64,000 nucleotides of DNA from positions 16,889 through 80,888 of the forward strand of contig JAPOOC010000008.1 in the NCBI GenBank assembly GCA_026713605.1, read 5' to 3'. A program made the position numbers and the translations under genes. Below, one piece after another: positions 1 through 64,000 of the stretch. Numbering within the stretch: position 1 is the stretch's first letter; each line of letters starts with the position of its first letter. The notes beneath the pieces are model-generated. The model made no database searches. It worked only from the letters and a program-made list of their open reading frames with translations, and was not told the DNA's origin. Source of the stretch: Candidatus Kaiserbacteria bacterium (GTDB lineage: Bacteria; Patescibacteriota; Minisyncoccia; Phycocordibacterales; JABAAK01).

Positions 1-1218
1 GAGGAGCATACTGATCCGGCGTTTGCGCATTTGCACCCGCACCCGGCTACTGACTCAGGACGGTTTATTGAGATTTGTAATTCAGTGTTTATGGAATATG
101 TGCGGACTGAGGAAGGATTTGGGCTGTTGCCGAAAAAGAATGTGGATTTTGGTGGCGGGTTGGAGCGGATGGTTGCTGCGACAGAGCATACGCCTGATAT
201 TTTTACGATTGATGTGTTTGATGGGGTGGTGCAGGCGTTGGCGCGGGCGAGTCGTGTGTCGTATAGTGATCAACCTGCGCCGTTTCGGGTGATTGCTGAT
301 CACTTGCGGAGTGCTGTGTTTGCCATCGCCGATGGTGTGTTGCCGTCCAATACGGATCGTGGGTATGTGTTGCGGCGATTGTTACGGGAAGCGTTGTATA
401 ATCTGCGGTATGTGTTGCAAGTTGAAGGGGAGTCATTGACATCGTTATCGGCGCATTTTATTTCAGCGTATCGTGAGGCATATCCCGAGGTTGTTGCGGC
501 ATCGGTTGAGCAGGTTATTGGTGAAGAAGAAGAGCAGTTTACGAAGACCTTGCGAAATGGGATGCGCGAGTTGGAGCGATTGTTCAAAAAGGGTTCGCTG
601 GACGGGCAGACAGTGTTTGTGCTACAAAGCTCATATGGTTTTCCGAAGGAGTTGACCTTGTCATTGGCGGAGGAGAAAGGTATCCCTGTTTCGTTGGATG
701 GGTATGATGAGGCGATGGAGAAGCACCGCACTCTTTCTCGGCAGGCGAGTGAGGGGAAGTTTAAAGGCGGGCTATCAGATACGAGTGCCATGAGTGTGAA
801 ATATCATACGGCAACACACCTCTTGCATCAGGCGTTGCGGGATGTGTTGGGGGATGGGGTAGAGCAGAAAGGTTCTAATGTTACGCCGGAGCGATTGCGA
901 TTTGATTTTTCATATACCGAGAAGATGACCGATGAGCAAAAGCAGCAGGTTGAGGCAGTTGTGAATGAGAAGATACAGGCGGCACTCCCGGTGTCGTACC
1001 AAGACATGCCGGTTGAGGAAGCGCGGAAGGTGGGTGCGATCGGCGTGTTTTCATATGACGATATTGTGCGAGTGTATTCTGTTGGGGATTATAGTAAAGA
1101 GTTCTGTGGTGGTCCACATGTTGAGAATACCGAGGTGTTGGGGAAGTTTCAGATTCAAAAGGAAGAGGCGGTGGGGAGTGGGGTACGGCGTATTAAGGCA
1201 GTTCTTGCTTCTTGTTAG
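1..1218 (+). CDS. alaS: alanyl-tRNA synthetase, C-terminal part (5' end outside window)
   Basis: Frame is open from base 1. Motifs GGGLERM, HTATHLLHQALR (editing domain) and CGGPHV are typical of AlaRS. Confidence 0.85.
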   Translation, partial: EEHTDPAFAHLHPHPATDSGRFIEICNSVFMEYVRTEEGFGLLPKKNVDFGGGLERMVAATEHTPDIFTIDVFDGVVQALARASRVSYSDQPAPFRVIADHLRSAVFAIADGVLPSNTDRGYVLRRLLREALYNLRYVLQVEGESLTSLSAHFISAYREAYPEVVAASVEQVIGEEEEQFTKTLRNGMRELERLFKKGSLDGQTVFVLQSSYGFPKELTLSLAEEKGIPVSLDGYDEAMEKHRTLSRQASEGKFKGGLSDTSAMSVKYHTATHLLHQALRDVLGDGVEQKGSNVTPERLRFDFSYTEKMTDEQKQQVEAVVNEKIQAALPVSYQDMPVEEARKVGAIGVFSYDDIVRVYSVGDYSKEFCGGPHVENTEVLGKFQIQKEEAVGSGVRRIKAVLASC

Positions 1219-1304
1219 TTGCGGGTGGGGTGCGTTTTGCCTCCTTGATGGAAATGGTTCGTGTTGGTTTACTACTGCTACACTGGTAGTAGTATTTTTT
1301 ATAT

Positions 1305-2300
1305 ATGAAACGGGTTGCTATAAATGGGTTTGGGCGAATTGGTCGAGCGTTCTTTCGCCTGGCGTTTGCGTGTAAGGATGTTGCAGTGGTGGCAGTGAAT
1401 GATTTGATGGCTCTTGAGACCGGGGCGTACTTGTTGCAGTATGATACTGTGCGCGGGAGGTTTGTTCCAGAAGTTGTTGCTGGTGAAGATGTGTTGCGGG
1501 TTGGCAGGAAGGAGGTGTCTTGGCTGTCGGTGAAGAATCCGACTGAGCTGCCGTGGCGTTCTCTGGAGGTTGATGTGGTGATAGAGGCGACCGGGGTATT
1601 TACCTCGTATGAGAAGGCGTACATGCATATTATTGCTGGTGCGAAGCATGCGCTTATTACTGCGCCGGTCAAGGGTGATCCGCCAGAGAATGTACAGGCA
1701 GGGACGGTGCTGTTTGGTGTCAATGAGGGTGTTGCTCGGGAGTATGTAGTTTCGTCAAATGCGTCGTGTACAACGAATGCGGTTGGGATACCGTTGGCAC
1801 TACTTGATGAGGCGGTTGGTGTTGAAAGTGCGTTGTTGAACACGGTACATAGTTATACTGCTACCCAGCAGACGGTTGATGGTCCGTCAAGGAAGGATGA
1901 CCTCCGCTTTGGTCGGGCAGCAGGAATGAATATTATCCCTTCTTCTACTGGTGCCGCGGTAGCAACGACGAAGGTTTTGTCGTCACTGCGAGGGAAGTTT
2001 GACGGCATCGCATTACGGGTACCGACTATTACCGGCTCATTGGCTGATCTCACTTTTATTGCGAAGCAGAAAACAACCGTACAAGAGGTGAATGAAGTGT
2101 TGGAGCGAGGGAGGAGTACCTTATTTACCACCACTACTGATCCGGTTGTTTCGTCTGATATTATCGGGGAGCCATTTGTATCTGTTGCTGATCTGTCTAT
2201 GACACGAGTGGTTAATGGTAATTTGGTGAAAGTGCTGTTGTGGTACGACAATGAGACGGGCTACGCACAATCACTCCTTGAGCGTGTAATGGCTATATAA
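1305..2300 (+). CDS. gap: glyceraldehyde-3-phosphate dehydrogenase
   Basis: N-terminal NGFGRIGR Rossmann motif, active-site SCTTNA, C-terminal WYDNE(T)GY. Confidence 0.9.
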   Translation: MKRVAINGFGRIGRAFFRLAFACKDVAVVAVNDLMALETGAYLLQYDTVRGRFVPEVVAGEDVLRVGRKEVSWLSVKNPTELPWRSLEVDVVIEATGVFTSYEKAYMHIIAGAKHALITAPVKGDPPENVQAGTVLFGVNEGVAREYVVSSNASCTTNAVGIPLALLDEAVGVESALLNTVHSYTATQQTVDGPSRKDDLRFGRAAGMNIIPSSTGAAVATTKVLSSLRGKFDGIALRVPTITGSLADLTFIAKQKTTVQEVNEVLERGRSTLFTTTTDPVVSSDIIGEPFVSVADLSMTRVVNGNLVKVLLWYDNETGYAQSLLERVMAI

Positions 2301-2307
2301 TGTCAGT

Positions 2308-2751
2308 ATGACTATTATCTTAGCTACGGATCATGCAGGGTTTGCAATGAAGGAGCACCTTAAGCGGTTCCTTGAGAAAGGTGGTCACACTTTTGAGGAT
2401 GTTGGAGCTCATGCGCTTGACCCTGATGATGACTATCCGATGTATATGCAGGCGGCAGCTGAAATGTTATTGAAAACGCCTAATTCGGTTGGTATTGTGT
2501 TTGGTGGCTCCGGGCAAGGTGAGGCGATGGTGTTGAATCGTTACCAGGGTATTCGAGCGATTGTGTATGCTGCGTCTAACCCTGACCTTGTGAAAACTGG
2601 TCGTGAACACAATGATGCGAATGTACTTTCCGTTGGCGCGCGGTTTCTCAGTCCGATGCAGGTTGAGGTGGCGGTTGAGGTTTTCCTTTCAACGATATTT
2701 TCTGCGGAGGAGCGGCATCAGCGTCGGATTGAGCAGATTGATGCCTCATAA
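2308..2751 (+). CDS. rpiB: ribose-5-phosphate isomerase B (RpiB/LacAB family)
   Basis: MTIILATDHAGF...GIVFGGSGQGEAM pattern, ~147 aa. Confidence 0.8.
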   Translation: MTIILATDHAGFAMKEHLKRFLEKGGHTFEDVGAHALDPDDDYPMYMQAAAEMLLKTPNSVGIVFGGSGQGEAMVLNRYQGIRAIVYAASNPDLVKTGREHNDANVLSVGARFLSPMQVEVAVEVFLSTIFSAEERHQRRIEQIDAS

Positions 2752-2771
2752 TCAGTGTATTATGTGGGTGT

Positions 2772-3473
2772 ATGAAGGTATCTATTACCCCTGCTATCCT
2801 TGAGAAGTCGTTTGATGCCATTCAGGAGGCAGTTGGTCGTGTGCGAGGTGTTGCGAAGTTGGTGCAGGTGGATATTGTTGATGGTGTGTATGCGCCCAGT
2901 GCATCGTGGCCTTTTTTGTCGGGTGATGGCAAAGATGCTGCGGGGTCTATTGTGCATCCTTCGGAAAAGGAATTGGCTGATAAAGCAGAGTGCCTATATG
3001 GCTTGCGAGTGCCGTTTGAGCTTGATTTGATGATTCAGAGTCCTGAGGACTCGCTCGGTGTGTGGTTGCTGACGGATGCAACCCGTTTTATTATTCATCG
3101 TGCTTCCACGCAGTATGTTTCGTACTGCGTGAATCGGGTGAAGGACGATGGGCGGGAAGTGTATCTTGGATTAACGGCACATGACACACTTGAAGGTGTT
3201 GCTTCAGTGCTTGAGGTGGTTGATGGTGTGCAGTGTATGGGTATTGCAGAACTTGGTAAACAGGGTGAGCCGTATGATGAGCGGATAGAGACCTTGATCG
3301 CTGCTATCCATAACGCGTATCCTGCGTTGCCGATACAGGCGGATGGCGGCGTGTCTGTGCAGACGGCACCGCGGTTGCTGGCTGCCGGGGTAACGCAGTT
3401 TGCTGTTGGCTCTGCGCTCTTTCAGGGAGATGTTGCAGAAAATCTTACAACTTTGCAGCAAGCTGTTTCCTAA
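2772..3473 (+). CDS. rpe: ribulose-phosphate 3-epimerase family protein
   Basis: VQVDIVDG and GIAELGKQG motifs, 233 aa TIM-barrel-like. Follows rpiB in a pentose-phosphate cluster. Confidence 0.6.
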   Translation: MKVSITPAILEKSFDAIQEAVGRVRGVAKLVQVDIVDGVYAPSASWPFLSGDGKDAAGSIVHPSEKELADKAECLYGLRVPFELDLMIQSPEDSLGVWLLTDATRFIIHRASTQYVSYCVNRVKDDGREVYLGLTAHDTLEGVASVLEVVDGVQCMGIAELGKQGEPYDERIETLIAAIHNAYPALPIQADGGVSVQTAPRLLAAGVTQFAVGSALFQGDVAENLTTLQQAVS

Positions 3474-3536
3474 AACAGTTATCGTCTGGTATTCTGTTAA
3501 GTGGATATCTATTATTAGGGTAGGAGGAGGTATGTA

Positions 3537-3722
3537 ATGCAAGGTTTAGGGTGCTTACTTTCGTTGGCAGTGTCAGTTGTTTTAACTGTCGTTTTGAATC
3601 TGATTTTGTATATTTTTGATGTGGATGTTTCATTTTTTGTCATTTTTGTCGGTGGCGGTTTTTTACTCCTTGTCGTCGCACTGCTTGTGTTCCTTGCCAT
3701 GTCTGACAATGATTTTTTTTAA
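3537..3722 (+). CDS. small hydrophobic membrane protein (hypothetical)
   Basis: GGAGGAGG SD 6 nt upstream. 61 aa, two predicted TM helices. Confidence 0.4.
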   Translation: MQGLGCLLSLAVSVVLTVVLNLILYIFDVDVSFFVIFVGGGFLLLVVALLVFLAMSDNDFF

Positions 3723-3778
3723 TACTAGGGCTCATAGCGAGCCCTATTATTTTTATACGGATTGTTTTTTTATTTCTG

Positions 3779-4591
3779 TTGTGCTACCTCGGTGGTATAC
3801 TAAAGTATATGAAAAGATTTGCTGTTGCTTTGACCTATTCTCGGCTGTTTCATGTGGTGTCAGTGGTGTTCGATGTGGTTGGTATTACCTATTTTGTTTG
3901 GTCGTTCTTCTTTCTCGCCGAACCGCTTGTGTCTTTTGAGATATTACTCGGGATCTTTTTTGCTATTGAATATGTGCTATTACTCTTTGCGAGTGAGAAG
4001 TGGTGGCGCTATATCAGGCACCCGCTTGCGATATCAAATGCATTGATCATTATTGGATATTTGGCAGCGCCGTTTTGGAATTTCGGTTTTTTGCGGGTTT
4101 TGCGGGTATTTCGGGTTATTCAGCTGTATCAAATCATTCCAGATATCCGAATGTTTACGAGCCGTATTGTTTTTTGGGAAAAATTGTTTGCCACTTTTAT
4201 CCATGTGTGTGTGTTGGTGTTTATTATCACAAAGGTGGTGTTTGTGCTACAGGCGAATGTTAATGTTGATATCGAAACAGTGTTTGATGCGTTTTACTTT
4301 ACCATTAATGCTATCACGAAGGTGGGTGATGGGGATTCTATTGCCTTGGTTGGAGTGCAGGGGAAGGTGCTGACTCTGATTATTGCTTTCTTGAGTTTGT
4401 CTATCTTTGTGCAGCTGTTGGATACTGCTCGGGAGGTGCAGCAGATTCGTTTGACGCGAAAAAAAGAGCAGGAAAAAAAGGCGAAGCGGAAAGGGGGTGC
4501 GCAGCGTAAAAAAATGGAAGAAATATACACCGAACACCTGTGTACCTACTGTGATATCAAAAATAGGGATAAGTTTGCCTCTTGTAAGTAG
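3779..4591 (+). CDS. voltage-sensor-containing ion channel family protein (K+-channel-like, atypical pore TKVGDGD)
   Basis: S4-like segment LRVLRVFRVIQLY with R every third position. Pore-loop-like FYFTINAITKVGDGD. Multiple TM helices. Lys-rich C-terminus. Confidence 0.6.
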   Translation: MCYLGGILKYMKRFAVALTYSRLFHVVSVVFDVVGITYFVWSFFFLAEPLVSFEILLGIFFAIEYVLLLFASEKWWRYIRHPLAISNALIIIGYLAAPFWNFGFLRVLRVFRVIQLYQIIPDIRMFTSRIVFWEKLFATFIHVCVLVFIITKVVFVLQANVNVDIETVFDAFYFTINAITKVGDGDSIALVGVQGKVLTLIIAFLSLSIFVQLLDTAREVQQIRLTRKKEQEKKAKRKGGAQRKKMEEIYTEHLCTYCDIKNRDKFASCK

Positions 4592-4921
4592 TGTGTGGGC
4601 AGTTGTGTTCTGCGTGTTGGGTGTGGATTACTGACTTATGGGTTGTGGGTGCGGCGCAGTGTGGGTGTGGGAAGGTGTTTCCTCCATGGGTGTGGTTGCT
4701 TTTTCTGGTCGGAATGTGTGGTATACTGTGAGAGCGCATATCTCTGTGTGTTACGATGGTGGGTTGTGCGTGTATATTTTGTGCTGAGGGCGTTGATGAT
4801 CCTTACAATTATTTTCTATCTATAGTTTTATACAAAACTATGCAACACAACAAATTAACATTTGCAAGGGATAGTTGTACTTAACTGACAATTTTCTCTT
4901 GCTCCAACCGTTTTATTTTTC

Positions 4922-6370
<1,449 letters not shown>

Positions 6371-6590
6371 TCAAATGAAACTTCTCTCGAAAGAGAGATG
6401 GATCAATTGGTCTTACGCATTTTGATGCGTGAGAGTAGGACGATGGTACCGTGTCCGTAAACCGTACTCGCTCTCCCGGATATGCGAAACCGGGACGGTT
6501 GGAGCAAGAGAAAGTTGTTTGTTGAGTGGTAGTTTTGGTGTTATGTGTGGTATATTGATACTAATTAGTAATGTAAATGTAGTACTGTTT

Positions 6591-7286
6591 ATGAAGATAT
6601 TTAATAAAATGGAAGGTGCCAAAAAATCTGGCGAGGAAAATGTTGCTGAGTTTAAGAAAGATATTGCAATAACTCGTGAACATCATAGTGTTGAAGATTA
6701 TGTGGAACAATTACAGGACAAAGGGTATGAGGTTGTTTCTGCTGTGGTGTCTTGCTTAAAGGAGATGGGTATTGAAGAGGGAGATGATAATGCGAGTGTT
6801 GTCAGGGTTACCTTGGAAGATCTCGGACTGTCCGAAAGTGATGGTGTTGCTATTGAAGAGATTCTTGCTGTCGCTGAAGAACAAGGGCTCGGGCTTTGTC
6901 CCGCATGGGTTGCTCTTCAGTATTGTTTAAATTCTCTTGAGCACTATGTTGATGAAAATGATGTTCATAGATACGCTGCAAATTTTGGCATGAAACTGCC
7001 GAAAAATATACTGGAAGATTGGAGAAAAGAATCCGCGATGAGAGATGCAAAGCAGGATATAAAAATGAAAATAAAGAAAGGTAAAATTGACGGGAAAGAT
7101 GAAGAGGAAGTCACACGACTCATTGAAGAGCAGGCAATGAAATATTTTAACAGTAGTGTCGGTGAGGATGTAGTTATTTCAACCGGAAAGTTTTCTAATT
7201 TTCCCACGAAAGAAGGTGCAAGAAATGCCCAAGTAGTAACTTTGGGAGAACAAGGGCGGGGTGTGTGGGTGTTTGTGCAAAAATAA
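6591..7286 (+). CDS. hypothetical acidic protein
   Basis: ORF of 231 aa starting at ATG 6591 (MKIFNKMEGAKK). No recognisable domain. Lies directly after the 16S trailer. Confidence 0.4.
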   Translation: MKIFNKMEGAKKSGEENVAEFKKDIAITREHHSVEDYVEQLQDKGYEVVSAVVSCLKEMGIEEGDDNASVVRVTLEDLGLSESDGVAIEEILAVAEEQGLGLCPAWVALQYCLNSLEHYVDENDVHRYAANFGMKLPKNILEDWRKESAMRDAKQDIKMKIKKGKIDGKDEEEVTRLIEEQAMKYFNSSVGEDVVISTGKFSNFPTKEGARNAQVVTLGEQGRGVWVFVQK

Positions 7287-7316
7287 TCTTCTTGATCTGT
7301 GGTATACTTTTTGTAT

Positions 7317-8576
7317 ATGCGGCAATCATTTTTGGCGACACGGGTGCGGAAGGAGGTGCCGGTTGATGAGGTTTCTTTGAACGCTCGACTTTTGATACGG
7401 GCGGGGTATATTCATAAGACAATGGCCGGGGTGTATAGTTTTTTACCGCTTGGGTTGCGGTCACTTAATAAGATCATTGGTATTATTCGTGAGGAGATGG
7501 AAGGTATTGGAGGGCAGGAGGTACTATTGAATGGGTTGCAGAATCCGGAGGTGTGGGAGCAGTCGGGTCGATGGCGGGGTGACGCCGATGAGGTGTGGTT
7601 TCGGACGCAGCTACGGGTTGGTGGGGAGGTGGGGCTGGGGTGGACACATGAGGAGCCGATCACTGATTTGGCTCGGCAGATAGTGCATTCGTATCGTGAT
7701 GTGCCGTTTTACCTGTATCAGTTTCAGACAAAGTTTCGTAATGAAGAGCGGGCGAAGAGTGGTATTTTGCGGACGCGGGAGTTTATTATGAAGGATTTGT
7801 ACTCTTTTTGTGCTGATGAGGAGGAACATAAGGTGTTTTACGAGCAATGTGCCGAGGCATATATGCGGGTGTTTGAACGGGTTGGTATCGGTCAGCAAAC
7901 CTATCGAACTTTTGCGAGCGGCGGGGCGTTTTCTGAATTTAGCGATGAATTTCAAACGGTGTTGCCAGCAGGAGAGGATGTTATTTATGTACATAAAGAG
8001 AAAGGGGTTGCGCTGAATAAGGAGGTGTATACGGATGCGGTGTTGGCGCGGCTGGAGTTGCAACGGGAAGAGTTGGAGGAGTACCCCGCATGTGAGGTGG
8101 GGAATATTTTTACCTTAGGCATGCGATTTTCTGATGCGTTGGGGCTTTTATATACGGATGGTAGGGGTACGCAGGTGCCGGTGTATATGGGGTCGTATGG
8201 CATTGGTCCTGCTCGATTGCTCGGCGTGATTGTTGAAATGGTTGGGTCGGATGCAGGGATGGTGTTGCCTGCGGCCGTTGCGCCGTTTGCTGTGCACCTT
8301 ATTGCGCTTGGGGAATCCGATGTGGTTCAGGGTGCGGCAGATGATCTGTATAGTGCGCTGACTGATCGAGGGGTTGAGGTGTTGTATGACGATCGTGCTA
8401 TGTCTGCTGGGGAAAAGTTTGCCGAGAGTGATATTGTGGGCATTCCGCGTCGGCTGGTGGTTTCTGAGAAGACCTGTGCGGCAGGGAAGGTGGAGTATGT
8501 TGATCGTGCCACAGGTGAGGAAGGGCGGTTGTTGGATACTGCTGTTGCCGGGATACTGCAGGAGTTATCAGCATAG
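7317..8576 (+). CDS. proS: prolyl-tRNA synthetase (short bacterial form without editing insertion)
   Basis: N-terminus MRQSFLATRVRKEVPVDEVSLNARLLIRAGYI matches the ProRS signature. Class II motifs present. C-terminal anticodon-binding region present. Confidence 0.85.
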   Translation: MRQSFLATRVRKEVPVDEVSLNARLLIRAGYIHKTMAGVYSFLPLGLRSLNKIIGIIREEMEGIGGQEVLLNGLQNPEVWEQSGRWRGDADEVWFRTQLRVGGEVGLGWTHEEPITDLARQIVHSYRDVPFYLYQFQTKFRNEERAKSGILRTREFIMKDLYSFCADEEEHKVFYEQCAEAYMRVFERVGIGQQTYRTFASGGAFSEFSDEFQTVLPAGEDVIYVHKEKGVALNKEVYTDAVLARLELQREELEEYPACEVGNIFTLGMRFSDALGLLYTDGRGTQVPVYMGSYGIGPARLLGVIVEMVGSDAGMVLPAAVAPFAVHLIALGESDVVQGAADDLYSALTDRGVEVLYDDRAMSAGEKFAESDIVGIPRRLVVSEKTCAAGKVEYVDRATGEEGRLLDTAVAGILQELSA

Positions 8577-8706
8577 TGTTTTTTGCCAGTGGTAACCTTG
8601 GTGTTGCACCTTTGATTCAGTGGGATGTTGTACCATTTTCTTTTTCTTGTCGATGTGGGTGTGTAATTATTCGGTCTTTCTCTGGTGCGTGGTATAGTGT
8701 TTATAT

Positions 8707-9597
8707 ATGAAGCATTTGAAGGATAGAGAGGTTGCAATGATTGAGAAAAAAGCGAATCAAATTCGTATCTCAGTCATTGAGTCATTGATTGAGGCAGGGT
8801 CGGGGCATACTGCTGGACCACTGGGGATGGCGGATGTGTTTGCAACCTTGTTTTTTTCAGTGTTGCGATATGACCCAAAGAATCCGCAGGCGGAAGAGCG
8901 GGACCGGTTGATACTGTCTAATGGACATATTTGTCCAGTGCTGTATGCAACGATGGCGCATGCAGGATGTTTTCCCGTGAAAGAATTGCTGACGCTGCGA
9001 AAATTTGGGTCACGATTGCAGGGACACCCTCATCGAGAGTATCTTCCGGGTATTGAGACGAGTTCCGGTCCGCTTGGTTCCGGGCTTTCACAAGCGTTGG
9101 GTATGGTATTGGCTGATCGTATAGATCGTCCGCAGTCGTCAACCTATTTTTATTGCTTAATGAGTGATGGTGAGTTGAATTGTGGGCAGAATTGGGAGGC
9201 CATTATGCATGCCGGGAAAGAGCAGCCACATAATCTCATTGCTGTGCTGGATCGGAATGGGATACAGATAGATGGATTTACCCGTGATGTTATGCCGCTG
9301 GAGCCGTTGGAAGAAAAATTTGCGTCATTTAACTGGCATGTGATTAATGCTGATGGGCATAATATTCAAGAGCTTTATGATGCCTTTGGTGAGGCGCAGT
9401 CGGCATTACAGCCGACGATGATTATTGCGCATACGGTGCCCGGTAAAGGGGTGCCGCAGTTTGAGCGGGACTATCGTTGGCATGGGGCGCCGCCAGGGAA
9501 AGGTCCGGAAGATATTTTGACGAAAGATACGCAAGGGGAGTGTGCGTTGAAGCAATTGCGTAGTTTGAAGGGGGTGATTGTGTCGGATTGCGATTAG
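8707..9597 (+). CDS. tktA: transketolase, N-terminal subunit (split tkt)
   Basis: GSGHTAGPLGMADV thiamine-PP binding region. 296 aa. Followed by the C-terminal subunit. Confidence 0.85.
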   Translation: MKHLKDREVAMIEKKANQIRISVIESLIEAGSGHTAGPLGMADVFATLFFSVLRYDPKNPQAEERDRLILSNGHICPVLYATMAHAGCFPVKELLTLRKFGSRLQGHPHREYLPGIETSSGPLGSGLSQALGMVLADRIDRPQSSTYFYCLMSDGELNCGQNWEAIMHAGKEQPHNLIAVLDRNGIQIDGFTRDVMPLEPLEEKFASFNWHVINADGHNIQELYDAFGEAQSALQPTMIIAHTVPGKGVPQFERDYRWHGAPPGKGPEDILTKDTQGECALKQLRSLKGVIVSDCD

Positions 9598-9618
9598 TGC
9601 AGTATTATATAAACCAGT

Positions 9619-10617
9619 ATGTTGGAAGAAGCAATACATTTTCACAAAAAGGTGTTTACGACGCGGGAAGAAAGCGCGCCGATTCGGGAGGGGTACGGGA
9701 AAGGGTTGCTGGAAGCTGCGGAGCGGGATATTCGGGTGGTGGCACTTTGTGCTGACCTGACTGATTCCACCAAGACGAGCTACTTTAAGGATCGGTTTCC
9801 CGCTCGATTTGTAGAAATGGGCATCGGCGAGCAGTCCATGGCGTCGGTTGCTTCTGGTATGGCAGCGATGGGGAAGGTGCCGTTTTTTACTTCGTATGCG
9901 ATGTTTTCTCCTGGACGAAATTGGGAGCAGATTCGTACCACTATTTGTTACAACAATGTGAACGCAAAGGTTGTTGGTTCGCATGCCGGCGTGTCAGTTG
10001 GGCCGGACGGCGGAACACACCAAGCGCTTGAGGATATCGCCATTATGCGGGTGATACCGCGGATGACGGTGCTGGTGCCGTGTGATGCAGAGGAGGCGCG
10101 GAAGGCGACGCTTGCAGCGGCAGAGTATGAGGGGCCAGTGTACATTCGCCTGCAACGGGAGGCGACACCAGTTATGACGACTGATGTGTCGCCATTTCGC
10201 ATCGGCAAGGCGCAGTGCTTTTACCGGGGGCGGAATCCGAAAGTTACAATCTTTGCCTGCGGAGCAATGGTGTACACCGCATTGGAGGCGGCGCGGGAAT
10301 TGGAAGAGGAAAAAGATATCGGGGTACTGGTGGTGAATGTGCCGACGATAAAACCACTGGATAAGGAAGTGTGTCGCTATGCTGAAGAGACCGGGCGCGT
10401 ACTCACCGTTGAGGAGCATCAGCGGATTGGTGGTCTTGGGTCAGCAGTTGCTGAGTATTTGACTGAACAGTGTCCGATGCCGGTGTACCGTGTTGGTGTT
10501 GACGATAGATTTGGGCAGTCAGGTGAGCCGGGGGAGTTGTTGGAGCATTACCAGCTTTCCAAAGGTCATATTATGCAGATGGTGCGGACAATATTAGGAG
10601 TGAAGTATGTTAGTTGA
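9619..10617 (+). CDS. tktB: transketolase, C-terminal subunit (split tkt)
   Basis: Pyrimidine-binding and C-terminal domains (MGIGEQSMASVASGMA, VLVPCDAEEA). 332 aa. Confidence 0.85.
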   Translation: MLEEAIHFHKKVFTTREESAPIREGYGKGLLEAAERDIRVVALCADLTDSTKTSYFKDRFPARFVEMGIGEQSMASVASGMAAMGKVPFFTSYAMFSPGRNWEQIRTTICYNNVNAKVVGSHAGVSVGPDGGTHQALEDIAIMRVIPRMTVLVPCDAEEARKATLAAAEYEGPVYIRLQREATPVMTTDVSPFRIGKAQCFYRGRNPKVTIFACGAMVYTALEAARELEEEKDIGVLVVNVPTIKPLDKEVCRYAEETGRVLTVEEHQRIGGLGSAVAEYLTEQCPMPVYRVGVDDRFGQSGEPGELLEHYQLSKGHIMQMVRTILGVKYVS

Positions 10618-11269
10618 TATAATCACCGGATTTTTTACTGTGTCATTTGATGGGTTTATTGCACTGTTTCATGAGCACCAGATTCTTACCTCGGCATTGA
10701 TACCGTTTTTTGCTGGTGAATATAGTATTCACCTGTTTGGCATGCTGTACGGGTCAGGTGCTATTTCATTGATGCCGACGGTGATTGCCGCAGGTAGTAT
10801 TCTGCTTTTTGACTTTGTTATCTACGGTACGGTACGGGTGCTACAGCGGTATACCAATATCTCAACTCGTTTGCGGAATATCTCGTTCTTTGCGAAAATT
10901 GAGACCTTTTTTAAGAAGAGTCAAGGGCGGTATGGCAAGAATCCGGTACTGCTTTTTATTGCGATTAAGTTGATGCCCATGACGAAGGTGTCCCTCATTT
11001 TTTTTACTCTTTATCGAAAGGTTTCAGTAGCGTGGTTTATCGTTTGGGATGTTATTATCAGTGTTATATGGGTGGTCATTATATTTCTACCTGGTTGGTT
11101 TGTCGGGAAGGAGTTTTTGACACAAGAAGCGGGACAGCGGGTTACTGGTATTGTCGTATACTTCCTGCTGTTGGTGGTTCTTTTGACACTTTTTGGAGAT
11201 GCTGTTGACAAGTTGGTTATGCGGGCGCTTGCAAAGATAGCACGAGTGTCCTCACGCAGAAACAACTAA
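10607..11269 (+). CDS. DedA/VTT-like membrane protein
   Basis: Multi-TM 220-aa protein with loop pattern YGTVRVLQRY...GKNPVLLFIAIKLMP reminiscent of the DedA family. Confidence 0.4.
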   Translation: MLVDIITGFFTVSFDGFIALFHEHQILTSALIPFFAGEYSIHLFGMLYGSGAISLMPTVIAAGSILLFDFVIYGTVRVLQRYTNISTRLRNISFFAKIETFFKKSQGRYGKNPVLLFIAIKLMPMTKVSLIFFTLYRKVSVAWFIVWDVIISVIWVVIIFLPGWFVGKEFLTQEAGQRVTGIVVYFLLLVVLLTLFGDAVDKLVMRALAKIARVSSRRNN

Positions 11270-12279
11270 ACTGTTGCGACGGTATACGATTCAGGGGCTT
11301 TTTGCAGATAGTGTTCTATGTCCTTTTCGGTGAGGAGTCCTTTTTGTGCGCCGATGTGTTGGACAACAGACATGGAGTTTATCGGGGCGCGGAGAAGCGC
11401 TTCTTTGAGTGGGAGGCCTTTGGCAAGAAAGGCGGCAAGTGTTGAGGAGAATGCATCGCCTGCACCGGTGCGTTCTTTTGGTGGGGCAATGTCGGGGTAC
11501 TGTGGAACGAAGTAGGTTGTGTCGCCGTTGTAGGCGTAGGCGCCGTTTGGACCATCGGTGATAATGGCTATTGTGGGGCCTTTGCTGTGCATATCCTGTA
11601 GGAGCGTTTTGATGTTTGTTTCTTCTGTTTTGAGGATGCGTTGTGCCTCCTGCTTGTTGCAGATGAAGAGGTGGGTGTGGGCGTAGAGATCTTTGAGGTA
11701 GTCGTAGCCGAGTTGCATTTGGAATGTGCCGGGCTGGAATACGAGTTTTGTTTCAGGGTGTTGCTTAATCCATTGTACCACTTCATCGTGCAGGGTTTTT
11801 GCCGCCTCGCCAACTGAGGAGCAGTAGAGCCACTCGGTGCTGTCGGGTATGTTCGGCAGGGAATAGGTGAAGTGTTCGTGGCGGACGAGGATGGTGCGTT
11901 CTGCCTCGTAGGAAAGGACATAGTGATAGTTTGTTTTTTTGCCAGGTTCTTCGGTGATATATTGGGTATCTATGTTTTCATCCTGTAAGACGGCTATACA
12001 CTCTTTGCCATTGCGATCATCGCCGACAAACGAGATAAAAGCGGTAGGAAGTCCGAGGCGGGCTGCGGAGACAGCGGCGTTTGCGCTGTTGCCGACGGCG
12101 GGAACGACAACCACATCTTCGTATGGGATTTTATCACCCCAGCGCATTGAGATGGTGCACTGCTCTGTTGAGATGTCACAGTGTACACTTGCCTCCTGCA
12201 ATTTGATAAACGCATCGTTTGTCACATCGCCAAGTGTAATAAAAGAAGCATTCTGCATAGTAGGAGTATAGCACTGCAA
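11266..12279 (-). CDS. PfkB-family carbohydrate kinase (ribokinase-like)
   Basis: GAGDAF anion-hole motif near the C-terminus. N-terminal GD..ND substrate motif. 337 aa. Confidence 0.8.
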   Translation of the reverse strand: MQCYTPTMQNASFITLGDVTNDAFIKLQEASVHCDISTEQCTISMRWGDKIPYEDVVVVPAVGNSANAAVSAARLGLPTAFISFVGDDRNGKECIAVLQDENIDTQYITEEPGKKTNYHYVLSYEAERTILVRHEHFTYSLPNIPDSTEWLYCSSVGEAAKTLHDEVVQWIKQHPETKLVFQPGTFQMQLGYDYLKDLYAHTHLFICNKQEAQRILKTEETNIKTLLQDMHSKGPTIAIITDGPNGAYAYNGDTTYFVPQYPDIAPPKERTGAGDAFSSTLAAFLAKGLPLKEALLRAPINSMSVVQHIGAQKGLLTEKDIEHYLQKAPESYTVATV

Positions 12280-12288
12280 GATGTTGTT

Positions 12289-12531
12289 ATGCTTTTTATG
12301 TGGTATGCTGACGGCAATGAGTTTTTTGTTGTGTGTCCATTCGTTATGACTTCAAATACGATTATTTTTTGGGTGGTGTATATCGCCGCAGGGTTATTCT
12401 TGGTGTTTGCTTTTCTGGTAGTGATTTTTTATCTCCAGGAGCCGTTTTGTGCGATTGGTGTTGATACGGTTAATGAGTGTTTGGATAAGGCGTTGGAGCG
12501 GCTGTGGGAACAGGCAAAAAGGGCGTTATAG
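12289..12531 (+). CDS. small membrane protein (hypothetical)
   Basis: Starts after the divergent kinase gene. Hydrophobic core IIFWVVYIAAGLFLVFAFLVVIF. Confidence 0.3.
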   Translation: MLFMWYADGNEFFVVCPFVMTSNTIIFWVVYIAAGLFLVFAFLVVIFYLQEPFCAIGVDTVNECLDKALERLWEQAKRAL

Positions 12532-12568
12532 CTACGGTTGCGTTGTTTGATTTGCTCTGTCGTGTGGG

Positions 12569-12838
12569 ATGGTGTACCATATAGTGTATGGCGGAGAAGG
12601 AGGTGGTTGTGTGTTGTTTGCCAGGAAAAGGTTTGTTGCGAGAAGAGGAAAGAAAGGTCGGGTGACCCTTACTTTCTTAAACAGTCAGAAGCGGGTCTGC
12701 GGGACACTGACAAAAGAGGGAGGTGTTCCTTATTTCCGATCCGATGACGGCACGGTTGAAGGGCATATTTTTCGTTTTAGCGATGTTGGAGATTTTTTTA
12801 TTCCAAAAGAGCGTACTCAATCAGCGAATCGCTCATAA
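12569..12838 (+). CDS. hypothetical small protein
   Basis: 89-aa ORF ending immediately before a hairpin plus T-tract (12842-12890). Confidence 0.25.
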   Translation: MVYHIVYGGEGGGCVLFARKRFVARRGKKGRVTLTFLNSQKRVCGTLTKEGGVPYFRSDDGTVEGHIFRFSDVGDFFIPKERTQSANRS

Positions 12839-12976
12839 TTTTAACCCCGCGACATTTTATGTGTTGTGGGGTTTCTCTCTTGTTTTTGCGGTATGCCAAC
12901 AGTTGATTCATTTCACCAGTATTCGTTTTTCTCTATGGCATACTACAAGTAATTATCAAGATACAAGATACTTTAT

Positions 12977-13576
12977 ATGGAAACGGATATGTCAGATTTT
13001 GCACAGGCGCCGCTGATGGTTGGGGATGTGGTGCCGAAAACAATCAAATTTCAGGTATTTCACAAGGGTGAGATACGGGATACAACCATTGCCTCATTTC
13101 GTGGGAAGTGGCTGGTGTTGTTCTTTTACCCGGGGGATTTTACCTTTGTATGCCCAACTGAGTTGGGTGAGTTGGCTGGCAAGTATGATGCGTTTCAAAA
13201 AGAAGGTGTTGAGATTGTTTCTATGAGTACTGATACGGTGTTTTCACACAAAATGTGGCATGAAACTTCACCAGTTGTGAAGACCGTGCTGTTTCCTATG
13301 GGTTCTGACCATCGACATGTTTTTGTTACCCTGTTTGGTGTCTACTGTGAAGAGGATGGTTTGGCGTATCGTGCGTCTGTTGTTGTTGATCCGAACGGTG
13401 TTGTTCGTGCGATGGAGGTGCATGATAACTCTATTGGACGATCTGCTGCTGAATTGCTTCGTAAGGTGAAAGCGGCGAAGTATGTGCAGGAGCATAGCGG
13501 TAAGGTGTGTCCGGCAAGTTGGCAGGAGGGTGATGCAACCCTCACACCAGGGACTGACTTGGTGGGAAAAATATAG
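12977..13576 (+). CDS. 2-Cys peroxiredoxin (AhpC/Tsa family)
   Basis: FTFVCPTE peroxidatic Cys motif and resolving Cys in the C-terminal VCPA. Confidence 0.9.
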   Translation: METDMSDFAQAPLMVGDVVPKTIKFQVFHKGEIRDTTIASFRGKWLVLFFYPGDFTFVCPTELGELAGKYDAFQKEGVEIVSMSTDTVFSHKMWHETSPVVKTVLFPMGSDHRHVFVTLFGVYCEEDGLAYRASVVVDPNGVVRAMEVHDNSIGRSAAELLRKVKAAKYVQEHSGKVCPASWQEGDATLTPGTDLVGKI

Positions 13577-13578
13577 GT

Positions 13579-14193
13579 ATGGCGTTTCACGGCCTACTTG
13601 TATCCAGTGGCTTTAGTGCGTTGGCAATACGGGAGCAGGTTGCTTGTTTGGCGCGTGATCGATCTTATGTCTCAGCGCATATTATTACTACTGCTCGACC
13701 GGAGAAGGAGCATGCCCCATGGAATGTTGTGACAAAAGGGCAGTTGGAGGAAATGGGCATGACCGTTTCTTTTATTGATTTTGATGTTGGTGAGTCATTG
13801 GCGGATGATGTTGATTTAGTGTATGTTTGTGGCGGAAACACTTTTCATCTACTGCATAGTATTCAATGCTCGTCTGCACCGATTCGGCAGCAGATCGTTG
13901 CGCTGTGCGATCGGGGTGGACTGTATATCGGCTCTAGTGCTGGGGCGGTGCTGGTTTCGCCGACTATCGCAAGTGCTGGTGAGGTGCATCCTGATAAAAA
14001 TAAAGATGGTGTGGTTGACCTCACCGGTCTGCACTTTATTGAGCAGCATGTTGTTCCGCACTATGTGCCTTCGCTTGATGGAGAGATTATCGCTTTCCGT
14101 GAGAAGTATTCGTTGCGTGAAGATGAGGTGCTCTTGTTGCGGGATGGTGAGGGATTGTATGTACACGATGCTGTGCAAGAAATTGTCGTATAA
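13579..14193 (+). CDS. pepE: peptidase E-like (S51 dipeptidase family)
   Basis: GGNTFHLL and GSSAG motifs of the S51 family. Confidence 0.7.
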   Translation: MAFHGLLVSSGFSALAIREQVACLARDRSYVSAHIITTARPEKEHAPWNVVTKGQLEEMGMTVSFIDFDVGESLADDVDLVYVCGGNTFHLLHSIQCSSAPIRQQIVALCDRGGLYIGSSAGAVLVSPTIASAGEVHPDKNKDGVVDLTGLHFIEQHVVPHYVPSLDGEIIAFREKYSLREDEVLLLRDGEGLYVHDAVQEIVV

Positions 14194-14238
14194 AAAGAAT
14201 AGAGGCGACCTAAGTCACCTCTGTTTATAAGTGTTTGG

Positions 14239-14697
14239 TTAGTGTGTCAATGCAAGATTCTCATCCTCGACGCCGCTTTTTCTGGCGATGTTTCCCCCCG
14301 CAACCTTGCGGTTGTGTAGTAACATTGTGTACAGCAAGAGTGCGACTGTTCCAATTAAGGAGTACACCTCTGTCTCACCTGCTTCGGGTTCCCACCGTTG
14401 AACCTCCGGAAGTATTTTCTCCGCTTCGAGAAAACACATTGACCAAGTGAAAGGGTGCGACTCCACCTCTTCTTCTTGTACTTCTTCTGAAAATGTAGCG
14501 ATGAAGGAGTCACATTGTGGCAAAAAAGACCGTATTTTTTCAACGGTCTTTATGTCGGGCGGTACATAGTATTGTACCGATGCGAAGAACCTGTCGAATA
14601 GTTTCCGGGTGGTGTACAGTTCTTTGTGGGATGTGTTGCCGGTTATTCCCGAGAAGAACGACTGCAGCCGCTGAAAAAAGTCAATGGTGTGTAGCAT
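14239..14697 (-). CDS. hypothetical protein
   Basis: 152-aa ORF convergent with pepE, with a hairpin between the two genes. Confidence 0.4.
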   Translation of the reverse strand: MLHTIDFFQRLQSFFSGITGNTSHKELYTTRKLFDRFFASVQYYVPPDIKTVEKIRSFLPQCDSFIATFSEEVQEEEVESHPFTWSMCFLEAEKILPEVQRWEPEAGETEVYSLIGTVALLLYTMLLHNRKVAGGNIARKSGVEDENLALTH

Positions 14698-14740
14698 CTT
14701 TTACCTCCGCAAGCCAGTATACCTTATATTGCAACCCCGG

Positions 14741-15700
14741 TCAATTTTTTATAAACTCAAACGAGGCGATGGGGATTGATGGCACATTTCTGATTCTCGT
14801 GATTGATTCTCGTGGGTCCGTGTCGCTATCTTTTGAGGTGAATTCCGTTCCGTCGTCGGTACCAGCATCGTACAGTACTGCGGGGATGGTTACTCGCTCC
14901 ACCCACTCACCGTCTTTATAGAGTTGCACATTGCGTGCCGTAATGAACCAATCTGGACTCGGCGCAATCATAGATACGACCGTTATGTGTGGGGTGTCCC
15001 GCTCCATGGTGATTTGTGTTATATTTTCTCCGGGTGCGTTAAATACTGTGCCGGTGGCGTATGTCAGGGCTGCATCGGTATGGATACCACTTTGTATTTC
15101 CTGTATTAATGTGTTGGTTGCCCCGGTCTCTGCCATGATCTCCATGCCTTCACTGGCGGTGCCACCTTCTCTGAACAAGGTGTCTTTTCGGCGGTGTGAC
15201 CATGCGACCATTGGTGAAAGGTGTGCACCCTGCGGGTACCAGCGCGGGTGGAGTCGCTCGCTCCATGATGCGTGCAGGCGTATCGTATATATAGCAATAC
15301 CGTTGTTGGCATCAATTGGAAGATTTGGCTGTCGCAGCTGTTTTTCGGGAGTTTGATTGTCTTTCAGGGTGATGGTTGCCAGCACCTCTTCCTCCGTTGG
15401 TGGTGTTTGTGGTTCTGTGGTGTTGTTCTCTGCCGCCGTGTTGTCTATTTCTTGTATTTCATCCTCGTCTTCAAACAGTGTTTCTGGAGTAGTGATTGGT
15501 GCTACCTCTCCTTCCTCTTGTTGCAGTGGATTTCTAGTTGCGGACAAGAATACCAGCACGCTGAGAATGACAATGATAATAATCAACATTGTCATGTTTA
15601 GGGTAAATTTTTTTCGCACATCCATACTGTCTATGGTATAGCATAGTATTGTAGGGTTCCACTGATTATACATTGTATTTGTGGATTTTTTCTGAGACAC
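14741..15700 (-). CDS. secreted spondin_N-like domain protein
   Basis: N-terminal TM/signal, acidic linker, then a spondin_N-like core (HASWSERLHPRWYP...HLSPMVAWSH...APSPDWF). Confidence 0.55.
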   Translation of the reverse strand: MSQKKSTNTMYNQWNPTILCYTIDSMDVRKKFTLNMTMLIIIIVILSVLVFLSATRNPLQQEEGEVAPITTPETLFEDEDEIQEIDNTAAENNTTEPQTPPTEEEVLATITLKDNQTPEKQLRQPNLPIDANNGIAIYTIRLHASWSERLHPRWYPQGAHLSPMVAWSHRRKDTLFREGGTASEGMEIMAETGATNTLIQEIQSGIHTDAALTYATGTVFNAPGENITQITMERDTPHITVVSMIAPSPDWFITARNVQLYKDGEWVERVTIPAVLYDAGTDDGTEFTSKDSDTDPRESITRIRNVPSIPIASFEFIKN

Positions 15701-15840
15701 CGTATAGCAAAAAACTGCACCTTTCGTTTCGGCTTATTGTTGGTAACCAATCTCTACAGTGCTGCGTGGTTGTGTGTTTTTGTGCTTCACATGAGTTCTG
15801 TAACCCCCCACTGTTTTCTTTTTTGTAGTATTATGAAAGT

Positions 15841-17319
15841 ATGATTTTTGTCCTCCATTATGTGCGTTTTTTTTGTGTGGTCAGTGTTTTTGTGGTCAGT
15901 GTTTTCTCTTCCTGTTTTGTGTATGCTACTGAATCAACGCTGCGCATTACAGAAATTATGTACGATGCGGAGGGGAGTGATACTGGGAAGGAGTTTGTGG
16001 AGGTGATAAATGGTGGATCAGAGGCAGTTGCTATTACAGCAGTAACATTTTTTGAACGAAATGATCGTCAGCGTGGAAGAGCTGTCGCATCGGGTGCGGG
16101 TAATGCGACATTGCAGCCGGGTGAGGTGGCGGTTATCGTATCGGATCCAGCACTATTTTCACAGCATTACTCTTTTGATGGACTGCTCCTTGACACCACG
16201 AATTTTGCCCTGTTAAATGCTGGGTCAACCGTTTCGCTGAGAAAAGGGAATACTCTGTTGCATAGCATTACCTATACTACACAGCATGGTGCCAGAGGTG
16301 ATGGTAACACACTACACATTGATCAAAACGATGTTATTACCGCAGGAAAGCCAAGTCCGGGGGTGCTGGGTGCCGGTGTGGCTGCTGTAACGGGCGGCAC
16401 CACTGTGGGTCGTGCTGTAGAAACTGAAACTCCGTCAAGCACAGAGGAGGAGGGTGCAGGGTTGGTAACGAGTACCGAGATATTGCCACAGGCGGGGACA
16501 CCACAGCAGGTCGTTATGACGGCTGATCCGTCGGTTGTGTTTTCTGCGTCAACGACAAAATTTTCAGTTGTGCGGCAGGAGGGTGCAGAGGAAGAGGTGT
16601 TGTATGGACTGTGGAATTTTGGTGATGGGGGCTATGTTTATGGTACTGTTGTAGAGCATGCCTATTTGCATCCAGGTGCCTATATCATTGTGTTTCAAGA
16701 GTTGTTAGATGAAAATGGGACTGAAGGTATTGTGTTGCAAAAAGAAATACCGGTGCTTTTTCCGCAGGTACGCATTGAGCGGGTTGACGATGCGTTTGTA
16801 CGGCTGCACAATTATCATCCGTTTGTGTTGGATGTGTCGGGTTGGCGGGTTGAGGCACAAGGAGTTGTTTTTGATTTCCACGAAAAATCATTTGTACCGA
16901 AGCAGGGCAGTACCGTTATTCCGTTTGCTATTGCTCCGGAGCAGGATATATTCTTTGTGACCGCTGGGGGTGGGCAATTCAATGGAAAACCCGTTGATTC
17001 GAGTGCCGCCGCCGCGCAGGAGCAGGAAGTAGTTCCCGCTGAATCTGAAAAAATACTCGAACTGGAGGGGGAGGAGGTGGAGCAGCATGCCTCAGAGGCA
17101 GACACGGACAGTACCACCGATGTTTCACAAGAGTCAGAGAAAGCAGGTGCTGGTGTTTTTGTTGCAGAGGTTGATGACGATCAGGAGGAAGAACAGACAG
17201 GCGTTGCCATGCAGATGATTATCGTGTGGGTTGCATTGCTTATCGGTGTTATGACTATTGCGTTAGTGCCGCTTATACTTGCACGGCGTGAAAAGGAGAA
17301 ACGGTATGAGCATCGATAA
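15841..17319 (+). CDS. lamin-tail-domain (LTD) surface protein with C-terminal membrane anchor
   Basis: Signal peptide. LTD signature RITEIMYDAEGSDTGKEFVEVIN. Second LTD-like repeat (VRIERV...WRVEAQGVVFDF). Acidic spacer. C-terminal TM plus RREKEKR. Confidence 0.65.
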   Translation: MIFVLHYVRFFCVVSVFVVSVFSSCFVYATESTLRITEIMYDAEGSDTGKEFVEVINGGSEAVAITAVTFFERNDRQRGRAVASGAGNATLQPGEVAVIVSDPALFSQHYSFDGLLLDTTNFALLNAGSTVSLRKGNTLLHSITYTTQHGARGDGNTLHIDQNDVITAGKPSPGVLGAGVAAVTGGTTVGRAVETETPSSTEEEGAGLVTSTEILPQAGTPQQVVMTADPSVVFSASTTKFSVVRQEGAEEEVLYGLWNFGDGGYVYGTVVEHAYLHPGAYIIVFQELLDENGTEGIVLQKEIPVLFPQVRIERVDDAFVRLHNYHPFVLDVSGWRVEAQGVVFDFHEKSFVPKQGSTVIPFAIAPEQDIFFVTAGGGQFNGKPVDSSAAAAQEQEVVPAESEKILELEGEEVEQHASEADTDSTTDVSQESEKAGAGVFVAEVDDDQEEEQTGVAMQMIIVWVALLIGVMTIALVPLILARREKEKRYEHR

Positions 17320-17467
17320 GAGTGCAAAAATAGAATAAAAAACATTGAGAATGTCATGAAAAAGTTTTCCACACATTGTTGTATAAAAAGATAAAAGGAG
17401 GTAAGGGGTTACCATAATGTAAGTAGACCTGCAAACAGCGGTCAATTATTAACCTAATTTTCATTTC

Positions 17468-17710
17468 ATGAAAAGAAGAAAACGACGAACCACCACGAAG
17501 AAGTCCGCCGCGAAAAAAACGACACGGAAGCGACGAAGTGCGAAGAAGTCCGCTCCTAAGAAGATGACCAAGAGACGACGAAGCGCAAAAAAGACAACAG
17601 CTAAAAAGGCGACGAAGAAGCGACGAAGCACAAAAAGGCGGTCAGCCAAAAAGGTGGCAAAAAAGACGACGAAAAAAGCGCCAAAACGACGCAGTCGTCG
17701 ACGCAGGTAG
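17468..17710 (+). CDS. histone H1-like / Hc1-like lysine-arginine repeat DNA-binding protein
   Basis: 80 aa, ~50% K/R with AKK/KRRR repeats (TAKKATKKRRS x several). Followed by a strong terminator. Confidence 0.55.
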   Translation: MKRRKRRTTTKKSAAKKTTRKRRSAKKSAPKKMTKRRRSAKKTTAKKATKKRRSTKRRSAKKVAKKTTKKAPKRRSRRRR

Positions 17711-17732
17711 GAACTTTCCCTTTTGTTTTATA

Positions 17733-17790
17733 AACAGGGGTATGTAAAAACAGAATGCTTTATTCTTTTTTTACATACCCCTGTTTTATT
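17733..17790 (+). terminator. rho-independent terminator (long perfect hairpin)
   Basis: aaacaggggtatgtaaaaa...tttttacatacccctgttttatttttt, ~17-bp stem plus T-run. Confidence 0.7.
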
Positions 17791-17811
17791 TTTTATGCGG
17801 TATACTGCAGT

Positions 17812-18420
17812 ATGAATAAAGAAAAGCATTTGGAGCGGACGCTAGTTATTATTAAACCTGACGGCGTTCAACGCGTGTTGGTGGGAGAGGTTATTCGGCG
17901 ATTTGAGCGAGTTGGGCTGAAGATAGTTGCGATGAAGATGGTGCGGGCGGATGCCGCTATGATTGAGCGGCATTATTCGCTTGATCCGGATTGGAAACGA
18001 AAGGCGGGGGAAAAAATGTTGCGGAATAAAAGAGGGGATGCGGGTGTCATTGATGAGAAGGAGGCAGTGGCGGCGGGTGAACCTATTGTAGAGCGATTGA
18101 AGCGGTATATGACTGCTGGTCCGATTGTGCCGATGGTGTTGGAAGGGGCATATGCGATACCGTTGACACGGAAATTGGTTGGCGGTACTGAACCGCTTTC
18201 GTCCGATGTTGGTTCTATTCGAGGAGATTTTGTCCTTGATTCATATGCATTGGCAAATGGTGCGCAACGATCAATCCGTAACATAGTACATGCTTCTTCA
18301 AGTGTGGAGGAGGCAGAAAAAGAGGTTGCGTTGTGGTTTCAGTCGGAGGATCTGCTTGCCTATGAAACCGTACACGAACACATATTGTACGATATAAACT
18401 TTGATAATGCCGTTGAATAA
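17812..18420 (+). CDS. ndk: nucleoside diphosphate kinase (with internal insertion)
   Basis: ERTLVIIKPDGVQR and NIVHASSSVEEAEKEVALWF motifs. ~203 aa, longer than typical. Start chosen downstream of the terminator. Confidence 0.8.
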   Translation: MNKEKHLERTLVIIKPDGVQRVLVGEVIRRFERVGLKIVAMKMVRADAAMIERHYSLDPDWKRKAGEKMLRNKRGDAGVIDEKEAVAAGEPIVERLKRYMTAGPIVPMVLEGAYAIPLTRKLVGGTEPLSSDVGSIRGDFVLDSYALANGAQRSIRNIVHASSSVEEAEKEVALWFQSEDLLAYETVHEHILYDINFDNAVE

Positions 18421-18805
18421 TGACAATTACACTCACCGCATGCAGACATTGCTATTCGTACTTTTTGTTGCGTCCCTGACTGTTGTATTGCATGGCATCG
18501 GTACAGAACACAACTGGTATTGGCGTTACCACTGGTTTGACATCATCACACATCTGCTTGGTGGATTTTCGTTGGGCTTGCTCGCAGTGTTGCTTTACAG
18601 AAAAATAGAAAAATGTGTGGTGTTCACGCTTGGTACCGTGCTACTGCTTATTATTGGATGGGAGGTGTTTGAGGTGTTATTTGTCAGCATGCCGACAGAA
18701 GAGCTGTGGTATAGTATTGGCACTATTAAAGATGTTGTGGTTGGTTTGCTCGGTGCCCATATAGCAGTGTTCGTGTATCAAAAATATAGCCGTACGGTTG
18801 CGTAG
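18401..18805 (+). CDS. membrane protein (hypothetical)
   Basis: 4 predicted TM helices. Start uncertain. Confidence 0.4.
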   Translation: MIMPLNNDNYTHRMQTLLFVLFVASLTVVLHGIGTEHNWYWRYHWFDIITHLLGGFSLGLLAVLLYRKIEKCVVFTLGTVLLLIIGWEVFEVLFVSMPTEELWYSIGTIKDVVVGLLGAHIAVFVYQKYSRTVA

Positions 18806-18809
18806 CCAT

Positions 18810-19157
18810 CTATGAGGTGACGGATTCAATGATGCGGTCGAATGACTCTTTTCGTTGCCGTGCGATTTCTGAAAGCATTTTTCGGTTGAGTACGATGCCT
18901 TTTTTCTTGAGTGTGCCCATAAACATACTGTACGAAAGGTTGTGTGGCTTTACCGCTGCATTAATACGGATATTCCACAGTCGGCGGAAGTCACCTTTTT
19001 TCTTTCTGCGGTGTGCAAATGCATGGTTGCCGGCATGTAACCATGCCTCTCTCGCTTGTCGCTCTTTTGTGGATCGACCCCAACGGTACCCCTTTACCTT
19101 TTTTAGTAAGGATTTTCGACTTTTAAGAGAAATTGTTCCTCGTTTGACGCGAACCAT
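18810..19157 (-). CDS. rplT: 50S ribosomal protein L20
   Basis: MVRVKRG...HAFAHRRKKK...FRRLWNIRINAA. Confidence 0.9.
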   Translation of the reverse strand: MVRVKRGTISLKSRKSLLKKVKGYRWGRSTKERQAREAWLHAGNHAFAHRRKKKGDFRRLWNIRINAAVKPHNLSYSMFMGTLKKKGIVLNRKMLSEIARQRKESFDRIIESVTS

Positions 19158-19174
19158 ATAGTAAATAGTATATA

Positions 19175-19360
19175 TTATGTGACCAGTGAGTACCGTTGTC
19201 GCATTTTAGTCGATACTGGTATTGCCCGTTGCCGTTTTTGCCTCAACTTTTTGGAGCGCGGATGTTTTGCGTTGAAGTGGCCACGACCCTTGCCACTGGC
19301 AAGAAGCGCGCCGTTTTTTGAGACGCGAATGCGCGAACGGGCTGATTTGTTTGATTTCAT
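19175..19360 (-). CDS. rpmI: 50S ribosomal protein L35
   Basis: MKSNKSARSRIRVSKNG...KRQRAI, basic 61-aa protein immediately upstream of rplT. Confidence 0.8.
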   Translation of the reverse strand: MKSNKSARSRIRVSKNGALLASGKGRGHFNAKHPRSKKLRQKRQRAIPVSTKMRQRYSLVT

Positions 19361-19475
19361 GCTTTCCAGTATACCATACAGAGGGGGGTTTATGCAAAGC
19401 AAATAAAAGGGTAGAATATAAGTATACCCGTTTTTGACAGGTTAGTTTAAACCTTTATACAAGGAGGACTGTGGG

Positions 19476-20123
19476 ATGGAGTTGTGGATTCTGATGTTGT
19501 TCGGTGCACCATATTCGGGTAAAAGTACTCACAGAAAGCATTTATGCGCCGCCTTCGAAGAGGGTGGGTATGAGTATCAGGTTGTTGATGTCGGCGGAAT
19601 GCTGAGGAAGTGTGTGCAGACGAACAATCCTTTCACACGAATTATTACAAGTGCTGCGGAGCATGGTGATCTGGTACCGCAGGAGGTTCCAATTTCTCTG
19701 TTCTTTGACAAGTTGTGTCGTGGTACCTATGATGTGGTGATTACCGATGGTATCGGGCGGAGGGTGTCTGAAATGCGTACCATTTTGGATGCACTCTTCC
19801 GGTGTGTTCCAGAGGCAATGCTTCGCATAGATGCCTTGCATCTTGACATTTCTTGGGATGAAATAGAAAATCGTTTCGATGCGGGCAGAGATGAGAAACG
19901 ATTGGATGACACCTTGGAGGTGTTGAAGAAGAGGTATTGCACTTTTCGTGCAGAGACACTGCCGGTGATTGATTATATAAGAAATTGCGGGCGTGTCGGG
20001 ATGCACACTGTCACCATGGGAAACAAGACAGAGGAGGAGGTGCATTGCGAGATCGCCTCAAGAATTGATATTACCCCTATTCATTTTGCGTCACAGCTAC
20101 TCTTAGATTCATATTTATTTTGA
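19476..20123 (+). CDS. adenylate kinase-like P-loop nucleotide kinase
   Basis: Walker A GAPYSGKST. GDLVPQEV similar to the Adk NMP-binding segment. SD AAGGAGG upstream. Confidence 0.5.
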   Translation: MELWILMLFGAPYSGKSTHRKHLCAAFEEGGYEYQVVDVGGMLRKCVQTNNPFTRIITSAAEHGDLVPQEVPISLFFDKLCRGTYDVVITDGIGRRVSEMRTILDALFRCVPEAMLRIDALHLDISWDEIENRFDAGRDEKRLDDTLEVLKKRYCTFRAETLPVIDYIRNCGRVGMHTVTMGNKTEEEVHCEIASRIDITPIHFASQLLLDSYLF

Positions 20124-20140
20124 GTCAGTAGGGGAAGCAA

Positions 20141-20176
20141 TAAAGGCATCGTCATGATGCCTTTATTTTTTTTTGT
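20141..20176. terminator. bidirectional hairpin terminator between convergent genes
   Basis: aaaggcatcgtcatgatgccttt flanked by A/T runs. Confidence 0.55.
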
Positions 20177-20723
20177 CATTTGGCTGGAGGGTGATAGAGA
20201 AACCTTTTGGACTTTTGCGGATATCGCCGACGGCAGTAACTTCTCCTGGGATAGTTTGTATAAAGGAAGAGAGTCTTTCTTTCAGAAAAGTTGGATCCAT
20301 ACCTTTATATCGACCGAAGAGAAAGAGATCAACCTGCACACGACTGCCATTATCTAGCCATTCTCGGATCTTTTTTGCCCGCATCTCAAGAATGCCGCCG
20401 CTGGTGCCTGGCTTGATCTGCGTCTGTTTCATGCCTTCTTGTTTTTTACCCTTTTCCTTGTCCTGGTCTGCCCACTTTTTCTTCATCTTATTCTGCTCGT
20501 ATTGGTACTTGCCGTAGTCAGCAATACGCACAACGGGTGGACGGGATTTTGCGGTTACCTCTACTAAGTCAAGATTTGCCTGTCGTGCCCGGGTCATTGC
20601 GTCCTTTATGGAGACAACGCCAACATTTTTTCCGTCTGCTTCTATAAGGCGAACCTTAGAGGCGCGAATCGCCTCGTTGATACGAACTTTCGGCTGTGCT
20701 AATTTTCTTGGTCCTCTACGAAT
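20163..20723 (-). CDS. infC: translation initiation factor IF-3 (probable AUU start)
   Basis: INEAIRASKVRLIEADGKNVGVVSIKDAMTRARQANLDLVEV. In-frame ATT at 20721-20723 gives a ~186-aa protein, consistent with the classic infC AUU start. The upstream ATG extension is unlikely. Confidence 0.8.
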   Translation of the reverse strand: MRRGPRKLAQPKVRINEAIRASKVRLIEADGKNVGVVSIKDAMTRARQANLDLVEVTAKSRPPVVRIADYGKYQYEQNKMKKKWADQDKEKGKKQEGMKQTQIKPGTSGGILEMRAKKIREWLDNGSRVQVDLFLFGRYKGMDPTFLKERLSSFIQTIPGEVTAVGDIRKSPKGFSITLQPNDKKK

Positions 20724-20812
20724 ATGCAGGTAGTATATACCACACCAAGGTCGTGAGCAAGAGCTATACACATATTGCAAAAGTACTATAAATACGATAG
20801 TATACTAACTAT

Positions 20813-20986
20813 ATGCTACAGTATTTTGCCGGTGCTGCCGGAGAGTTCAAGCAAATTCGCTGGTTGTCCACAAAAAGAGCGCTTCTGTTTTCTGTCATCG
20901 TGGTTGTTACCTCATTTGTGGCTGGATTTGCGCTTGGTGCGGTAGATAGTTTATTTGCCACACTACTCAAGAGTATTGTTATATAA
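20813..20986 (+). CDS. secE: preprotein translocase subunit SecE
   Basis: 57 aa (not in the ORF track). EFKQIRWLSTKRALLFSVIVVV single TM. Immediately upstream of nusG. Confidence 0.7.
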   Translation: MLQYFAGAAGEFKQIRWLSTKRALLFSVIVVVTSFVAGFALGAVDSLFATLLKSIVI

Positions 20987-20999
20987 CGCAGAATATACT

Positions 21000-21545
21000 A
21001 TGGAAGAAATACAGGAAGAAAAACAGGCGAAATGGTATGTGGTGAAGGTCCACTCAGGTTTTGAGCAGGTGGTGAAGATGAGTGTCATGCAGACCATAGA
21101 ATCACTTGGTCTGGAGGATAAGATATTTGAGGTGGTAATACCGACTGAAAAACAGATACGGATTAAAGGTGGTAGGCGGACTGAGAAAGAAGAGCGAATA
21201 TACCCGGGCTATATTTTGGTACATATGATTATTGATGATCAAACTTGGTATGCCATTAACAATATTGAGTACTCTTCAGGATTTCTCGGTTCTCGGACCC
21301 ATGCAGAATCACTCTCGCAGGAGGAGGTTGATGTGATCAAAGAGCGAATGCGTGGTGATACGGTGAAGCACGATACTGACCTCAAAGTGGGTGATTCGGT
21401 TAAGATTATTGATGGTCCGTTTTCTGACTTAGATGGTAAAATTAGCGAGGTGGATGTTGATAGAGGGCAGGCAACCGTACTCATCCCCATGTTTGGTAGG
21501 GAAACACCAGTTAAATTGGACCTTTTCCAAATCCGCAGTGTGTAG
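21000..21545 (+). CDS. nusG: transcription termination/antitermination factor NusG
   Basis: KWYVVKVHSGFE NGN domain and C-terminal KOW (VGDSVKIIDGPF). Confidence 0.85.
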   Translation: MEEIQEEKQAKWYVVKVHSGFEQVVKMSVMQTIESLGLEDKIFEVVIPTEKQIRIKGGRRTEKEERIYPGYILVHMIIDDQTWYAINNIEYSSGFLGSRTHAESLSQEEVDVIKERMRGDTVKHDTDLKVGDSVKIIDGPFSDLDGKISEVDVDRGQATVLIPMFGRETPVKLDLFQIRSV

Positions 21546-21560
21546 TACACTATACGCATT

Positions 21561-21986
21561 ATGGCAAAACCAGTAAAACAAGTTATCAAGTTACAAATAC
21601 AGGCAGGTAAGGCAACGCCTGCGCCACCTATTGGTACGGTACTTGGTCCAGCCGGGATTAATATCGGCGATTTCTGTTCACAGTTTAATGAGCAGTCAAA
21701 GGAGCGGGCTGGAGAGGTTGTGCCGGTGATATTGACGATATATGAAGATAGAACATTCAGTTTTGTGATGAAAACGCCTCCGGCATCATTCCTACTCCGT
21801 CAGGCAGCAGGTGTTGACAAAGGGTCAGGCAAAAATCTTTTGAAGAAGGCGGGGAAAGTTACGGTGGCGGCTGTTCGAGAAATAGCTGAGCGAAAAATGG
21901 AAGACCTAAATGCTCGAGATGTGGAGGCGGCAATGGAAATTGTAAAAGGGACAGCGCGGTCTATGGGTATAGAGGTGGGAAGATAA
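21561..21986 (+). CDS. rplK: 50S ribosomal protein L11
   Basis: [30 protein letters not shown]. Confidence 0.9.
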
Positions 21987-22169
21987 TATGTCGTATCTTT
22001 TTCTGGGTATGTTTTTTACTACCCATAAGATGTGATGAGTAGGATGGTTTTTCTGCAAGAGGTTTCTGTGTGGGGGTAGTCAATTTTTATGGGCAGGGAT
22101 GTTGTACATCTCTACCCATTTTTGTTTGTGGTATAGTGGAAATGGTGGGTAATGGATATATAGTTTACT

Positions 22170-22733
22170 ATGAATACAGTGTACATAATCGGTGGGATAC
22201 TACTATTTGTAATTCTTTTCGTTGTGCTGTTGTACAACGGGTTGGTGCGTATGCGCAATCGCAGGGAGGAGGCGTGGTCTGATATTGCTGTGCAGTTAAA
22301 GCGGCGGTACGATTTAATACCGAATTTGGTGAGTACTGTTAAGGGGTATGCCAAGCATGAGCAGGAAACATTGGCCAAGGTGACAGAGATGCGTACCCGT
22401 GCACTTACGGCGGATGGGGTGAAAGAAAAAGGGGAGGCGGAGAATATGTTGAGTGATGCGTTGAAAACGATTTTTGCTGTTGCGGAAAACTATCCTGATT
22501 TAAAGGCGAGTGAAAATTTTGTTGAACTGCAGCGAGAGCTGAGTGATACTGAGAATAAAATTCAATCTGCTCGGCGTTTCTATAACAACACTGTGCAGGA
22601 TTTAAACACGGCGGTGCAGGTGTTCCCGAAGAATATCATCGCACATATATTTGGTTTTGAGGAGGAGGATTTTTTTGAACTGAGTGATGAGGAGAAAGAA
22701 AAGGCGGCTGACCCGGTTGCCGTGCAATTTTAA
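22170..22733 (+). CDS. lemA: LemA family protein
   Basis: N-terminal TM, then LYNGLVRMRN...AW.DI.VQLKRRYDLIPNLV signature. Confidence 0.75.
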   Translation: MNTVYIIGGILLFVILFVVLLYNGLVRMRNRREEAWSDIAVQLKRRYDLIPNLVSTVKGYAKHEQETLAKVTEMRTRALTADGVKEKGEAENMLSDALKTIFAVAENYPDLKASENFVELQRELSDTENKIQSARRFYNNTVQDLNTAVQVFPKNIIAHIFGFEEEDFFELSDEEKEKAADPVAVQF

Positions 22734-22748
22734 TACGAAACGCACGAT

Positions 22749-23687
22749 ATGGCTTCGTTATACGCAGAACAAGGAAAGAGTGTTCGGCAGACATTTTTCT
22801 TAATGTCATTGTTTTTGGTGTTTGTTATCGGCACTGGCTGGCTGGCATCTTATTATTTTCAATCCCCAAGCATTTTATATATCGTTACACTCATAGCGAT
22901 ACTGATCAATGTCTTTGCTTACTGGAATTCTGACAAAATCGCTGTTCGACTGACTCGTGCGCGTGCGATTACCAGAGAGGAACACTTTGCCTACTGGAAT
23001 ATGGTGGAAAATCTCTGTATCAGTATTGGCGCACCAATGCCGAAATTGTATGTCATCAGTGACCCCTCCCCCAACGCGTTTGCCACTGGGCGTAGCCCGA
23101 AACACTCAGCTATTGTCGTAACAACAGGGTTGTTGGAAGTGATGGATAAGGCAGAGTTGGAGGGAGTGTTAGCGCATGAACTTGCGCACATACAGAACCG
23201 AGACACCCTCCTGATGACTTCAGTGGTGGTGTTGTTCGGTTTTGTGGTAATGCTACTTGATGTGTTGTTGCATTTCACGGCATTTGGTGGCGGTGACGAT
23301 GATGAGGGTGGCAGTCCGCTGATGCTTATTATCGTTGTTGTCGCATACCTTGTGATGCCGTTGTTGTTGACGATAATCCGCCTCGCAGTTTCACGCAAGC
23401 GGGAATTTCTTGCTGATGCGACTGCCGGGGTCTACACCCGACACCCTGAGGGGCTTGCCTCAGCGTTGGAAAAGATTGGTGGCATACATCAGCCAATGCG
23501 GCATAGTAGTTCCGCAACGGCGCATCTTTTTATCTCTGATCCGTTTGCGTCGTATGCGAACAGCCCAAACGATGCGCATATGCATCGTCGTGGTGGCAGG
23601 CGGCAACTCGGAGGAAGGTTTGCTCGCCTTTTTGCTACCCACCCACCGATACCGGAGCGGGTGCAGGCATTGCGTGGGAAACAATAA
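22749..23687 (+). CDS. htpX: M48-family zinc metalloprotease (HtpX-like)
   Basis: HELAHIQNRD zinc motif, multiple TM helices. Confidence 0.75.
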   Translation: MASLYAEQGKSVRQTFFLMSLFLVFVIGTGWLASYYFQSPSILYIVTLIAILINVFAYWNSDKIAVRLTRARAITREEHFAYWNMVENLCISIGAPMPKLYVISDPSPNAFATGRSPKHSAIVVTTGLLEVMDKAELEGVLAHELAHIQNRDTLLMTSVVVLFGFVVMLLDVLLHFTAFGGGDDDEGGSPLMLIIVVVAYLVMPLLLTIIRLAVSRKREFLADATAGVYTRHPEGLASALEKIGGIHQPMRHSSSATAHLFISDPFASYANSPNDAHMHRRGGRRQLGGRFARLFATHPPIPERVQALRGKQ

Positions 23688-23719
23688 CCGCTTTGTTCGT
23701 GTGGTATACATGGAGTGTG

Positions 23720-23791
23720 GGGTCTATAGTTTAATTGGTAAAACAGCGGTTTCCAAAACCGCCGTTTCAGGTTCAAGTCCTGATGGACCCG
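23720..23791 (+). tRNA. tRNA-Trp (anticodon CCA)
   Basis: Manual fold: acceptor gggtcta/tggaccc, anticodon stem gcggt/accgc, loop ttCCAaa, T-loop ttcaagt. Confidence 0.8.
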
Positions 23792-23834
23792 CTCAGTTGT
23801 GTAGCCGTGTTTTTCCCGGTATTGTTTTGGTGAA

Positions 23835-24740
23835 TTACTGCTTGTATAGCAAGTCAAGGTTGCGATAGAGTTGATGCATCTGGTGCTCTTGGTACCAATT
23901 GGTTTCGGGATAGCGGCGGAGCCAGCTTTCTTGTCGCTTGGCGTAAGCGAAAATAGCACTTAACAGGTTTGCCTTCGTCTCTTCGGGTAAAATGTGTTGG
24001 GTGAGCATGGCGGTAATATGTCTGCACTCCAATCCCATGCGATCAAACCATGTTGCGTCAATGCCTTGCTCAAGCAGTGTTTTGATTTCCTCAGTCATTG
24101 CATCAAATCGGTCATCCAGTCGTTTTGCTATGCGCTCTCTGATGTGGGGTCTGCTGTGTTTTATACCGATCATCACATACTCATACCGCCTTACTCGTTG
24201 CTGCATTGGGAATATGCCGAGTTCTCGTATAACCTCTAATGCGCGGATAAGGCGGCGAGGGTTTTGTATATCTATTCTGTCATAGGCGTTGCCATCCTTT
24301 TTTTTGAGTTCTTGTTGCAGTTCCGCTATATCTTTTTGCTCCATGGTCTTTCTATAGGCAGGGTTTGCCGGCACTTTTGCGGTTGTGCCGGTGAAGAGTA
24401 GGGCATCAATGTAGAAGCCGGATCCGCCAGCGACAATTGGCAACGCATTGCGATGGTATACCGCCTCTATGTGTGGTATTGCCTCGTCAGCAAATTGGTG
24501 TGCGCTGTACTCCTCGCCAGGATTGACAATGTCTAGCATGTGGTGGGGAACACCGCGCATTTCCTGTTTTGTTATTTTGCCGGTTGTTGCGTCCAAGGAG
24601 CGATATATTTGTCGTGAATCAGCGGATATAACTTCACCGCTATAGCGCAGCGCCACATCAACTGCTAAATCACTCTTTCCGCTGGCGGTTGTGCCGACAA
24701 TAACAAGCAGTGGCGGGCGGGTGTGTTGTACGGTGCCGAA
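23835..24740 (-). CDS. miaA: tRNA dimethylallyltransferase (start uncertain, possibly non-ATG)
   Basis: LLVIVGTTASGKS P-loop and DSRQIYR motif. The upstream ATG extension overlaps tRNA-Leu sequences on the same strand, so the true start is likely a rare codon near 24715-24740. Confidence 0.75.
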   Translation of the reverse strand, partial: FGTVQHTRPPLLVIVGTTASGKSDLAVDVALRYSGEVISADSRQIYRSLDATTGKITKQEMRGVPHHMLDIVNPGEEYSAHQFADEAIPHIEAVYHRNALPIVAGGSGFYIDALLFTGTTAKVPANPAYRKTMEQKDIAELQQELKKKDGNAYDRIDIQNPRRLIRALEVIRELGIFPMQQRVRRYEYVMIGIKHSRPHIRERIAKRLDDRFDAMTEEIKTLLEQGIDATWFDRMGLECRHITAMLTQHILPEETKANLLSAIFAYAKRQESWLRRYPETNWYQEHQMHQLYRNLDLLYKQ

Positions 24741-24815
24741 GGAGGGGTTTGAATCCCTACTCCCGAAGGGATGTGATTTTGAGTCGCGCGCGTCTGTCCG
24801 TGCCGGCAATCTCTG
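24732..24815 (-). pseudogene. degenerate partial copy of tRNA-Leu (3' two-thirds; anticodon stem disrupted)
   Basis: ~60 nt near-identical to the T-arm, variable arm and anticodon loop of the adjacent tRNA-Leu(CAA). The anticodon stem (tcaca vs tcgcg) and the acceptor 5' strand do not pair. Confidence 0.5.
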
Positions 24816-24858
24816 ATTGACGCTGGTTGTTAGGCGCCACTGTGGCGGAATTATCATA

Positions 24859-24942
24859 GGTGCCGAAGGAGGGACTTGAACCCTCACTCCCGAAGGAACG
24901 CGATTTTGAGTCGCGCGCGTCTGCCAATTCCGCCACTTCGGC
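24859..24942 (-). tRNA. tRNA-Leu (anticodon CAA), type II with long variable arm
   Basis: Acceptor gccgaag/cttcggc, anticodon stem cgcga/tcgcg, loop ctCAAaa, long variable arm, T-loop ttcaagt. Confidence 0.8.
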
Positions 24943-25025
24943 TTACCAAAATTGTACCATTTTTTACTGCACGCAACATAATTTTCTGCTATACTATAGG
25001 TATTACAAAATAGAAAATATATTTT

Positions 25026-25271
25026 ATGGACAAAAAAATAGAAATTTACAGTTCACCGACCTGTCATCACTGTATTAATTTAAAAAAGTTTTTGGACGAG
25101 AAAGGGGTGCAGTATACCGAGTATGATGTTACTGTTGACGAGGAGAAGCGAAAAGAGTTGGTTGATCGCAGTCAGCAGGTTGGTGTGCCGGTGATGTTTA
25201 TTGACGACACTGAAATGATAGATGGTTTTGATAAGGAAAAAATCATTGCTTCACTTGGGTTGAGTGATTAA
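25026..25271 (+). CDS. glutaredoxin-like protein (CxxC thioredoxin fold, NrdH/YruB-like)
   Basis: IEIYSSPTCHHC...GVPVMFIDD, 81 aa. Confidence 0.7.
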   Translation: MDKKIEIYSSPTCHHCINLKKFLDEKGVQYTEYDVTVDEEKRKELVDRSQQVGVPVMFIDDTEMIDGFDKEKIIASLGLSD

Positions 25272-25345
25272 GGTTATTGGTTGCATAGCGGGGTAGCACT
25301 ACAGGCACTGTGTCGGTGCCTGTGATGGTATTATGGGTACGACTA

Positions 25346-25418
25346 CTCCCTGTAGTTTAACGGGATAGAACAGGTCCCTCCTAAGGACCAAATCCAGGTT
25401 CAAGTCCTGGCAGGGAGG
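25346..25418 (+). tRNA. tRNA-Arg (anticodon CCU)
   Basis: Acceptor ctccctg/cagggag (C1:G72), anticodon stem ggtcc/ggacc, loop ctCCTaa, T-loop ttcaagt. Confidence 0.7.
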
Positions 25419-25498
25419 CACAAGAATCTCTTTGTTGGATTTCTATACCCTGGTTTGGTATACTAAAGGCAGAAAAGCATACAAGGAGGTTTGCTAGC

Positions 25499-25825
25499 AT
25501 GACTGCAAAAACATTTTGCTTCTTTTTCGGTTGCTGTGCGTTGTTTTTGATGGGGTGTACTATTGAAATTTTTCAAGATGGCTCTGATCATCTGTGGGAA
25601 GAAGCGTATCGGCGTGGTGAGAATCATGTCTTTGTGGCGCGCGTTGGTTCTCATAATCAGCGAGTTGTTTGGGTATCTACCACTGGCTATCCACAGCATG
25701 TCGCTCGTGAGGCGGCACAGTGGCGCGGTCTCCAAATACTCGGGCGGGATGCATACGTTGTTGACACGGACACTGAATATCTGCACGGTTCCTATCGTGT
25801 TGATATATTGATGACCGCGCCATGA
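25499..25825 (+). CDS. lipoprotein (hypothetical)
   Basis: Signal peptide with lipobox LMGC. SD AAGGAGG upstream. Confidence 0.5.
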   Translation: MTAKTFCFFFGCCALFLMGCTIEIFQDGSDHLWEEAYRRGENHVFVARVGSHNQRVVWVSTTGYPQHVAREAAQWRGLQILGRDAYVVDTDTEYLHGSYRVDILMTAP

Positions 25826-25899
25826 TACGCATTGGGAGGGTGCCGGTAACGGCACCCTCGTCTTCTTTTTTGGTACTCCATGCTATACTAAAAATAATG

Positions 25900-26265
25900 A
25901 AAAAAGAGAGTACCACTGGCAGAAATTTTTTAGAACGGAATCGGCAGGAGAGGCAGTTGGATGACCTGTTGCGGGTTACAAAGGATACGAACAAGATGTT
26001 GCGAGGTGAGCGAAATGCGCGTAAGATAAAAATGATAGTGGTGTTGCTCGTTGTGCTTTCGCTTGCGGGGTATGGTTATTACCTCTTTGAAAAACATAAG
26101 ATTAAAATCATCGAGTTTCAGCAGCGAGTTGAAGAATTGCAGCAACATCTGCGCGAAGCCGGTGCGTTGGCGGGGAAGGTGGGAGATACAGCGGATTCTA
26201 TTCGTGGCATCTTTGAAGGACTTGAATCTGATACCGACACCGCCAAGCCGGAAACGGTGGAATAA
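25900..26265 (+). CDS. membrane-anchored coiled-coil protein (hypothetical)
   Basis: Single TM helix (IVVLLVVLSLAGYGYYLF) followed by a coiled-coil-like region. Confidence 0.4.
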   Translation, partial: KKESTTGRNFLERNRQERQLDDLLRVTKDTNKMLRGERNARKIKMIVVLLVVLSLAGYGYYLFEKHKIKIIEFQQRVEELQQHLREAGALAGKVGDTADSIRGIFEGLESDTDTAKPETVE

Positions 26266-26309
26266 TTCCATGGTGTAGCATTTTTTGTATTGTGTATACT
26301 AATAGTATC

Positions 26310-26383
26310 GCTGAGGTAGCTCAGTCGGCTAGAGCACTCGCCTGAAGAGCGAGGTGTCGTGGGTTCGAGTCCCACCCTCAGCA
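26310..26383 (+). tRNA. tRNA-Phe (anticodon GAA)
   Basis: gctgagg/cctcagc acceptor, loop ctGAAga, T-loop ttcgagt. Confidence 0.85.
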
Positions 26384-26507
26384 CAGGTCATTGGGAGGTG
26401 GTCAAGTAGAAGTTGTTTTGTTTCCACGATATGTCTTCTACATATAGTACTTATTGGCTGTTGTGATTTTGGTGGGTGGGCATACGAATGGTGTACAATC
26501 ATACTGT

Positions 26508-27554
26508 ATGCCTGATGATTCAAAAGTGTCTCGCTCTATAGAGGATGAGATGGTGGATGGGATAAAAAACAGCATCGTAACGCCTGCCGAGACATTCTTT
26601 TTCGCCTTGTTCGTGTTTGGCGTGCTTTCACTTGCAGCAACCACCTTGGTTGGTACTTGCGGTAATGTGGACGATTTTGAGAAAGAGGTGACGGAGCGTA
26701 GTGTTGAGCCGATTGTTGGTGCGACTGCAGTGTTGACACAATCCATCGTGCTTGAAGATACCGTTGTCGGAGCAGGGACTTGTGTCATTATTGAGCGAAT
26801 TGAAGAAGAGGAGGGAAGTGTTTACATTCATACGCTCGCAAAGGCGCAACCATTTTTCACTGGTGATCCGGAAACATACAGGCCGTTGGCGCCGTTTGAA
26901 AACTTCTTTGGAGCGCCGGTTTCTACCATTTTATTTCTTCACAAAGGAACCCCGGAAGGCGAGGTTTCACAGAGCCAGGTTTCTGTCGTGGAAACACAGA
27001 CCTATACCAGTTGGTTCCGTAATTTCTACTTGAATACTATTTACATCGTTATGGCGGTATTGGGTGTGTTGTTGGCGCTTTTGGTGTATATCGGGGCAAA
27101 ATTTGAGAAAAAACGCAAGGTGTGGTACAAGCGACATACTCTTCGCGCAACCTATGTATCCCGCATGATGCAAGATAAAGAAAAGATGCGAAAATTGCAG
27201 GATAATTGGGGGATGGTTGCTGATGTGGTGGAAGCAGAGGACTCTGAAAAATGGAAGGAGACACTGGTGCTCTTGCAGGAAACTCTCGATGGCGCGCTCA
27301 CTTTGTTACGCTTTGAGGGAGAAAGTTTGACGGAGAAGTTGCAAGAAATGAAAGAGGAGGATTTGTGGTGTATTGAAAAATTGTGGGAGGCGAATAGTTT
27401 GATTTTGCGAACACAGGGGCAAGTGGAAGAGGGTGAGCCGGTGCCGCCAATCACAGAGAAAGTAATGAAAAAGGTGGTTGCTATTCACTTGACCTCGTTT
27501 GTTTGGCTCGGACTATTGCCACACCACCTTGATGCGCCGCATTGGGTTCCATAA
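26508..27554 (+). CDS. membrane protein with C-terminal coiled-coil region (hypothetical)
   Basis: N-terminal TM anchor, internal TM (IYIVMAVLGVLLALLVYI). Start uncertain. Confidence 0.4.
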   Translation: MPDDSKVSRSIEDEMVDGIKNSIVTPAETFFFALFVFGVLSLAATTLVGTCGNVDDFEKEVTERSVEPIVGATAVLTQSIVLEDTVVGAGTCVIIERIEEEEGSVYIHTLAKAQPFFTGDPETYRPLAPFENFFGAPVSTILFLHKGTPEGEVSQSQVSVVETQTYTSWFRNFYLNTIYIVMAVLGVLLALLVYIGAKFEKKRKVWYKRHTLRATYVSRMMQDKEKMRKLQDNWGMVADVVEAEDSEKWKETLVLLQETLDGALTLLRFEGESLTEKLQEMKEEDLWCIEKLWEANSLILRTQGQVEEGEPVPPITEKVMKKVVAIHLTSFVWLGLLPHHLDAPHWVP

Positions 27555-27711
27555 ACTTAATACACATAGTCCGCTTGCAAATATGGTAGGGAGACCGTAT
27601 ACTGTACAGTAAGTCGTAAGGGACAAAACTATGAAACAGTACATAAAAACACAAACACGAATAGGTATGTGGTGTGTGTAGCAAACTAACCCTGCGACTC
27701 TTTAGTAGTGC

Positions 27712-27787
27712 AGCGGGGTAGAGCAGTCAGGTGGCTCGCCAGGCTCATAACCTGGAGGTCGTTGGTTCAAATCCAACCCCCGCTACC
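27712..27787 (+). tRNA. tRNA-Met (anticodon CAU; elongator Met or Ile2-lysidine type), CCA encoded
   Basis: Acceptor agcgggg/ccccgct, anticodon stem ccagg/cctgg, loop ctCATaa, T-loop ttcaaat, 3' CCA present. Confidence 0.7.
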
Positions 27788-27880
27788 AAATAGTATTTCA
27801 ATCTTGTATCGTTATATCATGCGGTAGGGTATATACAAACGCTCCGTTTGGCTGATTATATGAAAAATACAACATAAAAC

Positions 27881-28843
27881 ATGAAAATTGCATTTGTAGG
27901 AAAAGGCGGTTCGGGTAAAACAACCCTTGCATCAATATTGGCGCGACGCTTGTCAGCACGCAAGTTGCCAGTTCTTGCGATTGATGCCGACATCAATCAA
28001 CATCTTGGTGTATCACTCGGGCTTTCAGAGGAGGATGTTTCTCGTATTCCTGCAATGGGGTTGGAGGTGCATAGAATTAAAGAGTACCTCATTGGTTCCA
28101 ACGCCGCTATCGGCAGTGTTTCAGAGATGGTGAAGACAACTCCTCCGGGTACCGGCTCTCAACTCCTTACTGTTACTGAGGATAATACTTTGTACAGACA
28201 CTTTGTCAAGGAGGTTGATGGCATTCGCTTTATGGCGGTTGGTCCGTTTACAGAGGAAGATCTTGGTGTGAGATGTTACCATTCCAAGACCGGTTCGGTT
28301 GAGTTGGTGCTCAATCACCTGATTGATAAGGCATATGAGTATGTGCTTGTTGATATGACCGCCGGAGCGGATTCGTTTGCATCTGGTCTTTTTACCCGTT
28401 TTGATGTTACTTTTCTTGTTGTTGAACCAACAATGAAGTCCGTGCGCGTGTATGAGCAATACAAAAAATATGCGAAACAGTACGATGTTTGTGTTCGTGT
28501 TATTGGCAATAAGGTTGAGGATGAATCTGACAACACTTTCATTCGTGAGCATGTTAGAGGTGACCTTGCCGCAACTTTCTCACACTCTCGTTTTGTTCGT
28601 TCGATGGAAAAGGGGGTTATGCGTCCACTCTCTGACCTTGAGCCGGAAAATGTTGAGGCGCTTGAAAAAATTACTGCCGAAGCAGATCGCCAGCAAAAGG
28701 ATTGGGGTAAGTACTATGCACAAGCAGTTGAGTTTCATCGTAAAAATGCGGCGAGTTGGGCAAGTGCTGCAGTTGGTGTTGATGTTACCTTGCAAATTGA
28801 CCCCTCTTTTTCACTCAAAGATGTAGTAGCGTCACACAGCTAG
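27881..28843 (+). CDS. ParA/MinD/CooC-superfamily P-loop ATPase
   Basis: Deviant Walker A VGKGGSGKTT, 320 aa. Confidence 0.6.
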   Translation: MKIAFVGKGGSGKTTLASILARRLSARKLPVLAIDADINQHLGVSLGLSEEDVSRIPAMGLEVHRIKEYLIGSNAAIGSVSEMVKTTPPGTGSQLLTVTEDNTLYRHFVKEVDGIRFMAVGPFTEEDLGVRCYHSKTGSVELVLNHLIDKAYEYVLVDMTAGADSFASGLFTRFDVTFLVVEPTMKSVRVYEQYKKYAKQYDVCVRVIGNKVEDESDNTFIREHVRGDLAATFSHSRFVRSMEKGVMRPLSDLEPENVEALEKITAEADRQQKDWGKYYAQAVEFHRKNAASWASAAVGVDVTLQIDPSFSLKDVVASHS

Positions 28844-28955
28844 CCCACGGCTTGTGAGGATATGCTACAATAATTTGGCTGGCTACATAAAGAGAAGGAG
28901 GCCGGCAATAACAACTTTTTAAACTTTTTAATCAGAACAAAGAAAGGAGGACATT

Positions 28956-29345
28956 ATGTCCTACCCCTCGATTCACACCCAGTTGCAAAAGATGGGTGCA
29001 ACCCTGGAGAATGCAACTGATGATCAGATGCAATCTGCATTTGTTGAATCTTTCCAGGAAGATCTCCCTCTCGGCTTTGCCAAGGTGGAGGAATTAGTTT
29101 GCAAGTTTAATGGTAGTGGTAAAGATCGGGTCATGCTTTCGCTTGACCCGAAGTCACCCGAAGGGCAGCAGTATGCTCGGCTTCTCGGTCCTGATGTTCC
29201 CCGGCAAGTGCTGGAGCGTCACTTTGATGTGTCGTTTGGTTTCTACAATTGCTGCGGTGGTGTGGTGTCTGATGATAAGGCCAACCTCAGGATGACTATG
29301 CGCGAACAAATTGAGGTACAGCATCCAAATTTTGTTGACTGTTGA
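28956..29345 (+). CDS. hypothetical protein
   Basis: SD AGGAGG upstream. 129 aa. Followed by a strong terminator. Confidence 0.45.
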   Translation: MSYPSIHTQLQKMGATLENATDDQMQSAFVESFQEDLPLGFAKVEELVCKFNGSGKDRVMLSLDPKSPEGQQYARLLGPDVPRQVLERHFDVSFGFYNCCGGVVSDDKANLRMTMREQIEVQHPNFVDC

Positions 29346-29374
29346 GTTACCCTGTTGTTATCTTTTGCTACAAC

Positions 29375-29412
29375 ATACCCCGTTATCCATATGGATAACG
29401 GGGTTTTTTCGT
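29375..29412. terminator. bidirectional rho-independent terminator
   Basis: accccgttatccatatggataacggggttttttcg. Confidence 0.7.
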
Positions 29413-29439
29413 TGATTGGTGGTAGTGTGCAGTGCGGTG

Positions 29440-30732
29440 CTATGGTGACTGTTCTTCTTGTATAGTGGTGAGGAGTTTTTCAGCTCGGTTAATTCTGTTG
29501 CGAAATTCATCAAACCTTTCCGTCACTGCCTGTTCTTTTTCAAGGTCTCCAACACACTGGTTCAGTTGCTCTTCTTCTGCGGAGAAAGTTGCGAGTAGTA
29601 TGTCAGAAAGAGACACTTGTATACTATTGACAAAGTGTTTGAAAAGATATTCGTCAATTTTAGAGATTTCATCTATTGACGAATCCATTTTTTCAACCAA
29701 GGAAATGATGTCATCTTCAAAGAGTGATAGGTGCACAAGGGGTAAGTTTTCTAACGGAGATTCAGATGGGGAGAAAGAGCCGTCATCGTTTTTGATAAAG
29801 CCATACTCAAGTGTTACACCACTTTTTTTGTTTATTTCCATAACCTTGTACCATTTTTCCTCTGATGCAGGGTCGTAATCTTCTTGCATCTTTTTGGGGA
29901 GATTGCGTCGCTCTCGCAACCTTCCTTTGTTGGGGAGCACCTCATCAGTTTGCACAATTGCTTCACCGCTGTCTAAATCAAAGATGCCTCCGTCAAAGTG
30001 GTGGAGAAAGTCATCAAGCTTAGCTGTTCTAAAGGCACCAATTCTTTTCTTTCTTCCACACTTCACAAAGACGATAAACGCCATCATCTCAAGATACTCT
30101 GATTTTCTCTTAAAATATTCGGGTTGCTCTTTCAAATCTGTGTTCCCAAAATTATACTCCAATTCTTTTACGCGTTTTATATGCTTTTCAATTTTTTCTG
30201 GGTTGCGAAATGCCGTATACTTTGTCATATCAATCCTACCATCTTTATCCAGAAAGAATATTCCCTCTTCCTGCATTTTCTCAACTGCCTGTATGCACAG
30301 TGAGGTGAGTTTTTCATATGCCTCTTTTTCCGCTGGACTCACAAAAACCTCCGGTGCCTTTTCCTCAATCTCTCTTTGTGGCGTATCCTCCGCCTCCTCT
30401 GGGTGTACATCTGCGACACCTTCGTCTTCCTGCACAGTAGCGGTAGCACTTTTTTCCTTGCTATCAATAACTTTTTGGTTTGAAAGGTGTTCTTCCGGGC
30501 GATTTTCGCTCACTGTTTCGTTGTTTGTTTCTTGCGGTTGCACTGGATTGTTGTCACCATACTCTTCTTCAGCGGCGTGTTCTTCCGATGGTGTGAAGCC
30601 CTCCTTCCACGGAGATCCTTGTTTGACCCAACCTATCAAATCTCCCAAAGTTTTCTTCTTTGTTTCTTTCTCGGGGGAAGGGGTTACCTTTCTTTTTTTG
30701 TCGATACGGTTGAGAGAGTTTTTAAATATCAT
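29440..30732 (-). CDS. hypothetical protein, paralog A of an uncharacterised family (acidic, disordered N-terminus)
   Basis: 430 aa. C-terminal ~230 aa align to the downstream gene (IEKH...EY.K.SEYLE; DD..H..D..ID; EYGF...LENLPLVHLSL vs FYGV...IANIPLLYLAL). Confidence 0.55.
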   Translation of the reverse strand: MIFKNSLNRIDKKRKVTPSPEKETKKKTLGDLIGWVKQGSPWKEGFTPSEEHAAEEEYGDNNPVQPQETNNETVSENRPEEHLSNQKVIDSKEKSATATVQEDEGVADVHPEEAEDTPQREIEEKAPEVFVSPAEKEAYEKLTSLCIQAVEKMQEEGIFFLDKDGRIDMTKYTAFRNPEKIEKHIKRVKELEYNFGNTDLKEQPEYFKRKSEYLEMMAFIVFVKCGRKKRIGAFRTAKLDDFLHHFDGGIFDLDSGEAIVQTDEVLPNKGRLRERRNLPKKMQEDYDPASEEKWYKVMEINKKSGVTLEYGFIKNDDGSFSPSESPLENLPLVHLSLFEDDIISLVEKMDSSIDEISKIDEYLFKHFVNSIQVSLSDILLATFSAEEEQLNQCVGDLEKEQAVTERFDEFRNRINRAEKLLTTIQEEQSP

Positions 30733-30815
30733 TATTTACAGTATACACGGTAAAACTATGTCATCTCCCAAAAGACCTCTGCATCAACATTTGAATTTTT
30801 TGTAATTCTTGATAA

Positions 30816-31958
30816 TTACTCTAATAAGGTTTGTGGAATTTCAACCAAAGGTTTCATGCCCAACTTTTTTGCGAAGAATTGGTCTGTGCAATAGAAAAAT
30901 GCGTTGAGGATGTTTTCGCATTCATATCTATCTTGCAGTGCTTGCTCCACCTTATCCTCTATTTCCATAGTGCCTTTGGGCAGAGAAAGGGCATTCTCCG
31001 CTTTTTTGATGTGTCTGGCAATACTCTTTTTATCAAGACGGGTTTTGTGTTGTACCGTTCTCAAAGATTTGGCGAGCTGTCCGATAATATATTTGCTGAA
31101 TTGCAAATTTTTAACTGCATGGTCTGTTTGGGAGTGAGTTTTATCTATAAGATTAGGAATTAAGTTACCAGGGAGGGCGAGGTAGAGAAGTGGGATGTTT
31201 GCTATGGACTCCATGGGTACGTATATTCCCTTTTCTTCGTCGAATGCAACTCCATAGAACTCACTGGGTCCCTCTTCGTTGTGCTGTATGATTTCTCTGA
31301 GTTTCTTTTCTTCTATTTCAACCTCCCCTCTTTTTGTTTTGCTTGTTTTAGTTGTTACATCAACACCGCAAAGCGGGAAGTCACCGTCTATTGAAAAATC
31401 AATGCCGTGGTAGACGTCGTCGTATGGTGCGGCTATTCGAACGACCATGTCCTGTGGTATGAATTGGAGTAGATGGTTGTAAACATCTTTTTCTTTGGTG
31501 GAAAACCGGTACTTTTTGTAGAATTCTTTGATATTATCTATTTCATCAAGAAAGTATTCAGTTGTTTTTAGCAGGTTAATCGGGATAATTTTTTCAAGAT
31601 ATTCAGAGTTTTTCCAGTATTCCGTTTTTCCTTCTTTCTGTTTTACCATATTAGCGTACTGTCGATGTTTTTCGATGGTGTCGGTTCCGTATCGTTCGGT
31701 GTACCGGTCCATATCAGTTGCCCCGTCTTCAAGAGATGACAGGATGCCATACTTTTTTAGTGTTTTGCTATACTGAAGTATCGCATGCATTACCTGTTGT
31801 TCTCGTTTGCGTTTTTTCTCCACCCTATACTCCTCTTGTTCTGTGAGAAATTTTTCTTGCTTCCTGGGTGCAGGGGGGGGTATGGGTGGTGGGTATCGCC
31901 CTGGCACTGGTTCTATTCCTCGGTTCATGTTCGGCATAGTATTCACAGTGTACCTCAT
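30816..31958 (-). CDS. hypothetical protein, paralog B (Pro-rich N-terminus)
   Basis: 380 aa. Paralogous to 29440-30732. N-terminal PPPIPPPAP. Confidence 0.55.
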   Translation of the reverse strand: MRYTVNTMPNMNRGIEPVPGRYPPPIPPPAPRKQEKFLTEQEEYRVEKKRKREQQVMHAILQYSKTLKKYGILSSLEDGATDMDRYTERYGTDTIEKHRQYANMVKQKEGKTEYWKNSEYLEKIIPINLLKTTEYFLDEIDNIKEFYKKYRFSTKEKDVYNHLLQFIPQDMVVRIAAPYDDVYHGIDFSIDGDFPLCGVDVTTKTSKTKRGEVEIEEKKLREIIQHNEEGPSEFYGVAFDEEKGIYVPMESIANIPLLYLALPGNLIPNLIDKTHSQTDHAVKNLQFSKYIIGQLAKSLRTVQHKTRLDKKSIARHIKKAENALSLPKGTMEIEDKVEQALQDRYECENILNAFFYCTDQFFAKKLGMKPLVEIPQTLLE

Positions 31959-32002
31959 TTATTTGGGTACCGTGGTATGAGTGTGTAAGGCGTGATGTAT
32001 CC

Positions 32003-32224
32003 CTAATCTTTGCACATCTTCAGCAGTGTCAGAGAGGCCGCGAGAAGCACAAAGATAACATACGGGTCAATGTAGTTCCACAGTGCTGGATCGCCACCGA
32101 TTGGACCGTTCCAGTATTGATTCCACAATACCAATCCGGCACCGATGAGGGAGAGGACTGCGATAACAAGATGCAATGTTTTGTTCATAGTATTTTGTAA
32201 GGAGTGAGTAAAAATATAGTACAA
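32003..32224 (-). CDS. small membrane protein (hypothetical)
   Basis: 73 aa, two TM helices. Confidence 0.4.
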   Translation of the reverse strand: MYYIFTHSLQNTMNKTLHLVIAVLSLIGAGLVLWNQYWNGPIGGDPALWNYIDPYVIFVLLAASLTLLKMCKD

Positions 32225-32269
32225 CGGCTATATTTATACAAAGTATATCAGGAAAAAATACCGTGTTAG

Positions 32270-32343
32270 TGCTGACGGGTGGATTTGAACCACCGACCTT
32301 AGGTTTATGAGTCCTACGCTCTAACCGACTGAGCTACGCCAGC
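32270..32343 (-). tRNA. tRNA-Met/fMet (anticodon CAU)
   Basis: Reverse complement folds: acceptor gctggcg/cgtcagc, D-stem gctc/gagc, loop ctCATaa, T-loop ttcaaat. Confidence 0.7.
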
Positions 32344-32548
32344 GATAGTGGTATAGTACCACACACCGTTTCAAAAAAATAAGCAGGTATACTGCAGGCG
32401 TGTGGGATATATACATGGTATATATGTACGAGATGTGTGTCTGTTTATTTGTACGGGTACTCACTCCGCGGGTATATGCGCACGGTATATACCAGCTCAT
32501 TCGCTGCACAAACAAAAAACTTTGTTTTTTGATTTGTCTACTCATTCC

Positions 32549-32619
32549 GCGGGTATAGTTTAGTGGTATGACGCGGCCTTCCCAAGGCCGAAACGGGAGT
32601 TCGATTCTCCCTACCCGCA
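32549..32619 (+). tRNA. tRNA-Gly (anticodon CCC)
   Basis: Acceptor gcgggta/tacccgc, anticodon stem cggcc/ggccg, loop ttCCCaa, T-loop ttcgatt. Confidence 0.75.
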
Positions 32620-32755
32620 CTTACCGGGAGTCCTTGTTTTTCATGGGAAGGAATATTCCTATGCGCAGATTTCCCTTGCTGAGTTCTCATGCCCACTTGT
32701 TACTGCTTTTTTCTTGTGTAAGAGGGGTTTATTTTAACGGTATACTGAATAGTAT

Positions 32756-33727
32756 ATGGAAGAGGGTATTATGCAGAATGCAACAAGTAGTCCGCTGTCG
32801 GTGTTTTGGTTGTCGGTGGATAAAATTGATCCAAACCCATTTCAGCCGAGAAAAGAATTTGCGGATGATAAATTGCAGGATTTGGCGCAGTCAATTCGGC
32901 GGTATGGTGTGTTGCAGCCGTTGGTGGTGACAAAGAAAGAGGCGATTGCCGATACTGGTGATATGTCTGCGCGTTACGAGTTGATTGCGGGGGAGCGACG
33001 ACTGCGTGCGTCAAAAATTGCCGGATTGTCTGAAGTGCCGGCGGTTATCCGTGTTGATGTGACGGAGGATAATGTTCGACTTGAGCTGGCGATGATAGAG
33101 AACTTACAACGGGACGATTTGAATCCGATTGATCGTGCTCGTGCGTTCAAGCGACTGATTGAAGAATTTAGTATGACGCACACTGAGGTAGCGCAACGAA
33201 TGAGTCGTAGTAGGGAATACATTTCAAACAGTTTGCGTCTGTTGACGCTGCCAGAGGATATGATCCAGGCGGTAACTGATAGGAGGATATCAGAAGGGCA
33301 TACCCGACCGCTTTTGATGTTGGTTGAAACTCCTGATGACCAACGGGCACTGTTCGATGAGATTGTGCATCGCAAAATAACCGTGCGGGATTCAGAGCTC
33401 ATTGCGCGTCGCCAGGCGAAAAATCGTGCTCGGAAAATAGCCCATGATCCGTATGTGCAGCGGGCGCAGTCAGTATTAGAAGGTTTTCTGGAGACGCGTG
33501 TGCATATTCGCTCGCAAGGAGAAACCGGCGGCAAAATTGTTATTGACTATTTTTCTGGAGAGGATTTGGAGAGTATTGTTGGTAAATTGCAGCATGCGCC
33601 TGGGGCGGAGCAGATAGGTAGTGTTGCGGACACATCTGTAGCGGTATCTCTTGAAGATGGGGATATGGTTGGTGAGCCAGAAGATGTTGAGGACGAAATG
33701 TATAACTTTAAGAACTTTTCTTTATAG
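32756..33727 (+). CDS. parB: chromosome partitioning protein ParB/Spo0J
   Basis: ParB box (YELIAGERRLRASKIAG), N-terminal DPNPFQPRK, HTH region. Confidence 0.8.
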   Translation: MEEGIMQNATSSPLSVFWLSVDKIDPNPFQPRKEFADDKLQDLAQSIRRYGVLQPLVVTKKEAIADTGDMSARYELIAGERRLRASKIAGLSEVPAVIRVDVTEDNVRLELAMIENLQRDDLNPIDRARAFKRLIEEFSMTHTEVAQRMSRSREYISNSLRLLTLPEDMIQAVTDRRISEGHTRPLLMLVETPDDQRALFDEIVHRKITVRDSELIARRQAKNRARKIAHDPYVQRAQSVLEGFLETRVHIRSQGETGGKIVIDYFSGEDLESIVGKLQHAPGAEQIGSVADTSVAVSLEDGDMVGEPEDVEDEMYNFKNFSL

Positions 33728-35195
33728 CATTGCGGATGCGAGCGCGAGCTTCGGATGTTTTGACCCAGTCAAGCCATTTTTTATTCACGGTTGTTTTTTT
33801 GCCGGTTTTGATATTAACGATGTCACCGTTTTGTAGTTCGTGGCGGAGAGAAACATACTTACCATTGACAAAGGCACCTTCAGCATGCTTGCCGATGTCA
33901 CCGTGAATTGCAAACGCAAAATCAACCGGTGTCGCTTTTTGTGGCAGATCAACCACTTCGCCTTTTGGAGTGAAAATAAACATTCGCTCCTGCAGGAAGT
34001 CCGCTTGCATGGTGCCCATAAAATCTGGATCCTCAACTGTTTCTCGTTGCATTGCAGCAATGCGCTCTGCCCACGGCACCTGCTTTTCACCTTTTTTATT
34101 GGCGAGCAGTTTGTCGAACCACTCCAATTCTAAACTTACCGTTCCGTGCCGCTTACCTTTATACTCAAAATGCGCGGCAACACCGAACTGTGCGTGTTGG
34201 TACATGTCGTGTGTCAGTATCTGCACTTCAAGGATGTGCTTGTCTATGAGGATTCGGGTGTGGAGTGCTTGATACCCGTTTGGTTTCGGTAGTGAAATGT
34301 AATCCTTGAATGCGCCGGGAATGGATCGCCATTCTGCGTGTAGTATCCCCAGCACATTGTATGCGTCGGGTATGGTGTGTACCAGTATCCGTAGTGCCGT
34401 CAAATCTTGTATTTGCTCCAGCGCGTATTTTTTATGTCGCATTTTCATGGCGGTGCTGTACACACTCTTAATGCGGGAAGAGATGGTCGCGGTAGTAATG
34501 TCCATGGCAACAAGCACCTTTTTTACCTTCTTTTCTATGGCAGCCATTGAGATTGAGCCGATAGTGGTGTCGATCTCTTTCTTCAGGGTGGTGTAGGTAG
34601 TTGGATCGAGGTGTTTGAAGGCAAGTTCTTCCAGTTCTGTTTTAATCATTCCCATACCGAGTCGATCTGCTATCGGTGCATAGACCTGTTGGGTCTCTTT
34701 GGCGATGCGCTTTTGCTTGGTTTTCGGCACTGCCTCAAGGGTGCGCATATTGTGCAGTCGATCCATCAATTTGATAATAATAACCCGAATATCTTTTGAG
34801 GTTGCAACGAGGAGTTTCTGTAGTGATTTCACCCGTGCATCAAGCCCTTGGTACCGCACCTTACCAAGATGGCTGACTCCGTCCACGAAGAATGCTACTT
34901 TTTTACCGAACATTTTTTCCAACTCCTTTATGGTTGTGTCGGTGTCCTCAATGGTATCGTGCAACATGCCGGCGGTGATAACTTCCGCGGCCATACCAAT
35001 CTCCGCAAGCAGTCGACCGACTTCTAATGGGTGTGTGTAGTACGGTTCCCCCGAGTATCGTGTTTGTCCTTGATGTTTTTCTTGTGCAAATGTGCATGCC
35101 TGCTCAATCATTTTTCTTTCTCTGGCAGTACACTTCTGCTGCATAGCAGCGATAATGTCTTTTGCGGTGATATACTGTTTCTGTTTTTGGGGCAT
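33708..35195 (-). CDS. short bifunctional (p)ppGpp synthetase/hydrolase (RelA/SpoT homolog)
   Basis: HD hydrolase motif (HPLEVG...HDTIEDT), synthetase core (RLHNMRTL...DIRVIIIKL), C-terminal TGS-like segment. 495 aa, so lacks the long regulatory C-terminus. Confidence 0.8.
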   Translation of the reverse strand: MPQKQKQYITAKDIIAAMQQKCTARERKMIEQACTFAQEKHQGQTRYSGEPYYTHPLEVGRLLAEIGMAAEVITAGMLHDTIEDTDTTIKELEKMFGKKVAFFVDGVSHLGKVRYQGLDARVKSLQKLLVATSKDIRVIIIKLMDRLHNMRTLEAVPKTKQKRIAKETQQVYAPIADRLGMGMIKTELEELAFKHLDPTTYTTLKKEIDTTIGSISMAAIEKKVKKVLVAMDITTATISSRIKSVYSTAMKMRHKKYALEQIQDLTALRILVHTIPDAYNVLGILHAEWRSIPGAFKDYISLPKPNGYQALHTRILIDKHILEVQILTHDMYQHAQFGVAAHFEYKGKRHGTVSLELEWFDKLLANKKGEKQVPWAERIAAMQRETVEDPDFMGTMQADFLQERMFIFTPKGEVVDLPQKATPVDFAFAIHGDIGKHAEGAFVNGKYVSLRHELQNGDIVNIKTGKKTTVNKKWLDWVKTSEARARIRNAIKKSS

Positions 35196-35269
35196 ATGCT
35201 ATTACTATATATCGTATTTCTATAGCGGCGGTATGCATGGTAATTGGGTGCTACGAATTGTGTTGCCGA

Positions 35270-35536
35270 TTAAAAAACTTGCGACCTGTCGCCTTGCGGT
35301 GGTGCTTGTCGTCCCTGCTTTGGCTCAAATTCGTTTAGCTCAAGATAATATTTACCTTCTCGGGACTTTTTAATATCCACATTGATAAATCCGTTTTCCT
35401 TTTGTTTTTGTTGCTGAATCCATGCAACTGCTTTCTCAACCTGTATGCCTAATGACCCTACAACGAAATCAGGTGCATTTTCGTTTCTGCTAAAAAACAA
35501 TCCGTCCGCAAATTTTTTCTCACTGTTATTTTCCAT
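35270..35536 (-). CDS. hypothetical small protein
   Basis: 88-aa ORF, no recognised domain. Confidence 0.35.
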   Translation of the reverse strand: MENNSEKKFADGLFFSRNENAPDFVVGSLGIQVEKAVAWIQQQKQKENGFINVDIKKSREGKYYLELNEFEPKQGRQAPPQGDRSQVF

Positions 35537-35613
35537 ATAGCAACACTATACCACAAAGTTACCGTAGTGAGAGTTTTGTATACTGCTGATGCGGGTGATG
35601 ATGGTTTTTGGTG

Positions 35614-35684
35614 CGGACTGTAGCATAGTGGTAGTGTGCACGCATGGGGTGCGTGTGGTCCGGGTTCGATTCCCGGCAGTCCGA
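35614..35684 (+). tRNA. tRNA-Pro (anticodon GGG)
   Basis: Acceptor cggactg/cagtccg, anticodon stem cacgc/gcgtg, loop atGGGgt (G37), T-loop ttcgatt. Confidence 0.7.
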
Positions 35685-35697
35685 CTTGGGTGGGATG

Positions 35698-35770
35698 GGG
35701 CTGTTAGCTCAGCTGGTAGAGCGCTCGCATGGCATGCGAGAGGTCAGCGGTTCGATTCCGCTACAGTCCA
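35698..35770 (+). tRNA. tRNA-Ala (anticodon GGC)
   Basis: Acceptor gggctgt/acagtcc with the G3:U70 identity pair, loop atGGCat, T-loop ttcgatt. Confidence 0.8.
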
Positions 35771-35830
35771 CCGGATAGCAAACTGTACGAATCGGTATAT
35801 CGTTTGGGGGATGTCGTATAGTATAGGTAT

Positions 35831-36304
35831 ATGGAGGAAAAGGCGACTTTTGCAGCGGGGTGTTTTTGGGGGGTGGAGGATCGGTTTATGAAACTGCCCG
35901 GGGTACTGAAGACCCGGGTGGGGTACACTGGCGGTACGGTGAAAAAGCCAACCTACGAGATGGTGTGTGGTGGTGGCACTGGACATAAGGAGGCGGTTGA
36001 GGTGGTGTTTGATCCTGGGCAGCTATCTTATGAGAAGTTGCTACACGCATTCTGGGAAATGCACGATCCGACAACTGCCAATCGGCAGGGGCTTGATGTT
36101 GGCGAGCAGTATCACTCCGTTATTTTTTATCATACCGATGAGCAGAAAGATGCGGCGGAGAAATCAAAGCAGTCGTTGCAGGAATTGGGGGTGTACAAAT
36201 CACCAATTATGACAGATGTTGTACCGGCTGGGGAGTTTCATGAGGCAGAGGGGTATCATCAAAAGTATGTGCAGAAGCACGGGGCTGGGTCGTGTCCGGC
36301 GTAG
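35831..36304 (+). CDS. msrA: peptide methionine sulfoxide reductase MsrA
   Basis: GCFWGVE catalytic motif. Confidence 0.9.
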   Translation: MEEKATFAAGCFWGVEDRFMKLPGVLKTRVGYTGGTVKKPTYEMVCGGGTGHKEAVEVVFDPGQLSYEKLLHAFWEMHDPTTANRQGLDVGEQYHSVIFYHTDEQKDAAEKSKQSLQELGVYKSPIMTDVVPAGEFHEAEGYHQKYVQKHGAGSCPA

Positions 36305-39300
36305 TGTCTGGTGCCTGCTGTGTAGGTAGTGGTGTGGGGTTTTCTATTTGGTCTATGCGGAGTGTTGTTTCATTGTTGCGGAATGAGGTGCTGCCGCGAA
36401 TTTTGATAGGGCGATAGAGGGCAAGGAGGTCGTCAAATTCTTCTGCTTCTCTGGGGAAACAAGCGGCTTCTATTTTATTATTGTCGTCATCCTCAAGGGT
36501 GAGAAAGTACATTCGTTCACCAGATTTGTTCCTAAATGGTTTGAGCCCAGCAATAACAGCGGTGGTAAGTACTTTGCTGTTTTCTTCTTTGCGCAGGATG
36601 TCTCGCAGGTGCAACCCTTCTCGTTGGCACAAATCAAGTGGGTGTCCGGAGACATACACGCCGAGGAGTTCTTTTTCCCAGTAGAGCTCTTGTGCTTTGT
36701 TGACCGGTGACTTGGCAGGTTGCAATTCTAGTGAAACATTTGCTGTTGCATCAAAGAGGGCATGCTGCTGCTCGCCTGTTCGAGTGTCCTTCGTGCATTC
36801 CAAAAGTAATTCTATGTTCTCCAGTAGTACATCGCGTTTTTCAAACATGTCTAATACACCGGTTTTGATGAGTGCCTCCAAACTGCGCTTATTGATGACA
36901 TTGTATGGGCCGATGCGCGTGAAGAAATCTTCCAATGCTGTATACTTGCCGTTCTTTTCCCGTTCTGAGACGATCGCTTCTGCGGCAGCGGTACCGACCT
37001 GCTTAATGGTTTCTAGTCCGATGCGAATAGATTCTTTGTCATCTTTGCCTTTCTCGGTGCTGAATGAGACGCTGGAGCTATTGAGCTCCGGTGCCTGTAC
37101 CTCTAGTTCGATGCGTTTCGCCTCGTATACCAACTCTGCCACATTTTCTGTTTCCCCGGCGACGGCGGTGAGGTGTGCTGTCATATATTGTGCCGGATAG
37201 TGTGCTTTCATATATGCCGTTTGGTAGGCAACTTTTGCATAGCTCATTGCGTGTGCTTTGTTGAAGCCATATCCTTTGAATGGATCAAACAGATCCCATA
37301 TCTTGTTTGCTTGTGCGTCTGACAGTCCACTCCTCTTTTTTACACGCTCTTTAAATACCTTTTCTTGTTCTGCCATGAGTTCAGGGATTTTTTTGCCGAC
37401 CGCTTTTCTGAAGACATCAACTTCTTTCCAGTCGTATCCGGCAAGCTCAATAGCGGTGTATAGGAGGTCGTCTTGGTACACCAGCACGCCGTATGAATTT
37501 TTGAGATACGATTCCATCTTTGGGTGAATGTAGGAGATGGGCTTCTTGCCTTGCTTTCGGGCGATGTACTCATCTATGTTGCCCATTGGTCCTGGTCGAT
37601 AGAGTGCGACAATTGCGGCGATGTCGTACATAGAGGTTGGTTTCATCCGCTTTAGTACAGAAGTCATCCCGCTTCCGCCGAGTTGGAATACCCCGATGGT
37701 GTAGCCATCACCGATTAGTTTGTATGTCTTTTTATCGTCAAGCGGAATCTTTTCAACATCAATGGCAATACCTTTGTCTTGCTGTGTCAATTCTATAGCG
37801 CCGGCGAGAATGGCAAGGTTGGTGAGTCCGAGGATGTCAAACTTGAGCAGTCCTGCATCTTCTACGGCATGCATATCGTACTGTGTGATAGGGCGATCGG
37901 TTACTCCCTTTGGGTCGCGTTCAAGCGGGGTATAGGCGACTGCGGTGGTGGGGGAGATAACTACGCCGGCGGCGTGTACTGAGATGTGTCGGGCGTTTCC
38001 TTCTATTTTTTTTGCGACGCGGATGATGTGTTGCACGGTTTCATCGTTGTTGTGCAGGTCGCGCAATTCTTTTTCCGTCTCAAGAGCAGTGTCTATGTAC
38101 ATTGGTGCGCCCTGTGCTCCGGGTGGGATGAGTTTTGCAATACGGTCACCGGTCATGTATGAATAGCCGAGTGCGCGGGCAGTGTCACGAACTGCTGCCC
38201 GCGCCATCATCGTCCCTAGTGTGCCGATTTGCGCCACCTTCTCTTTGCCGAAGCAATTTAGGATGTAGTCAATAACCTCATTCCGGCGGTTGTCAGCGAT
38301 GTCCATATCAATATCTGGTGGGGATGGACGGAATGGATTGAGGAAGCGTTCAAATGGCAGCTGATATTCTAACGGGTTGACATTTGTAATGCCTGCTAAA
38401 TACGATACTAGTGATCCGGCAGCAGAACCTCGTGTCGTGGTGATGATGCCGTTGCTGTGCATGTGCTTGATGAGGTCAATCACTGAGAGGAAGTAGTCGG
38501 TGTACCCGCGTTCGGTAATTACGCCGAGTTCAAAATCAATTCGTTCTTCCGCTTCTGATGTTCTTTGTAATTCGCGACGATCGAAACCTTGTTCCACATG
38601 CTCACGGAGTATCTCTGCGTGGTCGCGGGTGTCATTACCGATTGGTGGGTTGGGGAAGACCCAGTTACCGAGCTCTAGTTCCCAGTTGATGCTTTGTATC
38701 AGATCGGAAAGTGTTTGGAGTGCTTCGGGGCAGACCGTTTTGCACCACGCTTCAATACTGTTGCGGTTAGGAAAAAGAAGGGGGTCTTCAAATACTTCTT
38801 CTTCGAGATTGGAGCGGGTGGTGCGTTGAATGCGGAGCAGGACATCTCGCGCCTCTTTATCACTTTCCTCCAGCAGGTAAATTAAGGGGGCAGGAATAAT
38901 GTTGACTTTATGTTCTCGGGCTAGTGCGACTAAGGTCTCTGTTGGTGCAGTAACAGCAGTGCCGTCTTTTGGTGTTGGGTTTTGTGGTGAGATGCCGATA
39001 CAAAGATTTTGTCCGAATATATTTTTATAGGTAGTAAGGTGTGTTGTTGCCGCTGCGGCATCTTGCTGTATGAGTGATTGTTGTACTGGATTGTTCAGGG
39101 CGGGGAGTAGGGCAATGATGCCGTCTTTGCGGTTGCTAATTTGTTCTAACGAGAGTGCAGGTGTTTTTCCTTCTTCGAAGTGTGCTTGCGTGATTAGCTC
39201 TAGTATGTTGTGGTACCCCTGCTTGTTTTGTGCGAGTAGCACGATGGGCGAGACCTGTTCTGCGTCGGCACTGCGGACACCCAGCGTGACTCCCAGAATC

Positions 39301-39479
39301 GGACGGATGTCCGCCTCTTGCGCTTTTTTATAGAATTCAATTGCGCCGTAAAGATTGTGGGTGTCAGTCAGTGCGATTGCGTCACACCCTGTTGCTTTTG
39401 CCCGCTCCAATAGTGCCGGTACTTTTGCCACTCCCCGCAACAACGAATAGTGACTATGCGTGTTGAGGTAGCCAAACAT
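36207..39479 (-). CDS. dnaE: DNA polymerase III alpha subunit
   Basis: PHP domain start MFGYLNTHSHYSLL, polymerase core, C-terminal Thr/Pro-rich tail. Start taken at the internal ATG. Overlaps the msrA 3' end by ~100 nt on the opposite strand. Confidence 0.85.
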   Translation of the reverse strand: MFGYLNTHSHYSLLRGVAKVPALLERAKATGCDAIALTDTHNLYGAIEFYKKAQEADIRPILGVTLGVRSADAEQVSPIVLLAQNKQGYHNILELITQAHFEEGKTPALSLEQISNRKDGIIALLPALNNPVQQSLIQQDAAAATTHLTTYKNIFGQNLCIGISPQNPTPKDGTAVTAPTETLVALAREHKVNIIPAPLIYLLEESDKEARDVLLRIQRTTRSNLEEEVFEDPLLFPNRNSIEAWCKTVCPEALQTLSDLIQSINWELELGNWVFPNPPIGNDTRDHAEILREHVEQGFDRRELQRTSEAEERIDFELGVITERGYTDYFLSVIDLIKHMHSNGIITTTRGSAAGSLVSYLAGITNVNPLEYQLPFERFLNPFRPSPPDIDMDIADNRRNEVIDYILNCFGKEKVAQIGTLGTMMARAAVRDTARALGYSYMTGDRIAKLIPPGAQGAPMYIDTALETEKELRDLHNNDETVQHIIRVAKKIEGNARHISVHAAGVVISPTTAVAYTPLERDPKGVTDRPITQYDMHAVEDAGLLKFDILGLTNLAILAGAIELTQQDKGIAIDVEKIPLDDKKTYKLIGDGYTIGVFQLGGSGMTSVLKRMKPTSMYDIAAIVALYRPGPMGNIDEYIARKQGKKPISYIHPKMESYLKNSYGVLVYQDDLLYTAIELAGYDWKEVDVFRKAVGKKIPELMAEQEKVFKERVKKRSGLSDAQANKIWDLFDPFKGYGFNKAHAMSYAKVAYQTAYMKAHYPAQYMTAHLTAVAGETENVAELVYEAKRIELEVQAPELNSSSVSFSTEKGKDDKESIRIGLETIKQVGTAAAEAIVSEREKNGKYTALEDFFTRIGPYNVINKRSLEALIKTGVLDMFEKRDVLLENIELLLECTKDTRTGEQQHALFDATANVSLELQPAKSPVNKAQELYWEKELLGVYVSGHPLDLCQREGLHLRDILRKEENSKVLTTAVIAGLKPFRNKSGERMYFLTLEDDDNNKIEAACFPREAEEFDDLLALYRPIKIRGSTSFRNNETTLRIDQIENPTPLPTQQAPDTTPDTTQPRASAHTFDDTPLPHETPQPVQHLS

Positions 39480-39622
39480 TACTGTATAGTGTAGCAGTTT
39501 TTTTGTTGGAAAGTATTTTTTCTTGCGTACAAAGTACTTGACCATTTACCCATAATGTTTTCTAAAAAAATGTTGATAAAAGTTGCATGCGGCGGTTTCG
39601 GCATGGTGTAGAATAGAAGTAT

Positions 39623-40216
39623 ATGAAAGGATGCGTTGGGATAGATGAGGTGGGGCGAGGACCGTTGGCTGGTCCGGTGACGGTGTGTGCGGTACAGTGG
39701 TTGGATGACGCGTTGCCGGAGAAAGTACTGTCTGGTATTCGTGACTCTAAAAAACTTTCGCAGAAGAAGCGGCAGGAGTGGTTGATCCGTGCGATAGGCA
39801 CTATGGAGCGAGATAGTTTTCACTGCACTGTGTTTTCAGTTTCTGCCGGAGAGATAGACGCATGCGGTATCATTCCTGCACTCCACACCGCCTCAACTGA
39901 AGCGCTTCTCAAATTGCAGGACCACACGCCGATACACCATGTGTATGCCGACTACGGTTTGCCGGTGCCAGAGGAGTATGATGCAACGCACATTATAAAG
40001 GGGGATGAAAAAAATCCTCTCATCTCGCTTGCCTCAATTATCGCGAAAGAATCTCGCGATGATGCGATGTGTAAACTCAGTGAACAGTTTCCTGTGTATG
40101 GCTTTGAACGACACAAGGGGTACGCTACTAAACATCACCGGGAGATGATCAAAGAGCATGGACCGAGTCCTATTCACCGACGCAGTTTTTTGAGAAATGT
40201 GCTCGGAACGGCATAG
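39623..40216 (+). CDS. rnhB: ribonuclease HII
   Basis: VGIDEVGRGPLAGPV catalytic N-terminus. Confidence 0.85.
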   Translation: MKGCVGIDEVGRGPLAGPVTVCAVQWLDDALPEKVLSGIRDSKKLSQKKRQEWLIRAIGTMERDSFHCTVFSVSAGEIDACGIIPALHTASTEALLKLQDHTPIHHVYADYGLPVPEEYDATHIIKGDEKNPLISLASIIAKESRDDAMCKLSEQFPVYGFERHKGYATKHHREMIKEHGPSPIHRRSFLRNVLGTA

Positions 40217-41003
40217 GTAACTGTTCGTTTTGAGCGGTGTAGGACGGCGTAGTGTTGCGATATTGTTTTTATCCACACACATTGACTTGCTCTGCTCTGC
40301 GTGGGTACCTTGTGGTATCATAAGAGTGGATAGGGGGCTTACGCAACCTACTAAACTTTGCAAACTACGACCGAAGAGAACGGCTTCTTTCTCCCGCACT
40401 GGCGACAATCGCCTGTTTGCGGTTTAGGGCGAAACCCTGGTTATGGTGGAAACCATCATAGAGGCAGTGCTGTTCAATGACCGGCACATTTTGCAATTTA
40501 GATTGCGTGGCGAGTGTTGTTGCTTTGTTTGACAACAGAGTGATGCACACTTTCACCTACCTTGATCTTTCTACCGCTATAGGTAAATCTTTTCTTATGT
40601 CTTGTCTGTGGCACTGCTTTCGCGAGACACTTACTATAAGTTGTCAGCGGACGGTTTGCCCGTACCGACAGACATGTTGAAAGGGTAATGGTCATTTGAA
40701 ATTTTTGGGTCGTGGGGGATCTCAGCAAGATAGAGTTACTGGATGCACTATGTGCAACCATAACAACTGTACACGAAATGTATAGCGCTATAACTTTTTC
40801 TTGTTGTTCTTTTAAGGTGCGGTCTAACGCCGCACAATAGTACTGCACATTTCTTAGTACTGTTGTGTGCATCGTACTGAGTGCAGGATGTGTACTGCCA
40901 ATGGATCCGGCGACACATTCACGAAACGCACAATTCTAGCCCTCGGCTAACCAGATATTTTTTCTCTCGGTTTGTCGAGGGTTTTTTCATAACTTATTTT
41001 TGT
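40217..41003. other. ~790-bp region without a credible ORF (candidate structured ncRNA, unassigned)
   Basis: Only short, compositionally odd ORFs on both strands. Several stable hairpins with GNRA-type loops (atggtGGAAaccat; agggCGAAAccct). No promoter or terminator assignable. Confidence 0.25.
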
Positions 41004-41843
41004 ATGCCTCATCCAATAGCAAAAGAAAAAATTGGCACCACTGTTTCTCGTGTGCTTGCGTATCATGAAAAAGAGCGACGATCATTTCCATGGCGGGAAA
41101 CAGTCGACCCGTACCACATTTTGATTTCGGAGTATATGTTGCAGCAAACGCAAACGGAAAGAGTGGTGCCGAAATATGTTTCTTTCATAGAAAGATTTCC
41201 AGAGATTACCTCGCTTGCCAGCGCCGCACGAAAAGAAGTGCTTGCGTTGTGGAGTGGTCTCGGCTATAATCGTCGGGCAGTTGCGTTGCACAATACGGCG
41301 AAGATGGTCGTCGCTGTGTACGATGGTGTCATGCCGAAAACAAAAGAAGCATTACTTTCCTTGCCTGGTGTTGGCGAGTATACCGCCGGTGCTGTGTTAG
41401 CATTTGCATACAATAAGCCGGTTACCATTGTTGAGACAAATATTCGCACTGTTGTGTTTCATCACTGCGTTCGAAAGAAGGGGGTGGTGAGCGATACAGT
41501 AATTAGTTATTTTGTTGAGCAGCTGCTACAAACTGCCTGTAACCGTGGAATCGCCCCTCGAATATTTTATTCCGCGATGATGGATTATGGTTCATATCTA
41601 AAATCACAAGGGGTACGAACAAATGTTCGTAGCAAGCACTACACCAAGCAGAGTAACTTTGCCGGATCTGTTCGTCAGGCGCGTGGCGCACTCCTCCGCC
41701 ATCTCATCGCTGCTGACAGAGGTGTTTCAAAGAAGCAACTACAGATGTTGCCGGTAGTGCGTATTGACGACGGACTCGCTGGATTGCTCGCTGACGGCCT
41801 TGTTGAAAAAAGAGGGAAGTACTACTACTTGAAGGATGCGTAG
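41004..41843 (+). CDS. HhH-GPD DNA glycosylase (MutY/Nth family)
   Basis: MLQQTQ...VVPKY..F...FP....LA.A....V...WSGLGYNRRA signature. Start at ATG 41004. Confidence 0.75.
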   Translation: MPHPIAKEKIGTTVSRVLAYHEKERRSFPWRETVDPYHILISEYMLQQTQTERVVPKYVSFIERFPEITSLASAARKEVLALWSGLGYNRRAVALHNTAKMVVAVYDGVMPKTKEALLSLPGVGEYTAGAVLAFAYNKPVTIVETNIRTVVFHHCVRKKGVVSDTVISYFVEQLLQTACNRGIAPRIFYSAMMDYGSYLKSQGVRTNVRSKHYTKQSNFAGSVRQARGALLRHLIAADRGVSKKQLQMLPVVRIDDGLAGLLADGLVEKRGKYYYLKDA

Positions 41844-41847
41844 TGTG

Positions 41848-42351
41848 TTATATTTTTCTGCTGTCGTATGCCCAGTGCAACACTGCTTGGCGCTGTCTTT
41901 TTCTACACTCTAAATCTTTGGTGGCGCAGTTGTTTTGTACTGCTGTTATATGCCGTTTCATATTTTTCCAGCGTTTGATTTGGCGGACATCATCCTCATG
42001 TCGCCTGCCCACATAGTAGCGACAGTACCACTGAAACCATCCACGCGGATCATCTTTGTGGAGCCAACCCTTTTCTTTCCAGTGCTTGAGCGGCATAGAA
42101 GCATGTACTTTGAAATAGTTGAGATTTTTATCCCGTTCCCCATCAGCAACTTTTGCCTTTTTGAACCAACTTTTTGGAAATTCGTCTGTGTAGCCATCAA
42201 AATACATACCGCCGAAAACCCCCAGCTCAAGCATCTGTTTTGGAGAAAGTTGTGGCTTGAAGTCAGTGGCGAAGTGTTTACCTGCGGGCTCGGTGCATGT
42301 GTAGCTGTACCCTTTCTGCATCTTGTCACTTGTTTTGATTTTTTTGCGCAT
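41848..42351 (-). CDS. conserved hypothetical protein (Trp-rich motif GWFQWYCRYYxGRR)
   Basis: 167 aa, basic. Motif looks like a conserved family but I cannot name it. Confidence 0.4.
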   Translation of the reverse strand: MRKKIKTSDKMQKGYSYTCTEPAGKHFATDFKPQLSPKQMLELGVFGGMYFDGYTDEFPKSWFKKAKVADGERDKNLNYFKVHASMPLKHWKEKGWLHKDDPRGWFQWYCRYYVGRRHEDDVRQIKRWKNMKRHITAVQNNCATKDLECRKRQRQAVLHWAYDSRKI

Positions 42352-42444
42352 AATCCTTATGGGAAATTATACCTTGTCTGTTGACTGCAATAGCCCCCAA
42401 TCATATTCATATGATTGGGGGCCGTTTTGTTTCCAGACCTGGTT

Positions 42445-42849
42445 TTACGGGTAGCGGGTTATCTCGACCCTGCCATCTCCGTTTATCTCCGGTCCTTCGT
42501 CTCCCTCTCTGAAAAGTGTGAGGTGCAGAGTGCCTTCTTTGGCGAAAATCTCTGATACCTCACCGCGGTCGGTTATCTCGACGGTACCGTTGCTCACTGA
42601 GACCTGGGTAAGACCGGTGCTGAAGAAGGTTCTGCCTTCGTGCACCCTTGCGTTAAAGAATGGTTTTTCGTCTTCAAGGTGGTACACATCTACCACCCTG
42701 TTATCGAAATATATGGCAAGCCCTTTACCCTCAATCTCTTCTTTTTCTTCAGGATCACTTTTTTTGAGGTGATTCCCAAACAAAATTCCTATAACTAATA
42801 TGACCGTGATGCCTATGACTGCCACTGTGGCATTCTTTTCCATTTTCAT
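42445..42849 (-). CDS. membrane-anchored/secreted hypothetical protein
   Basis: N-terminal TM (VAVIGITVILVIGILF), 134 aa. Confidence 0.4.
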   Translation of the reverse strand: MKMEKNATVAVIGITVILVIGILFGNHLKKSDPEEKEEIEGKGLAIYFDNRVVDVYHLEDEKPFFNARVHEGRTFFSTGLTQVSVSNGTVEITDRGEVSEIFAKEGTLHLTLFREGDEGPEINGDGRVEITRYP

Positions 42850-43137
42850 TTCCTCATTCTCCTTGTTTGGCTAAAGGTCAGGTGAAGGGTTGCGTGTCCT
42901 CAACTTCATTTCTCATTATAGCATATGTTTATTTGTATATCAGTGTGTTTTGGCCTTTTTATTATCCGTTTAATTTTTTGATTAGTTTTCTGTTTAAGAT
43001 GGTTGACCACTTTTCTCCTGTATTTAAGTTCAAAAGATAAATGCAACACTGGTCACATTATTCAGTAAATACAAACACTGATACTGCAGATACTCGGGTT
43101 GCTTGAATAGGCAGCATCATATCTGGTGTGAGAGGGT

Positions 43138-43548
43138 TTAGAGTAGATCTTTATACTCCAGAAAATTTTTCTTGACAAGTGTTTTCCATGCATCAGTTTC
43201 ACCGCCGGAACCTGATAGATGACTTTTGTGATAAACAAGCAGCACAATGACCTGTTTCTCAGCTGCGCACATCGCAACAATACACCTGTTGCCCGATCCG
43301 TGTCGTGACTGAGTGGTTTTAGCAACACGGAACTCGGTTTTGCAGATTTTAATACCTCGCTTGTCGATGATCATTCTTGCCACCCCTCTCTCAAGAAGTG
43401 TATCAAACATTCTGAAACTTCTTTCTATAGATGTCTGTGTTTTATCCCATGCGTCTTTATACTTTTTTCTAAATTTTTTGACATAGTGTTTCTCAGAAAA
43501 CGGTGTGAAAGAAACAGCATACTCGGCATTGCTATTGTTAGTAGACAT
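43138..43548 (-). CDS. type II toxin, RelE/HigB/Gp49-like fold (partner of the Panacea antitoxin)
   Basis: EFRVAKTTQSRHGSGNRCIVAM...VIVLLVYHKS matches the RelE/HigB pattern (ELRv...yRviY...vivLl..hKk). Overlaps the upstream gene by 11 nt. Confidence 0.55.
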   Translation of the reverse strand: MSTNNSNAEYAVSFTPFSEKHYVKKFRKKYKDAWDKTQTSIERSFRMFDTLLERGVARMIIDKRGIKICKTEFRVAKTTQSRHGSGNRCIVAMCAAEKQVIVLLVYHKSHLSGSGGETDAWKTLVKKNFLEYKDLL

Positions 43549-44230
43549 ATTTCGGATCCTCCTGAATGATCAATTCATATGGAATAATCTCATTTTCCTT
43601 GCAGAATGTGTATGGTATTTGTTGATGAGTGAAGTCAACGATTTCTTTTGTCCGTTTGTTTTTCCACTTTTTTGAGATATCGGTAATAAGCTTTTCTTCC
43701 TCACGGGAAAGTATTGCGGTTGATTCTCGCTCTCCTCCCTTCTTTTGAGATATAAGTAGTGCTCCGTCATCTGTTTTTTCTATGTCAATTTTACCCGCTT
43801 CATATAGCTCGTCCACGACCCGAAAGTATGTGTCAGGTACCGGTCCGTATGCTATCTTTCGATACTGCATACCACTCATGCTTTCTAAGTGATCATAATA
43901 CCATGCAAAATCTGCAAGGTAGAGCAGTTTTGCAAGTTTGGTCTTTGGCACCCTGCCATCTCTTGAAAGATTGTTTCGTAAAAAAGCGAAGAGCATTTGT
44001 TTGTATTTTTCAAAATTTGGTTTTTCTCCACCTAAAAAATCATTAACAGATACGCCGAGAATGTCGGCAAGTTTTTTTGCTTCTGTAAGTTTCGGGTCCC
44101 GCACCCCTTTTTCAAGTGCGATATATGAGGCGCGGGAAATGTTTAATTTGTCAGCAATTTCCCGTTGCGAAAACTTCCTTTGCATGCGCACATCTTTTAT
44201 GGTTGAGTTGTTGCTGTTTTTGTTATTCAT
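43538..44230 (-). CDS. HTH-XRE + Panacea (DUF4065/SocA-like) domain antitoxin
   Basis: N-terminal HTH (FSQREIADKLNISRASYIALEKG). C-terminal KLAKLLYLADFAWYY...IAYGPVPDTY, the Panacea signature (KLxKLLY...AW.yGPV..Y). Confidence 0.65.
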   Translation of the reverse strand: MNNKNSNNSTIKDVRMQRKFSQREIADKLNISRASYIALEKGVRDPKLTEAKKLADILGVSVNDFLGGEKPNFEKYKQMLFAFLRNNLSRDGRVPKTKLAKLLYLADFAWYYDHLESMSGMQYRKIAYGPVPDTYFRVVDELYEAGKIDIEKTDDGALLISQKKGGERESTAILSREEEKLITDISKKWKNKRTKEIVDFTHQQIPYTFCKENEIIPYELIIQEDPKYVY

Positions 44231-44705
44231 GCCGTTGTTATTACTTACAGCATATCTCCCTGATAAAAAATGTCAATAAAGTTGTACACAGCGTGTCTGT
44301 TTTTTGATATTAAAAGTGCCGGTAAGACCGCTCGTAAAGCAGATTTGGACACATCACGCTGTTGTGTGGTGTGTCTTTGTATTGTGTGGTGGTCTTAACA
44401 CTGTTTTACTCAAACTTGAGCAGGAGTGTGACGATACTTCGCACGCTCCACCCGCCAACACGCCCTAACCCATCCCATACGCTCCAAAACTACAGTAAAC
44501 ACCTTCACCAAGTCGCTCCGCTTACTCCGGACTCGTGTTTCACTTCGTTACACACCAGATCTTCCGTGCGCTCCGATCCCGCGCCAATCTTTGCCCACAT
44601 TCTCTTTTGCCTTTTAAGCGAGCGCAGTCGCATTTGCCATTTTTGCTGTTCTAGTAAGTTTTATATCTAATGTCAAAAGTGTTTTACAAGAGCGCTCCAC
44701 CGCTT

Positions 44706-45161
44706 CTAAAATAACAGTTCTATCTTTTTTGAAAACATGCCGTTTTCTGGTATTTCATTATCCGCTCTCTTTGATAGTTCATATGCTTTTTTTATTTCAG
44801 TTTTACTCCTCTGCTTTAACACACTGTCAGTGTGACTATGCAGCATATCAAAAAAGTACATCATTGTTTGTTCACGGTTTTTCTTTCTCAGAGCTAATTC
44901 TTCATAGGTTTGTTGTGATACAACAAACTCTAGCCATCCGTATGCATTGGAAATAAGGTGCGAAAAAAGATGGCTCATGCACCCAAAATCTTTCATCAAA
45001 TGCTCCAGGTTTTTCTCTTGTACAAAGGTTAAGAAATCGTCATCCGCACCGTTCTTAAAAAAATAATTACCCCAATCTGCCAGGTGGGACATTATGTTTG
45101 AATCTAAGTACATAAACCTGCAATCCGGTTTGCCGAAACATGAACCTAAATATGTAAGCAT
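44706..45161 (-). CDS. hypothetical protein (AT-rich island)
   Basis: 151-aa ORF divergent from the GHKL operon. Confidence 0.4.
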   Translation of the reverse strand: MLTYLGSCFGKPDCRFMYLDSNIMSHLADWGNYFFKNGADDDFLTFVQEKNLEHLMKDFGCMSHLFSHLISNAYGWLEFVVSQQTYEELALRKKNREQTMMYFFDMLHSHTDSVLKQRSKTEIKKAYELSKRADNEIPENGMFSKKIELLF

Positions 45162-45263
45162 ATCATTATGGTAGCAAATTACCTCTTACTTTGGTATATC
45201 ATTTCCCTGTATTAAACAGAAACACTATATTTATTACCACAGTACTATATTTAGTATATAATG

Positions 45264-45292
45264 TTGCTATTTTCAAAAGCATCTGCTACAAT
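45264..45292 (+). promoter_or_regulatory. sigma70-like promoter (TTGCTA-17-TACAAT) for the small-ORF/GHKL operon
   Basis: ttgcta N17 tacaat, 8 nt before ATG 45301. Confidence 0.45.
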
Positions 45293-45300
45293 ACGAGCGT

Positions 45301-45525
45301 ATGGAGAAATCCAAGGAAAAACAGGAACGATTCAGACGGCTGGCGACGGCACGCACAAACTCCGTATTGAAAACACTCAATACGCTTGGACATTGTTCCA
45401 ACAGAAGTGCCTACCATTACTCTGAGGAGGAGGTGAAAAAAATATTCTCTGAGATTGAGAACGCTGTAAGAGGTGTTAAGAGTAAATTCCATTATCCGAG
45501 AAATAATAAAAAGTTCAGTTTATGA
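45301..45525 (+). CDS. small basic protein, translationally coupled to the GHKL ATPase gene
   Basis: 74 aa. Stop overlaps the start of the next gene (atga). Confidence 0.45.
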   Translation: MEKSKEKQERFRRLATARTNSVLKTLNTLGHCSNRSAYHYSEEEVKKIFSEIENAVRGVKSKFHYPRNNKKFSL

Positions 45526-48077
45526 ATCACAGGAAAAATAAAAAAATACTTTTAGACTTACTCAAATGTCAAACTTCTGAAGAACTTGAAAAGATTATTC
45601 AGAAAGAACGCCTTGATAAGGAAGCGTGGATTCCTTATGGTGGACGCTCAAACAATGTAGGAACAGTAGAAGGACAAATGAGGGAAGCAGAAAACGCATT
45701 GATGGAGAAAGTTACAAATTCAATTGACGCAATTCTGATGAGAAGATGTTATGAGGAAGGGATTGATCCTTATGATAAAAGTGTTGCACCAAAAACAGTA
45801 GATGAAGCAGTTGAGCGCTTCTTTGGAGGCAGAGAAAAAATTAGGGAAAAAAGATCAGAGTTTGCCAAAGAATGGTTGCGTATTACTGCTGAAGGAAAAA
45901 AAGACAGACCAACAATAACAATTGTAGATAAAGGTGAAGGGCAAGAGCCAAACATGATTAAAAAAACCATCCTTAGCCTTAATGAAAATACAAAAGAAAG
46001 AATTCCTTTTGTATACGGAACATATAATCAGGGTGGTTCAAGCCCTCTTGGTTTTGCAGGAGCGCCTGAAAAATATGATTTTAATTATCTCCAACTTGTT
46101 TTGTGTCGCAGCTCTCTAAAAAATGGAGATAAAAAAGATGGTAATCACGACCACTTTGGTTTTACGGTTGTGCGAATGCGCTTTGATGAAAGTTCAGAAA
46201 AATATGTTTATGAATATCTTGTCGAGAAAGATACAGAAAATATTTTTTCTTTTCCTATGGATGAGGTGATAAAAATAGATGATTATAAATTTGAGGAGGG
46301 TTGTGTAATTAAATTATATGATTATCAGCTTGCAAAAGGAGGGAATATTATTTTTCGTGGCTTTAATGAATTTATTGAAAAGAAACTTCCCAATTCTCCT
46401 TTACCAATTTACTTAAAAGAATTACGAAATTATAAAGGTGATGATAACTATACAATATTTGGATTAAAAGAAAAACTGATTAGAAGAAAAGATATACTGC
46501 GGAGTGGATACCCCCAAGCACTTCCTATTGACCTTGGTGAGATTGGCAAAAAAGAGATAAATCTTTTTATATTAAAACACAAGGCAGAGGCTGAAGGAGG
46601 GGAAATCAAATCGTACTTAGATATGTCTGAACGAGTTTTCTTCATAAAGGATGGGCTTGTTTTGCATGCGGAAACTAAATCTTGGCTTAAAAATGAATGT
46701 GGTTTAATTGATCTGTCTCCATATGTTATAGCATTTATTGATATTTCAACAATTAGTCCTGCAGTTGCCAAAATGCTTCATTCAGGAAGAGAAAAATTTA
46801 AGAACAATGCGACAACAAAGACAACTCTTAATAGATTAAAGGTATTCTTTTCCGGTGAAGATTTTAAAGACCTTGATAAAGAATACGGGAGACTGGGACT
46901 AAACTCGGATACTAAAATTGAAGATAGGGATATCAAAAAAGCAATACTAAAAGAAGTTGAAAACCAACCGAAATTAAAAGAACTTTTTAATATCGGAGTT
47001 GATTTTCCTGTTAAAAAAGGGCAAACATATACGCCACCAAAGATTGACTCGAAATATCAGGGAACATATCTCCCTGAAAAATTTAATCTTCTGGGCACAA
47101 ATCCACGAGAAATTGAAGAAAATTCATATTGTAGAATATCCTTTGATACCGGTGCTGATACGGATTTGTTTGAACGGCAAGAGGATAGAGGTGAGTATGA
47201 TTGGGAAAAATCAGAAAATTTTGACATTACTTTTTTATCGTTTAGAAATGGAATAACCACCTTTCGTGTAGATCCAAAAGAAAAAACAAAGCCACCTGAA
47301 GAAGAAGCATTGATTTTTTCTCTTAGTGTACCGTCCAAAGACATTGAATTAACAAGAACAATTAATATTTTATATAAAGAAAAAGTTCCCTATAACGGAA
47401 AGAGATTTCCAACATTTTTTAAACCACCTGAAGAGGTGAAAATTGTAATAGGAAAAAAGACATCCTTGCGCATAAAAACAGATGCGGATAATGATTATAT
47501 CAGTCGAGATGAAGCCCCTGGTACCATAATTTTTAAAAAACATAATGATCTTGACAACAGTACACCAAAACTTAAGGATGGAATTCTTTCTATTCAAATG
47601 CAATACACAGGAAAGGAAATAAAAAAAGTAGAAAATATAGACATAACCGTAAAAGATAGGGAGAAACACTTTGATTTCTCATTACCGGTAAAAATTATTC
47701 GAGACAAAAATAATCCAGAGGTAGATTTGCCGGAGATAGAAGTGGTAGATAAAACAAAATGGCAGCATCATACCCCAGAATGGGATCAAGAGGTTATCGC
47801 CAGAATTCCATCTTGGACAGAGTTGAAAAAAATCAGAATCAATACTGATTCTGATCCGTTTGAAGATTTGCGAGAGATACCTGGCGAACAAAGAGAAATT
47901 GCAAAGACTCTTCTGATAAAGAAGATTTACAGGGATTCAATTTGGATGTTTCTTGAGTTTAGGGATCTTAATCTCACTAGTGATAGCGATCGAGATGAAA
48001 GAGATATTGTTTTTGAGAAATCAATTCGTGCTGCATCAAAGATAACAATTCAGGATATCAAAAAATTAATTCGTTAA
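45522..48077 (+). CDS. large GHKL/Bergerat-fold ATPase domain protein (paraMORC/HSP90-like N-terminus, ~650-aa uncharacterised C-terminal region)
   Basis: N-box EAENALMEKVTNSIDA (aa 55-70), G1 box IVDKGEGQE (aa ~135-143), G2 box GTYNQGGSSPLGFAG (aa ~167-180). No match seen for nuclease motifs in the rest. Confidence 0.6.
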   Translation: MNHRKNKKILLDLLKCQTSEELEKIIQKERLDKEAWIPYGGRSNNVGTVEGQMREAENALMEKVTNSIDAILMRRCYEEGIDPYDKSVAPKTVDEAVERFFGGREKIREKRSEFAKEWLRITAEGKKDRPTITIVDKGEGQEPNMIKKTILSLNENTKERIPFVYGTYNQGGSSPLGFAGAPEKYDFNYLQLVLCRSSLKNGDKKDGNHDHFGFTVVRMRFDESSEKYVYEYLVEKDTENIFSFPMDEVIKIDDYKFEEGCVIKLYDYQLAKGGNIIFRGFNEFIEKKLPNSPLPIYLKELRNYKGDDNYTIFGLKEKLIRRKDILRSGYPQALPIDLGEIGKKEINLFILKHKAEAEGGEIKSYLDMSERVFFIKDGLVLHAETKSWLKNECGLIDLSPYVIAFIDISTISPAVAKMLHSGREKFKNNATTKTTLNRLKVFFSGEDFKDLDKEYGRLGLNSDTKIEDRDIKKAILKEVENQPKLKELFNIGVDFPVKKGQTYTPPKIDSKYQGTYLPEKFNLLGTNPREIEENSYCRISFDTGADTDLFERQEDRGEYDWEKSENFDITFLSFRNGITTFRVDPKEKTKPPEEEALIFSLSVPSKDIELTRTINILYKEKVPYNGKRFPTFFKPPEEVKIVIGKKTSLRIKTDADNDYISRDEAPGTIIFKKHNDLDNSTPKLKDGILSIQMQYTGKEIKKVENIDITVKDREKHFDFSLPVKIIRDKNNPEVDLPEIEVVDKTKWQHHTPEWDQEVIARIPSWTELKKIRINTDSDPFEDLREIPGEQREIAKTLLIKKIYRDSIWMFLEFRDLNLTSDSDRDERDIVFEKSIRAASKITIQDIKKLIR

Positions 48078-49378
48078 ATTTTTTCCATCACCACGATATA
48101 TTCATATTCGTACGCTCTTATCTTTGAAGGATTATCTTTTCCTGTAAATTTTCCTGTCTCTATGTCGCGCCATGGAGTTATCATTTTATTGGGAATTTCT
48201 CGTTTAATAAACCTAACCTTTTCAAATCCGGCATGTTGCATTTGCTCTGCAGCGACTTGTGCATTAAGTATGGCAACACCTCGTAAATTAGTATTACCAA
48301 TAATAATACATGCCTTGCCATCTTTTTTAAGAATACGATACATTTCTCCAAAAACTTTTTTCATATCCAAGAAATAATTCGCAACATCTGTTGCGAGTGA
48401 TTGATTAACCTGTGATAAGTCATTTACAATTGATTTTGCAATGGTACTATTGAATTCTCCGGTTTTTCTTCTCTTTGAACTTGTACCAATAAAGTTTCTA
48501 CGAAAGTCAATAAATTCATCACTAAACCTGCTCCATCCTTTAAAGTGTTTTGGATCATTACCAAACCAAAGCAAAGATAGTTGATGTAAATCAGCGTATT
48601 CATATGAAGTAACATATGGGGGTGAAGTGATAATTAGGTCAACACAGCCGGATTCAAGAGGAAGTTTTTTTGTAGAATCTCTACGATACATTTTTGCAGA
48701 AACTTTTTCATTGCCGGATTCAACAAGTTCAGAATAAAACTTCTCATTTTTCTTAATCATTGAGTCAAGGTGGCGTAAAAATGATTCTTTTACATTAGGG
48801 ATATCTTTATCCTTGTCTATCGTTGGTTTAATACTCTTCATCAACCAGCGTGAACAATTCTTAAGATTGTGTGAAAAAGCACAAAGAAAAAAACGCCTGA
48901 CATTATGGTTTTTTATTTTCTTGATTGCAAAATAAATCCTTTCTAACTCTTGAGCCGTTTTTTCGTCAAACCAATAATTGATTCGCCCGTGTCTATCTGA
49001 AAAGGTTAAAGGAGTGCTTTTATAATATGTTAAAAACTTGTCTTTGTAATTGGTTAGCGTTTTAGGTTTAATAGGGGTAGTTTTTGTTTGAGTTATAAGT
49101 TTTGCAATGGGGTTTATATCAAAACCAATACTTTTGTGACCCAACATTTTTGCCTCCACCAGGGTCGTGCCGCAACCACCAAAAAGATCACATATAATCT
49201 GCTCATCATTAGGTGCATAATCTTTTATTAATTTTTGTACAATTTGGGGGATAAATTTTGCAGGGTAACGGTGATAACTGTGAGTAAAAGCCGTTGTTTC
49301 TGATCTCCCCACATCACGGAAAGACCAATTTTTTCTTGGTTTTAATTTTTTAAAAGATTGTTGAAGAGAGGTAAGCAC
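48074..49378 (-). CDS. N6-adenine/N4-cytosine DNA methyltransferase (amino-MTase)
   Basis: Motif I DLFGGCGTT near the N-terminus and motif IV SPPY (IITSPPYVTSYEY). Converges on and overlaps the GHKL gene by 4 nt. Confidence 0.75.
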   Translation of the reverse strand: MLTSLQQSFKKLKPRKNWSFRDVGRSETTAFTHSYHRYPAKFIPQIVQKLIKDYAPNDEQIICDLFGGCGTTLVEAKMLGHKSIGFDINPIAKLITQTKTTPIKPKTLTNYKDKFLTYYKSTPLTFSDRHGRINYWFDEKTAQELERIYFAIKKIKNHNVRRFFLCAFSHNLKNCSRWLMKSIKPTIDKDKDIPNVKESFLRHLDSMIKKNEKFYSELVESGNEKVSAKMYRRDSTKKLPLESGCVDLIITSPPYVTSYEYADLHQLSLLWFGNDPKHFKGWSRFSDEFIDFRRNFIGTSSKRRKTGEFNSTIAKSIVNDLSQVNQSLATDVANYFLDMKKVFGEMYRILKKDGKACIIIGNTNLRGVAILNAQVAAEQMQHAGFEKVRFIKREIPNKMITPWRDIETGKFTGKDNPSKIRAYEYEYIVVMEKI

Positions 49379-49592
49379 AAGTTTTACATGAACATAACTA
49401 TTATACCAAAATTATAATAATCCGCCGGGCGAAGGAAATCCGCCGTTTCCGCAAGGCAGGCAAGCGGAAACTTGACGGATTGCAAGAGTTCTCTCGCCCC
49501 ATCTCACCCATCATTTTCTTTTGCCTTTCAGGTGCACTTGTCGTAGGACTGGTGCTGGTGAAAGGTGGTGAAGTAATGAATGGTTTGTGTAG

Positions 49593-49667
49593 TGGACCCG
49601 ACAGGGCTCGAACCTGCGACCTCCGGAGTGCAAAACCGGTGCTCTAAGCCAACTGAGCTACGGGCCC
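49593..49667 (-). tRNA. tRNA-Ala (anticodon UGC)
   Basis: Reverse complement: acceptor gggcccg/cgggtcc with G3:U70, loop ttTGCac, T-loop ttcgagc. Confidence 0.75.
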
Positions 49668-49722
49668 AACATAGGTCAGTATACTACATGGCAATATAAT
49701 TGTGTAGTATACTTAGTGTACT

Positions 49723-49968
49723 ATGGGAATAAAAGGATTTTTGACTAAAAAAATGCTAGAAAATCAACTGAAGCATATGCCGGAAGAGCAGCGGAAGGTG
49801 TTTCTGCGTATGTTTGAAGAAAACCCAGATTTGTTTGAAAAAATTGCGAAGGAGGTAAAGGAGAAAAAGAAGAGTGGGCAAGATGAGATGCTCGCCGCTG
49901 CGTCGGTGATGCGGAAGTATCAACCGCAGATGCAGGAGTTGTTGAAAAAAATGGGGCATACTACCTAA
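49723..49968 (+). CDS. small helical hypothetical protein
   Basis: 81 aa, K/E-rich. Confidence 0.4.
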   Translation: MGIKGFLTKKMLENQLKHMPEEQRKVFLRMFEENPDLFEKIAKEVKEKKKSGQDEMLAAASVMRKYQPQMQELLKKMGHTT

Positions 49969-49971
49969 TGT

Positions 49972-50496
49972 ATGGAGATTCCCGTGACTTTTCTTTCGTT
50001 GATTGAAAACTACCTTGTCGGGGTACTGCTCGGTGTGTCTACCTTGGCTGTCATTTCGTATGGCATTGGTTTGCGATTTGGGTATCCGCAAGAGGGGATA
50101 GGGCAGGCACTTATTCAAAGTATCTATACTGTTCTCCGCCTGTTTCATATCTTTTTTGCAATCTTGGTGGCACTCTACATTATTATATTTGGTATTCTTG
50201 ATGGTGTTCCAGAGGTCTGGTATGAGTATGGTGTGAAGGCGGCCGTGCTGACAGTGAATGCAGTTATAGCGTTTGGTATGACTCGGTGGCGTAAGGTGTT
50301 TCCTGTTGACTACGCTGCACCGGCAATTGGTGCGGGGTGGTACTTTTTGGCATCGTATCACTCTTATTACAGCGCAGTGGGTGTGCAGGCGACTGGTGTT
50401 GTTGATGCGGCGGTGCTGTACTTCGCACTCTTTGGGATTTTCCAACTCGTGTTTCTTGCCCTGCGGCATTTTGTGCGCCCCATTGATGCAGGGTGA
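49972..50496 (+). CDS. membrane protein (hypothetical)
   Basis: 4-5 TM helices. Confidence 0.45.
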   Translation: MEIPVTFLSLIENYLVGVLLGVSTLAVISYGIGLRFGYPQEGIGQALIQSIYTVLRLFHIFFAILVALYIIIFGILDGVPEVWYEYGVKAAVLTVNAVIAFGMTRWRKVFPVDYAAPAIGAGWYFLASYHSYYSAVGVQATGVVDAAVLYFALFGIFQLVFLALRHFVRPIDAG

Positions 50497-50522
50497 GGTA
50501 AAATACTAACAACCATATATTT

Positions 50523-51128
50523 ATGAGCACACAAAAAACAAAAATTTTTCTCCTGAACGCGAACCCAGTGCCGACATCATTTTCATATGCGTGTAGCAAT
50601 GCCTACCACTGTACGGCAGAGCAAGCGGGTGCTGAGGTGATGCGATTTAACATTGAAGAAATGGATTTTGATCCCGTGTTGCATAAGGGGTATGAGGAGA
50701 TTCAGGAATTGGAGCCAGATCTCTTAAAGTTTCAGCAGGCAATTTCCCTCGCAGACCATCTTGTGTTTGTGTATCCGAATTGGTGGAATACCATGCCGGC
50801 AAAAATGAAAGGGCTGTTTGATCGAGCATTCTTACCACAGTTTGCTTTCTCTTTTGAAAATGATACCTTTACGCCGCTTCTCACCGGAAGGAGTGGTCGG
50901 ATTATTAATATCGTTGGATCGGCGCATCCCTTCCTCCTCTGGTGTACTATTGGTTCCTACACTAATGAGCTGTCGAAGGGTATCCTTCGCGCTTGCGGGG
51001 TAAAGCCGGTTGTTACTACCAGTTTTGGTCCAACCCGAGGGTCATCAGACGAGGGGCGGGAGAAATGGATTGACCAAGTGCGTACTATGGCGGCAAAAGA
51101 TGCTCGAGCGTTCGCCAAGCGCCCTTAG
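50523..51128 (+). CDS. flavodoxin-like fold NAD(P)H-dependent oxidoreductase
   Basis: KIFLLNANP...VFVYPNWWNTMPA pattern typical of NAD(P)H dehydrogenase (quinone)/FMN reductase-like proteins. Confidence 0.6.
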   Translation: MSTQKTKIFLLNANPVPTSFSYACSNAYHCTAEQAGAEVMRFNIEEMDFDPVLHKGYEEIQELEPDLLKFQQAISLADHLVFVYPNWWNTMPAKMKGLFDRAFLPQFAFSFENDTFTPLLTGRSGRIINIVGSAHPFLLWCTIGSYTNELSKGILRACGVKPVVTTSFGPTRGSSDEGREKWIDQVRTMAAKDARAFAKRP

Positions 51129-51368
51129 TGCGGGTTTTGCCTTTCGTATGAGGTGGTGATTATAGGTGGGTGTGGGGTATGCATAAAATTAGACCCATAA
51201 GCCATTATTAGCAGATTTTCCGTTTTATATTGCTTTATAGATTTTTTATTTGGCATACTATGTATATAATTGTATATAATTCTCAAAGCATGTCTTGCCT
51301 CAACAACCTGCGACAGATATTGCAAGGAAAAGGGATAGTTTTAGCATAATGAGTGCATAAATATTACT

Positions 51369-51884
51369 ATGGAACTGCTACTATTTTTTATCACACTTTT
51401 TCTTCTTTTTTTAGTGTTTAGAAAGAAGCGGTCGCCTAAAAAAATATCCAAAGTACCGGATGTGTATGTGCCGCATGTGCGAAAAAAGCAATATTTCTTT
51501 ACGAGGAATGAACGATTGCTGTATGATTGCCTGTATCGCATTATACATAACAACGAGGCATATGATTTGTTCTCCAAGGTGCGTTGGGAGGATGTGTGGA
51601 CAGCAATTGATTGGCGCGACCGTGGCTATATTAGATCAAGACACATTGACTTTGTTATTTTCTCTAGAAAAACTGGAGAGATCGTGATGGTGGTTGAGTT
51701 ACATGGACAGGAACACTACACTAATCAGAAGCGAATTGAAAGAGACAGCCGTTTGGAGTGGATGTGTATTAATACTCACACAAAGTTGCTGGTTATTCGG
51801 AGTAGGAAGGAGTACAGCCACGATGCAATTAAAGGGGTGTTGAACAAATGCATCGCCAGTAAAGATACGGTTCATAAGTACTGA
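51369..51884 (+). CDS. membrane-anchored nuclease-fold protein (DUF2726/Vsr-DUF559-like core)
   Basis: N-terminal TM. Core RHIDFVIFSRKTGEIVMVVELHGQEH resembles the D...E-x-DG-xx-H restriction-endonuclease-like fold. Confidence 0.45.
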   Translation: MELLLFFITLFLLFLVFRKKRSPKKISKVPDVYVPHVRKKQYFFTRNERLLYDCLYRIIHNNEAYDLFSKVRWEDVWTAIDWRDRGYIRSRHIDFVIFSRKTGEIVMVVELHGQEHYTNQKRIERDSRLEWMCINTHTKLLVIRSRKEYSHDAIKGVLNKCIASKDTVHKY

Positions 51885-51963
51885 AACCCAACCTTTGCTA
51901 GACACGGTTTGACGGGCTGGACCTACTATTTAGCATATTTTTGTATGGGGTATACTGTCTGTA

Positions 51964-52557
51964 ATGAATCAAACAGAAGTATTGTCCGATGAGGTTGTTA
52001 CTCGGGTGCAGTTAATACGATATATCCTTGATCAGTTGGGTGGGAGGTGTGAATCTCTGAAATTAGTAAAACTCGTGGCGCTTTCTGATATCTATAAGTT
52101 GCGACGAGACGGTGAGACCATAACAAAGGATCGGTATGTTGCGATGAAAAATGGGCCGGCACCGTCTGTCACTGCAAATATTATCAGGTTTGATGATGGC
52201 TGGGTTGACGGGTCTGCTTTGGACTATGCGGGAGAGTACATAGAAACATGCAACACAGAAGTTTCTGCGAAAGATGTGCCAATGGAATACGACTACCTTT
52301 CAGATTTTGACAAAGAATGTGCTGACTATGTGGTGAGGAAATATGGAAATCTTTCGGCGAAGGATTTAATAGAAGGGAATGGTGGGGAGAATGTGCATGC
52401 ATTTGAGGCGTGGAAAAAGCATGGTGTGCGTGACTATGGTGTTGGGCAGGTGAAGCAGATACAGATGGAGGATTTTTTTGAAAATGATGGGCTGGTACAG
52501 GTAGACGAAGAAGATATACAAAAAGCGAGGGAGCGACATCTTTATGGCGATGTTTAA
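51964..52557 (+). CDS. Panacea (DUF4065/SocA-like) domain protein
   Basis: KLVKLVALSDIYKLRRDGETITKDRYVAMKNGPAPS matches the Panacea core. Confidence 0.55.
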   Translation: MNQTEVLSDEVVTRVQLIRYILDQLGGRCESLKLVKLVALSDIYKLRRDGETITKDRYVAMKNGPAPSVTANIIRFDDGWVDGSALDYAGEYIETCNTEVSAKDVPMEYDYLSDFDKECADYVVRKYGNLSAKDLIEGNGGENVHAFEAWKKHGVRDYGVGQVKQIQMEDFFENDGLVQVDEEDIQKARERHLYGDV

Positions 52558-52620
52558 GAGGCAAGATGTAAAGAGTTTTTGAGGAGTAAATGCTTGTATT
52601 TGGTTATCCACAGGTATTTT

Positions 52621-52640
52621 AGGTGGGGTGGGGTGGGGTA
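52621..52640 (+). promoter_or_regulatory. G-quadruplex-forming motif upstream of the tandem pilin genes
   Basis: aggtggggtggggtggggta has four G-tracts separated by single T, 43 nt upstream of the pilin ATG. Confidence 0.5.
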
Positions 52641-52682
52641 TATACTGGTATTGTTAGTAATTATAATAATTTTTTTAATACT

Positions 52683-53249
52683 ATGAATAATGAAAATAAT
52701 AATAGAAATAGGGGTTTCACCTTGATTGAGTTGCTCATTGTTATCGCTATCATTGGTGTGTTGGCGGCGACGGTGGTGGTATCGCTCGGAAGTCAGACAG
52801 ATCACGCAAAAGAAGGTTCACTAAAAATTGGTGTATCGTCTGTTCGATCGCTTGCGACTGTTGAGGCAACATCGCCATCAAAAGGAAATGACCTTAGTGG
52901 TACTAAGTTGTGTTCGTATATATATGGTAAGGTTTCTGGTGAAAAAGAAGATTGGACATGGAAGGCTAGTGTAGTTAATGATGCCATCAGCGGTACTCCT
53001 GTCATTTGCAGTGCTGATGATTCTACAACGAAAGAAAAGTCCGGCGAGATTTGTTGCTCGGCTGATGGTAACAAATGGGTGATTTGGAGTGCTCTGCCTA
53101 CGGCGGATGGTACTGGCGCCGAAAAAGATGTTTACTGCGCTGATAGTTCTGGGTTTACAGGTGAGGTAGAGTTGCAGGCAGACAGTGGAAGTGCGTCTAC
53201 GAAAGTGACGGATGGGCGGTCGTCGGATAATCCTACATCCTGTCAGTAG
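52683..53249 (+). CDS. type IV pilin / pseudopilin (prepilin N-terminal methylation motif)
   Basis: NRGFTLIELLIVIAIIGVLAA class III signal. C-terminal Cys pair. Confidence 0.8.
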   Translation: MNNENNNRNRGFTLIELLIVIAIIGVLAATVVVSLGSQTDHAKEGSLKIGVSSVRSLATVEATSPSKGNDLSGTKLCSYIYGKVSGEKEDWTWKASVVNDAISGTPVICSADDSTTKEKSGEICCSADGNKWVIWSALPTADGTGAEKDVYCADSSGFTGEVELQADSGSASTKVTDGRSSDNPTSCQ

Positions 53250-53266
53250 AAAATAGTTTGTACTGT

Positions 53267-53815
53267 ATGCTGAATATTGGACAGACAAGACAAAAGAATG
53301 CAGTAGGGGGTTTTACCTTGATTGAGCTTTTGATTGTGATTGCAATTATTGGAGTATTGGCAGCCACTGTTCTTGTTGTGCTGGGGAGTCAGACAAACAG
53401 TGCGACTGAAGGTAGTGTGCGGTTGAGTGTGTCCAGTATGCGAACCTTGGCGTATTCTGAGGTGGCGATAAACACAAAACTTTCTGGGCAGGCGTTGTGC
53501 AACGGCATATATGGCAGGGTTTCTGGTGAAAAAGATGGTTGGGAGTGGACGAATACACGAACATGTGAGCAAGGTGATTTGATCGCTGCAAGCGGTTTAA
53601 CGCAGGCCGCCGCAAGATCGAGCAATGCGAATGCTGCGGCAGGGGAGATTTGTTGTTTCTCAAGTAACACTGATTGGGTGATTTGGGGTGCTTTACCTAC
53701 GGCGGATGGTACTGGTGCCACCGAAGACGATATTTATTGCGCTGATAGCAAGGGGTTTCTTGGCAAGCATAAGGGTAGGCCTCAAGCAACTGGTACCAAT
53801 GCGAAATGTAAGTAA
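53267..53815 (+). CDS. type IV pilin / pseudopilin, tandem paralog
   Basis: GGFTLIELLIVIAIIGVLAA. Shares the C-terminal GEICC...WVIW.ALPTADGTGA...YCADS block with the upstream pilin. Confidence 0.8.
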   Translation: MLNIGQTRQKNAVGGFTLIELLIVIAIIGVLAATVLVVLGSQTNSATEGSVRLSVSSMRTLAYSEVAINTKLSGQALCNGIYGRVSGEKDGWEWTNTRTCEQGDLIAASGLTQAAARSSNANAAAGEICCFSSNTDWVIWGALPTADGTGATEDDIYCADSKGFLGKHKGRPQATGTNAKCK

Positions 53816-53839
53816 TTCTTGATCGGTTGATTTTGGCAA

Positions 53840-53871
53840 CATTAGACAAAAAACGAGCGAAAACCATTCGC
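53840..53871 (+). terminator. rho-independent terminator (copy 1 of a repeated terminator)
   Basis: aaacgagcgaaaaccattcgctcgtttttt. Confidence 0.7.
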
Positions 53872-53916
53872 TCGTTTTTTCTTGTGATTTTTATGGTGCT
53901 GTGTTAGAGTATTGTT

Positions 53917-54273
53917 ATGAATGATGCACCTAATGAAACAGAAAAACTCAACCGGAAAGAAATCGCCATTATGGTGGTGGGTGTACTTCTTGGATTGTCA
54001 GGAGGCATGGTATCAGATTACATTACTATGTTTCATAAGGAGATATTTCTGAAAAACCCTTTTGGATTTTCTTTGGTTGTTGTTTTCGTGGTTTCCGTCT
54101 TTGTCGCTTTTATTTTCATGCTGTTACATACTGATCTCTGGAAATCAACCCTTTTGTGTTCTGCGGTAACAGTTTTGAAAAAAGTGTGGAAGAGCTGTCT
54201 ATTTATTGTTGTACCTCTTTGTGCTTTGATTCTCCTTTCTTTCTGTTACGGTTACCAGATGGCAATGGGGTAA
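53917..54273 (+). CDS. membrane protein, copy 1 of duplicated gene
   Basis: 118 aa, 3 TM. ~85% identical to 56156-56518. Confidence 0.55.
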   Translation: MNDAPNETEKLNRKEIAIMVVGVLLGLSGGMVSDYITMFHKEIFLKNPFGFSLVVVFVVSVFVAFIFMLLHTDLWKSTLLCSAVTVLKKVWKSCLFIVVPLCALILLSFCYGYQMAMG

Positions 54274-54300
54274 CGAATGTAAATCCGAATCTAATGTCTC

Positions 54301-54522
54301 ATGTTACTTTTTGTGTGCTATACTAAAAAGTATCATATAGGTATGTATTACTTAAAAAAAATATTGAATTTGTTTTGGCGTGTGATAAAGGAATCATCAA
54401 CAGAAGAAACTTTATACGCAAAACGACAGGGAGAAACACTCCGTCGTCTCTACTGGCTTGCCAGCTTTGTTGTGATTGGCGTTGCCTGCATCGGTGTTAT
54501 TGCTATGGCAGTTATTGGCTGA
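54301..54522 (+). CDS. small membrane protein (hypothetical)
   Basis: 73 aa, C-terminal TM. Confidence 0.3.
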   Translation: MLLFVCYTKKYHIGMYYLKKILNLFWRVIKESSTEETLYAKRQGETLRRLYWLASFVVIGVACIGVIAMAVIG

Positions 54523-54617
54523 CAGTACTCAAACCTCCTGAAGTATCTGCCGACACCATTTTGTAGGTCTTGTCTTATATTACTTTTTGTGTGCTATACT
54601 AAAAAGAATCAAATCTA

Positions 54618-55238
54618 TTGTTAAAATTAACAATCAGCGAACGGGTTGCAGTATTCCTTATCATCCTTTGTACTCTGATTGGACCTGCTAATGCTTATAT
54701 TGCGCGTAGCATACCTCTTCCGGAGGCGAATGTAATTTTTTACCCGCTAAAAGTTTGGGTTGATGCCGCTGTGCGGCGTCGAAACAAGTATTGGTGTGAG
54801 ATCAGGTTAGAATCCACTGTAGAAGTTCTCGGTGATGGTTTCGGGTATCTCTGTGTTGGAGACATAGCAGGTGGTGAGTTTTTGGATATTACGGATATGT
54901 TTTTTACAATTCGTGGTATACTTTTTGTTGATGATAGTGGACCACCTAATAAATTAGACATGAAAAATTATACAAAAGTTGCTGTGCTTGTTGGCTTACC
55001 GTATGTTGCAATTATGGCAGCGGTTCATGGATTTGGTTGGTTTTTAGTACTTGCGATTGTCGGTATACTTTACTTCCTACCAACTATCTGTGCGCTCAAT
55101 GCAAAGCACCACAATGTTGATGCCATAGCGATAGTAAACCTATTCCTTGGGTGGACTTTTGTTGGATGGGTAGTTGCACTTGCCATGGCTGTAACGAAAA
55201 GTGAGAAGAATCAAAAACAAAAAGACAATAGAGTGTAA
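54618..55238 (+). CDS. membrane protein with C-terminal superinfection-immunity (T4 Imm-like) domain
   Basis: C-terminal YFLPTICALNAKHHNVDAIAIVNLFLGWTFVGWVVALAMAV matches the Imm_superinfect pattern (F.P...A..R.H.N..AI..lNlllGWT.iGWv.AL.WA). Confidence 0.55.
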   Translation: MLKLTISERVAVFLIILCTLIGPANAYIARSIPLPEANVIFYPLKVWVDAAVRRRNKYWCEIRLESTVEVLGDGFGYLCVGDIAGGEFLDITDMFFTIRGILFVDDSGPPNKLDMKNYTKVAVLVGLPYVAIMAAVHGFGWFLVLAIVGILYFLPTICALNAKHHNVDAIAIVNLFLGWTFVGWVVALAMAVTKSEKNQKQKDNRV

Positions 55239-56155
55239 GCAGTGGCGGAAAAAATTTCTTGCTGTCTTAATAAAAATTCAGATGGTAATATCAAAGGGTC
55301 TGGGATTATACAGTTTTCAGATTTATAATATTGTGATTGCGGGTATCAAAAAAAGACCTCAAATTTTTGAGATCTTGATCTTCTTTTGAGGTCAGCTTCC
55401 GCAAAGCGGTACCTGCCATTCGCTTAGAGGGCAGTTAGACATAAGCCCGCCGACCAGTTTCAGTGTATTGTTAACCCCGAAAAAAGTCAAGCAATTTTCC
55501 ACACCGATTGTCTTATGTGTGTGGGCGAGGTCTATTTATGTGGGTATTGGCGTATTAAAAATATGTACTGGTTTTTCAGGGGCGGAGAGGGTGAGCGTGA
55601 CAATATCCACATAGGAGGTTAGATTTGAGCAGGGTGAGTGTAGTATAGGGGTGTGCATATACTGTTAAGAATATTGTAGTCCTATGTTTTTATCTCTTTT
55701 TAAGAAAAAAAATCTTCAGGTCTCTAATAAGGAAAGAGAGATATTGCGTCATTTTATTGATCGAGAGATTGAGAACATCAAGATGTTTGGTCCCGCAGAA
55801 GATTCTTACCAGGAGAATATACAAAGTTTAAAAGCTAAGCTTTCTTAGTTTGTGTTGTATGTTTGTTACTTGCGACGAATCCGGTGTTGGAGATCGTTTC
55901 TTTGTGTTGGGGTCTGCTTGGGTTCCAAAGGAAAATGTTTCAACATTTGAAAAATCTGTTTCTGAATTACGGCTACGCTTGAAAATTTTGAAAAGTTAAC
56001 TACTTGGTTAAAATTTTTAGGAATGATATGTGGTGTGTTCTAAAATCCACTACTGTAGAAGTTCTCGGTGATGGTTTCGGGTATCTCTGTGTTGGAGACA
56101 TAGCAGGTGGTGAGTTTTTCTTGTGATTTTTATGGTGTTGTGTTAGAATATTGTT

Positions 56156-56518
56156 ATGAATGATGTACCTAATGAAACAGAAATAGAAAAACTCACCTCG
56201 AAAGAAATCGCCCTTATGGTGGTGGGTGTACTTCTTGGATTGTCAGGAGGCATGGTATCAGATTACATTACTATGTTTCATAGGGATATATTTCTGGAAA
56301 ACCCTTTTTTGTTTTCTTCGGTTGCTGTTTCTGTGGTTTTTGTCTTTGTTGCTTCTATTTTCATGTTGCTACATACTGATCTCTGGAAATCAAACTTTTT
56401 GTGTTTTGCGGTAATAGTTTTGAAAAAAGTGTGGAAGAGTTGTCTATTTATTGTTGTGCCTCTTTGTGCTTTGATTCTCCTTTCTTTCTGTTACGGTTAC
56501 CAGATGCTAATGGGGTAA
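56156..56518 (+). CDS. membrane protein, copy 2 of duplicated gene
   Basis: 120 aa, paralog of 53917-54273 with the same leader sequence upstream. Confidence 0.55.
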   Translation: MNDVPNETEIEKLTSKEIALMVVGVLLGLSGGMVSDYITMFHRDIFLENPFLFSSVAVSVVFVFVASIFMLLHTDLWKSNFLCFAVIVLKKVWKSCLFIVVPLCALILLSFCYGYQMLMG

Positions 56519-56597
56519 CGAATGTAAATCCGAATCTGAAGCACAATAACTAAAAAAGCGCATACATCCGTTTGATATAATGAATATAATAAAAAAA

Positions 56598-56626
56598 AAC
56601 GAGCGAAAACCATTCGCTCGTTTTTT
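56598..56626 (+). terminator. rho-independent terminator (copy 2, identical hairpin)
   Basis: aaacgagcgaaaaccattcgctcgtttttt. Confidence 0.7.
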
Positions 56627-56812
56627 GTTTCTTGCAGTTTTTGTTGGTTTGGTGTAGTATATGAATAATCAAAGTGGGTTCAAGTTAAAAACAATTTTCA
56701 GATTAAGGTTTTGGCTATCATTGTTGTAATTGGTACGATAGTTGGGGTTATCCTCTGCTTTGCATTGACTTGCCCAAGTGCTCGTACGGCGTGTATTCAT
56801 AATAATATAGCA

Positions 56813-56956
56813 CCGCTAAAAGTTTGGGTTGATACCGCTGTGCGGCGTCGAAACAACAAGCGCTGGTGTGAGATCAGGTTAGAATCCACTGTAGAAGTTC
56901 TCGGTGATGGTTTCGGGTATCTCTGTGTTGGAGACATAGCAGGTGGTGAGTTTTTT
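56813..56956 (+). pseudogene. orphan fragment of the 54618 gene N-terminal region (third copy of a ~75-140-bp repeat)
   Basis: Encodes PLKVWVDTAVRRRN..WCEIRLESTVEVLGDGFGYLCVGDIAGGEF in frame but without the gene context. Its antisense supplies the last ~25 codons of the M16 peptidase. Confidence 0.5.
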
Positions 56957-58153
56957 GTTGTCCAGTATGCTGTTGGCGATGCGTTGTACATCGTCGGCTG
57001 TGACGGCGAGGATGTTTCGCTTATACTCTTCGTTGTTTTCAGGTGTGCCGCTTTGGGCGTAGGCATGCATTTGTTCACTTGCGATGGCACTCTTACTTTC
57101 TTGTTGTACGGCGTTGAGCCCGAGTAGAAATTCTTTGGCTTTTTTGAGTTCTGCTTCTGGTACGGGTGTTTTTTTGATTATGGCGCATTCATCAGCGATT
57201 GCTCCCATCACCTCTGTTGTTCGCTTTCCGCCGATGCCGGTGTAGATGGCGAACTCTCCAGTGTGGGTCATGAGGTCAATGAGCGTTTTGATGGTGTAAC
57301 ATGCGCCCAACTTCTCTCGCACTCGGAGAAAGAGGCGGGAACTCATTGAGCCGCCGAAGATAACATCAAACACTTCGGTTGTGTGGCGGTCTGTGCTGTT
57401 GTATGAGGGGGTGTAGCCGCCTATGACGATATGTGTTTGCTCTAGGTCGTTGCGTACGATGGAGCGATGGGTTTCTTTTGGTGCTGTTGGTGATACGGTT
57501 GCCTGTGCGGATTGTTCACCTTGCCTTGTGTCGCTGTATAGTTTTTCTAATTTTTGTAGCGTGCTGTCACGATCAAACTTTCCGGCAATAGAGATGATGG
57601 TGTTTTTTGCCGTGTAATGTTTTTGGAGAAAGTGCGTGAAGTTATCTCTGGAGAATGAGGCGACTGATTCTTCCGTTCCTAAGATTGGGTGTCCTGCGGC
57701 GGTGTCGTGGAAGAGTGATTGATTTACCTCGTCAAATGCTCGTGATGGCGGATCGTCACGATACATCGCTATTTCCTCAATGATCACCTTTTTCTCTTTG
57801 TCCAGTTCATTTGCGGGGAATAGGGAGTATAAGAAAATATCAGCAGTTAGGTGGAGCATGTCCTGGAGCCGTTCTGCTCGTCCGGACATGTGGTAGGCGG
57901 TGTATTCCCGATCGGTATACGCATTTGCTACTAATCCTGATTCATCCATACGGGTTACCAGCTCTTGATTTGTGGGGTAGGTTTTTGTCCCCTTGAAGCA
58001 CATATGTTCAAAGAAGTGTGCCAAGCCGTATTCGTTTTTTTCTTCATTGTTTGCGCCGATTGCGACGCCGACCAGCACGCATGCCGTCTCTGCTCGGTCA
58101 TCCGTACTTAGTAGCACCGTAATACCATTTTTCAATGTCTGTGTTTCAGTCAT
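56879..58153 (-). CDS. M16-family (pitrilysin/insulinase-like) zinc peptidase
   Basis: Inverted zinc motif HFFEHMCFKG (HxxEH), 424 aa. Confidence 0.8.
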   Translation of the reverse strand: MTETQTLKNGITVLLSTDDRAETACVLVGVAIGANNEEKNEYGLAHFFEHMCFKGTKTYPTNQELVTRMDESGLVANAYTDREYTAYHMSGRAERLQDMLHLTADIFLYSLFPANELDKEKKVIIEEIAMYRDDPPSRAFDEVNQSLFHDTAAGHPILGTEESVASFSRDNFTHFLQKHYTAKNTIISIAGKFDRDSTLQKLEKLYSDTRQGEQSAQATVSPTAPKETHRSIVRNDLEQTHIVIGGYTPSYNSTDRHTTEVFDVIFGGSMSSRLFLRVREKLGACYTIKTLIDLMTHTGEFAIYTGIGGKRTTEVMGAIADECAIIKKTPVPEAELKKAKEFLLGLNAVQQESKSAIASEQMHAYAQSGTPENNEEYKRNILAVTADDVQRIANSILDNKKLTTCYVSNTEIPETITENFYSGF

Positions 58154-58156
58154 ATC

Positions 58157-59026
58157 TTATGCACCCTTTTTCTTTTTTGTGGCGTTGGTATGTTTTTTTG
58201 CGTATTCGTAGAGTATGTATAGCACAGAGAAGTAGAATGGTGTCAGGGCTCCTATGGTTAGCGCAAAGTTGAGTAGTGCTCCTCCTATGTCTCCCACGAG
58301 ATCGAAAAGTTTTTGTATTGGGATTCCGATAGTAGAATAGAGCAGTATGAATAGCAGTAGTAGCCAGGATACATCTTTTTTTGTCAGGGCGAATGATTCT
58401 TTAATGATCGTCCATGCTGCCTTGCTTTGATCTTCTGCCCATATAAAGAGTATGAAGATGGTTCGCAAAAATATAATGAAGGGTAGCAGGAGGAGTATCG
58501 CTGCAACCACCAGAAGTATCACGCCTGTTGTTGTAGCGTCAGACAGGGATTGTATTCCTCCGAACAGTAGGAGCATGCTCGGGATGCTTGCTACGAAACT
58601 GAGGATGTTGGCAAGTATTATCACGGGAAGTAATTTTATCCCACGAATAATACCGAACTTTATGGACTCACCGAATGAAGTGTTGTGTGTCAATACCCGT
58701 GCTTTGGCCGCAGTAGAGAATAGGGCAATTATCATCACTACCACCAGCATGACAATCACCACACTGATGGTGCCGATTGACGGTAGTGCTGTCAGTCCTT
58801 GTAGCGGTGCGTCACTGCCTCCTGATTCTATCGTTGCGTAGTCCGTGGTGTTTATATCACCCACTGCTGCCATTATGCCGGTGGCGAACAGTGGGGCAAG
58901 GAAAGCAAACAGTGTCAGTAGCAGTGCTACCAGAAATACGAAGTCAATACCGACCAGGCGACCCCACACTCTTTTGAGTGTTTGTGCTGTGTAATCAATG
59001 TATGATTCATTTTTTTTCATGCGCAT
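58157..59026 (-). CDS. polytopic membrane protein (hypothetical), operonic with the M16 peptidase
   Basis: ~7 TM helices. Start 4 nt after the peptidase stop region. Confidence 0.5.
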   Translation of the reverse strand: MRMKKNESYIDYTAQTLKRVWGRLVGIDFVFLVALLLTLFAFLAPLFATGIMAAVGDINTTDYATIESGGSDAPLQGLTALPSIGTISVVIVMLVVVMIIALFSTAAKARVLTHNTSFGESIKFGIIRGIKLLPVIILANILSFVASIPSMLLLFGGIQSLSDATTTGVILLVVAAILLLLPFIIFLRTIFILFIWAEDQSKAAWTIIKESFALTKKDVSWLLLLFILLYSTIGIPIQKLFDLVGDIGGALLNFALTIGALTPFYFSVLYILYEYAKKHTNATKKKKGA

Positions 59027-59134
59027 AAATAGTTATATACAAGTAATAGGAATTATGTTCATAGTATACCGTAGTTCTGGAAAGGTGTTGTTTTAGCTGA
59101 GGTGTGTATAGTATACTATTGAAAAGGGTGTTGT

Positions 59135-59797
59135 ATGATCACTGAACTTTTATTTTTGAGCGTTATCTGTATAGATTTGTTTTTCATATATCTCGCATGG
59201 CGGTTTGGCAAGTTGTATCTTGCGGTAACGCTTGTTATGAATATTGTCCTCACCGTCATCTTTGCCGGTCAGATTGTGCAGTTGTTCGGGACAATGGTTG
59301 GCTTAAGTGCTTTATTTTTTGCGCCTGTTTTTGTGATAACAAACATGGTGAACGAGCGATACGGCAAAACCGAGGCGAAAAGAATGATGCATATTGGCCT
59401 TTTTTCACTTGTTGTGTTGCTTGCGTTGCTGTATCTCGGCACCAGTATACCTTCGTCACTGGAGACCGCCGAAATGTCCGATGCGCTCGCTATACTATTT
59501 CACATTAGTGTTAGGATGGTTTTTGGCACCATCATCACCTACTATGTTGCGCAGCAGATAACTATCTACCTGTACCGAAAGATTGGTGACCTGACAAAAG
59601 GGAAGTTGCTTTGGCTCAGGCACAACGCGGCGATTATCATTGCGTTGGCGGCAGATAGCATCCTCTTTTACCCGATTGCCTTTTACGGCAATGTCTCACT
59701 AGAGACCCTCCTCACGATTACCATTACTGGTTGGCTTATCAAGTGCCTTGTCCCCATCCTTGCCACGCCGATTACCTATTTGATTAAGCGGCGGTAG
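59135..59797 (+). CDS. VUT/YhhQ-family (DUF165) putative queuosine-precursor transporter
   Basis: 6-TM 220-aa protein with N-terminal YLAWRFGKLY...NERYG region resembling YhhQ. Confidence 0.45.
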   Translation: MITELLFLSVICIDLFFIYLAWRFGKLYLAVTLVMNIVLTVIFAGQIVQLFGTMVGLSALFFAPVFVITNMVNERYGKTEAKRMMHIGLFSLVVLLALLYLGTSIPSSLETAEMSDALAILFHISVRMVFGTIITYYVAQQITIYLYRKIGDLTKGKLLWLRHNAAIIIALAADSILFYPIAFYGNVSLETLLTITITGWLIKCLVPILATPITYLIKRR

Positions 59798-59840
59798 GTG
59801 TGCTTGGTTTGTTCCCATTGCGGTATACTGATAGTACTTT

Positions 59841-60734
59841 ATGAAGCGTACTCTTGTGTTCCTGGTGTCTTGCGTGTTGGTTGGTTCGATCGGTTGGGGG
59901 ATGTATGTGTTTGCTCGTGCTGTTTTTGACATTGAAACCTATGAAGATGGGGTCCCCACCTTTCCGGAAGATCCTTCTTTTGTTCAGAAAAAAGTAAAAG
60001 ATGCAATACGGACTATGCGTACTGATCTTGGAGATTGGACGCCGGAAGCGTTGGACGATATTATACGGTCAGCCGCGCGCTTGTCTGCTGTTGGCGACCA
60101 AGTTTCCTTCATCTCGGAGCAATTTTTGGGTACGCCGTATATGGGTAATACGCTTACCGGAGACGAGGACGGTTCTGAGTATCTTACGGTTAACCTTGCC
60201 GGGCTGGATTGCTTCACCTACCTTGACTATGTGGAGGCGGCTCGTCAATCAGGTTCGTATGGCGCGTTTGTATGGTCATTATTGAGTACTCGGTATAAGG
60301 ATGGGTTTTTGGATTTTCAAGGACGCAACCACTTTTTCTCTGACTGGGTGGAATATAACCATGCTCAGGTTTCTGATGTGACCGGGGAGGTTGGTGGTGA
60401 TGCGGCAGTATCCGTTGCAAAGCAGTTGAATCAGAAAAAAGATGGCAGTGTTTTTCTGGAGGGGATTCCAATAGTGCCACGCACCATCACCTACATACCA
60501 ACCGTTGCTCTTACTGATGAGGTGCTCCAACGACTCCGCACTGGCGATTACATCGGCATCTATACTGATCTTGACGGCCTTGATGTGACGCACACTGGTA
60601 TTTTTATCAACAATGATCGTGGCATCTACCTCCGCCATGCCTCCTCTCGAGAAGGAGTGCAACAAGTTCTTGATGACGATTTCCTCACCTATCTCAAGGA
60701 CAAGCCAGGTATTGTGGTCTATCGTCCGCAGTAG
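59841..60734 (+). CDS. DUF1460-like (NlpC/P60 or transglutaminase-like Cys) domain protein, N-terminal TM
   Basis: LAGLDCFTYLDYVEAARQSG Cys-containing core. Its 3' end is part of a direct repeat. Confidence 0.45.
   Translation: MKRTLVFLVSCVLVGSIGWGMYVFARAVFDIETYEDGVPTFPEDPSFVQKKVKDAIRTMRTDLGDWTPEALDDIIRSAARLSAVGDQVSFISEQFLGTPYMGNTLTGDEDGSEYLTVNLAGLDCFTYLDYVEAARQSGSYGAFVWSLLSTRYKDGFLDFQGRNHFFSDWVEYNHAQVSDVTGEVGGDAAVSVAKQLNQKKDGSVFLEGIPIVPRTITYIPTVALTDEVLQRLRTGDYIGIYTDLDGLDVTHTGIFINNDRGIYLRHASSREGVQQVLDDDFLTYLKDKPGIVVYRPQ
60659..60734 (+). repeat. direct repeat copy 1 (~76 bp; 3' end of the DUF1460 gene)
   Basis: gcaacaagttcttgatgacgatttcctcacctatctcaaggacaagccaggtattgtggtctatcgtccgcagtag. 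Confidence 0.8.
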
Positions 60735-60761
60735 TTAAGCCCTTGCAGTAAATAGGTAATC

Positions 60762-62051
60762 TTGTATACTGTAGAACACATGCAGCCCAATCAGAGAATA
60801 GAAGAAATAAAAATTGAGGATCTTAAGCTCTGGAGTGAAAACCCAAGAGATCCCATTCAAGATGGCATGTCTGATTTTGAGATACTGAGTAGAGCAGTGA
60901 AGGATGACAAGAAAAAGTGGAATTTGACAAAGCTCATTGGAGAGATGGGGGCATATTATGACACAAGTGAGTTGCCAACGGTTGTTCTGCGCGGTAAAAG
61001 ATACATTGTGTATGACGGCAATAGAAGAGTGGCTATAATTAAATACCTTCAGCACCCTGAGTGGAGTAGTGAGATTGAAAGGTCCCTTTTTCCGACATCA
61101 GAGCCAGAAAACTTGAAAAACATGAAGCGGATACCATGCAATGTGTGTGATGAGGAAACAGCATTAAATAATATTGAGAGAAAGCATGTAAACAGCGGGT
61201 CATGGAAACAGCTGGATAGAGATTATTTTGAGCACATTCATCGTGGTAAGGAGAAGAGTTTGTTTCTGAAGTTTGAGGAGGCGACAGGGTTAATAAGCCA
61301 GCATTCTTTTTTGAATGAAAATATTATGAAAAATGATATTCTGACTGAAGGAAATCTCGAGGATATAGGGTTTTCCTTTGGTTCGGATGGTGTGTTGGTA
61401 TCCATGTATTCTGGTAATGATGCAGAGAAGATTTTGAAAAAAATTGTTGAGTTGAAAAAGTCAGGAACAATAGGATCAAGAGGTGAGCATAAATACGATA
61501 TGCAGACACCTCTTTCTAACGATAAGACATTGTCATTAAAAAGATTTAGATCCAAAGGTTCAGCACCTGTTATATTTCCAAAAATTGAAAACCCCTCTTT
61601 GCCAAGTCAAAGAAAAACAAAGAGAACAAAAACCGAAAGACCTCAATTTTTTGGACCTTCGCTTTCTCTGAAAGAGGGTGCAGCAAACGATGTGTATCGT
61701 GATATACTGGACCTGTATGAATTTTACAAGAGTAGAAGGGATGATCTCTCAACAACTTTTCCAAATTTGATACGGATGTCATTGAGGGTTCTGGTGGAGG
61801 CGGCGATGGGTAAGGGTGGAAAAATAGATTCATACATTAAGCAAAACTTTAAAGAGGCAAAAAAAGTTTTGACGAAAGATGAGAGGACAACACTTTCCAA
61901 TTATTCAGTTAGCAACTCTAAAAAATTGATTCAGCTGCTTCAAACGGGGGCGCATCAGTACTCAAGCTCCTCAAATATTGAGCAGATAGTCGCCATGTCT
62001 ATCATCATAGGTGCAATGCTAAAAATAACACACTCAAAAGAAGATGAGTAA
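60762..62051 (+). CDS. ParB-like nuclease (ParBc/sulfiredoxin-fold) domain protein
   Basis: N-terminal LWSENPRD...YIVYDGNRRVAI (ParB-like DGxxR motif), 429 aa. Stop overlaps the MTase start. Confidence 0.55.
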   Translation: MYTVEHMQPNQRIEEIKIEDLKLWSENPRDPIQDGMSDFEILSRAVKDDKKKWNLTKLIGEMGAYYDTSELPTVVLRGKRYIVYDGNRRVAIIKYLQHPEWSSEIERSLFPTSEPENLKNMKRIPCNVCDEETALNNIERKHVNSGSWKQLDRDYFEHIHRGKEKSLFLKFEEATGLISQHSFLNENIMKNDILTEGNLEDIGFSFGSDGVLVSMYSGNDAEKILKKIVELKKSGTIGSRGEHKYDMQTPLSNDKTLSLKRFRSKGSAPVIFPKIENPSLPSQRKTKRTKTERPQFFGPSLSLKEGAANDVYRDILDLYEFYKSRRDDLSTTFPNLIRMSLRVLVEAAMGKGGKIDSYIKQNFKEAKKVLTKDERTTLSNYSVSNSKKLIQLLQTGAHQYSSSSNIEQIVAMSIIIGAMLKITHSKEDE

Positions 62052-62859
62052 ATCTCCACTCAGGTATCCTGGAGGAAAAGCAAAGTTTAGCGGATACTTT
62101 GCTGATATTTTGAAAAAGAAGGACATACAATCCCCTATGTTTGTTGAGCCATATTGTGGTGGCGCGGGAGCTGCTATAAAACTTTTATTGTCTGGAATGG
62201 TCGGAAAGATATATTTAAATGATATTGATAGAAGTATTTATGCCTTTTGGCACTCTGTTCGCAATGAGAATGAACGATTGGTGCGGAAAATTATGAAAAC
62301 TTTAATTACACTTGATGAATTTGACAAACAGAAAGTTATTCAATCAAAAAAAGATAGCGTTGATTTATTTACTCTGGGATTCTCAACCTTATTTTTAAAT
62401 AGGACAACATTTTCTGGTATTATTTCTGGCGGACCTATTGGGGGGAGGAAGCAGTCAGGTGCATATCTCCTTGATTGTAGATTCAACCGAAGGGAAATTG
62501 CAAGGCGGGTACAAAGAATTGGAGAATATAAAAAGCAAATAAGAATTTTTAACAAGGATGCGGAAGATTTTTTAAATTTGTCAACAATCAATAATCTGCC
62601 AAAGGAGAGAGCAATCTTTTATGTAGACCCACCGTATGTTGAAAAAGGCCCGTCCTTGTATTTGAGTATATATACACTTGAAGATCATGCGAAGATAGAA
62701 AAATTGTTGCGAGGGTGTGATAAGCATGTATATGTTTCCTATGACGACTGTAAAGAGATACGAGAAATTTATAGCAAATGGAGTAAGCAAAAAGTGGTTG
62801 TGCCACATCATGCTGGTCAATTTAAAATGGGCAAGGAAGTTATTCTGTCTATGCAGTAG
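62044..62859 (+). CDS. dam: D12-class N6-adenine DNA methyltransferase (Dam family)
   Basis: RYPGGKAKF...FVEPYCGGAGAAIKLL motif I region and DPPY (FYVDPPYVEKG). Confidence 0.8.
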   Translation: MSKSPLRYPGGKAKFSGYFADILKKKDIQSPMFVEPYCGGAGAAIKLLLSGMVGKIYLNDIDRSIYAFWHSVRNENERLVRKIMKTLITLDEFDKQKVIQSKKDSVDLFTLGFSTLFLNRTTFSGIISGGPIGGRKQSGAYLLDCRFNRREIARRVQRIGEYKKQIRIFNKDAEDFLNLSTINNLPKERAIFYVDPPYVEKGPSLYLSIYTLEDHAKIEKLLRGCDKHVYVSYDDCKEIREIYSKWSKQKVVVPHHAGQFKMGKEVILSMQ

Positions 62860-62864
62860 CGAGC

Positions 62865-62940
62865 GCAACAAGTTCTTGATGACGATTTCCTCACCTATCT
62901 CAAGAACAAGCCAGGTATTGTGGTCTATCGCCCGCAGTAG
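62865..62940 (+). repeat. direct repeat copy 2 (~76 bp, 4 mismatches to copy 1)
   Basis: gcaacaagttcttgatgacgatttcctcacctatctcaagaacaagccaggtattgtggtctatcgcccgcagtag. Confidence 0.8.
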
Positions 62941-62988
62941 TGCCGCTTTGCCGGCAGAGGAGAGTAAAAAGGTGAGTACTATATACAT

Positions 62989-63765
62989 ATGCAGGTATTT
63001 TTTGACACACAAAAGAAGGAGGTAGAGAAATATAGTAGTGAATCACAAAGAATTAGATTTTTGTCTGAACGCTGGGTTGGTAATGAAATCTTTTGTCCGC
63101 ACTGCGGAGAAGGAAGTTTATACCCGTTTGAAAACAATCGACCTGCAGCTGATTTCTATTGTAGGAATTGCAAGGAGGAGTATGAATTAAAAAGCAAGAA
63201 AAATGCTATTGGTGGCGAGGTGTTGGATGGGGCGTATAAAACAATGATTGAGCGACTACAAAATCACAATAATCCACATTTCTTTTTTTTGACCTATAAC
63301 CCTGCGGACTACTCAATTAAAAACTTTATGGTTATACCAAAGCACTTTTTTGTTCCGAGTGTTATTAAGAAGAGGAAGCCCTTATCTTCGAATGCAAGAC
63401 GGGTGGGTTGGGTTGGTTGTAATGTCTTGCTGAAAAATATCTCTGAGAGTGGAAAAATTTTTTATGTCAAAGATGGGTATGTTGAGAAAAGGAGGAATGT
63501 TTTGAAAAATTGGCAGAGAACTTTGTTCTTGAGAGATGCTCGGAAAGCAGAGTTGAGAGGGTGGCTGTTGGATGTTATGTATTGCATAGATACATTAGGC
63601 AGAAAAGAATTCACTTTGCAAGAGATGTACTCTTTTGAAAAGATATTGAATGAAAAACATCCTAACAATGTAAATATAAGACCAAAAATTAGACAGCAAC
63701 TACAGTTTTTGCGAGATAAGAATTATCTTGTTTTTCTTGGTGCTGGAAAGTATAAAGTGAGATAA
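62989..63765 (+). CDS. DpnI-like / Dam-replacing-protein (DRP) family methyl-directed endonuclease homolog
   Basis: CPHCGEGSLYPFENNRPAADFYCRNCKEEYELKSKK and NNPHFFFLTY...RKPLSSNARRVGW match, from memory, the DpnI/DRP N-terminal domain. C-terminal winged-helix-like region. Confidence 0.5.
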   Translation: MQVFFDTQKKEVEKYSSESQRIRFLSERWVGNEIFCPHCGEGSLYPFENNRPAADFYCRNCKEEYELKSKKNAIGGEVLDGAYKTMIERLQNHNNPHFFFLTYNPADYSIKNFMVIPKHFFVPSVIKKRKPLSSNARRVGWVGCNVLLKNISESGKIFYVKDGYVEKRRNVLKNWQRTLFLRDARKAELRGWLLDVMYCIDTLGRKEFTLQEMYSFEKILNEKHPNNVNIRPKIRQQLQFLRDKNYLVFLGAGKYKVR

Positions 63766-63789
63766 ATTTTGCTGTATTATGAGGGTATA

Positions 63790-63945
63790 TGGAGGTATTG
63801 AATAAAAAAGATGAAAGGGATTTATTAGACCAAGCGATGGCGCTTTTAATAAAAGTGCAGTTGGGTAATGGAAATAAAAAGGTGGGGCAAACCCTTGACA
63901 GCATCACGGATGATTTGGACTCTCTTCTCTATGATGAGTATTAAG
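63790..63945 (+). CDS. small acidic hypothetical protein
   Basis: 51-aa ORF with AGG-rich upstream region. Low support. Confidence 0.2.
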
Positions 63946-64000
63946 GTCGGATCACTGCGATATTTTTTTACAAATGGTATACTATAAAGGTGTGTCAAAA

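Follow-up and report, generated by a model that had tools for sequence, protein, structure and literature searches.

Kurata et al. 2022 (PMC8832971) showed that antitoxins with a Panacea domain (PanA) complex with toxins of many unrelated kinds (PanT) and neutralise them, and listed 343 PanAs in which an HTH domain is present. The partners catalogued in that work include PanTs with ParE domains as well as a predicted HigB-2-like group (T14, cluster pT15 in Dataset S1), which is marked 'notest' and contains WP_015641600.1, WP_129619247.1, WP_067091868.1 and other members; among these are Saccharibacteria pairs with an HTH-PanA, the order A|T and a spacing of -11 (PMC8832971). In Lactobacillus rossiae, an HTH-PanA is paired with MqsR, an RNase that belongs to the RelE superfamily and acts independently of the ribosome; toxicity of this MqsR and its neutralisation by PanA were confirmed by experiment (Ernits et al. 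2023, PMC10440598). According to that work, neutralisation by multidomain PanAs is often due to an element other than Panacea. HigB-2 of V. cholerae, which forms a pair with HigA-2 (PF06296; 5ja8, 8a0x), has an active site defined by mutagenesis (Arg51, Arg64, Tyr82 and Lys84). Substitution of Arg64, Tyr82 or Lys84 by Ala cuts its activity 350- to 3000-fold, and both HigB-2 and RelE are without an acidic catalytic residue (Hadzi et al. 2017, PMC5416850).

We identified a pair of overlapping genes, designated panA and panT (Table 1), in the window, the 64,000-nucleotide stretch of Candidatus Kaiserbacteria DNA analysed here. The first-pass annotation had proposed that an HTH-Panacea antitoxin gene overlaps a toxin gene by 11 nt in a CPR-like genome. 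Both ORFs were indeed read on the minus strand where it had placed them, and the shared nucleotides were evident from the sequence. The peptides that it quoted were present in the two products (KLAKLLYLADFAWYY...YGPVPDTY in PanA and EFRV...VIVLLVYHKS in PanT), and a database protein with 100% identity belonged to a Candidatus Kaiserbacteria MAG. By analogy, the pair appears to be of a type already catalogued as PanAT. It resembles T14 in the HTH located N-terminal to Panacea, the antitoxin-then-toxin order and the CPR hosts, and the overlap corresponds to the spacing of -11 in two Saccharibacteria T14 entries. In addition, HigB-2 was both the best HHpred match of the T14 representative and the top PDB relative of the PanT family. 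This likeness is one of catalogue description (architecture, host phylum, spacing and HigB-2 affinity), and the two differ in that the T14 representative matched HigB-2 at 99.7%, whereas our PanT family profile reached 78% with a shallow HigB-2 alignment.

Table 1. Features of the panA-panT locus (positions in the window).
Feature	Position	Strand	Evidence
panA, antitoxin candidate, 230 aa, Xre-type HTH + Panacea (DUF4065)	43538..44230	-	ORF and Pfam
HTH_3 (Xre/Cro-C1), PanA residues 11-64	44039..44200	-	PF01381, 54.1 bits
Panacea (SocA_Panacea, PF13274), PanA residues 99-206	43613..43936	-	Pfam, 55.5 bits
panT, toxin candidate, 136 aa, RelE/ParE-superfamily fold, nearest HigB-2	43138..43548	-	ORF, homologues, AF2, Foldseek, profiles
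Beta-sheet core, PanT residues 57-108, candidate active site K70, R88, Y106, K108	43225..43380	-	Alignment A2
Invariant E117 of PanT	43198-43200	-	Alignment A2
panA stop/panT start overlap, 11 nt, ATGTCTACTAA	43538..43548	-	Sequence reading
Promoter-like TTGACA-16 nt-TATGCT, sigma-70-like (putative function)	44249..44276	-	Consensus scan, 10/12 matches
Shine-Dalgarno AGGAGG for panT	43558..43563	-	Sequence reading

The domain composition of PanA is established and agrees with the first-pass annotation, which had read an XRE-type HTH and a Panacea domain in the upstream gene. Both curated Pfam HMMs matched well above their gathering cut-offs of 23 bits (HTH_3, E-value 1.6e-14) and 25.7 bits (SocA_Panacea, E-value 1.3e-14, profile positions 1-111 of 113; scores in Table 1), so panA is a real gene and not a chance ORF. 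The Panacea domain was the most conserved region of PanA across related loci. In PDB searches, the PanA family profile found matches via the HTH only (PbsX-family regulator, C.BclI, HipB and SinR), and the best PHROG and PADLOC matches of PanA were likewise generic transcriptional regulators detected via the HTH. A single-sequence structure model of PanA had a pLDDT of 40 and was discarded.

Several expression signals were found around the two genes. The promoter-like site ends 19 nt before the panA ATG. The panT ATG is preceded, at a distance of 9 nt, by a strong Shine-Dalgarno sequence (AGGAGG) inside the Q-E-D codons at the C-terminus of PanA. The QED residues are conserved among PanA homologues, and 26 of 76 related loci had a Shine-Dalgarno-like motif. 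The 11-nt overlap suggests translational coupling of panA and panT. We also considered a structured RNA in the 475 nt upstream of panA and rejected it (no Rfam match in this stretch, folding z-score -0.40). In an operator search, TGTCAA-N5-TTGACA palindromes were absent from the promoter region in the window but present upstream of a few homologues. The pair is located in a low-GC island, adjoined by a restriction-modification methylase and a tRNA gene.

PanT belongs to a family of at least 334 homologues of approximately 131 aa with strongly conserved motifs, and panT is therefore also a real gene rather than a chance ORF. This family is isolated in sequence space, with only 220 clusters at 50% identity among 1.84 billion proteins. 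No family was matched by PanT in Pfam, NCBIfam or PADLOC at an E-value of 1 or below, including the curated RelE/ParE/HigB/Gp49 models (PF05016, PF06296, PF05973, PF15738 and NCBIfam RelE/ParE); thus, the HMMER check against RelE-ParE and PF05973 models proposed for the downstream protein had a negative outcome in both Pfam and NCBIfam. When 91 PanT relatives were scanned against Pfam, a single weak match to PF06296 (E-value 0.014), from one relative in a set of 47, was obtained, and the rest was noise. The only PHROG match was phrog_5869 (E-value 9e-4), whose function is not annotated. A phmmer search with PanT and a search with the close-family profile A1 detected nothing meaningful in PDB, the BFVD viral fold library gave no informative match, and searches of IMG/VR viral contigs, PLSDB plasmids and GenBank phages detected no relatives.

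The predicted structure was more informative. The AF2 model of PanT (pLDDT 90.8, pTM 0.85) had the topology b1-a1-a2-a3-b2-b3-b4-b5-aC, which fits the beta-alpha-alpha-beta-beta-beta-alpha pattern of the RelE/ParE superfamily: an N-terminal strand, two helices, an antiparallel sheet of three or four strands and, optionally, a C-terminal helix. Of the 35 best Foldseek matches in PDB, nearly all were RelE, HigB2, YoeB, YafQ, ParE or PrpT toxins. Among them were an archaeal RelE (1wmi, probability 1.0, TMt 0.68), YoeB (7v6w, with the highest TMt reached, 0.71) and the HigB2 structures 5ja8, 5mje and 8a0x; the best Foldseek E-value was 3.3e-3, and none was below 1e-3. At the sequence level, hmmsearch of the divergent profile A2 against PDB placed V. 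cholerae HigB-2 at the top (E-value 0.019). An hhalign comparison of A2 with 31 HigB-2 homologues gave a probability of 78% (P 1.8e-5) over the C-terminal 56 columns only, a value which is below the usual level of proof (>95%) and was obtained with a shallow HigB-2 alignment and a target picked after the PDB match was known. In controls, the reversed alignment gave 0.1% and 30 column shuffles gave at most 19.4%. The corresponding hhalign probabilities were 2.8% for E. coli RelE, which is not significant, and 0.1% for RK2 ParE. The model shows the superfamily fold, and the profile comparisons point to a remote affinity to HigB-2; as judged from the model, PanT has a RelE/HigB-2 RNase fold yet fits no existing sequence-family model. 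Of the RelE/HigB/Gp49-like core suggested in the first-pass annotation, the RelE/HigB part was supported by the fold, the PDB match of A2 and hhalign, and a specific link to Gp49 (PF05973) was not.

Multiple alignments showed that candidate catalytic residues are conserved: K70, R88, Y106, K108 and E117 were either invariant in the divergent alignment A2 or conserved there at a level of 90% or more. The hhalign alignment pairs R88, Y106 and K108 of PanT with Arg64, Tyr82 and Lys84 of HigB-2. Position 74 of PanT aligns with the remaining HigB-2 residue, Arg51, and is R or K in close relatives and variable in divergent members; K70, which is invariant and located on the same strand, is only presumed to substitute for it. 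Near-invariant residues were also found in the N-terminal half of PanT, outside the hhalign match to HigB-2 (H21, K28-K31 forming a KKYK motif, W34 and T37).

PanT and HigB-2 share the same toxin fold, an alignable G-x-R-(I/V)-(I/V)...LL-x-(I/V)-Y-x-K motif and a C-terminal helix after the sheet, and both PanA and HigA-2 contain an HTH. However, PanT lies outside PF06296 at the HMM level, exceeds HigB-2 in length by 26 aa, has a conserved N-terminal helical region of its own and carries the extra invariant Glu117, whereas an equivalent of Arg51 is not conserved in its divergent members. The neutralising parts of the two antitoxins are unrelated: HigA-2 acts via a disordered N-terminal segment, and PanA has an HTH-Panacea architecture. 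The higBA-2 locus also differs from panA-panT in gene order and in the domain order of the antitoxin. The ribosome-dependent mRNases E. coli RelE (with its antitoxin RelB), YoeB and YafQ have the same fold as PanT, with 1wmi and 7v6w as top structural matches, and K70 and R88 fall on Lys54 and Arg61 of RelE in the weak hhalign alignment, but the sequence similarity is not significant and the antitoxin is of another type than RelB. Compared to the L. rossiae MqsR:PanA pair, our locus is similar in combining an HTH-containing PanA with a putative RNase toxin of the wider RelE superfamily; PanT differs from MqsR in that it had no MqsR match in Pfam and no MqsR structures among its fold matches.

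We further checked the occurrence of the pair in other genomes. Loci bearing panT were found in approximately 80 other genomes, mostly of Patescibacteria, and among 82 loci an HTH-Panacea gene was located directly upstream of the panT homologue in essentially all of those with enough upstream DNA. The PanA homologues in this position (approximately 80 loci) were 50-84% identical. Among 76 loci, the modal gene spacing was -11 (49 loci), followed by -14 (14 loci) and +2 (8 loci). PanA and PanT distances co-varied (Mantel r 0.62, 0 of 2000 permutations). The flanking genes were unrelated (241 of 281 clusters were singletons), none of the neighbours in the window recurred among the 82 loci, and no conserved third gene, which PanA modules occasionally include, was found. 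Co-occurrence, co-divergence and independence of neighbours are hence established, and the two genes constitute a fixed and autonomous unit; the PanA-type pair anticipated from the window alone is supported by a two-gene arrangement strictly conserved in approximately 80 genomes. In two of the 82 loci, the toxin ORF was split in two beside an intact PanA ORF and possibly represents a disrupted toxin. Disruption of the toxin beside an intact antitoxin is a pattern reported for TA loci.

We consider it likely that panA-panT is a PanAT type II TA operon in which PanT acts as a HigB-2-like ribosome-dependent mRNase and PanA as both neutraliser and autorepressor; the PanAT module is probably real, and its toxin probably a ribosome-dependent mRNase. 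In such an operon, panA and then panT would be expressed from a single promoter, with translation coupled through the 11-nt overlap. Free PanT is expected to be toxic, entering the ribosomal A site and cleaving mRNA by means of a basic RelE-type site on the face of the beta-sheet (K70, R88, Y106 and K108, possibly with E117). PanA may neutralise PanT via the Panacea domain and/or conserved flanking segments, with the conserved helix 73-87 and the tail 207-230 as candidates, and its N-terminal Xre HTH would repress the promoter of its own operon. Points that speak against this model are the negative outcome of the curated HMMs for PanT, the modest Foldseek and hhalign values, the poorly conserved Arg51 equivalent, the frequent neutralisation by elements other than Panacea in multidomain PanAs and the missing palindromes in the promoter region.

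Proteins with the RelE/ParE fold can also be DNA-gyrase poisons, and a long N-terminal two-helix hairpin, such as that formed by residues 16-46 in the AF2 model of PanT, recalls ParE toxins. ParE, PrpT and ParDE2 structures were among the Foldseek matches (7ycs at rank 7 and 8c26 at rank 26), and, as mentioned above, PanTs with ParE domains are known (PMC8832971). However, the ParE matches ranked below RelE, HigB2 and YoeB with lower TM-scores, neither PF05016 nor RK2 ParE (0.1% in hhalign) was recovered, the only affinity at the sequence level was to HigB-2, and the conserved basic R/Y/K triad aligns with proven catalytic residues of HigB-2. We thus regard a ParE-type poison as quite improbable. 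The pair might also not be a TA system, with the HTH-Panacea protein being a phage-like or Xre transcription factor and the RelE-fold protein its non-toxic partner or co-regulator. The generic regulators among the best PHROG and PADLOC matches of PanA would fit this, as would the fact that toxicity in the pair is predicted and the T14 pairs are marked 'notest'. Against it stand the classical type II TA layout (antitoxin first, overlapping genes, an autonomous mobile two-gene unit), the strong constraint on catalytic-type residues, the split toxin ORFs beside intact PanA ORFs, and the experimentally established role of Panacea-domain proteins as antitoxins (PMC8832971), which make this the least probable of the explanations considered.

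A somewhat better candidate, though still unlikely, is a RelE-fold nuclease with another target or mode, cleaving mRNA independently of the ribosome, as MqsR does, or acting on rRNA or tRNA. In that case, the enlarged N-terminal helical module (KKYK, W34 and T37) and E117 would supply a new specificity. PanT exceeds RelE and HigB-2 in length by approximately 25-45 aa, conservation extends beyond the hhalign match into the N-terminal half of PanT, and E117 is invariant, whereas neither HigB-2 nor RelE has an acidic catalytic residue. The isolation of the family and the validated HTH-PanA partner, a ribosome-independent RNase, also point in this direction. On the other hand, no MqsR or BrnT structure was found in the top 50 fold matches, which are dominated by ribosome-dependent toxins, and the aligned triad is that of RelE and HigB-2.

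A further-reaching interpretation, which we find doubtful, is that PanT represents a separate, CPR-centred branch of the RelE superfamily that differs in target or chemistry, that Panacea serves as a sensor of the trigger, and that the pair is a widespread defence module of Patescibacteria acting by abortive infection. If so, some 220 clusters (50% identity) without a Pfam model would form a lineage with a single HTH-Panacea partner in nearly every case, and the N-terminal helical module and Glu117 would set its target or chemistry apart from those of HigB-2 and RelE. As a type II TA module, which would be of a textbook style, the pair overturns nothing known, and the gain is mainly one of annotation: several hundred 'hypothetical proteins' missed by Pfam, NCBIfam and PADLOC and common across Patescibacteria would receive a name and a likely mechanism. 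Patescibacteria have tiny genomes, so that each retained accessory module is informative. The possible sensor role of Panacea, which Ernits et al. 2023 (PMC10440598) did not settle, could be addressed with the strictly co-inherited HTH-Panacea:RelE-fold pair, which may also provide a test case for the neutralisation of a RelE-type toxin by a Panacea antitoxin that lacks PAD1, ZBD and Phd-C domains.

The candidate antitoxin gene panA and the downstream candidate toxin gene panT had been described in the first-pass annotation as two ORFs at 43138-44230 overlapping by 11 nt. Both were recovered on the minus strand with exactly these ends, the panA stop codon falls inside the panT ORF, and the peptide strings quoted for them are present in the two translations. 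The Shine-Dalgarno sequence of panT is located within the final panA codons. PanA contains an HTH_3 domain (Pfam, residues 11-64, E 1.6e-14, 54.1 bits versus a cut-off of 23) and a SocA_Panacea domain (PF13274, residues 99-206, E 1.3e-14, 55.5 bits versus 25.7), whose profile was matched almost end to end. Because these curated models match, both above their Pfam cut-offs, the HTH-Panacea identity proposed for PanA is confirmed. NCBIfam, PHROGs and PADLOC returned only generic HTH-regulator matches along with weak matches to SocA and the DarG region, and a profile of 31 PanA orthologs detected relatives in PDB through the HTH only (a PbsX-family regulator, C.BclI, HipB and SinR).

Features of the panA-panT locus and its surroundings in the window
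Feature	Position	Strand	Description
panA	43538..44230	-	230-aa ORF
panT	43138..43548	-	136-aa ORF
panA stop codon TAA	43538-43540	-	
panT start codon ATG	43546-43548	-	read from sequence
panA/panT overlap	43538-43548	-	ATGTCTACTAA
panT Shine-Dalgarno AGGAGG	43558-43563	-	9 nt 5' of panT ATG
sigma-70-like promoter TTGACA-16-TATGCT	44276-44249	-	5' of panA
terminator-like hairpin	44347-44376	+	13-bp stem, then T-rich tract
ORF	41848-42351	-	167 aa
ORF	42445-42849	-	134 aa
ORF	44706-45161	-	151 aa
ORF	45301-45525	+	74 aa
ORF	45522-48077	+	851 aa, convergent with methyltransferase gene
Type II DNA methyltransferase	48077-49378	-	PADLOC MTase_II E 3.9e-56; Pfam N6_N4_Mtase
tRNA gene	49593-49667	-	
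ORF	49756-50469	-	237 aa

HTH_3 plus SocA_Panacea genes were found directly 5' of PanT homologs in unrelated contexts at two loci that we looked up. With each species represented by a single genome, at least 176 genomes with a relative were identified, from which 80 loci were retained. Wherever upstream DNA sufficed among these 82 loci, a PanA homolog (E 1e-67 to 1e-129) immediately preceded the toxin gene in the same orientation; the six loci scored without it can be put down to ORF starts called too far upstream or to contig ends. When start codons were set by alignment, the spacing from panA stop to panT start was -11 in 49 loci, -14 in 14, +2 in 8 and +3 to +8 in 5, in agreement with the PanA-type pair suggested previously. 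The PanA orthologs were 50-84% identical to the window protein, and PanA and PanT pairwise distances co-vary (Mantel r 0.62, 0/2000 permutations); the partners are therefore inherited together. Flanking genes mostly formed singleton clusters (241/281, the largest occurring in 8 loci), none of the window's neighbor genes recurred beside the module in other loci, and searches of viral contigs, plasmids and phage genomes yielded no relatives. Thus, the PanA-PanT pair is a fixed, autonomous module. In two loci (L012:2935-3384 and L023:3001-3399) the toxin frame was split into two ORFs by a frameshift or stop next to an intact PanA, which may reflect toxin decay or assembly error. The module was otherwise restricted to Patescibacteria, with close homologs (46-56% identical) in MAGs labeled Gammaproteobacteria (L003, L017, L024, L032), Nanoarchaeota and Pacearchaeota (L004, L025) and Bacteroidia (L007), through either mis-binning/mislabeling or horizontal transfer.

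PanT belongs to a real, well-conserved family. At least 334 homologs, each of ~131 aa, were detected at E ≤ 0.01; the named sources were Patescibacteria, a protein of a Candidatus Kaiserbacteria MAG was 100% identical, and none of the homologs listed carried a Pfam domain. When 1.84 billion cluster representatives were searched exhaustively with the family profile, only 220 clusters were found at E ≤ 1e-3; the family forms a compact, isolated group in sequence space. In a divergent alignment of 47 members (A2, 25-47% identical to the window toxin), T37, K70, F73, R88 and E117 were invariant and W34, S81, G86, Y106 and K108 were at least 90% conserved.

The RelE/HigB-like character attributed to PanT in the first-pass annotation was supported by a fold model and a profile-profile match, whereas the HMM test proposed there did not support it: PanT matched no family, RelE superfamily included, at E ≤ 1 in Pfam, NCBIfam or PADLOC, and phmmer gave no meaningful match among PDB sequences. 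An AlphaFold2 model built with a 44-sequence alignment (pLDDT 90.8, pTM 0.85) predicted strands at residues 11-14, 57-63, 66-73, 87-94 and 99-107 and helices at 16-30, 32-46, 48-53 and 117-128. Foldseek ranks 1-35 against PDB were almost only RelE/ParE-superfamily toxins, including archaeal RelE (1wmi, probability 1.00, TMt 0.68), YoeB (7v6w, TMt 0.71), V. cholerae HigB2 (5ja8, 5mje, 8a0x), T. thermophilus RelE, M. tuberculosis RelE2, PrpT, PfiT, YafQ, HP0892, ParE2, E. coli RelE and E. coli HigB; no single match reached E < 1e-3. The predicted RelE/ParE fold is well supported. The A2 profile placed HigB-2 on top among PDB sequences (E 0.019), pairing akasGnRlivlv...illvYsKn with GKRGGSRIIYYF...LLTIYGKN, and one of the 47 members touched PF06296, the Pfam family with HigB-2 (E 0.014). 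The HigB-2 query used to collect homologs was 100% identical to database entries, all of them PF06296. Against an alignment of 31 HigB-2 homologs, hhalign of A2 gave a probability of 78% (P 1.8e-5, 56 columns), compared with 0.1% for the reversed target and at most 19.4% (median 0.3%) for 30 column-shuffled targets. An affinity of PanT to HigB-2 is thus probable; the evidence does not assign PanT to an existing sequence family, and its identification as a toxin depends on the structural and profile-profile results, the simple HMM test being insufficient.

HigB-2 cleaves mRNA in a ribosome-dependent manner and has an active site like that of RelE; replacement of Arg51, Arg64, Tyr82 or Lys84 by Ala reduced its activity 170- to 3000-fold (Hadzi et al. 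2017, PMC5416850). The hhalign match pairs R88, Y106 and K108 of PanT with Arg64, Tyr82 and Lys84. Arg51 pairs with position 74, where close relatives have R/K and distant ones vary; K70, which is invariant, is located on that strand as well. A weak alignment to E. coli RelE (probability 2.8%) placed K70 and R88 on Lys54 and Arg61. Known PanA partners include ParE-type and other known toxin domains (Kurata et al. 2022, PMC8832971). An hhalign comparison of A2 with RK2 ParE detected no similarity. Among the alternatives, a nuclease of RelE fold that differs in target or mode of action appears unlikely, and we consider a ParE-like gyrase poison very unlikely. That the conserved PanA-PanT pair is no toxin-antitoxin system at all is the least probable reading. 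The reading that we consider most likely, and fairly likely as a whole, is that the pair represents a PanAT type II system in which PanT would be a RelE/HigB-2-like, ribosome-dependent mRNase, and PanA would neutralize it by direct binding and repress the operon through its HTH; toxicity, RNase activity, neutralization and autoregulation are what we infer.

With regard to autoregulation, TGACA/TGTCA occurred 5' of PanA orthologs at 1.30 per 130 nt versus 0.17 in control windows (7.6-fold), part of this enrichment being the -35 hexamer itself. A TGTCAA-N5-TTGACA palindrome was found ~44 nt before the PanA ATG in six loci, and with an N4 spacer in one further locus (near-perfect copies in L008, L010, L013, L020 and L040). 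This candidate HTH operator may hint at autoregulation by the PanA HTH; the window's panA promoter had a single TTGACA and no such palindrome. The intergenic region 44231-44705 (475 nt) matched nothing in Rfam, and its folding energy was not in excess (z -0.40). GGAGCG occurred five times on the minus strand within 44444-44698 (255 nt), compared with 37 copies on both strands of the 64-kb window. The hairpin separates panA from the 151-aa ORF 5' of it, and no plus-strand gene ends there.

The pair is located in a low-GC island (42500-49700, GC 0.33-0.41 versus 0.46-0.50 on both sides), which has a tRNA gene at its end and looks like an integrated accessory or defense islet. The 851-aa protein had no match in Pfam, NCBIfam, PADLOC or PDB; its residues 56-160 gave a sub-threshold HATPase_c_3 hint (E 0.12), and it may be the methyltransferase's cognate restriction or ATPase component. 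For the other five neighbor ORFs, Pfam and NCBIfam gave no significant matches, nor did PADLOC where searched.

The PanA-PanT system is of a kind already known and catalogued. Panacea antitoxins were defined by Kurata et al. 2022, with HTH domains in 343 (PMC8832971). Their PanT group T14, whose representative had HigB-2 as its best HHpred match (99.73%), includes entries for Candidatus Saccharimonas aalborgensis and one oral TM7, both with HTH-PanA, A|T (panA-panT) order and a spacing of -11; T14 entries are all marked 'notest' (Dataset S1, PMC8832971). As judged by these catalogue entries, the window pair and the Saccharibacteria pairs are alike in architecture, host phylum and the unusual -11 overlap. 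An HTH-PanA:MqsR pair was validated by Ernits et al. 2023, who argue that a lone Panacea domain may neutralize directly and that in multidomain antitoxins it may be a sensor (PMC10440598). The value of the PanA-PanT system lies in annotation and in a convenient model pair rather than in novelty.

Follow-up and report, generated by a model that had tools for sequence, protein, structure and literature searches.

A PD-Lambda-5-like module between two copies of a core-gene 3' end in a Candidatus Kaiserbacteria genome

An 81-nt direct repeat, made of the 3' end of an AmiA-like (DUF1460) core gene, encloses a two-gene module in the genome of a Candidatus Kaiserbacteria bacterium (GCA_026713605.1 JAPOOC010000008.1:16889-80888). 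We refer to this whole stretch of 64,000 nt as the window. The module is foreign in composition and has the gene content of the defence system PD-Lambda-5. Our favoured reading, held with modest confidence, is that homology-anchored recombination at the 3' end of the AmiA-like gene added the module and displaced an 81-nt stub of this gene, an "insertion with long target duplication". The features discussed are collected in Table 1.

Table 1 Features of the cassette and its flanks, in window coordinates.
Feature	Position	Strand	Description
AmiA-like / DUF1460 gene, 297 aa	59841..60734	+	Pfam PF07313, 4.3e-70; core gene, its 3' end is the duplicated target
Left repeat copy (R_L)	60655..60735	+	Functional AmiA-like 3' end: 77 nt + stop codon TAG (60732-60734) + 1 nt
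Inter-repeat segment, 2,125 bp	60736..62860	+	PD-Lambda-5-like cassette, GC 37.7%
Promoter-like TTGCAG - 16 nt - TATACT	60743..60770	+	9 nt upstream of the gene A ATG; read by eye
Gene A, 423 aa	60780..62051	+	ParB/Srx-fold N-domain + HEPN-like C-domain
Gene B, 271 aa	62044..62859	+	D12-class DNA methyltransferase, DPPY motif; Pfam PF02086, 8.1e-19
Right repeat copy (R_R)	62861..62941	+	Orphan, non-coding AmiA-like 3' end
DpnI-like methyl-directed restriction enzyme	62989..63765	+	Pfam DpnI 1.5e-73, DpnI_C 5e-30; PADLOC mREase_II 1.8e-107

The direct repeat and the enclosed module

The two copies of the repeat were identical at 78 of 81 positions. The mismatches were at repeat position 4 (T in the left copy, C in the right copy), position 45 (G/A) and position 71 (T/C). 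The repeat had been predicted from the sequence as 76 bp with four mismatches. It was reproduced in a slightly longer and cleaner form, with two mismatches within those 76 nt, and its left copy is at the end of the DUF1460 gene, as predicted. The right copy, described as standing immediately after the stop codon of the methyltransferase (MTase), is separated from this codon (62857-62859) by 1 nt. It continues in the MTase reading frame, beyond the TAG stop, and ends 47 nt before the start of the DpnI-like gene. Scanning the window and the whole island gave these two copies only, and the chance expectation for such a match within the window was ~2e-33. Used alone as a BLASTN query, R_R matched the AmiA 3' end of a relative (L014).

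The region from 60600 to 63000 was base-for-base identical in three separately assembled contigs, namely NCBI MKWU01000165.1 and two ENA MEGAHIT contigs. Three independent assemblies with the same sequence across both junctions rule out an assembly artefact. The left junction alone was present in six fetched loci and the right junction in nine, the latter representing seven distinct contigs (L016 and L017 duplicate L006 and L002).

The inter-repeat segment is poorer in G + C than the host sequence (45.5-46.6%). GC3 ranged from 0.32 to 0.39 in the cassette versus 0.46 to 0.57 in core genes, and it was lower also in the cassette of another Kaiserbacterium (L018). The latter is the only close relative of the cassette, and DNA homology between the two extended from 60743 to 62852, that is, nearly to the inner edges of the repeat. 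Composition and homology limits support a discrete, compositionally foreign module, in agreement with the predicted inserted-type segment. An ACGT-free composition was also considered as a residence clock and was discarded, as the cassette by itself gives too little sequence (0 observed, 1.3 expected).

Gene B, which is translationally coupled to gene A, starts within it, overlapping its stop by 8 nt, and the same overlap was found in L018. The promoter-like pair upstream of gene A is kept in the L018 alignment as TTGTAG ... TATTAT; in the promoter/terminator scan it fell under the threshold and so was not listed. PADLOC matched protein B with PD-Lambda-5_B (MTase_II, 3.5e-97) and protein A with PD-Lambda-5_A (best 1.5e-14), the latter match being strong only across the N-terminal 150 residues. 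In ~72 of 80 loci, from both bacteria and archaea, the gene for protein A was followed by an adjacent D12 MTase gene on the same strand. From its gene content, we predict that the segment is a PD-Lambda-5-type, restriction-modification-like (R-M-like) anti-phage operon with its own promoter-like sequence.

Protein A and the D12 methyltransferase

Protein A is the presumed sensor/effector of the module. Fold comparison recognized in its N-terminal domain a ParB/Srx fold, with ENPRD and DGNRR box motifs, and in its C-terminal domain a HEPN-like helical fold. Between them is a disordered, basic linker (about residues 270-286). Sequence searches against Pfam and PDB were uninformative, and fold comparison alone gave a result. 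Neither protein A nor any of 34 homologues matched the Pfam ParB families, even at E<=1, and a PDB profile search with protein A gave no match. The predicted "ParB-like" nature of the protein therefore holds at the fold level and not at the level of Pfam families. The catalytic HEPN motif, Rx4-6H, was missing from every aligned member of the family. For the invariant H392 (in QTGAH) and H418, no Arg was found 4-6 residues upstream in the aligned members. A restriction (R) role of protein A is suggested by homology only.

The D12 label of MTase B was confirmed by Pfam, and its designation as "Dam-class" is correct at the level of this Pfam family only. The nearest solved relative was M.CbeI, an N4-cytosine MTase (PDB 7M6B, 8e-14). 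It was the only match of a phmmer search against PDB at E<=1e-3, in which no Dam, T4 Dam or DpnM was retrieved. Judged by its sequence, MTase B is neither a close relative nor an orthologue of Dam. GATC methylation would be expected to be lethal beside an active DpnI-like enzyme. By analogy with PD-Lambda-5, MTase B would mark the cell's own DNA, and protein A would act on the appearance of unmodified (phage) DNA.

The pair had been taken for an anti-restriction or epigenetic module typical of phages and plasmids, a view that the searches do not support. Its matches are to the PD-Lambda-5 defence system, and it is nearly absent from phage, plasmid and viral collections. Protein A had no match among 50,697 phage and 72,556 plasmid records and was found in 3 of 2.9 million viral contigs, versus 159 stretches in the species-representative genome collection.

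The defence island and its relatives

A low-GC defence island of 9.3 kb lies between the AmiA-like gene and a tRNA-Asn gene, which both face it with their 3' ends; the cassette is its first module. The DpnI-like gene lies outside the cassette, as the next module of the island. The whole block downstream of the cassette, from the DpnI-like gene to a BglII R-M system, is also low-GC foreign DNA. As L038 has a methyl-directed (Mrr-like) enzyme and the window a DpnI-like one, we considered whether such enzymes are functionally connected with the cassette; this idea was rejected, since neither recurred in the other 83 fetched loci encoding protein A relatives.

Related genomes have a hotspot at the same place. 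They keep on one side the gene order M16, membrane protein, (Vut_1), AmiA-like, and on the other side tRNA-Asn/mreB, and the cargo in between differs. For example, L014 has two R-M systems, and L013 is nearly empty (about 0.57 kb) and comparable at the synteny level only. In L015, mreB and tRNA-Asn are missing from the fetched stretch. The nearest AmiA-like protein was 63% identical, so that the relatives can be compared by synteny only.

We found no integrase, transposase or recombinase gene in the cassette or in the island between the AmiA-like gene and tRNA-Asn. No terminal inverted repeats paired the two ends of the insert, and no tRNA-Asn fragments (att scars) were detected in the island. 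At the opposite edge of the same 4-kb core block, the 3' end of the M16 gene is present in three copies, which bracket small cargo. Their inner boundary is identical in all three copies, which counts against random illegitimate joints. Such duplications of core-gene stubs were seen only in this genome, and none was found in the four relatives examined.

L018 carries the same cassette right after its AmiA-like gene, with no flanking repeat. This arrangement, an AmiA-like gene directly followed by the cassette, is of the type required from the donor discussed below. The AmiA-like protein of L018 was about 61-63% identical to that in the window, the cassette proteins 72% and the core proteins 63-82%. 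The divergence of the cassette is thus similar to that of the core proteins, which is compatible with an old vertical residence and does not establish the direction of the event.

An empty site would be recognized by the junction of unique AmiA-like sequence, one repeat and GCCGCTTTGCCGG, and an excised circle by the junction of the MTase end, the repeat and TAAGCCCTTGCAG. Exact-protein look-ups with the AmiA-like and DpnI-like proteins found no empty site in contigs carrying the AmiA-like gene. Among the JGI metagenome contigs, a 40-mer common to both copies was found in two only, both filled. No hybrid AmiA allele was found, the AmiA-like protein cluster having a single member. The predicted empty arrangement, in which the AmiA-like gene is directly followed by the DpnI-like gene, was not found either, and the two nearest homologues of the DpnI-like protein on long contigs were in unrelated contexts. 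With no empty-site genome or contig, we infer the insertion from architecture only. Together with the repeat-free cassette at the same position in L018, these results do not bear out the view that the insertion was recent.

Long direct repeats were rare at the flanks of the cassette family, with two strong cases in 69 loci. The cassette block of L038 is flanked by intergenic direct repeats of 99 nt. A scan of these 69 loci, controlled with mismatched flanks and inverted repeats, found a comparable repeat in L038 only, and the idea that the repeat is an intrinsic end of the cassette was dropped.

Origin of the repeat and known systems

In the favoured model, the donor would be DNA from a related Kaiserbacterium, in which the cassette follows the AmiA-like 3' end, and this DNA would pair with the resident AmiA-like gene. 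The other end of the donor would be joined illegitimately, or a circular donor would be taken in by a single crossover. Either way, the cassette would be inserted, and the last 81 nt of the resident gene would be pushed downstream as an orphan stub ahead of the DpnI-like gene. No integrase would be needed, the 81-nt repeat being the scar of homology-anchored recombination. A target-site duplication or a recombination scar had both been proposed for the repeat. The scar is the better option: transposase and integrase genes and terminal inverted repeats are all missing, and the target duplications of transposons are much shorter than 81 nt.

The position and the mismatches of the repeat bear on this model. 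On its outer side it ends 1 nt after the stop codon of the AmiA-like gene. A repeat ending at the stop codon is expected where the homology between two strains with different cargo stops, and it would be an arbitrary point for a staggered cut. At both amino-acid-changing mismatches, the functional R_L encodes unusual residues (V and D) and R_R the residues usual among homologues (A and N), the N being present in most of 60 AmiA-like homologues. At repeat position 45, the nucleotide was A in four of four relatives, and R_R was equally close or closer than R_L to every relative. With its usual residues, R_R looks like a second functional allele rather than a decayed duplicate. Taken over three sites and homologues that are ~60% identical, the polarity of the mismatches would fit two functional alleles joined together and not the decay of a copy. 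It is an argument for a duplication by joining two alleles and not by a staggered cut.

A reversed order of events is the strongest alternative, and we consider it only somewhat less likely. The cassette would be the resident, and the block from the DpnI-like gene to the BglII R-M system would have arrived later from a related strain where it came straight after the AmiA-like gene. This block would be anchored by homology at tRNA-Asn/mreB, and its left end, 81 nt inside the donor's AmiA-like gene, would be joined illegitimately right behind the MTase stop, R_R being the stub of the donor gene. Such an order accounts equally well for R_R as a functional allele. It agrees with the low-GC, foreign nature of the downstream block and with L018, where the cassette is at the same position without repeats and with a divergence in the range of core genes. 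However, it requires a foreign segment of 7.3 kb, versus 2.1 kb in the favoured model, and no relative was found in which a DpnI-like gene comes straight after the AmiA-like gene, the two closest homologues on long contigs being in unrelated contexts. Moreover, the composition of the cassette has not ameliorated in either genome, although the proteins have diverged by 28%, which argues against a long vertical residence.

It is rather improbable that the module is a selfish R-M unit which inserted itself, or entered at breaks or staggered nicks made by its own ParB-fold protein, with a perfect 81-bp duplication that was filled in and diverged later. Such a mode has been proposed for R-M units (PMC2853133), the insert corresponds almost exactly to the conserved module, and the L038 block has its 99-nt direct repeats. 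Under this explanation, derived changes should have accumulated mostly in the right copy, which is neutral; the opposite was seen, and the end exactly at the stop codon would be a coincidence. In addition, 67 of the 69 family loci lack such repeats, and a nuclease role of protein A is only putative.

We give hardly any credence to a site-specific (att) integration by an integrase acting in trans, or to a transposon whose target duplication is exceptionally long, a reading that is close to refuted. Elements which integrate at gene 3' ends and bring a replacement 3' end, such as phage 21/e14 in icd, look the same, and the island adjoins a tRNA gene. Against this stand the missing mobility genes, inverted repeats and tRNA-Asn fragments, and the repeat itself, which belongs to the host and is not shared as an end by the members of the cassette family. 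That the assembly fused two strain variants, or that the repeat arose by chance, has a negligible probability: the source is a metagenome-assembled genome and some contigs break within the repeat or the cassette, but three independent assemblies cross both junctions with identical sequence, a chance match is excluded by its expectation, and the breaks in Logan contigs (assembled with k=31) sit where the copies share an exact 40-mer, longer than the small assembly k-mer.

The insertion of R-M units with long target duplications has been published, with criteria (Furuta, Abe & Kobayashi 2010, PMC2853133; also Nobusato et al. 2000). The cases share with ours an R-M-type pair of <20 kb, no mobility genes, direct repeats of host sequence >30 bp that overlap the 3' end of a neighbouring gene and are near-identical rather than perfect, and an insert with a GC below that of the genome. 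Here, M and R(-like) genes are inside an insert of 2,125 bp, and the 81-nt repeat is not a tRNA-type att. In contrast to that class, which is defined by comparison with an empty-site genome, our case is known without one. The R partner is a ParB-fold/HEPN-like PD-Lambda-5_A protein and not a classical restriction endonuclease, the host belongs to the CPR, and the mismatches point to two joined alleles rather than to an in-place duplication.

PD-Lambda-5 is described by its authors as a compact, "RM+Abi"-like system with broad protection (Vassallo et al. 2022, PMC9519451). It is likewise a two-gene operon of an MTase and a partner, and the "Abi" part would correspond to the HEPN-like C-terminal domain of protein A. 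In E. coli the system is carried by a prophage; the subfamily described here is chromosomal and known from genes alone.

Homology-facilitated illegitimate recombination with displacement of 3' ends is known from effector-immunity loci of rhs, CDI and T6SS (Kirchberger et al. 2017, PMC5361080, and Jackson et al. 2009, de Vries & Wackernagel 2002 and Prudhomme et al. 2002, cited therein). There too a conserved upstream gene is the anchor, a new module comes in and the old 3' part is orphaned downstream. Repeated events lead to arrays, comparable with the three M16 3' ends. Our locus differs in that the displaced piece is an 81-nt stub of a housekeeping-type gene instead of a toxin tip accompanied by its immunity gene. 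The cargo consists of defence genes, and the pathway is one we infer.

As in defence-island hotspots bounded by core or tRNA genes, the cargo between the AmiA-like gene and tRNA-Asn/mreB is varied; unlike in these, an integrase is missing, and stubs of core genes seem to be left behind on entry. In Neisseria, dam and drg (Dam-replacing gene, DpnI family, PF06044) replace each other as alleles at one locus, with a repeat sequence at the junction. Both there and here, D12-class MTase and DpnI-family genes are alternative or neighbouring occupants with a repeat sequence at the junction. Here, however, both are in tandem, the MTase appears not to be a Dam orthologue, and the pairing with a DpnI-like gene was absent from 80 other cassette loci. 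A transposon or IS would differ in its transposase and terminal inverted repeats, and its target duplication would be of fixed length and shorter than 81 nt; an integrase-mediated island would differ in its tyrosine or serine recombinase and in att repeats derived from its target.

The type of scar has already been described for mobile R-M units, and the locus confirms known biology rather than revealing a new kind of element. It is a clear example, from an uncultivated member of the CPR (Kaiserbacteria), of long duplicated host sequence on both sides of an R-M-like defence unit that has no mobility genes. The PD-Lambda-5-like subfamily, with a ParB-fold + HEPN-like protein and a D12 MTase, is widespread on chromosomes of CPR bacteria, DPANN archaea and many other phyla. 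The two independent hotspots flanking one 4-kb core block, one with the AmiA-like stub of 81 nt and the other with the three M16 stubs, hint that the process may be habitual rather than a single accident. That this CPR lineage routinely captures cargo and defence modules without integrases, by recombination with core-gene 3' ends as anchors and leaving a stub each time, is a speculative idea to which we assign a low probability. If true, the cassette between two AmiA-like stubs would be "homology-armed": it could loop out as a circle of 2,206 bp and re-enter any genome bearing the AmiA-like gene. Should the stub signature prove frequent, it could help to establish when, and in what order, modules were acquired by the defence islands of organisms lacking integrases.

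A cassette between two copies of a gene end

Gene A and gene B, the latter coding for a D12-class DNA methyltransferase (MTase; PF02086, 8e-19), lie between two direct repeat copies of 81 nt, 78/81 identical. The mismatches are at repeat positions 4 (T/C), 45 (G/A) and 71 (T/C), and the chance expectation of such a match in 64 kb is ~2e-33. The original prediction gave a 76-bp repeat with 4 mismatches; the repeat itself stood, but those 76-nt coordinates contain two mismatches. Three independently assembled contigs, one of them MKWU01000165.1 of the Candidatus Kaiserbacteria MAG GCA_001753035.1, match the region 60600–63000 in every base, and either repeat junction by itself recurs in several further contigs, which excludes an assembly chimera.

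Two Logan contigs begin inside the right copy, where both copies share an exact 40-mer, as is expected of a small-k assembler. In several samples the assemblies broke inside the cassette at differing points, leaving two pieces that almost meet; candidate causes are low coverage or a mix of strains that differ within the cassette. The orphan AmiA-like 3′ end shares the MTase reading frame (62857–62943), and read-through of the MTase TAG would append 27 residues (…SMQ, stop, RAQQVLDDDFLTYLKNKPGIVVYRPQ, stop). This shared frame is probably a coincidence (1 chance in 3).

Coordinates of the cassette, its surroundings and related features
Feature	Position	Details
M16 peptidase gene	56879–58153	minus strand
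Copies of the M16 3′ end	54744–54883; 56019–56119; 56813–56955	the last is the real end
Regions tied to the M16 copies	53848–54273; 56115–56629	
AmiA-like (DUF1460) gene	59841–60734	297 aa; Pfam 4e-70
Left repeat copy	60655–60735	true 3′ end of AmiA-like gene; stops 1 base past its TAG stop
Segment between repeats	60736–62860	2,125 bp; promoter-like element, gene A, gene B
Promoter-like TTGCAG-16 nt-TATACT	60743–60770	upstream of gene A
Gene A	60780–62051	423 aa
Gene B (MTase)	62044–62859	271 aa; start overlaps gene A stop by 8 nt
Right repeat copy	62861–62941	starts 1 base past MTase stop; ends 47 nt before DpnI-like gene
DpnI-like methyl-directed enzyme	starts 62989	PADLOC mREase_II 1.8e-107
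Further genes after DpnI-like		51-aa ORF; 776-aa HerA-like ATPase
Shedu SduA protein	island	1.6e-64
BglII-like type II R-M, HTH controller protein	island	
Island beyond the cassette	62989–64000 onward	13149–20314 in L009, a contig of the same locus
Assembly breaks in cassette (end/start)	61037/61051; 61900/61919; 62135/62201	contigs L010/L002; L012/L005; L011/L008
ACGT occurrences, whole window	6075; 25755; 31219; 31414	no others

Gene B matched the PADLOC model PD-Lambda-5_B nearly end to end (3.5e-97). Gene A matched 23 PD-Lambda-5_A models, the best one (1.5e-14) over residues 7–152, and two of the models covered 290–350 residues of its product; no Pfam family was found for protein A or for any of 34 homologues. 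According to Vassallo et al. (PMC9519451), PD-Lambda-5 is a compact ‘RM+Abi’ system that protects broadly against phages, and its cloning required an mrr-deleted host. The A + B architecture fits this description, and the cassette is a predicted chromosomal defence system of the PD-Lambda-5 type. Protein A had no match among 50,697 phage records or 72,556 plasmid records and only three in 2.9 million viral contigs. With PD-Lambda-5-type models matching and protein A all but absent from these collections, there is no support for the proposed anti-restriction or epigenetic module carried by phages or plasmids.

The label ‘Dam-class’ is right as to the D12 class, but not as to close kinship with Dam: when its sequence was searched against the PDB, the alpha-class N4-cytosine MTase M.CbeI (7M6B) was the single hit, and no solved GATC Dam enzyme was recovered. 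Characterised relatives of the DpnI-like enzyme cut methylated GATC, and since the MTase is not close to Dam, the apparent conflict with this neighbour is removed. In the genome, GATC falls only mildly short of expectation.

A conserved −10-like box lies 9 nt before the gene A ATG (60743–60782; 10979–11017 in L018, the Kaiserbacteria relative that also carries the cassette), and no Shine-Dalgarno sequence is visible upstream of this ATG, together suggesting that the gene A transcript may be leaderless or near-leaderless. The DpnI-like gene has a similar geometry, with a TATATA ending 3 nt before its ATG.

Origin of the repeat and direction of the event

The DNA homology between this cassette and that of L018 covers 60743–62852 with 73.8% identity, so that, besides the conserved module, the space between the repeats has room for no more than 7 nt on its left side and 1 nt on its right. 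On the outside, the repeat stops one base after the AmiA-like stop codon. Homology of strains with different cargo would end there, and for a staggered cut the point would be an arbitrary one. The right, non-coding copy spells Ala and Asn where the functional left one has Val and Asp. This Asn occurs in most of 60 homologues, all four relatives have the nucleotide A at repeat position 45, and the right copy is equally close or closer to every relative than the left one. A neutral duplicate decaying in place should hold derived changes. The polarity here is the opposite, so the copies resemble two functional alleles that have been joined. The resident genome would have recombined with DNA of a related strain, anchored on the AmiA-like homology, with the other end closed by an illegitimate joint or by a single crossover with a circle.

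As to direction, on balance we think it probable that the cassette, carrying a donor AmiA-like end, entered a genome in which the AmiA-like gene was followed by the DpnI-like gene. The same product would arise if the block from the DpnI-like to the BglII-like genes, carrying a donor AmiA-like stub, had entered a genome already holding the AmiA-like gene and then the cassette. This we regard as unlikely: it needs a larger foreign segment, the cassette composition is unameliorated, and the donor-type arrangement, AmiA-like gene then cassette, exists in L018. A relative with the AmiA-like and then the DpnI-like gene was not found; of the DpnI-like homologues on long contigs, the best two lie in other contexts. 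None of these points is decisive, and they modestly favour the cassette as the newcomer. Of the two origins first offered for the repeat, target-site duplication or recombination scar, the scar is retained. A staggered-cut duplication, including self-insertion by the cassette’s own protein, is disfavoured, as the mismatch polarity speaks against it and such repeats are rare in the family (only 2/69 loci). Integrase or transposon models fail their own defining features; neither an integrase nor a transposase was found anywhere in the island, the cassette ends lack inverted repeats, and the island holds no fragments of tRNA-Asn.

The event belongs to an already known kind. In the literature (Furuta et al. 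2010, PMC2853133), such an outcome in R-M units is called ‘insertion with long target duplication’ and is recognised by R and M both in the insert, an insert <20 kb, a duplication >30 bp and the lack of mobility genes. All four features were found here, with gene A as the putative R; the published cases rest on empty-site genome comparison, whereas the present one is read from the locus architecture. [quoted passage not shown]

Age of the insertion and the surrounding island

An empty site was not seen: the six contigs that encode the identical AmiA-like protein all run into the cassette, and a search of JGI metagenome contigs with the 40-mer common to both copies returned only two, both filled. 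No hybrid AmiA-like allele of the excision type was sampled, the AmiA-like protein cluster having a single member. The closest relative of protein A (72% identity) is encoded in L018 directly after the AmiA-like gene and is followed by its cognate MTase, with no flanking repeat at that cassette. Its identity falls in the range of the core proteins (AmiA-like 63%, aldolase 78.5%, L9 80%, MreB 82%), so an old vertical residence is possible. Against long residence counts the GC3 of the cassette, clearly below that of core genes in both genomes (0.30–0.39 vs 0.41–0.57). Thus, from the predicted recent insertion into the gene junction, a discrete foreign module with a recombination scar was supported, and its recency is unproven.

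The low GC carries on beyond the right repeat. The rest of the island was read from contigs extending past the window. This defence island, of which the cassette is part, has ~9.3–9.4 kb and is closed by a tRNA-Asn(GTT), with its 3′ end toward the island, beyond which the mreB, L9 and aldolase genes lie. Relatives with 60–63% identical AmiA-like proteins have the same flanks and different cargo: ~0.57 kb separates the AmiA-like gene from tRNA-Asn in L013, two R-M systems lie between them in L014, and large unrelated genes are found downstream of the AmiA-like gene in L015. This gap is therefore a cargo hotspot. In L018, 25 nt of the tRNA-Asn 3′ end recur 228 nt from the tRNA (15114–15138 / 15342–15366), near an rve-family gene, as a possible att scar, and a 67-nt unit in ~six tandem copies (19489–19957) lies beside an MTase-HNH gene.

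The ACGT motif is nearly absent, with 4 observed vs ~118 expected in 60.7 kb of the window, and 0 vs ~6.4 in the ~9.4-kb island. GGCC (ratio 0.28) and CTAG (0.39) are also depleted in the window. The ACGT avoidance is common to L013 and L018 (0 vs 35–41 expected), but not to L014 and L015. Such avoidance suggests prolonged exposure to a restriction system specific for ACGT, and an origin of the island DNA in, or its filtering by, ACGT-avoiding lineages.

Cargo capture and the cassette family

The core block M16 – membrane protein – Vut_1 – AmiA-like has gene-end stubs beside variable cargo at both outer edges. The M16 3′ end is present three times, the copies being 97–98% identical, with 68 nt at 100%. 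They have one common inner boundary (...GGTGAGTTTTT), 77 nt before the stop, which is not explained by random illegitimate joints. The cargo between these copies is small: an Imm_superinfect gene, and membrane ORFs of 118/120 aa that are paralogues with 91% identity and are accompanied by copies of a single terminator hairpin. In relatives, M16 directly adjoins the flavodoxin gene, and such gene-end stubs were found in none of four relatives. Given the stubs next to variable cargo at both edges, habitual integrase-free cargo capture in this Kaiserbacteria lineage is conceivable, if unproven. Upstream of M16, a variable region (51369–53815), wholly absent from L014 and L015, holds DUF2726 and SocA_Panacea genes together with a pair of type IV pilin-like (N_methyl) paralogues that contain internal repeats (52711–53120 / 53307–53719).

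Gene A followed by a D12 MTase gene, adjacent and on the same strand, was found in ~72 of the 80 fetched loci, and the species-representative genome collection gave 159 matching stretches. The family ranges over CPR bacteria, DPANN archaea, Bacteroidota, Proteobacteria and others. Besides the present locus, strong bracketing repeats were found only in L038 (Flavobacteriaceae MAG JAIUMH010000093.1), as a 99-nt intergenic direct repeat, 93% identical (4676–4774 / 8134–8232), around the three genes for an Mrr-like type IV enzyme, for protein A and for the MTase. The Mrr-like gene is of note given the mrr-deleted cloning host of the E. coli PD-Lambda-5. Next to the Kaiserbacteria copy, protein A has its nearest relatives, at 54–57% identity, in DPANN archaea (Pacearchaeota, Woesearchaeota and Nanoarchaeota; loci L020, L021 and L078, proteins P0124 and P0137), which suggests that small-genome episymbionts have exchanged the cassette across domains.

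Follow-up and report, generated by a model that had tools for sequence, protein, structure and literature searches.

A D12-class DNA methyltransferase adjoining a DpnI-type endonuclease homolog in a Candidatus Kaiserbacteria defence island: probably two separate and compatible modules

Gene content and repeats of the locus

The window, namely the whole 64,000-nucleotide stretch of Candidatus Kaiserbacteria DNA that was analysed, carries a gene for a D12-class DNA methyltransferase and one for a DpnI homolog on the same strand and 129 nt apart (Table 1), as given in the original prediction, which had located both ORFs correctly on the + strand; the matches by which the two genes are identified, given below, far exceed what chance would produce. 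That prediction mentioned neither the nature of the region, a defence island of ~9.5 kb with low GC (0.29-0.40 against 0.48-0.50 in the flanks), nor the gene immediately upstream (gene A), which forms a two-gene operon of the PD-Lambda-5 type with the methyltransferase gene (gene B).

Table 1. Features of the locus, in window coordinates
Feature	Coordinates	Strand	Remarks
AmiA-like gene	59841-60734	+	PF07313, E 4.3e-70
Direct repeat, copy 1	60655..60735	+	last 78 nt and stop codon of the AmiA-like gene; left cassette boundary
Gene A, PD-Lambda-5-type module	60780-62051	+	423 aa from ATG 60780
Gene B, D12-class (alpha) DNA amino-methyltransferase, PD-Lambda-5_B family	62044-62859	+	271 aa
Direct repeat, copy 2	62861..62941	+	non-coding copy of the 3' end of the AmiA-like gene; right cassette boundary
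DpnI-type (type IIM, Gm6ATC-dependent) restriction endonuclease homolog	62989-63765	+	258 aa
51-aa ORF	63789-63944	+	24 nt downstream of the DpnI homolog
DUF87/HerA-like ATPase gene, start	63974..64000	+	776 aa; runs off the window

Regarding the other genes, the mechanical ORF of gene A begins at TTG 60762, and the island also comprises Shedu, a BglII-type restriction-modification (R-M) system with its C protein, and the HerA-like ATPase, identified by PF01935 and by the PADLOC HerA model (105 bits) on the extended contig L001 (window coordinate = L001 coordinate + 52988). A single operon made of the DpnI homolog and the DUF87 ATPase was considered and rejected, because no ATPase gene of this kind adjoins the closest DpnI homologs. 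The 51-aa ORF, possibly a companion of the DpnI homolog, is 61% identical to a 60-aa ORF placed likewise after the DpnI homolog of L013/L014; a relative was absent from all the other fetched loci, other DpnI loci included, and it had no Pfam match.

Genes A and B are bracketed exactly by a direct repeat of 81 nt (family D1 of the repeat search; 78 of 81 positions identical, spacing 2206), the second copy of which begins one base past the methyltransferase stop codon; A-B is therefore a discrete 2.2-kb insertion adjoining the DpnI gene. The related locus L007 has the order AmiA-A-B without the 81-nt repeat. To reach this position, with the AmiA-like gene on one side and the DpnI gene on the other, the cassette probably entered by single-crossover integration of a circular fragment with 81 nt of homology to the AmiA 3' end; no integrase was visible in the sequence examined. 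The same kind of repeat is present at a second site in the window. As for an empty site, with the AmiA-like gene followed directly by the DpnI gene, no such variant was found, and the contigs that encode an identical AmiA protein all carry gene A behind it. The contig of the locus (NCBI MKWU01000165.1) belongs to samples ERZ27241795-8, JGI 3300027532 and 3300027951, and SRR8092710. All the assemblies containing the locus have 100% identical DNA; they thus represent one clone, and the finding of intact genes in many samples carries little weight as to long-term stability. Polymorphism among the assemblies was rejected as a gauge of selection for the same reason. Finally, a promoter and terminator scan of the gap between the methyltransferase and DpnI genes gave nothing above shuffled sequences.

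Sequence features of the DpnI homolog and of the A-B pair

The assignment of the 62989-63765 product to the DRP/DpnI family, advanced in the original prediction, is borne out by PF06044 (E 1.5e-73, 246.8 bits against a cut-off of 26.7, full profile), by PF17726, DpnI_C (E 5e-30, 103.9 bits against a cut-off of 23, full coverage), by the PADLOC model mREase_II (356.5 bits), and by an end-to-end alignment with Streptococcus pneumoniae DpnI (4ESJ/4KYW; E 1.7e-77). The protein has an N-terminal PD-(D/E)XK domain with a Cys4 zinc site, and a C-terminal winged helix. When the residue roles described for DpnI (PMC4117772, PMC3424567) were mapped onto it, the catalytic E25, D53, E64 and K66 corresponded to E27, D55, E66 and K68, so that the PD-(D/E)XK site is intact; the zinc cysteines are C36, C39, C58 and C61, matching the Cys4 site of DpnI, and the residues for GATC readout (S17, N48, R126, R135) and those of the methyl cleft (L129, R135, W138, G140) are conserved. 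The same holds for K229, R231, Q232 and Q235 of the winged-helix pocket, where the change of E228 into P is the sole difference; the residues mapped from DpnI are invariant across 12 homologs. Such conservation points to an intact DpnI-type nuclease.

A DpnI homolog that is dead or re-targeted had been among the ways out of a conflict foreseen by the original prediction. The protein would then no longer be a Gm6ATC-dependent nuclease, owing to a changed specificity or a non-nuclease role, and the methylation made by its neighbour would be irrelevant. The substitution of E228 by P could be read in this sense, but in DpnI itself the replacement of individual winged-helix pocket residues by alanine hardly altered the action on fully methylated DNA (PMC3424567), and the conserved catalytic, zinc, guanine-reading and methyl-cleft residues, along with the full-length high identity to DpnI, render this reading very unlikely.

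As for gene B, the term "Dam-family" used in the original prediction holds at the level of the D12 class and fails as Dam: the protein matches PF02086, MethyltransfD12 (E 8.1e-19, 68.8 bits against a cut-off of 22, profile 1-242 of 253), with the DPPY and the SAM-binding motif EPYCGGAG (EPxxGGxG) both intact, but it falls below the threshold of the NCBI Dam model TIGR00571 (66.5 bits against a cut-off of 114.85; E. coli Dam, the positive control, scores 352.9 bits). The PADLOC model PD-Lambda-5_B (PDLC04018) matches it with 323.2 bits (E 3.5e-97, profile 4-269 of 291). The sole PDB match of the methyltransferase family profile is M.CbeI (7M6B, E 1.5e-29); EcoDam, T4 Dam and DpnM were not recovered by this profile in the PDB even at E<=10, and a phmmer search of the window ORFs with EcoDam gave no match at E<=10. 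In the alignment with EcoDam, whose GATC-reading residues are known (PMC4417163), Y119, N120, L122, R124, P134 and Y138 are replaced by F, S, I, S, D and N, and the recognition hairpin has a 6-residue insertion that is kept across the family; at 20% identity the hairpin alignment is perhaps imprecise, and it is supportive, not decisive. Automated annotation labels this protein "DNA adenine methylase".

On the strength of the failed Dam model, the replaced GATC readers and the PD-Lambda-5_B score, the methyltransferase is predicted to be non-GATC, which was the first way out listed in the original prediction and is the one favoured by the evidence; GATC itself, or a narrower site such as CGATCG, could yet be the target of some divergent D12 enzymes. 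Regarding the related E. coli PD-lambda-5 system, its cloning needed a host deleted of the mrr region, and this host is Dam+, which implies that the methylation made by the system is not of the Dam pattern; besides the original screen (Vassallo et al. 2022), no literature on the PD-lambda-5 mechanism or recognition motif was found. Palindrome avoidance was rejected as a guide to the target, because ACGT depletion does not track the presence of A-B: ACGT is nearly missing from the window (4 occurrences against 120 expected), and it is also absent from L007 and L008, the loci with the most similar methyltransferases, but it is normal in the A-B carriers L009, L010 and L093, and some Patescibacterial loci that lack A-B are likewise poor in it. 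GATC is mildly under-represented in the window (0.72).

Gene A encodes a protein whose N-terminal domain is ParB/Srx-like, with the motifs NPR and DGNRR, and whose C-terminal part, with conserved R336 and H392, is a bundle of helices; it had no match in Pfam and NCBIfam searches, and its more than 1100 homologs are all unannotated. Its likeness to the PD-Lambda-5_A models of PADLOC is moderate, with 23 of them matching (best 51.7 bits, E 1.5e-14) and some covering residues 13-362. Foldseek searches with the AlphaFold model (pLDDT 86.6) returned ParB CTPase domains as top matches (probability 1.0) and weak HEPN matches for the C-terminus (probability 0.3-0.44), where no Rx4-6H motif was clear by eye; the HEPN assignment is accordingly a weak one. 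The protein presumably serves the methyltransferase as its effector or sensor.

The first 8 nt of gene B lie within gene A, and this linkage extends to other genomes: an unannotated gene of ~430 aa abuts the methyltransferase gene upstream in the contigs of all four closest homologs (4/4), which have no DpnI, and a same-strand abutting upstream ORF is present in 50 of the 54 eligible among 80 metagenome methyltransferase loci. Of these 50 ORFs, 26 are hit by the gene-A profile; among the others 10 were sampled, of which 6 are PD-Lambda-5_A. In this pattern A-B is the conserved unit.

Adjacency in other genomes and compatibility of the two modules

DpnI is normally solitary, as are the closest homologs (3 of 3). 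Only 4 of 80 DpnI genome loci have a D12 methyltransferase within 6 kb, none of which passes the Dam model, and the sole directly adjacent one, in L048, is part of an IceA/NlaIII-type R-M system. Among the relatives of the methyltransferase the adjacency to DpnI is not a recurring one: DpnI and A-B are associated in 1 of 80 methyltransferase-centred loci and in 1 of 80 DpnI-centred loci. In L093 (identical to L128), from a second, unrelated genome, DpnI adjoins A-B in a different gene order, with 46-53% protein identity.

Two independent juxtapositions with different gene orders, in the window and in L093/L128, would suit a functional partnership, as would the well-known clustering of R-M and modification-dependent enzymes in defence islands (PMC11037411). 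The PD-Lambda-5-type pair and the DpnI homolog would then be co-selected as a layered unit, neighbours by more than accident, with DpnI catching, for example, phages that escape the pair by carrying Dam-type methylases. Such a partnership is very unlikely, given that the association is rare, that neither gene is accompanied by the other in its closest relatives, and that the flanking repeat shows separate acquisition. Hardly credible is a suicide switch triggered by methylation, in which the ParB/HEPN partner would hold the methyltransferase silent or mis-targeted until infection, when methylation of GATC-type sites across the genome would lead DpnI to shred host and phage DNA (abortive infection). 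Regarding this scheme, the methyltransferase-DpnI pairing is seen to recur in a second lineage.

The explanation that we consider the most probable is that the two genes belong to separate and compatible defence modules, brought together by chance in the Candidatus Kaiserbacteria island, with a non-GATC methyltransferase, an intact DpnI-type enzyme and no self-conflict. In module 1 (60780-62859), a ParB/HEPN-like protein would be translationally coupled to the D12-class methyltransferase; the latter would mark the host DNA at its own non-GATC site, with m6A or possibly m4C, and the partner protein would act on invaders without the mark, an extrapolation from the validated system of E. coli, which has been called a compacted "RM+Abi". 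Module 2 (62989-63765) would be a solitary DpnI-type enzyme cutting only GATC sites that are adenine-methylated on both strands, as in Dam-modified phage or foreign DNA. As long as no Gm6ATC is made by module 1, DpnI finds no substrate in the host chromosome, hence no self-conflict would arise.

Under the classical DpnI/DpnII incompatibility, a DpnI+ cell that acquires a GATC methylase is expected to die immediately, and it was on a potential self-conflict of this kind that the original prediction was built. This conflict is probably not real, as the methyltransferase is unlike the GATC methylases by model, residues and profile-to-PDB search. For it to be real, the enzyme would have to make Gm6ATC, or a GATC-containing subset of it, with one of the two genes silent, poorly expressed or transient, and the arrangement unstable. 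The cassette is a demonstrable insertion beside the DpnI gene, the available assemblies are one clone and say little of persistence over evolutionary time, and the specificity of a methyltransferase is not readable from its sequence; all of this would accommodate a real conflict. It is nonetheless highly improbable, since the GATC-reading residues and the match to the curated Dam model are missing, both ORFs are intact with all their motifs, an independent genome has both modules side by side, and the entry of a GATC methylase is expected to be lethal at once. The third way out of the original prediction, a recent insertion under counter-selection, survives in its first half, thanks to the 81-nt repeat; of counter-selection there is no sign, with both genes intact in every assembly that contains them and both modules side by side in the second genome.

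In conclusion, the apparent paradox resolves because the Pfam class does not equal specificity, and a methyl-dependent GATC cutter can for this reason adjoin a "Dam-class" methylase; this calls for caution with automated annotation that names such proteins "DNA adenine methylase". Current understanding is left standing. The genes belong to known kinds, and an ordinary defence island is the most likely setting. The locus indicates that PD-Lambda-5-type systems and DpnI-type enzymes are present in ultra-small CPR genomes, and that an island of this size can sit packed between housekeeping genes there; the bracketing of a defence cassette by the duplicated 3' end of a core gene hints at the shuffling of defence genes in such genomes.

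Comparison with known systems

The two-domain architecture and the length of the DpnI homolog are those of R.DpnI of S. pneumoniae (dpnC; 4ESJ/4KYW), a type IIM enzyme, with which it shares the catalytic E-D-E-K, the Cys4 zinc site, the guanine-reading arginines, the L/R/W/G methyl cleft and 4 of 5 winged-helix pocket residues, differing by P in place of E228. R.DpnI resides in the pneumococcal dpnC-dpnD cassette, whereas the window homolog is in a multi-system island of a CPR bacterium. The "Dam-replacing" gene of Neisseria meningitidis, drg/NmeBII, falls in the same Pfam family, which was founded on it, and resides in a genome that has no Dam methylation; it occupies the dam locus in Neisseria, whereas the window homolog follows an AmiA-like gene in a defence island, with no replaced dam evident.

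As for the methyltransferase, it has in common with E. coli Dam, T4 Dam and DpnM of the DpnII cassette the Pfam D12 class, the DPPY and the N-terminal SAM-binding motif, but it has no detectable profile similarity to the solved Dam structures, its GATC readers are replaced and its hairpin is 6 residues longer; unlike the DpnII cassette, the window locus has no DpnII-type endonuclease partner. M.CbeI of Caldicellulosiruptor bescii (7M6B), an alpha-class N4-cytosine methyltransferase for GGCC, shares with it the "LNRxTFSG..." region and the DPPY at low identity; its partner is a HaeIII-like enzyme, in place of the ParB/HEPN-like protein of the window.

Finally, PD-lambda-5 of E. coli ECOR7 (RCQ13837.1, RCQ13838.1), labelled "ParB/HEPN, methyltransferase" by Vassallo et al. 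2022, is located in a P2-like prophage hotspot, whereas the host of the window module is a Kaiserbacteria member. The window gene A is divergent from its counterparts, and the window cassette is flanked by the 81-nt target duplication; the two systems are alike in being two-gene operons with the same gene order, in the strong match of gene B to its model, and in a gene A product that is ParB-like at its N-terminus, helical at its C-terminus and matched by the PD-Lambda-5_A models.

Specificity of the methyltransferase and of the DpnI homolog

Regarding its class, the methyltransferase, here gene B, matched the Pfam family PF02086 (D12-class N6-adenine methyltransferases) with an E-value of 8.1e-19; on the NCBI Dam model TIGR00571, it scored 66.5 bits, below the curated cut-off of 114.85, with E. 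coli Dam (EcoDam) reaching 352.9 bits as control. Against all PDB sequences, gene B alone matched only 7M6B, which was also the only significant match (E 1.5e-29) of a profile of its family (19 members); this profile found none of EcoDam, T4 Dam and DpnM at E ≤ 10, and a phmmer query with EcoDam had no match at E ≤ 10 among the ORFs of the whole 64-kb window. 7M6B is the structure of M.CbeI, which belongs to the alpha class and, despite its DPPY, methylates cytosine at N4 in GGCC (PMC8616854); the "adenine methylase" label of gene B is therefore uncertain. In an alignment with EcoDam at 20% identity, supportive only, the base readers N120, R124, P134 and Y138 are replaced by S, S, D and N; of these, R124 is the main residue for telling the fourth base pair apart (PMC4417163). 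In the same alignment, the recognition hairpin is longer by an insertion of six residues (GGPIGG..Q.G.Y..DCRFN) kept across the family. Hence, of the "Dam-family" assignment in the original prediction, the D12 class stands and Dam proper does not: judged by its sequence, gene B is Dam at class level only.

As for the DpnI homolog, its placement in the DRP/DpnI family was confirmed by PF06044 (DpnI; E 1.5e-73) and PF17726 (C-terminal winged helix; E 5e-30), and it aligned end to end with crystallised S. pneumoniae DpnI (4ESJ/4KYW, E 1.7e-77). Its residues were read off the HMMER alignment, with the functional positions taken from the structure papers (PMC3424567, PMC4117772). The PD-(D/E)xK catalytic residues (E25, D53, E64 and K66) are all kept, as are the four zinc cysteines, the guanine/minor-groove readers (S17, N48, R126, R135) and the methyl cleft (L129, R135, W138, G140); in the winged helix, K229, R231, Q232 and Q235 are kept, and E228, the sole difference, is proline. 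The same positions are invariant when the protein is aligned with 11 Patescibacterial homologs, and it is predicted to be an intact Gm6ATC-dependent endonuclease.

Features of the locus (window coordinates; those of L001, the longer contig, are marked)
Feature	Position	Strand	Assignment
851-aa ORF	45522-48077	+	no Pfam match
DNA methyltransferase, 434 aa	48074-49378	-	PF01555 N6_N4_Mtase, SPPY motif
Direct repeat, copy 1	60655-60735		repeat search; AmiA-like last codons and stop codon
Gene A, 423 aa	60780 (ATG)-62051	+	23 PD-Lambda-5_A models (PADLOC)
Gene B, D12-class methyltransferase, 271 aa	62044-62859	+	PF02086
Direct repeat, copy 2	62861-62941		repeat search; starts one base after gene B stop codon
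DpnI homolog, 258 aa	62989-63765	+	PF06044 and PF17726, full lengths
51-aa ORF	63789-63944		24 nt after DpnI homolog
DUF87/HerA-like ATPase, 776 aa	from 63974, past window edge		Pfam 445-517; PADLOC HerA nearer C-terminus
Island beyond window: 776-aa ATPase, Shedu SduA, BglII-like endonuclease, SPPY methyltransferase, controller protein	63974 onward; L001 10986-16873

The PD-Lambda-5-type cassette and its conserved linkage

Gene B was assigned to PD-Lambda-5_B by PADLOC (323 bits, E 3.5e-97), and the stop codon of gene A overlaps its start by 8 nt. Gene A had no match in Pfam or NCBIfam; its best PD-Lambda-5_A score was 51.7 bits. Modelled by AlphaFold from 36 homologs (pLDDT 86.6), its product begins with a ParB/Srx-type domain, whose top Foldseek matches are ParB CTPase domains (probability 1.0) and in which NPR and DGNRR motifs are present, and ends in a helical bundle with weak HEPN-like matches. 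Cloning of the E. coli PD-lambda-5 system needed an MG1655 derivative devoid of the mrr-containing region, though MG1655 is Dam+, from which we infer that its methyltransferase produces a non-Dam modification pattern.

The conserved linkage is that of A with B, and not the adjacency to DpnI. An unannotated gene of ~430 aa abuts upstream in all four closest gene B homologs on long contigs (57-73% identity), one of which (L007) is also preceded by an AmiA-like gene; none of these four contigs has a DpnI gene. Of 80 more distant metagenome loci, 54 extend far enough upstream; in 50 of them a same-strand ORF ends at the methyltransferase start, and the gene A profile matches 26 of these 50 ORFs; ten sampled profile-negative ORFs comprised six strong PD-Lambda-5_A members and four OLD/Gabija-like ABC ATPases. 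A DpnI gene occurs at one of the 80. At the metagenome loci L104, L112, L131 and L164, the gene before the PD-Lambda-5_B-type methyltransferase encodes an OLD/Gabija/PARIS-like ABC ATPase (550-640 aa) in place of a ParB/HEPN protein; this methyltransferase family thus seems to have effector partners of two or more kinds.

Insertion of the cassette and genomic context

A direct repeat of 81 nt (78/81 identical, spacing 2206 nt) brackets A-B exactly, and its second copy still translates as the AmiA C-terminus (QQVLDDDFLTYLKNKPGIVVYRPQ*). Such an arrangement would result if a circle bearing the 3' end of AmiA together with A-B had integrated by a single crossover, the likely route, and the DpnI gene would then formerly have lain 47 nt downstream of the AmiA-like gene. 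In the surrounding ~20 kb of the contig no integrase gene was called, and the repeat is absent at L007, which has AmiA-A-B. A GATC methylase entering a DpnI-positive cell would be lethal at once, and the successful establishment of A-B therefore argues for compatibility. Elsewhere, the 3' end of an M16 peptidase gene (56879-58153, - strand) and its downstream sequence occur in three copies (54744-54883, 56019-56119, 56813-56955; 97-98% and 78% identity) that bracket segments of small genes, among them a duplicated gene of ~120 aa (53917-54273, 56156-56518; 91% DNA identity). This architecture, the same as that of the AmiA repeat, hints at recurrent cassette insertion beside core genes in this genome.

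The exact proteins were found in the Candidatus Kaiserbacteria MAG GCA_001753035.1 (contig MKWU01000165.1) and several metagenome assemblies, with all DNA identical, so that these copies are one clone. On the longer contig the order is AmiA-like, A, B, DpnI, 51-aa ORF, 776-aa ATPase, Shedu (SduA), a BglII-type R-M system with a controller protein and an SPPY (N4-cytosine type) methyltransferase, mreB, rplI and an aldolase gene; GC is 0.29-0.40 in the island vs 0.48-0.50 in its flanks. DUF87/HerA-like is the only recognisable domain of the ATPase, whose ~440 N-terminal residues have no annotation. The 51-aa ORF has 61% identity to a 60-aa ORF that likewise follows the DpnI homolog in a Paceibacterota genome (L013/L014), and no relatives at the other fetched loci, other DpnI loci included; a companion gene confined to certain lineages is a possible reading.

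Regarding palindromes, ACGT occurs 4 times in the window vs 120 expected (0/28 in L001, 0/18 in L007, 0/24 in L008) and GGCC 36 times vs 126, which suggests long exposure of this Kaiserbacteria lineage to restriction specific for both. ACGT depletion does not cleanly track A-B: ACGT is at normal levels in L009, L010 and L093, which carry A-B, and scarce at some loci that lack it. The 434-aa methyltransferase and the 851-aa ORF, convergent with a 4-nt overlap, may form a further pair of R-M type, from which either avoidance might stem.

Probable compatibility of the two modules

The self-conflict proposed between methyltransferase and DpnI homolog is probably not real: gene B fails the Dam model and lacks the EcoDam GATC readers, and A-B is a separate module. 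Most likely, the locus joins two independent, compatible modules: a PD-Lambda-5-type cassette (ParB/HEPN and non-GATC methyltransferase) and, next to its insertion site, a solitary enzyme of DpnI type that would target invaders with Dam methylation. The specificity of the methyltransferase is most likely non-GATC. The observation was sound and its explanation is ordinary, both genes being of already known kinds.

The DpnI side of the survey has the same trend. The closest homologs (62-68% identity) are solitary among housekeeping genes in 3/3 cases, and only 4 of 80 genome loci with DpnI homologs, mostly Patescibacteria, have a D12 methyltransferase no more than 6 kb away, none of the four passing the Dam model. 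L093 (identical DNA to metagenome locus L128) has the order DpnI, 139-aa ORF, A, B, different from the window, with proteins 46-53% identical to those of the window; the two modules thus coexist independently in a second case. In one of the four, L048, the D12 methyltransferase is directly upstream of DpnI, in a cluster with an N6_N4 methyltransferase and an IceA/NlaIII-type endonuclease, which is another non-GATC R-M system. If this cluster (3292-6753, Patescibacteria MAG DEIN01000001.1; endonuclease PF05315, E 9e-114; D12 methyltransferase of 360 aa) makes Cm6ATG, its product would suit the relaxed preference, S-m6A-T-S, that the winged helix of DpnI is reported to have (PMC11037411), and not the strict Gm6ATC preference of the catalytic domain. 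Methyl-dependent winged-helix nucleases usually stand alone, with neighbouring methyltransferases inactivated or non-conflicting in specificity, and the pattern of the window and of the DpnI survey agrees with this published habit (PMC11037411).
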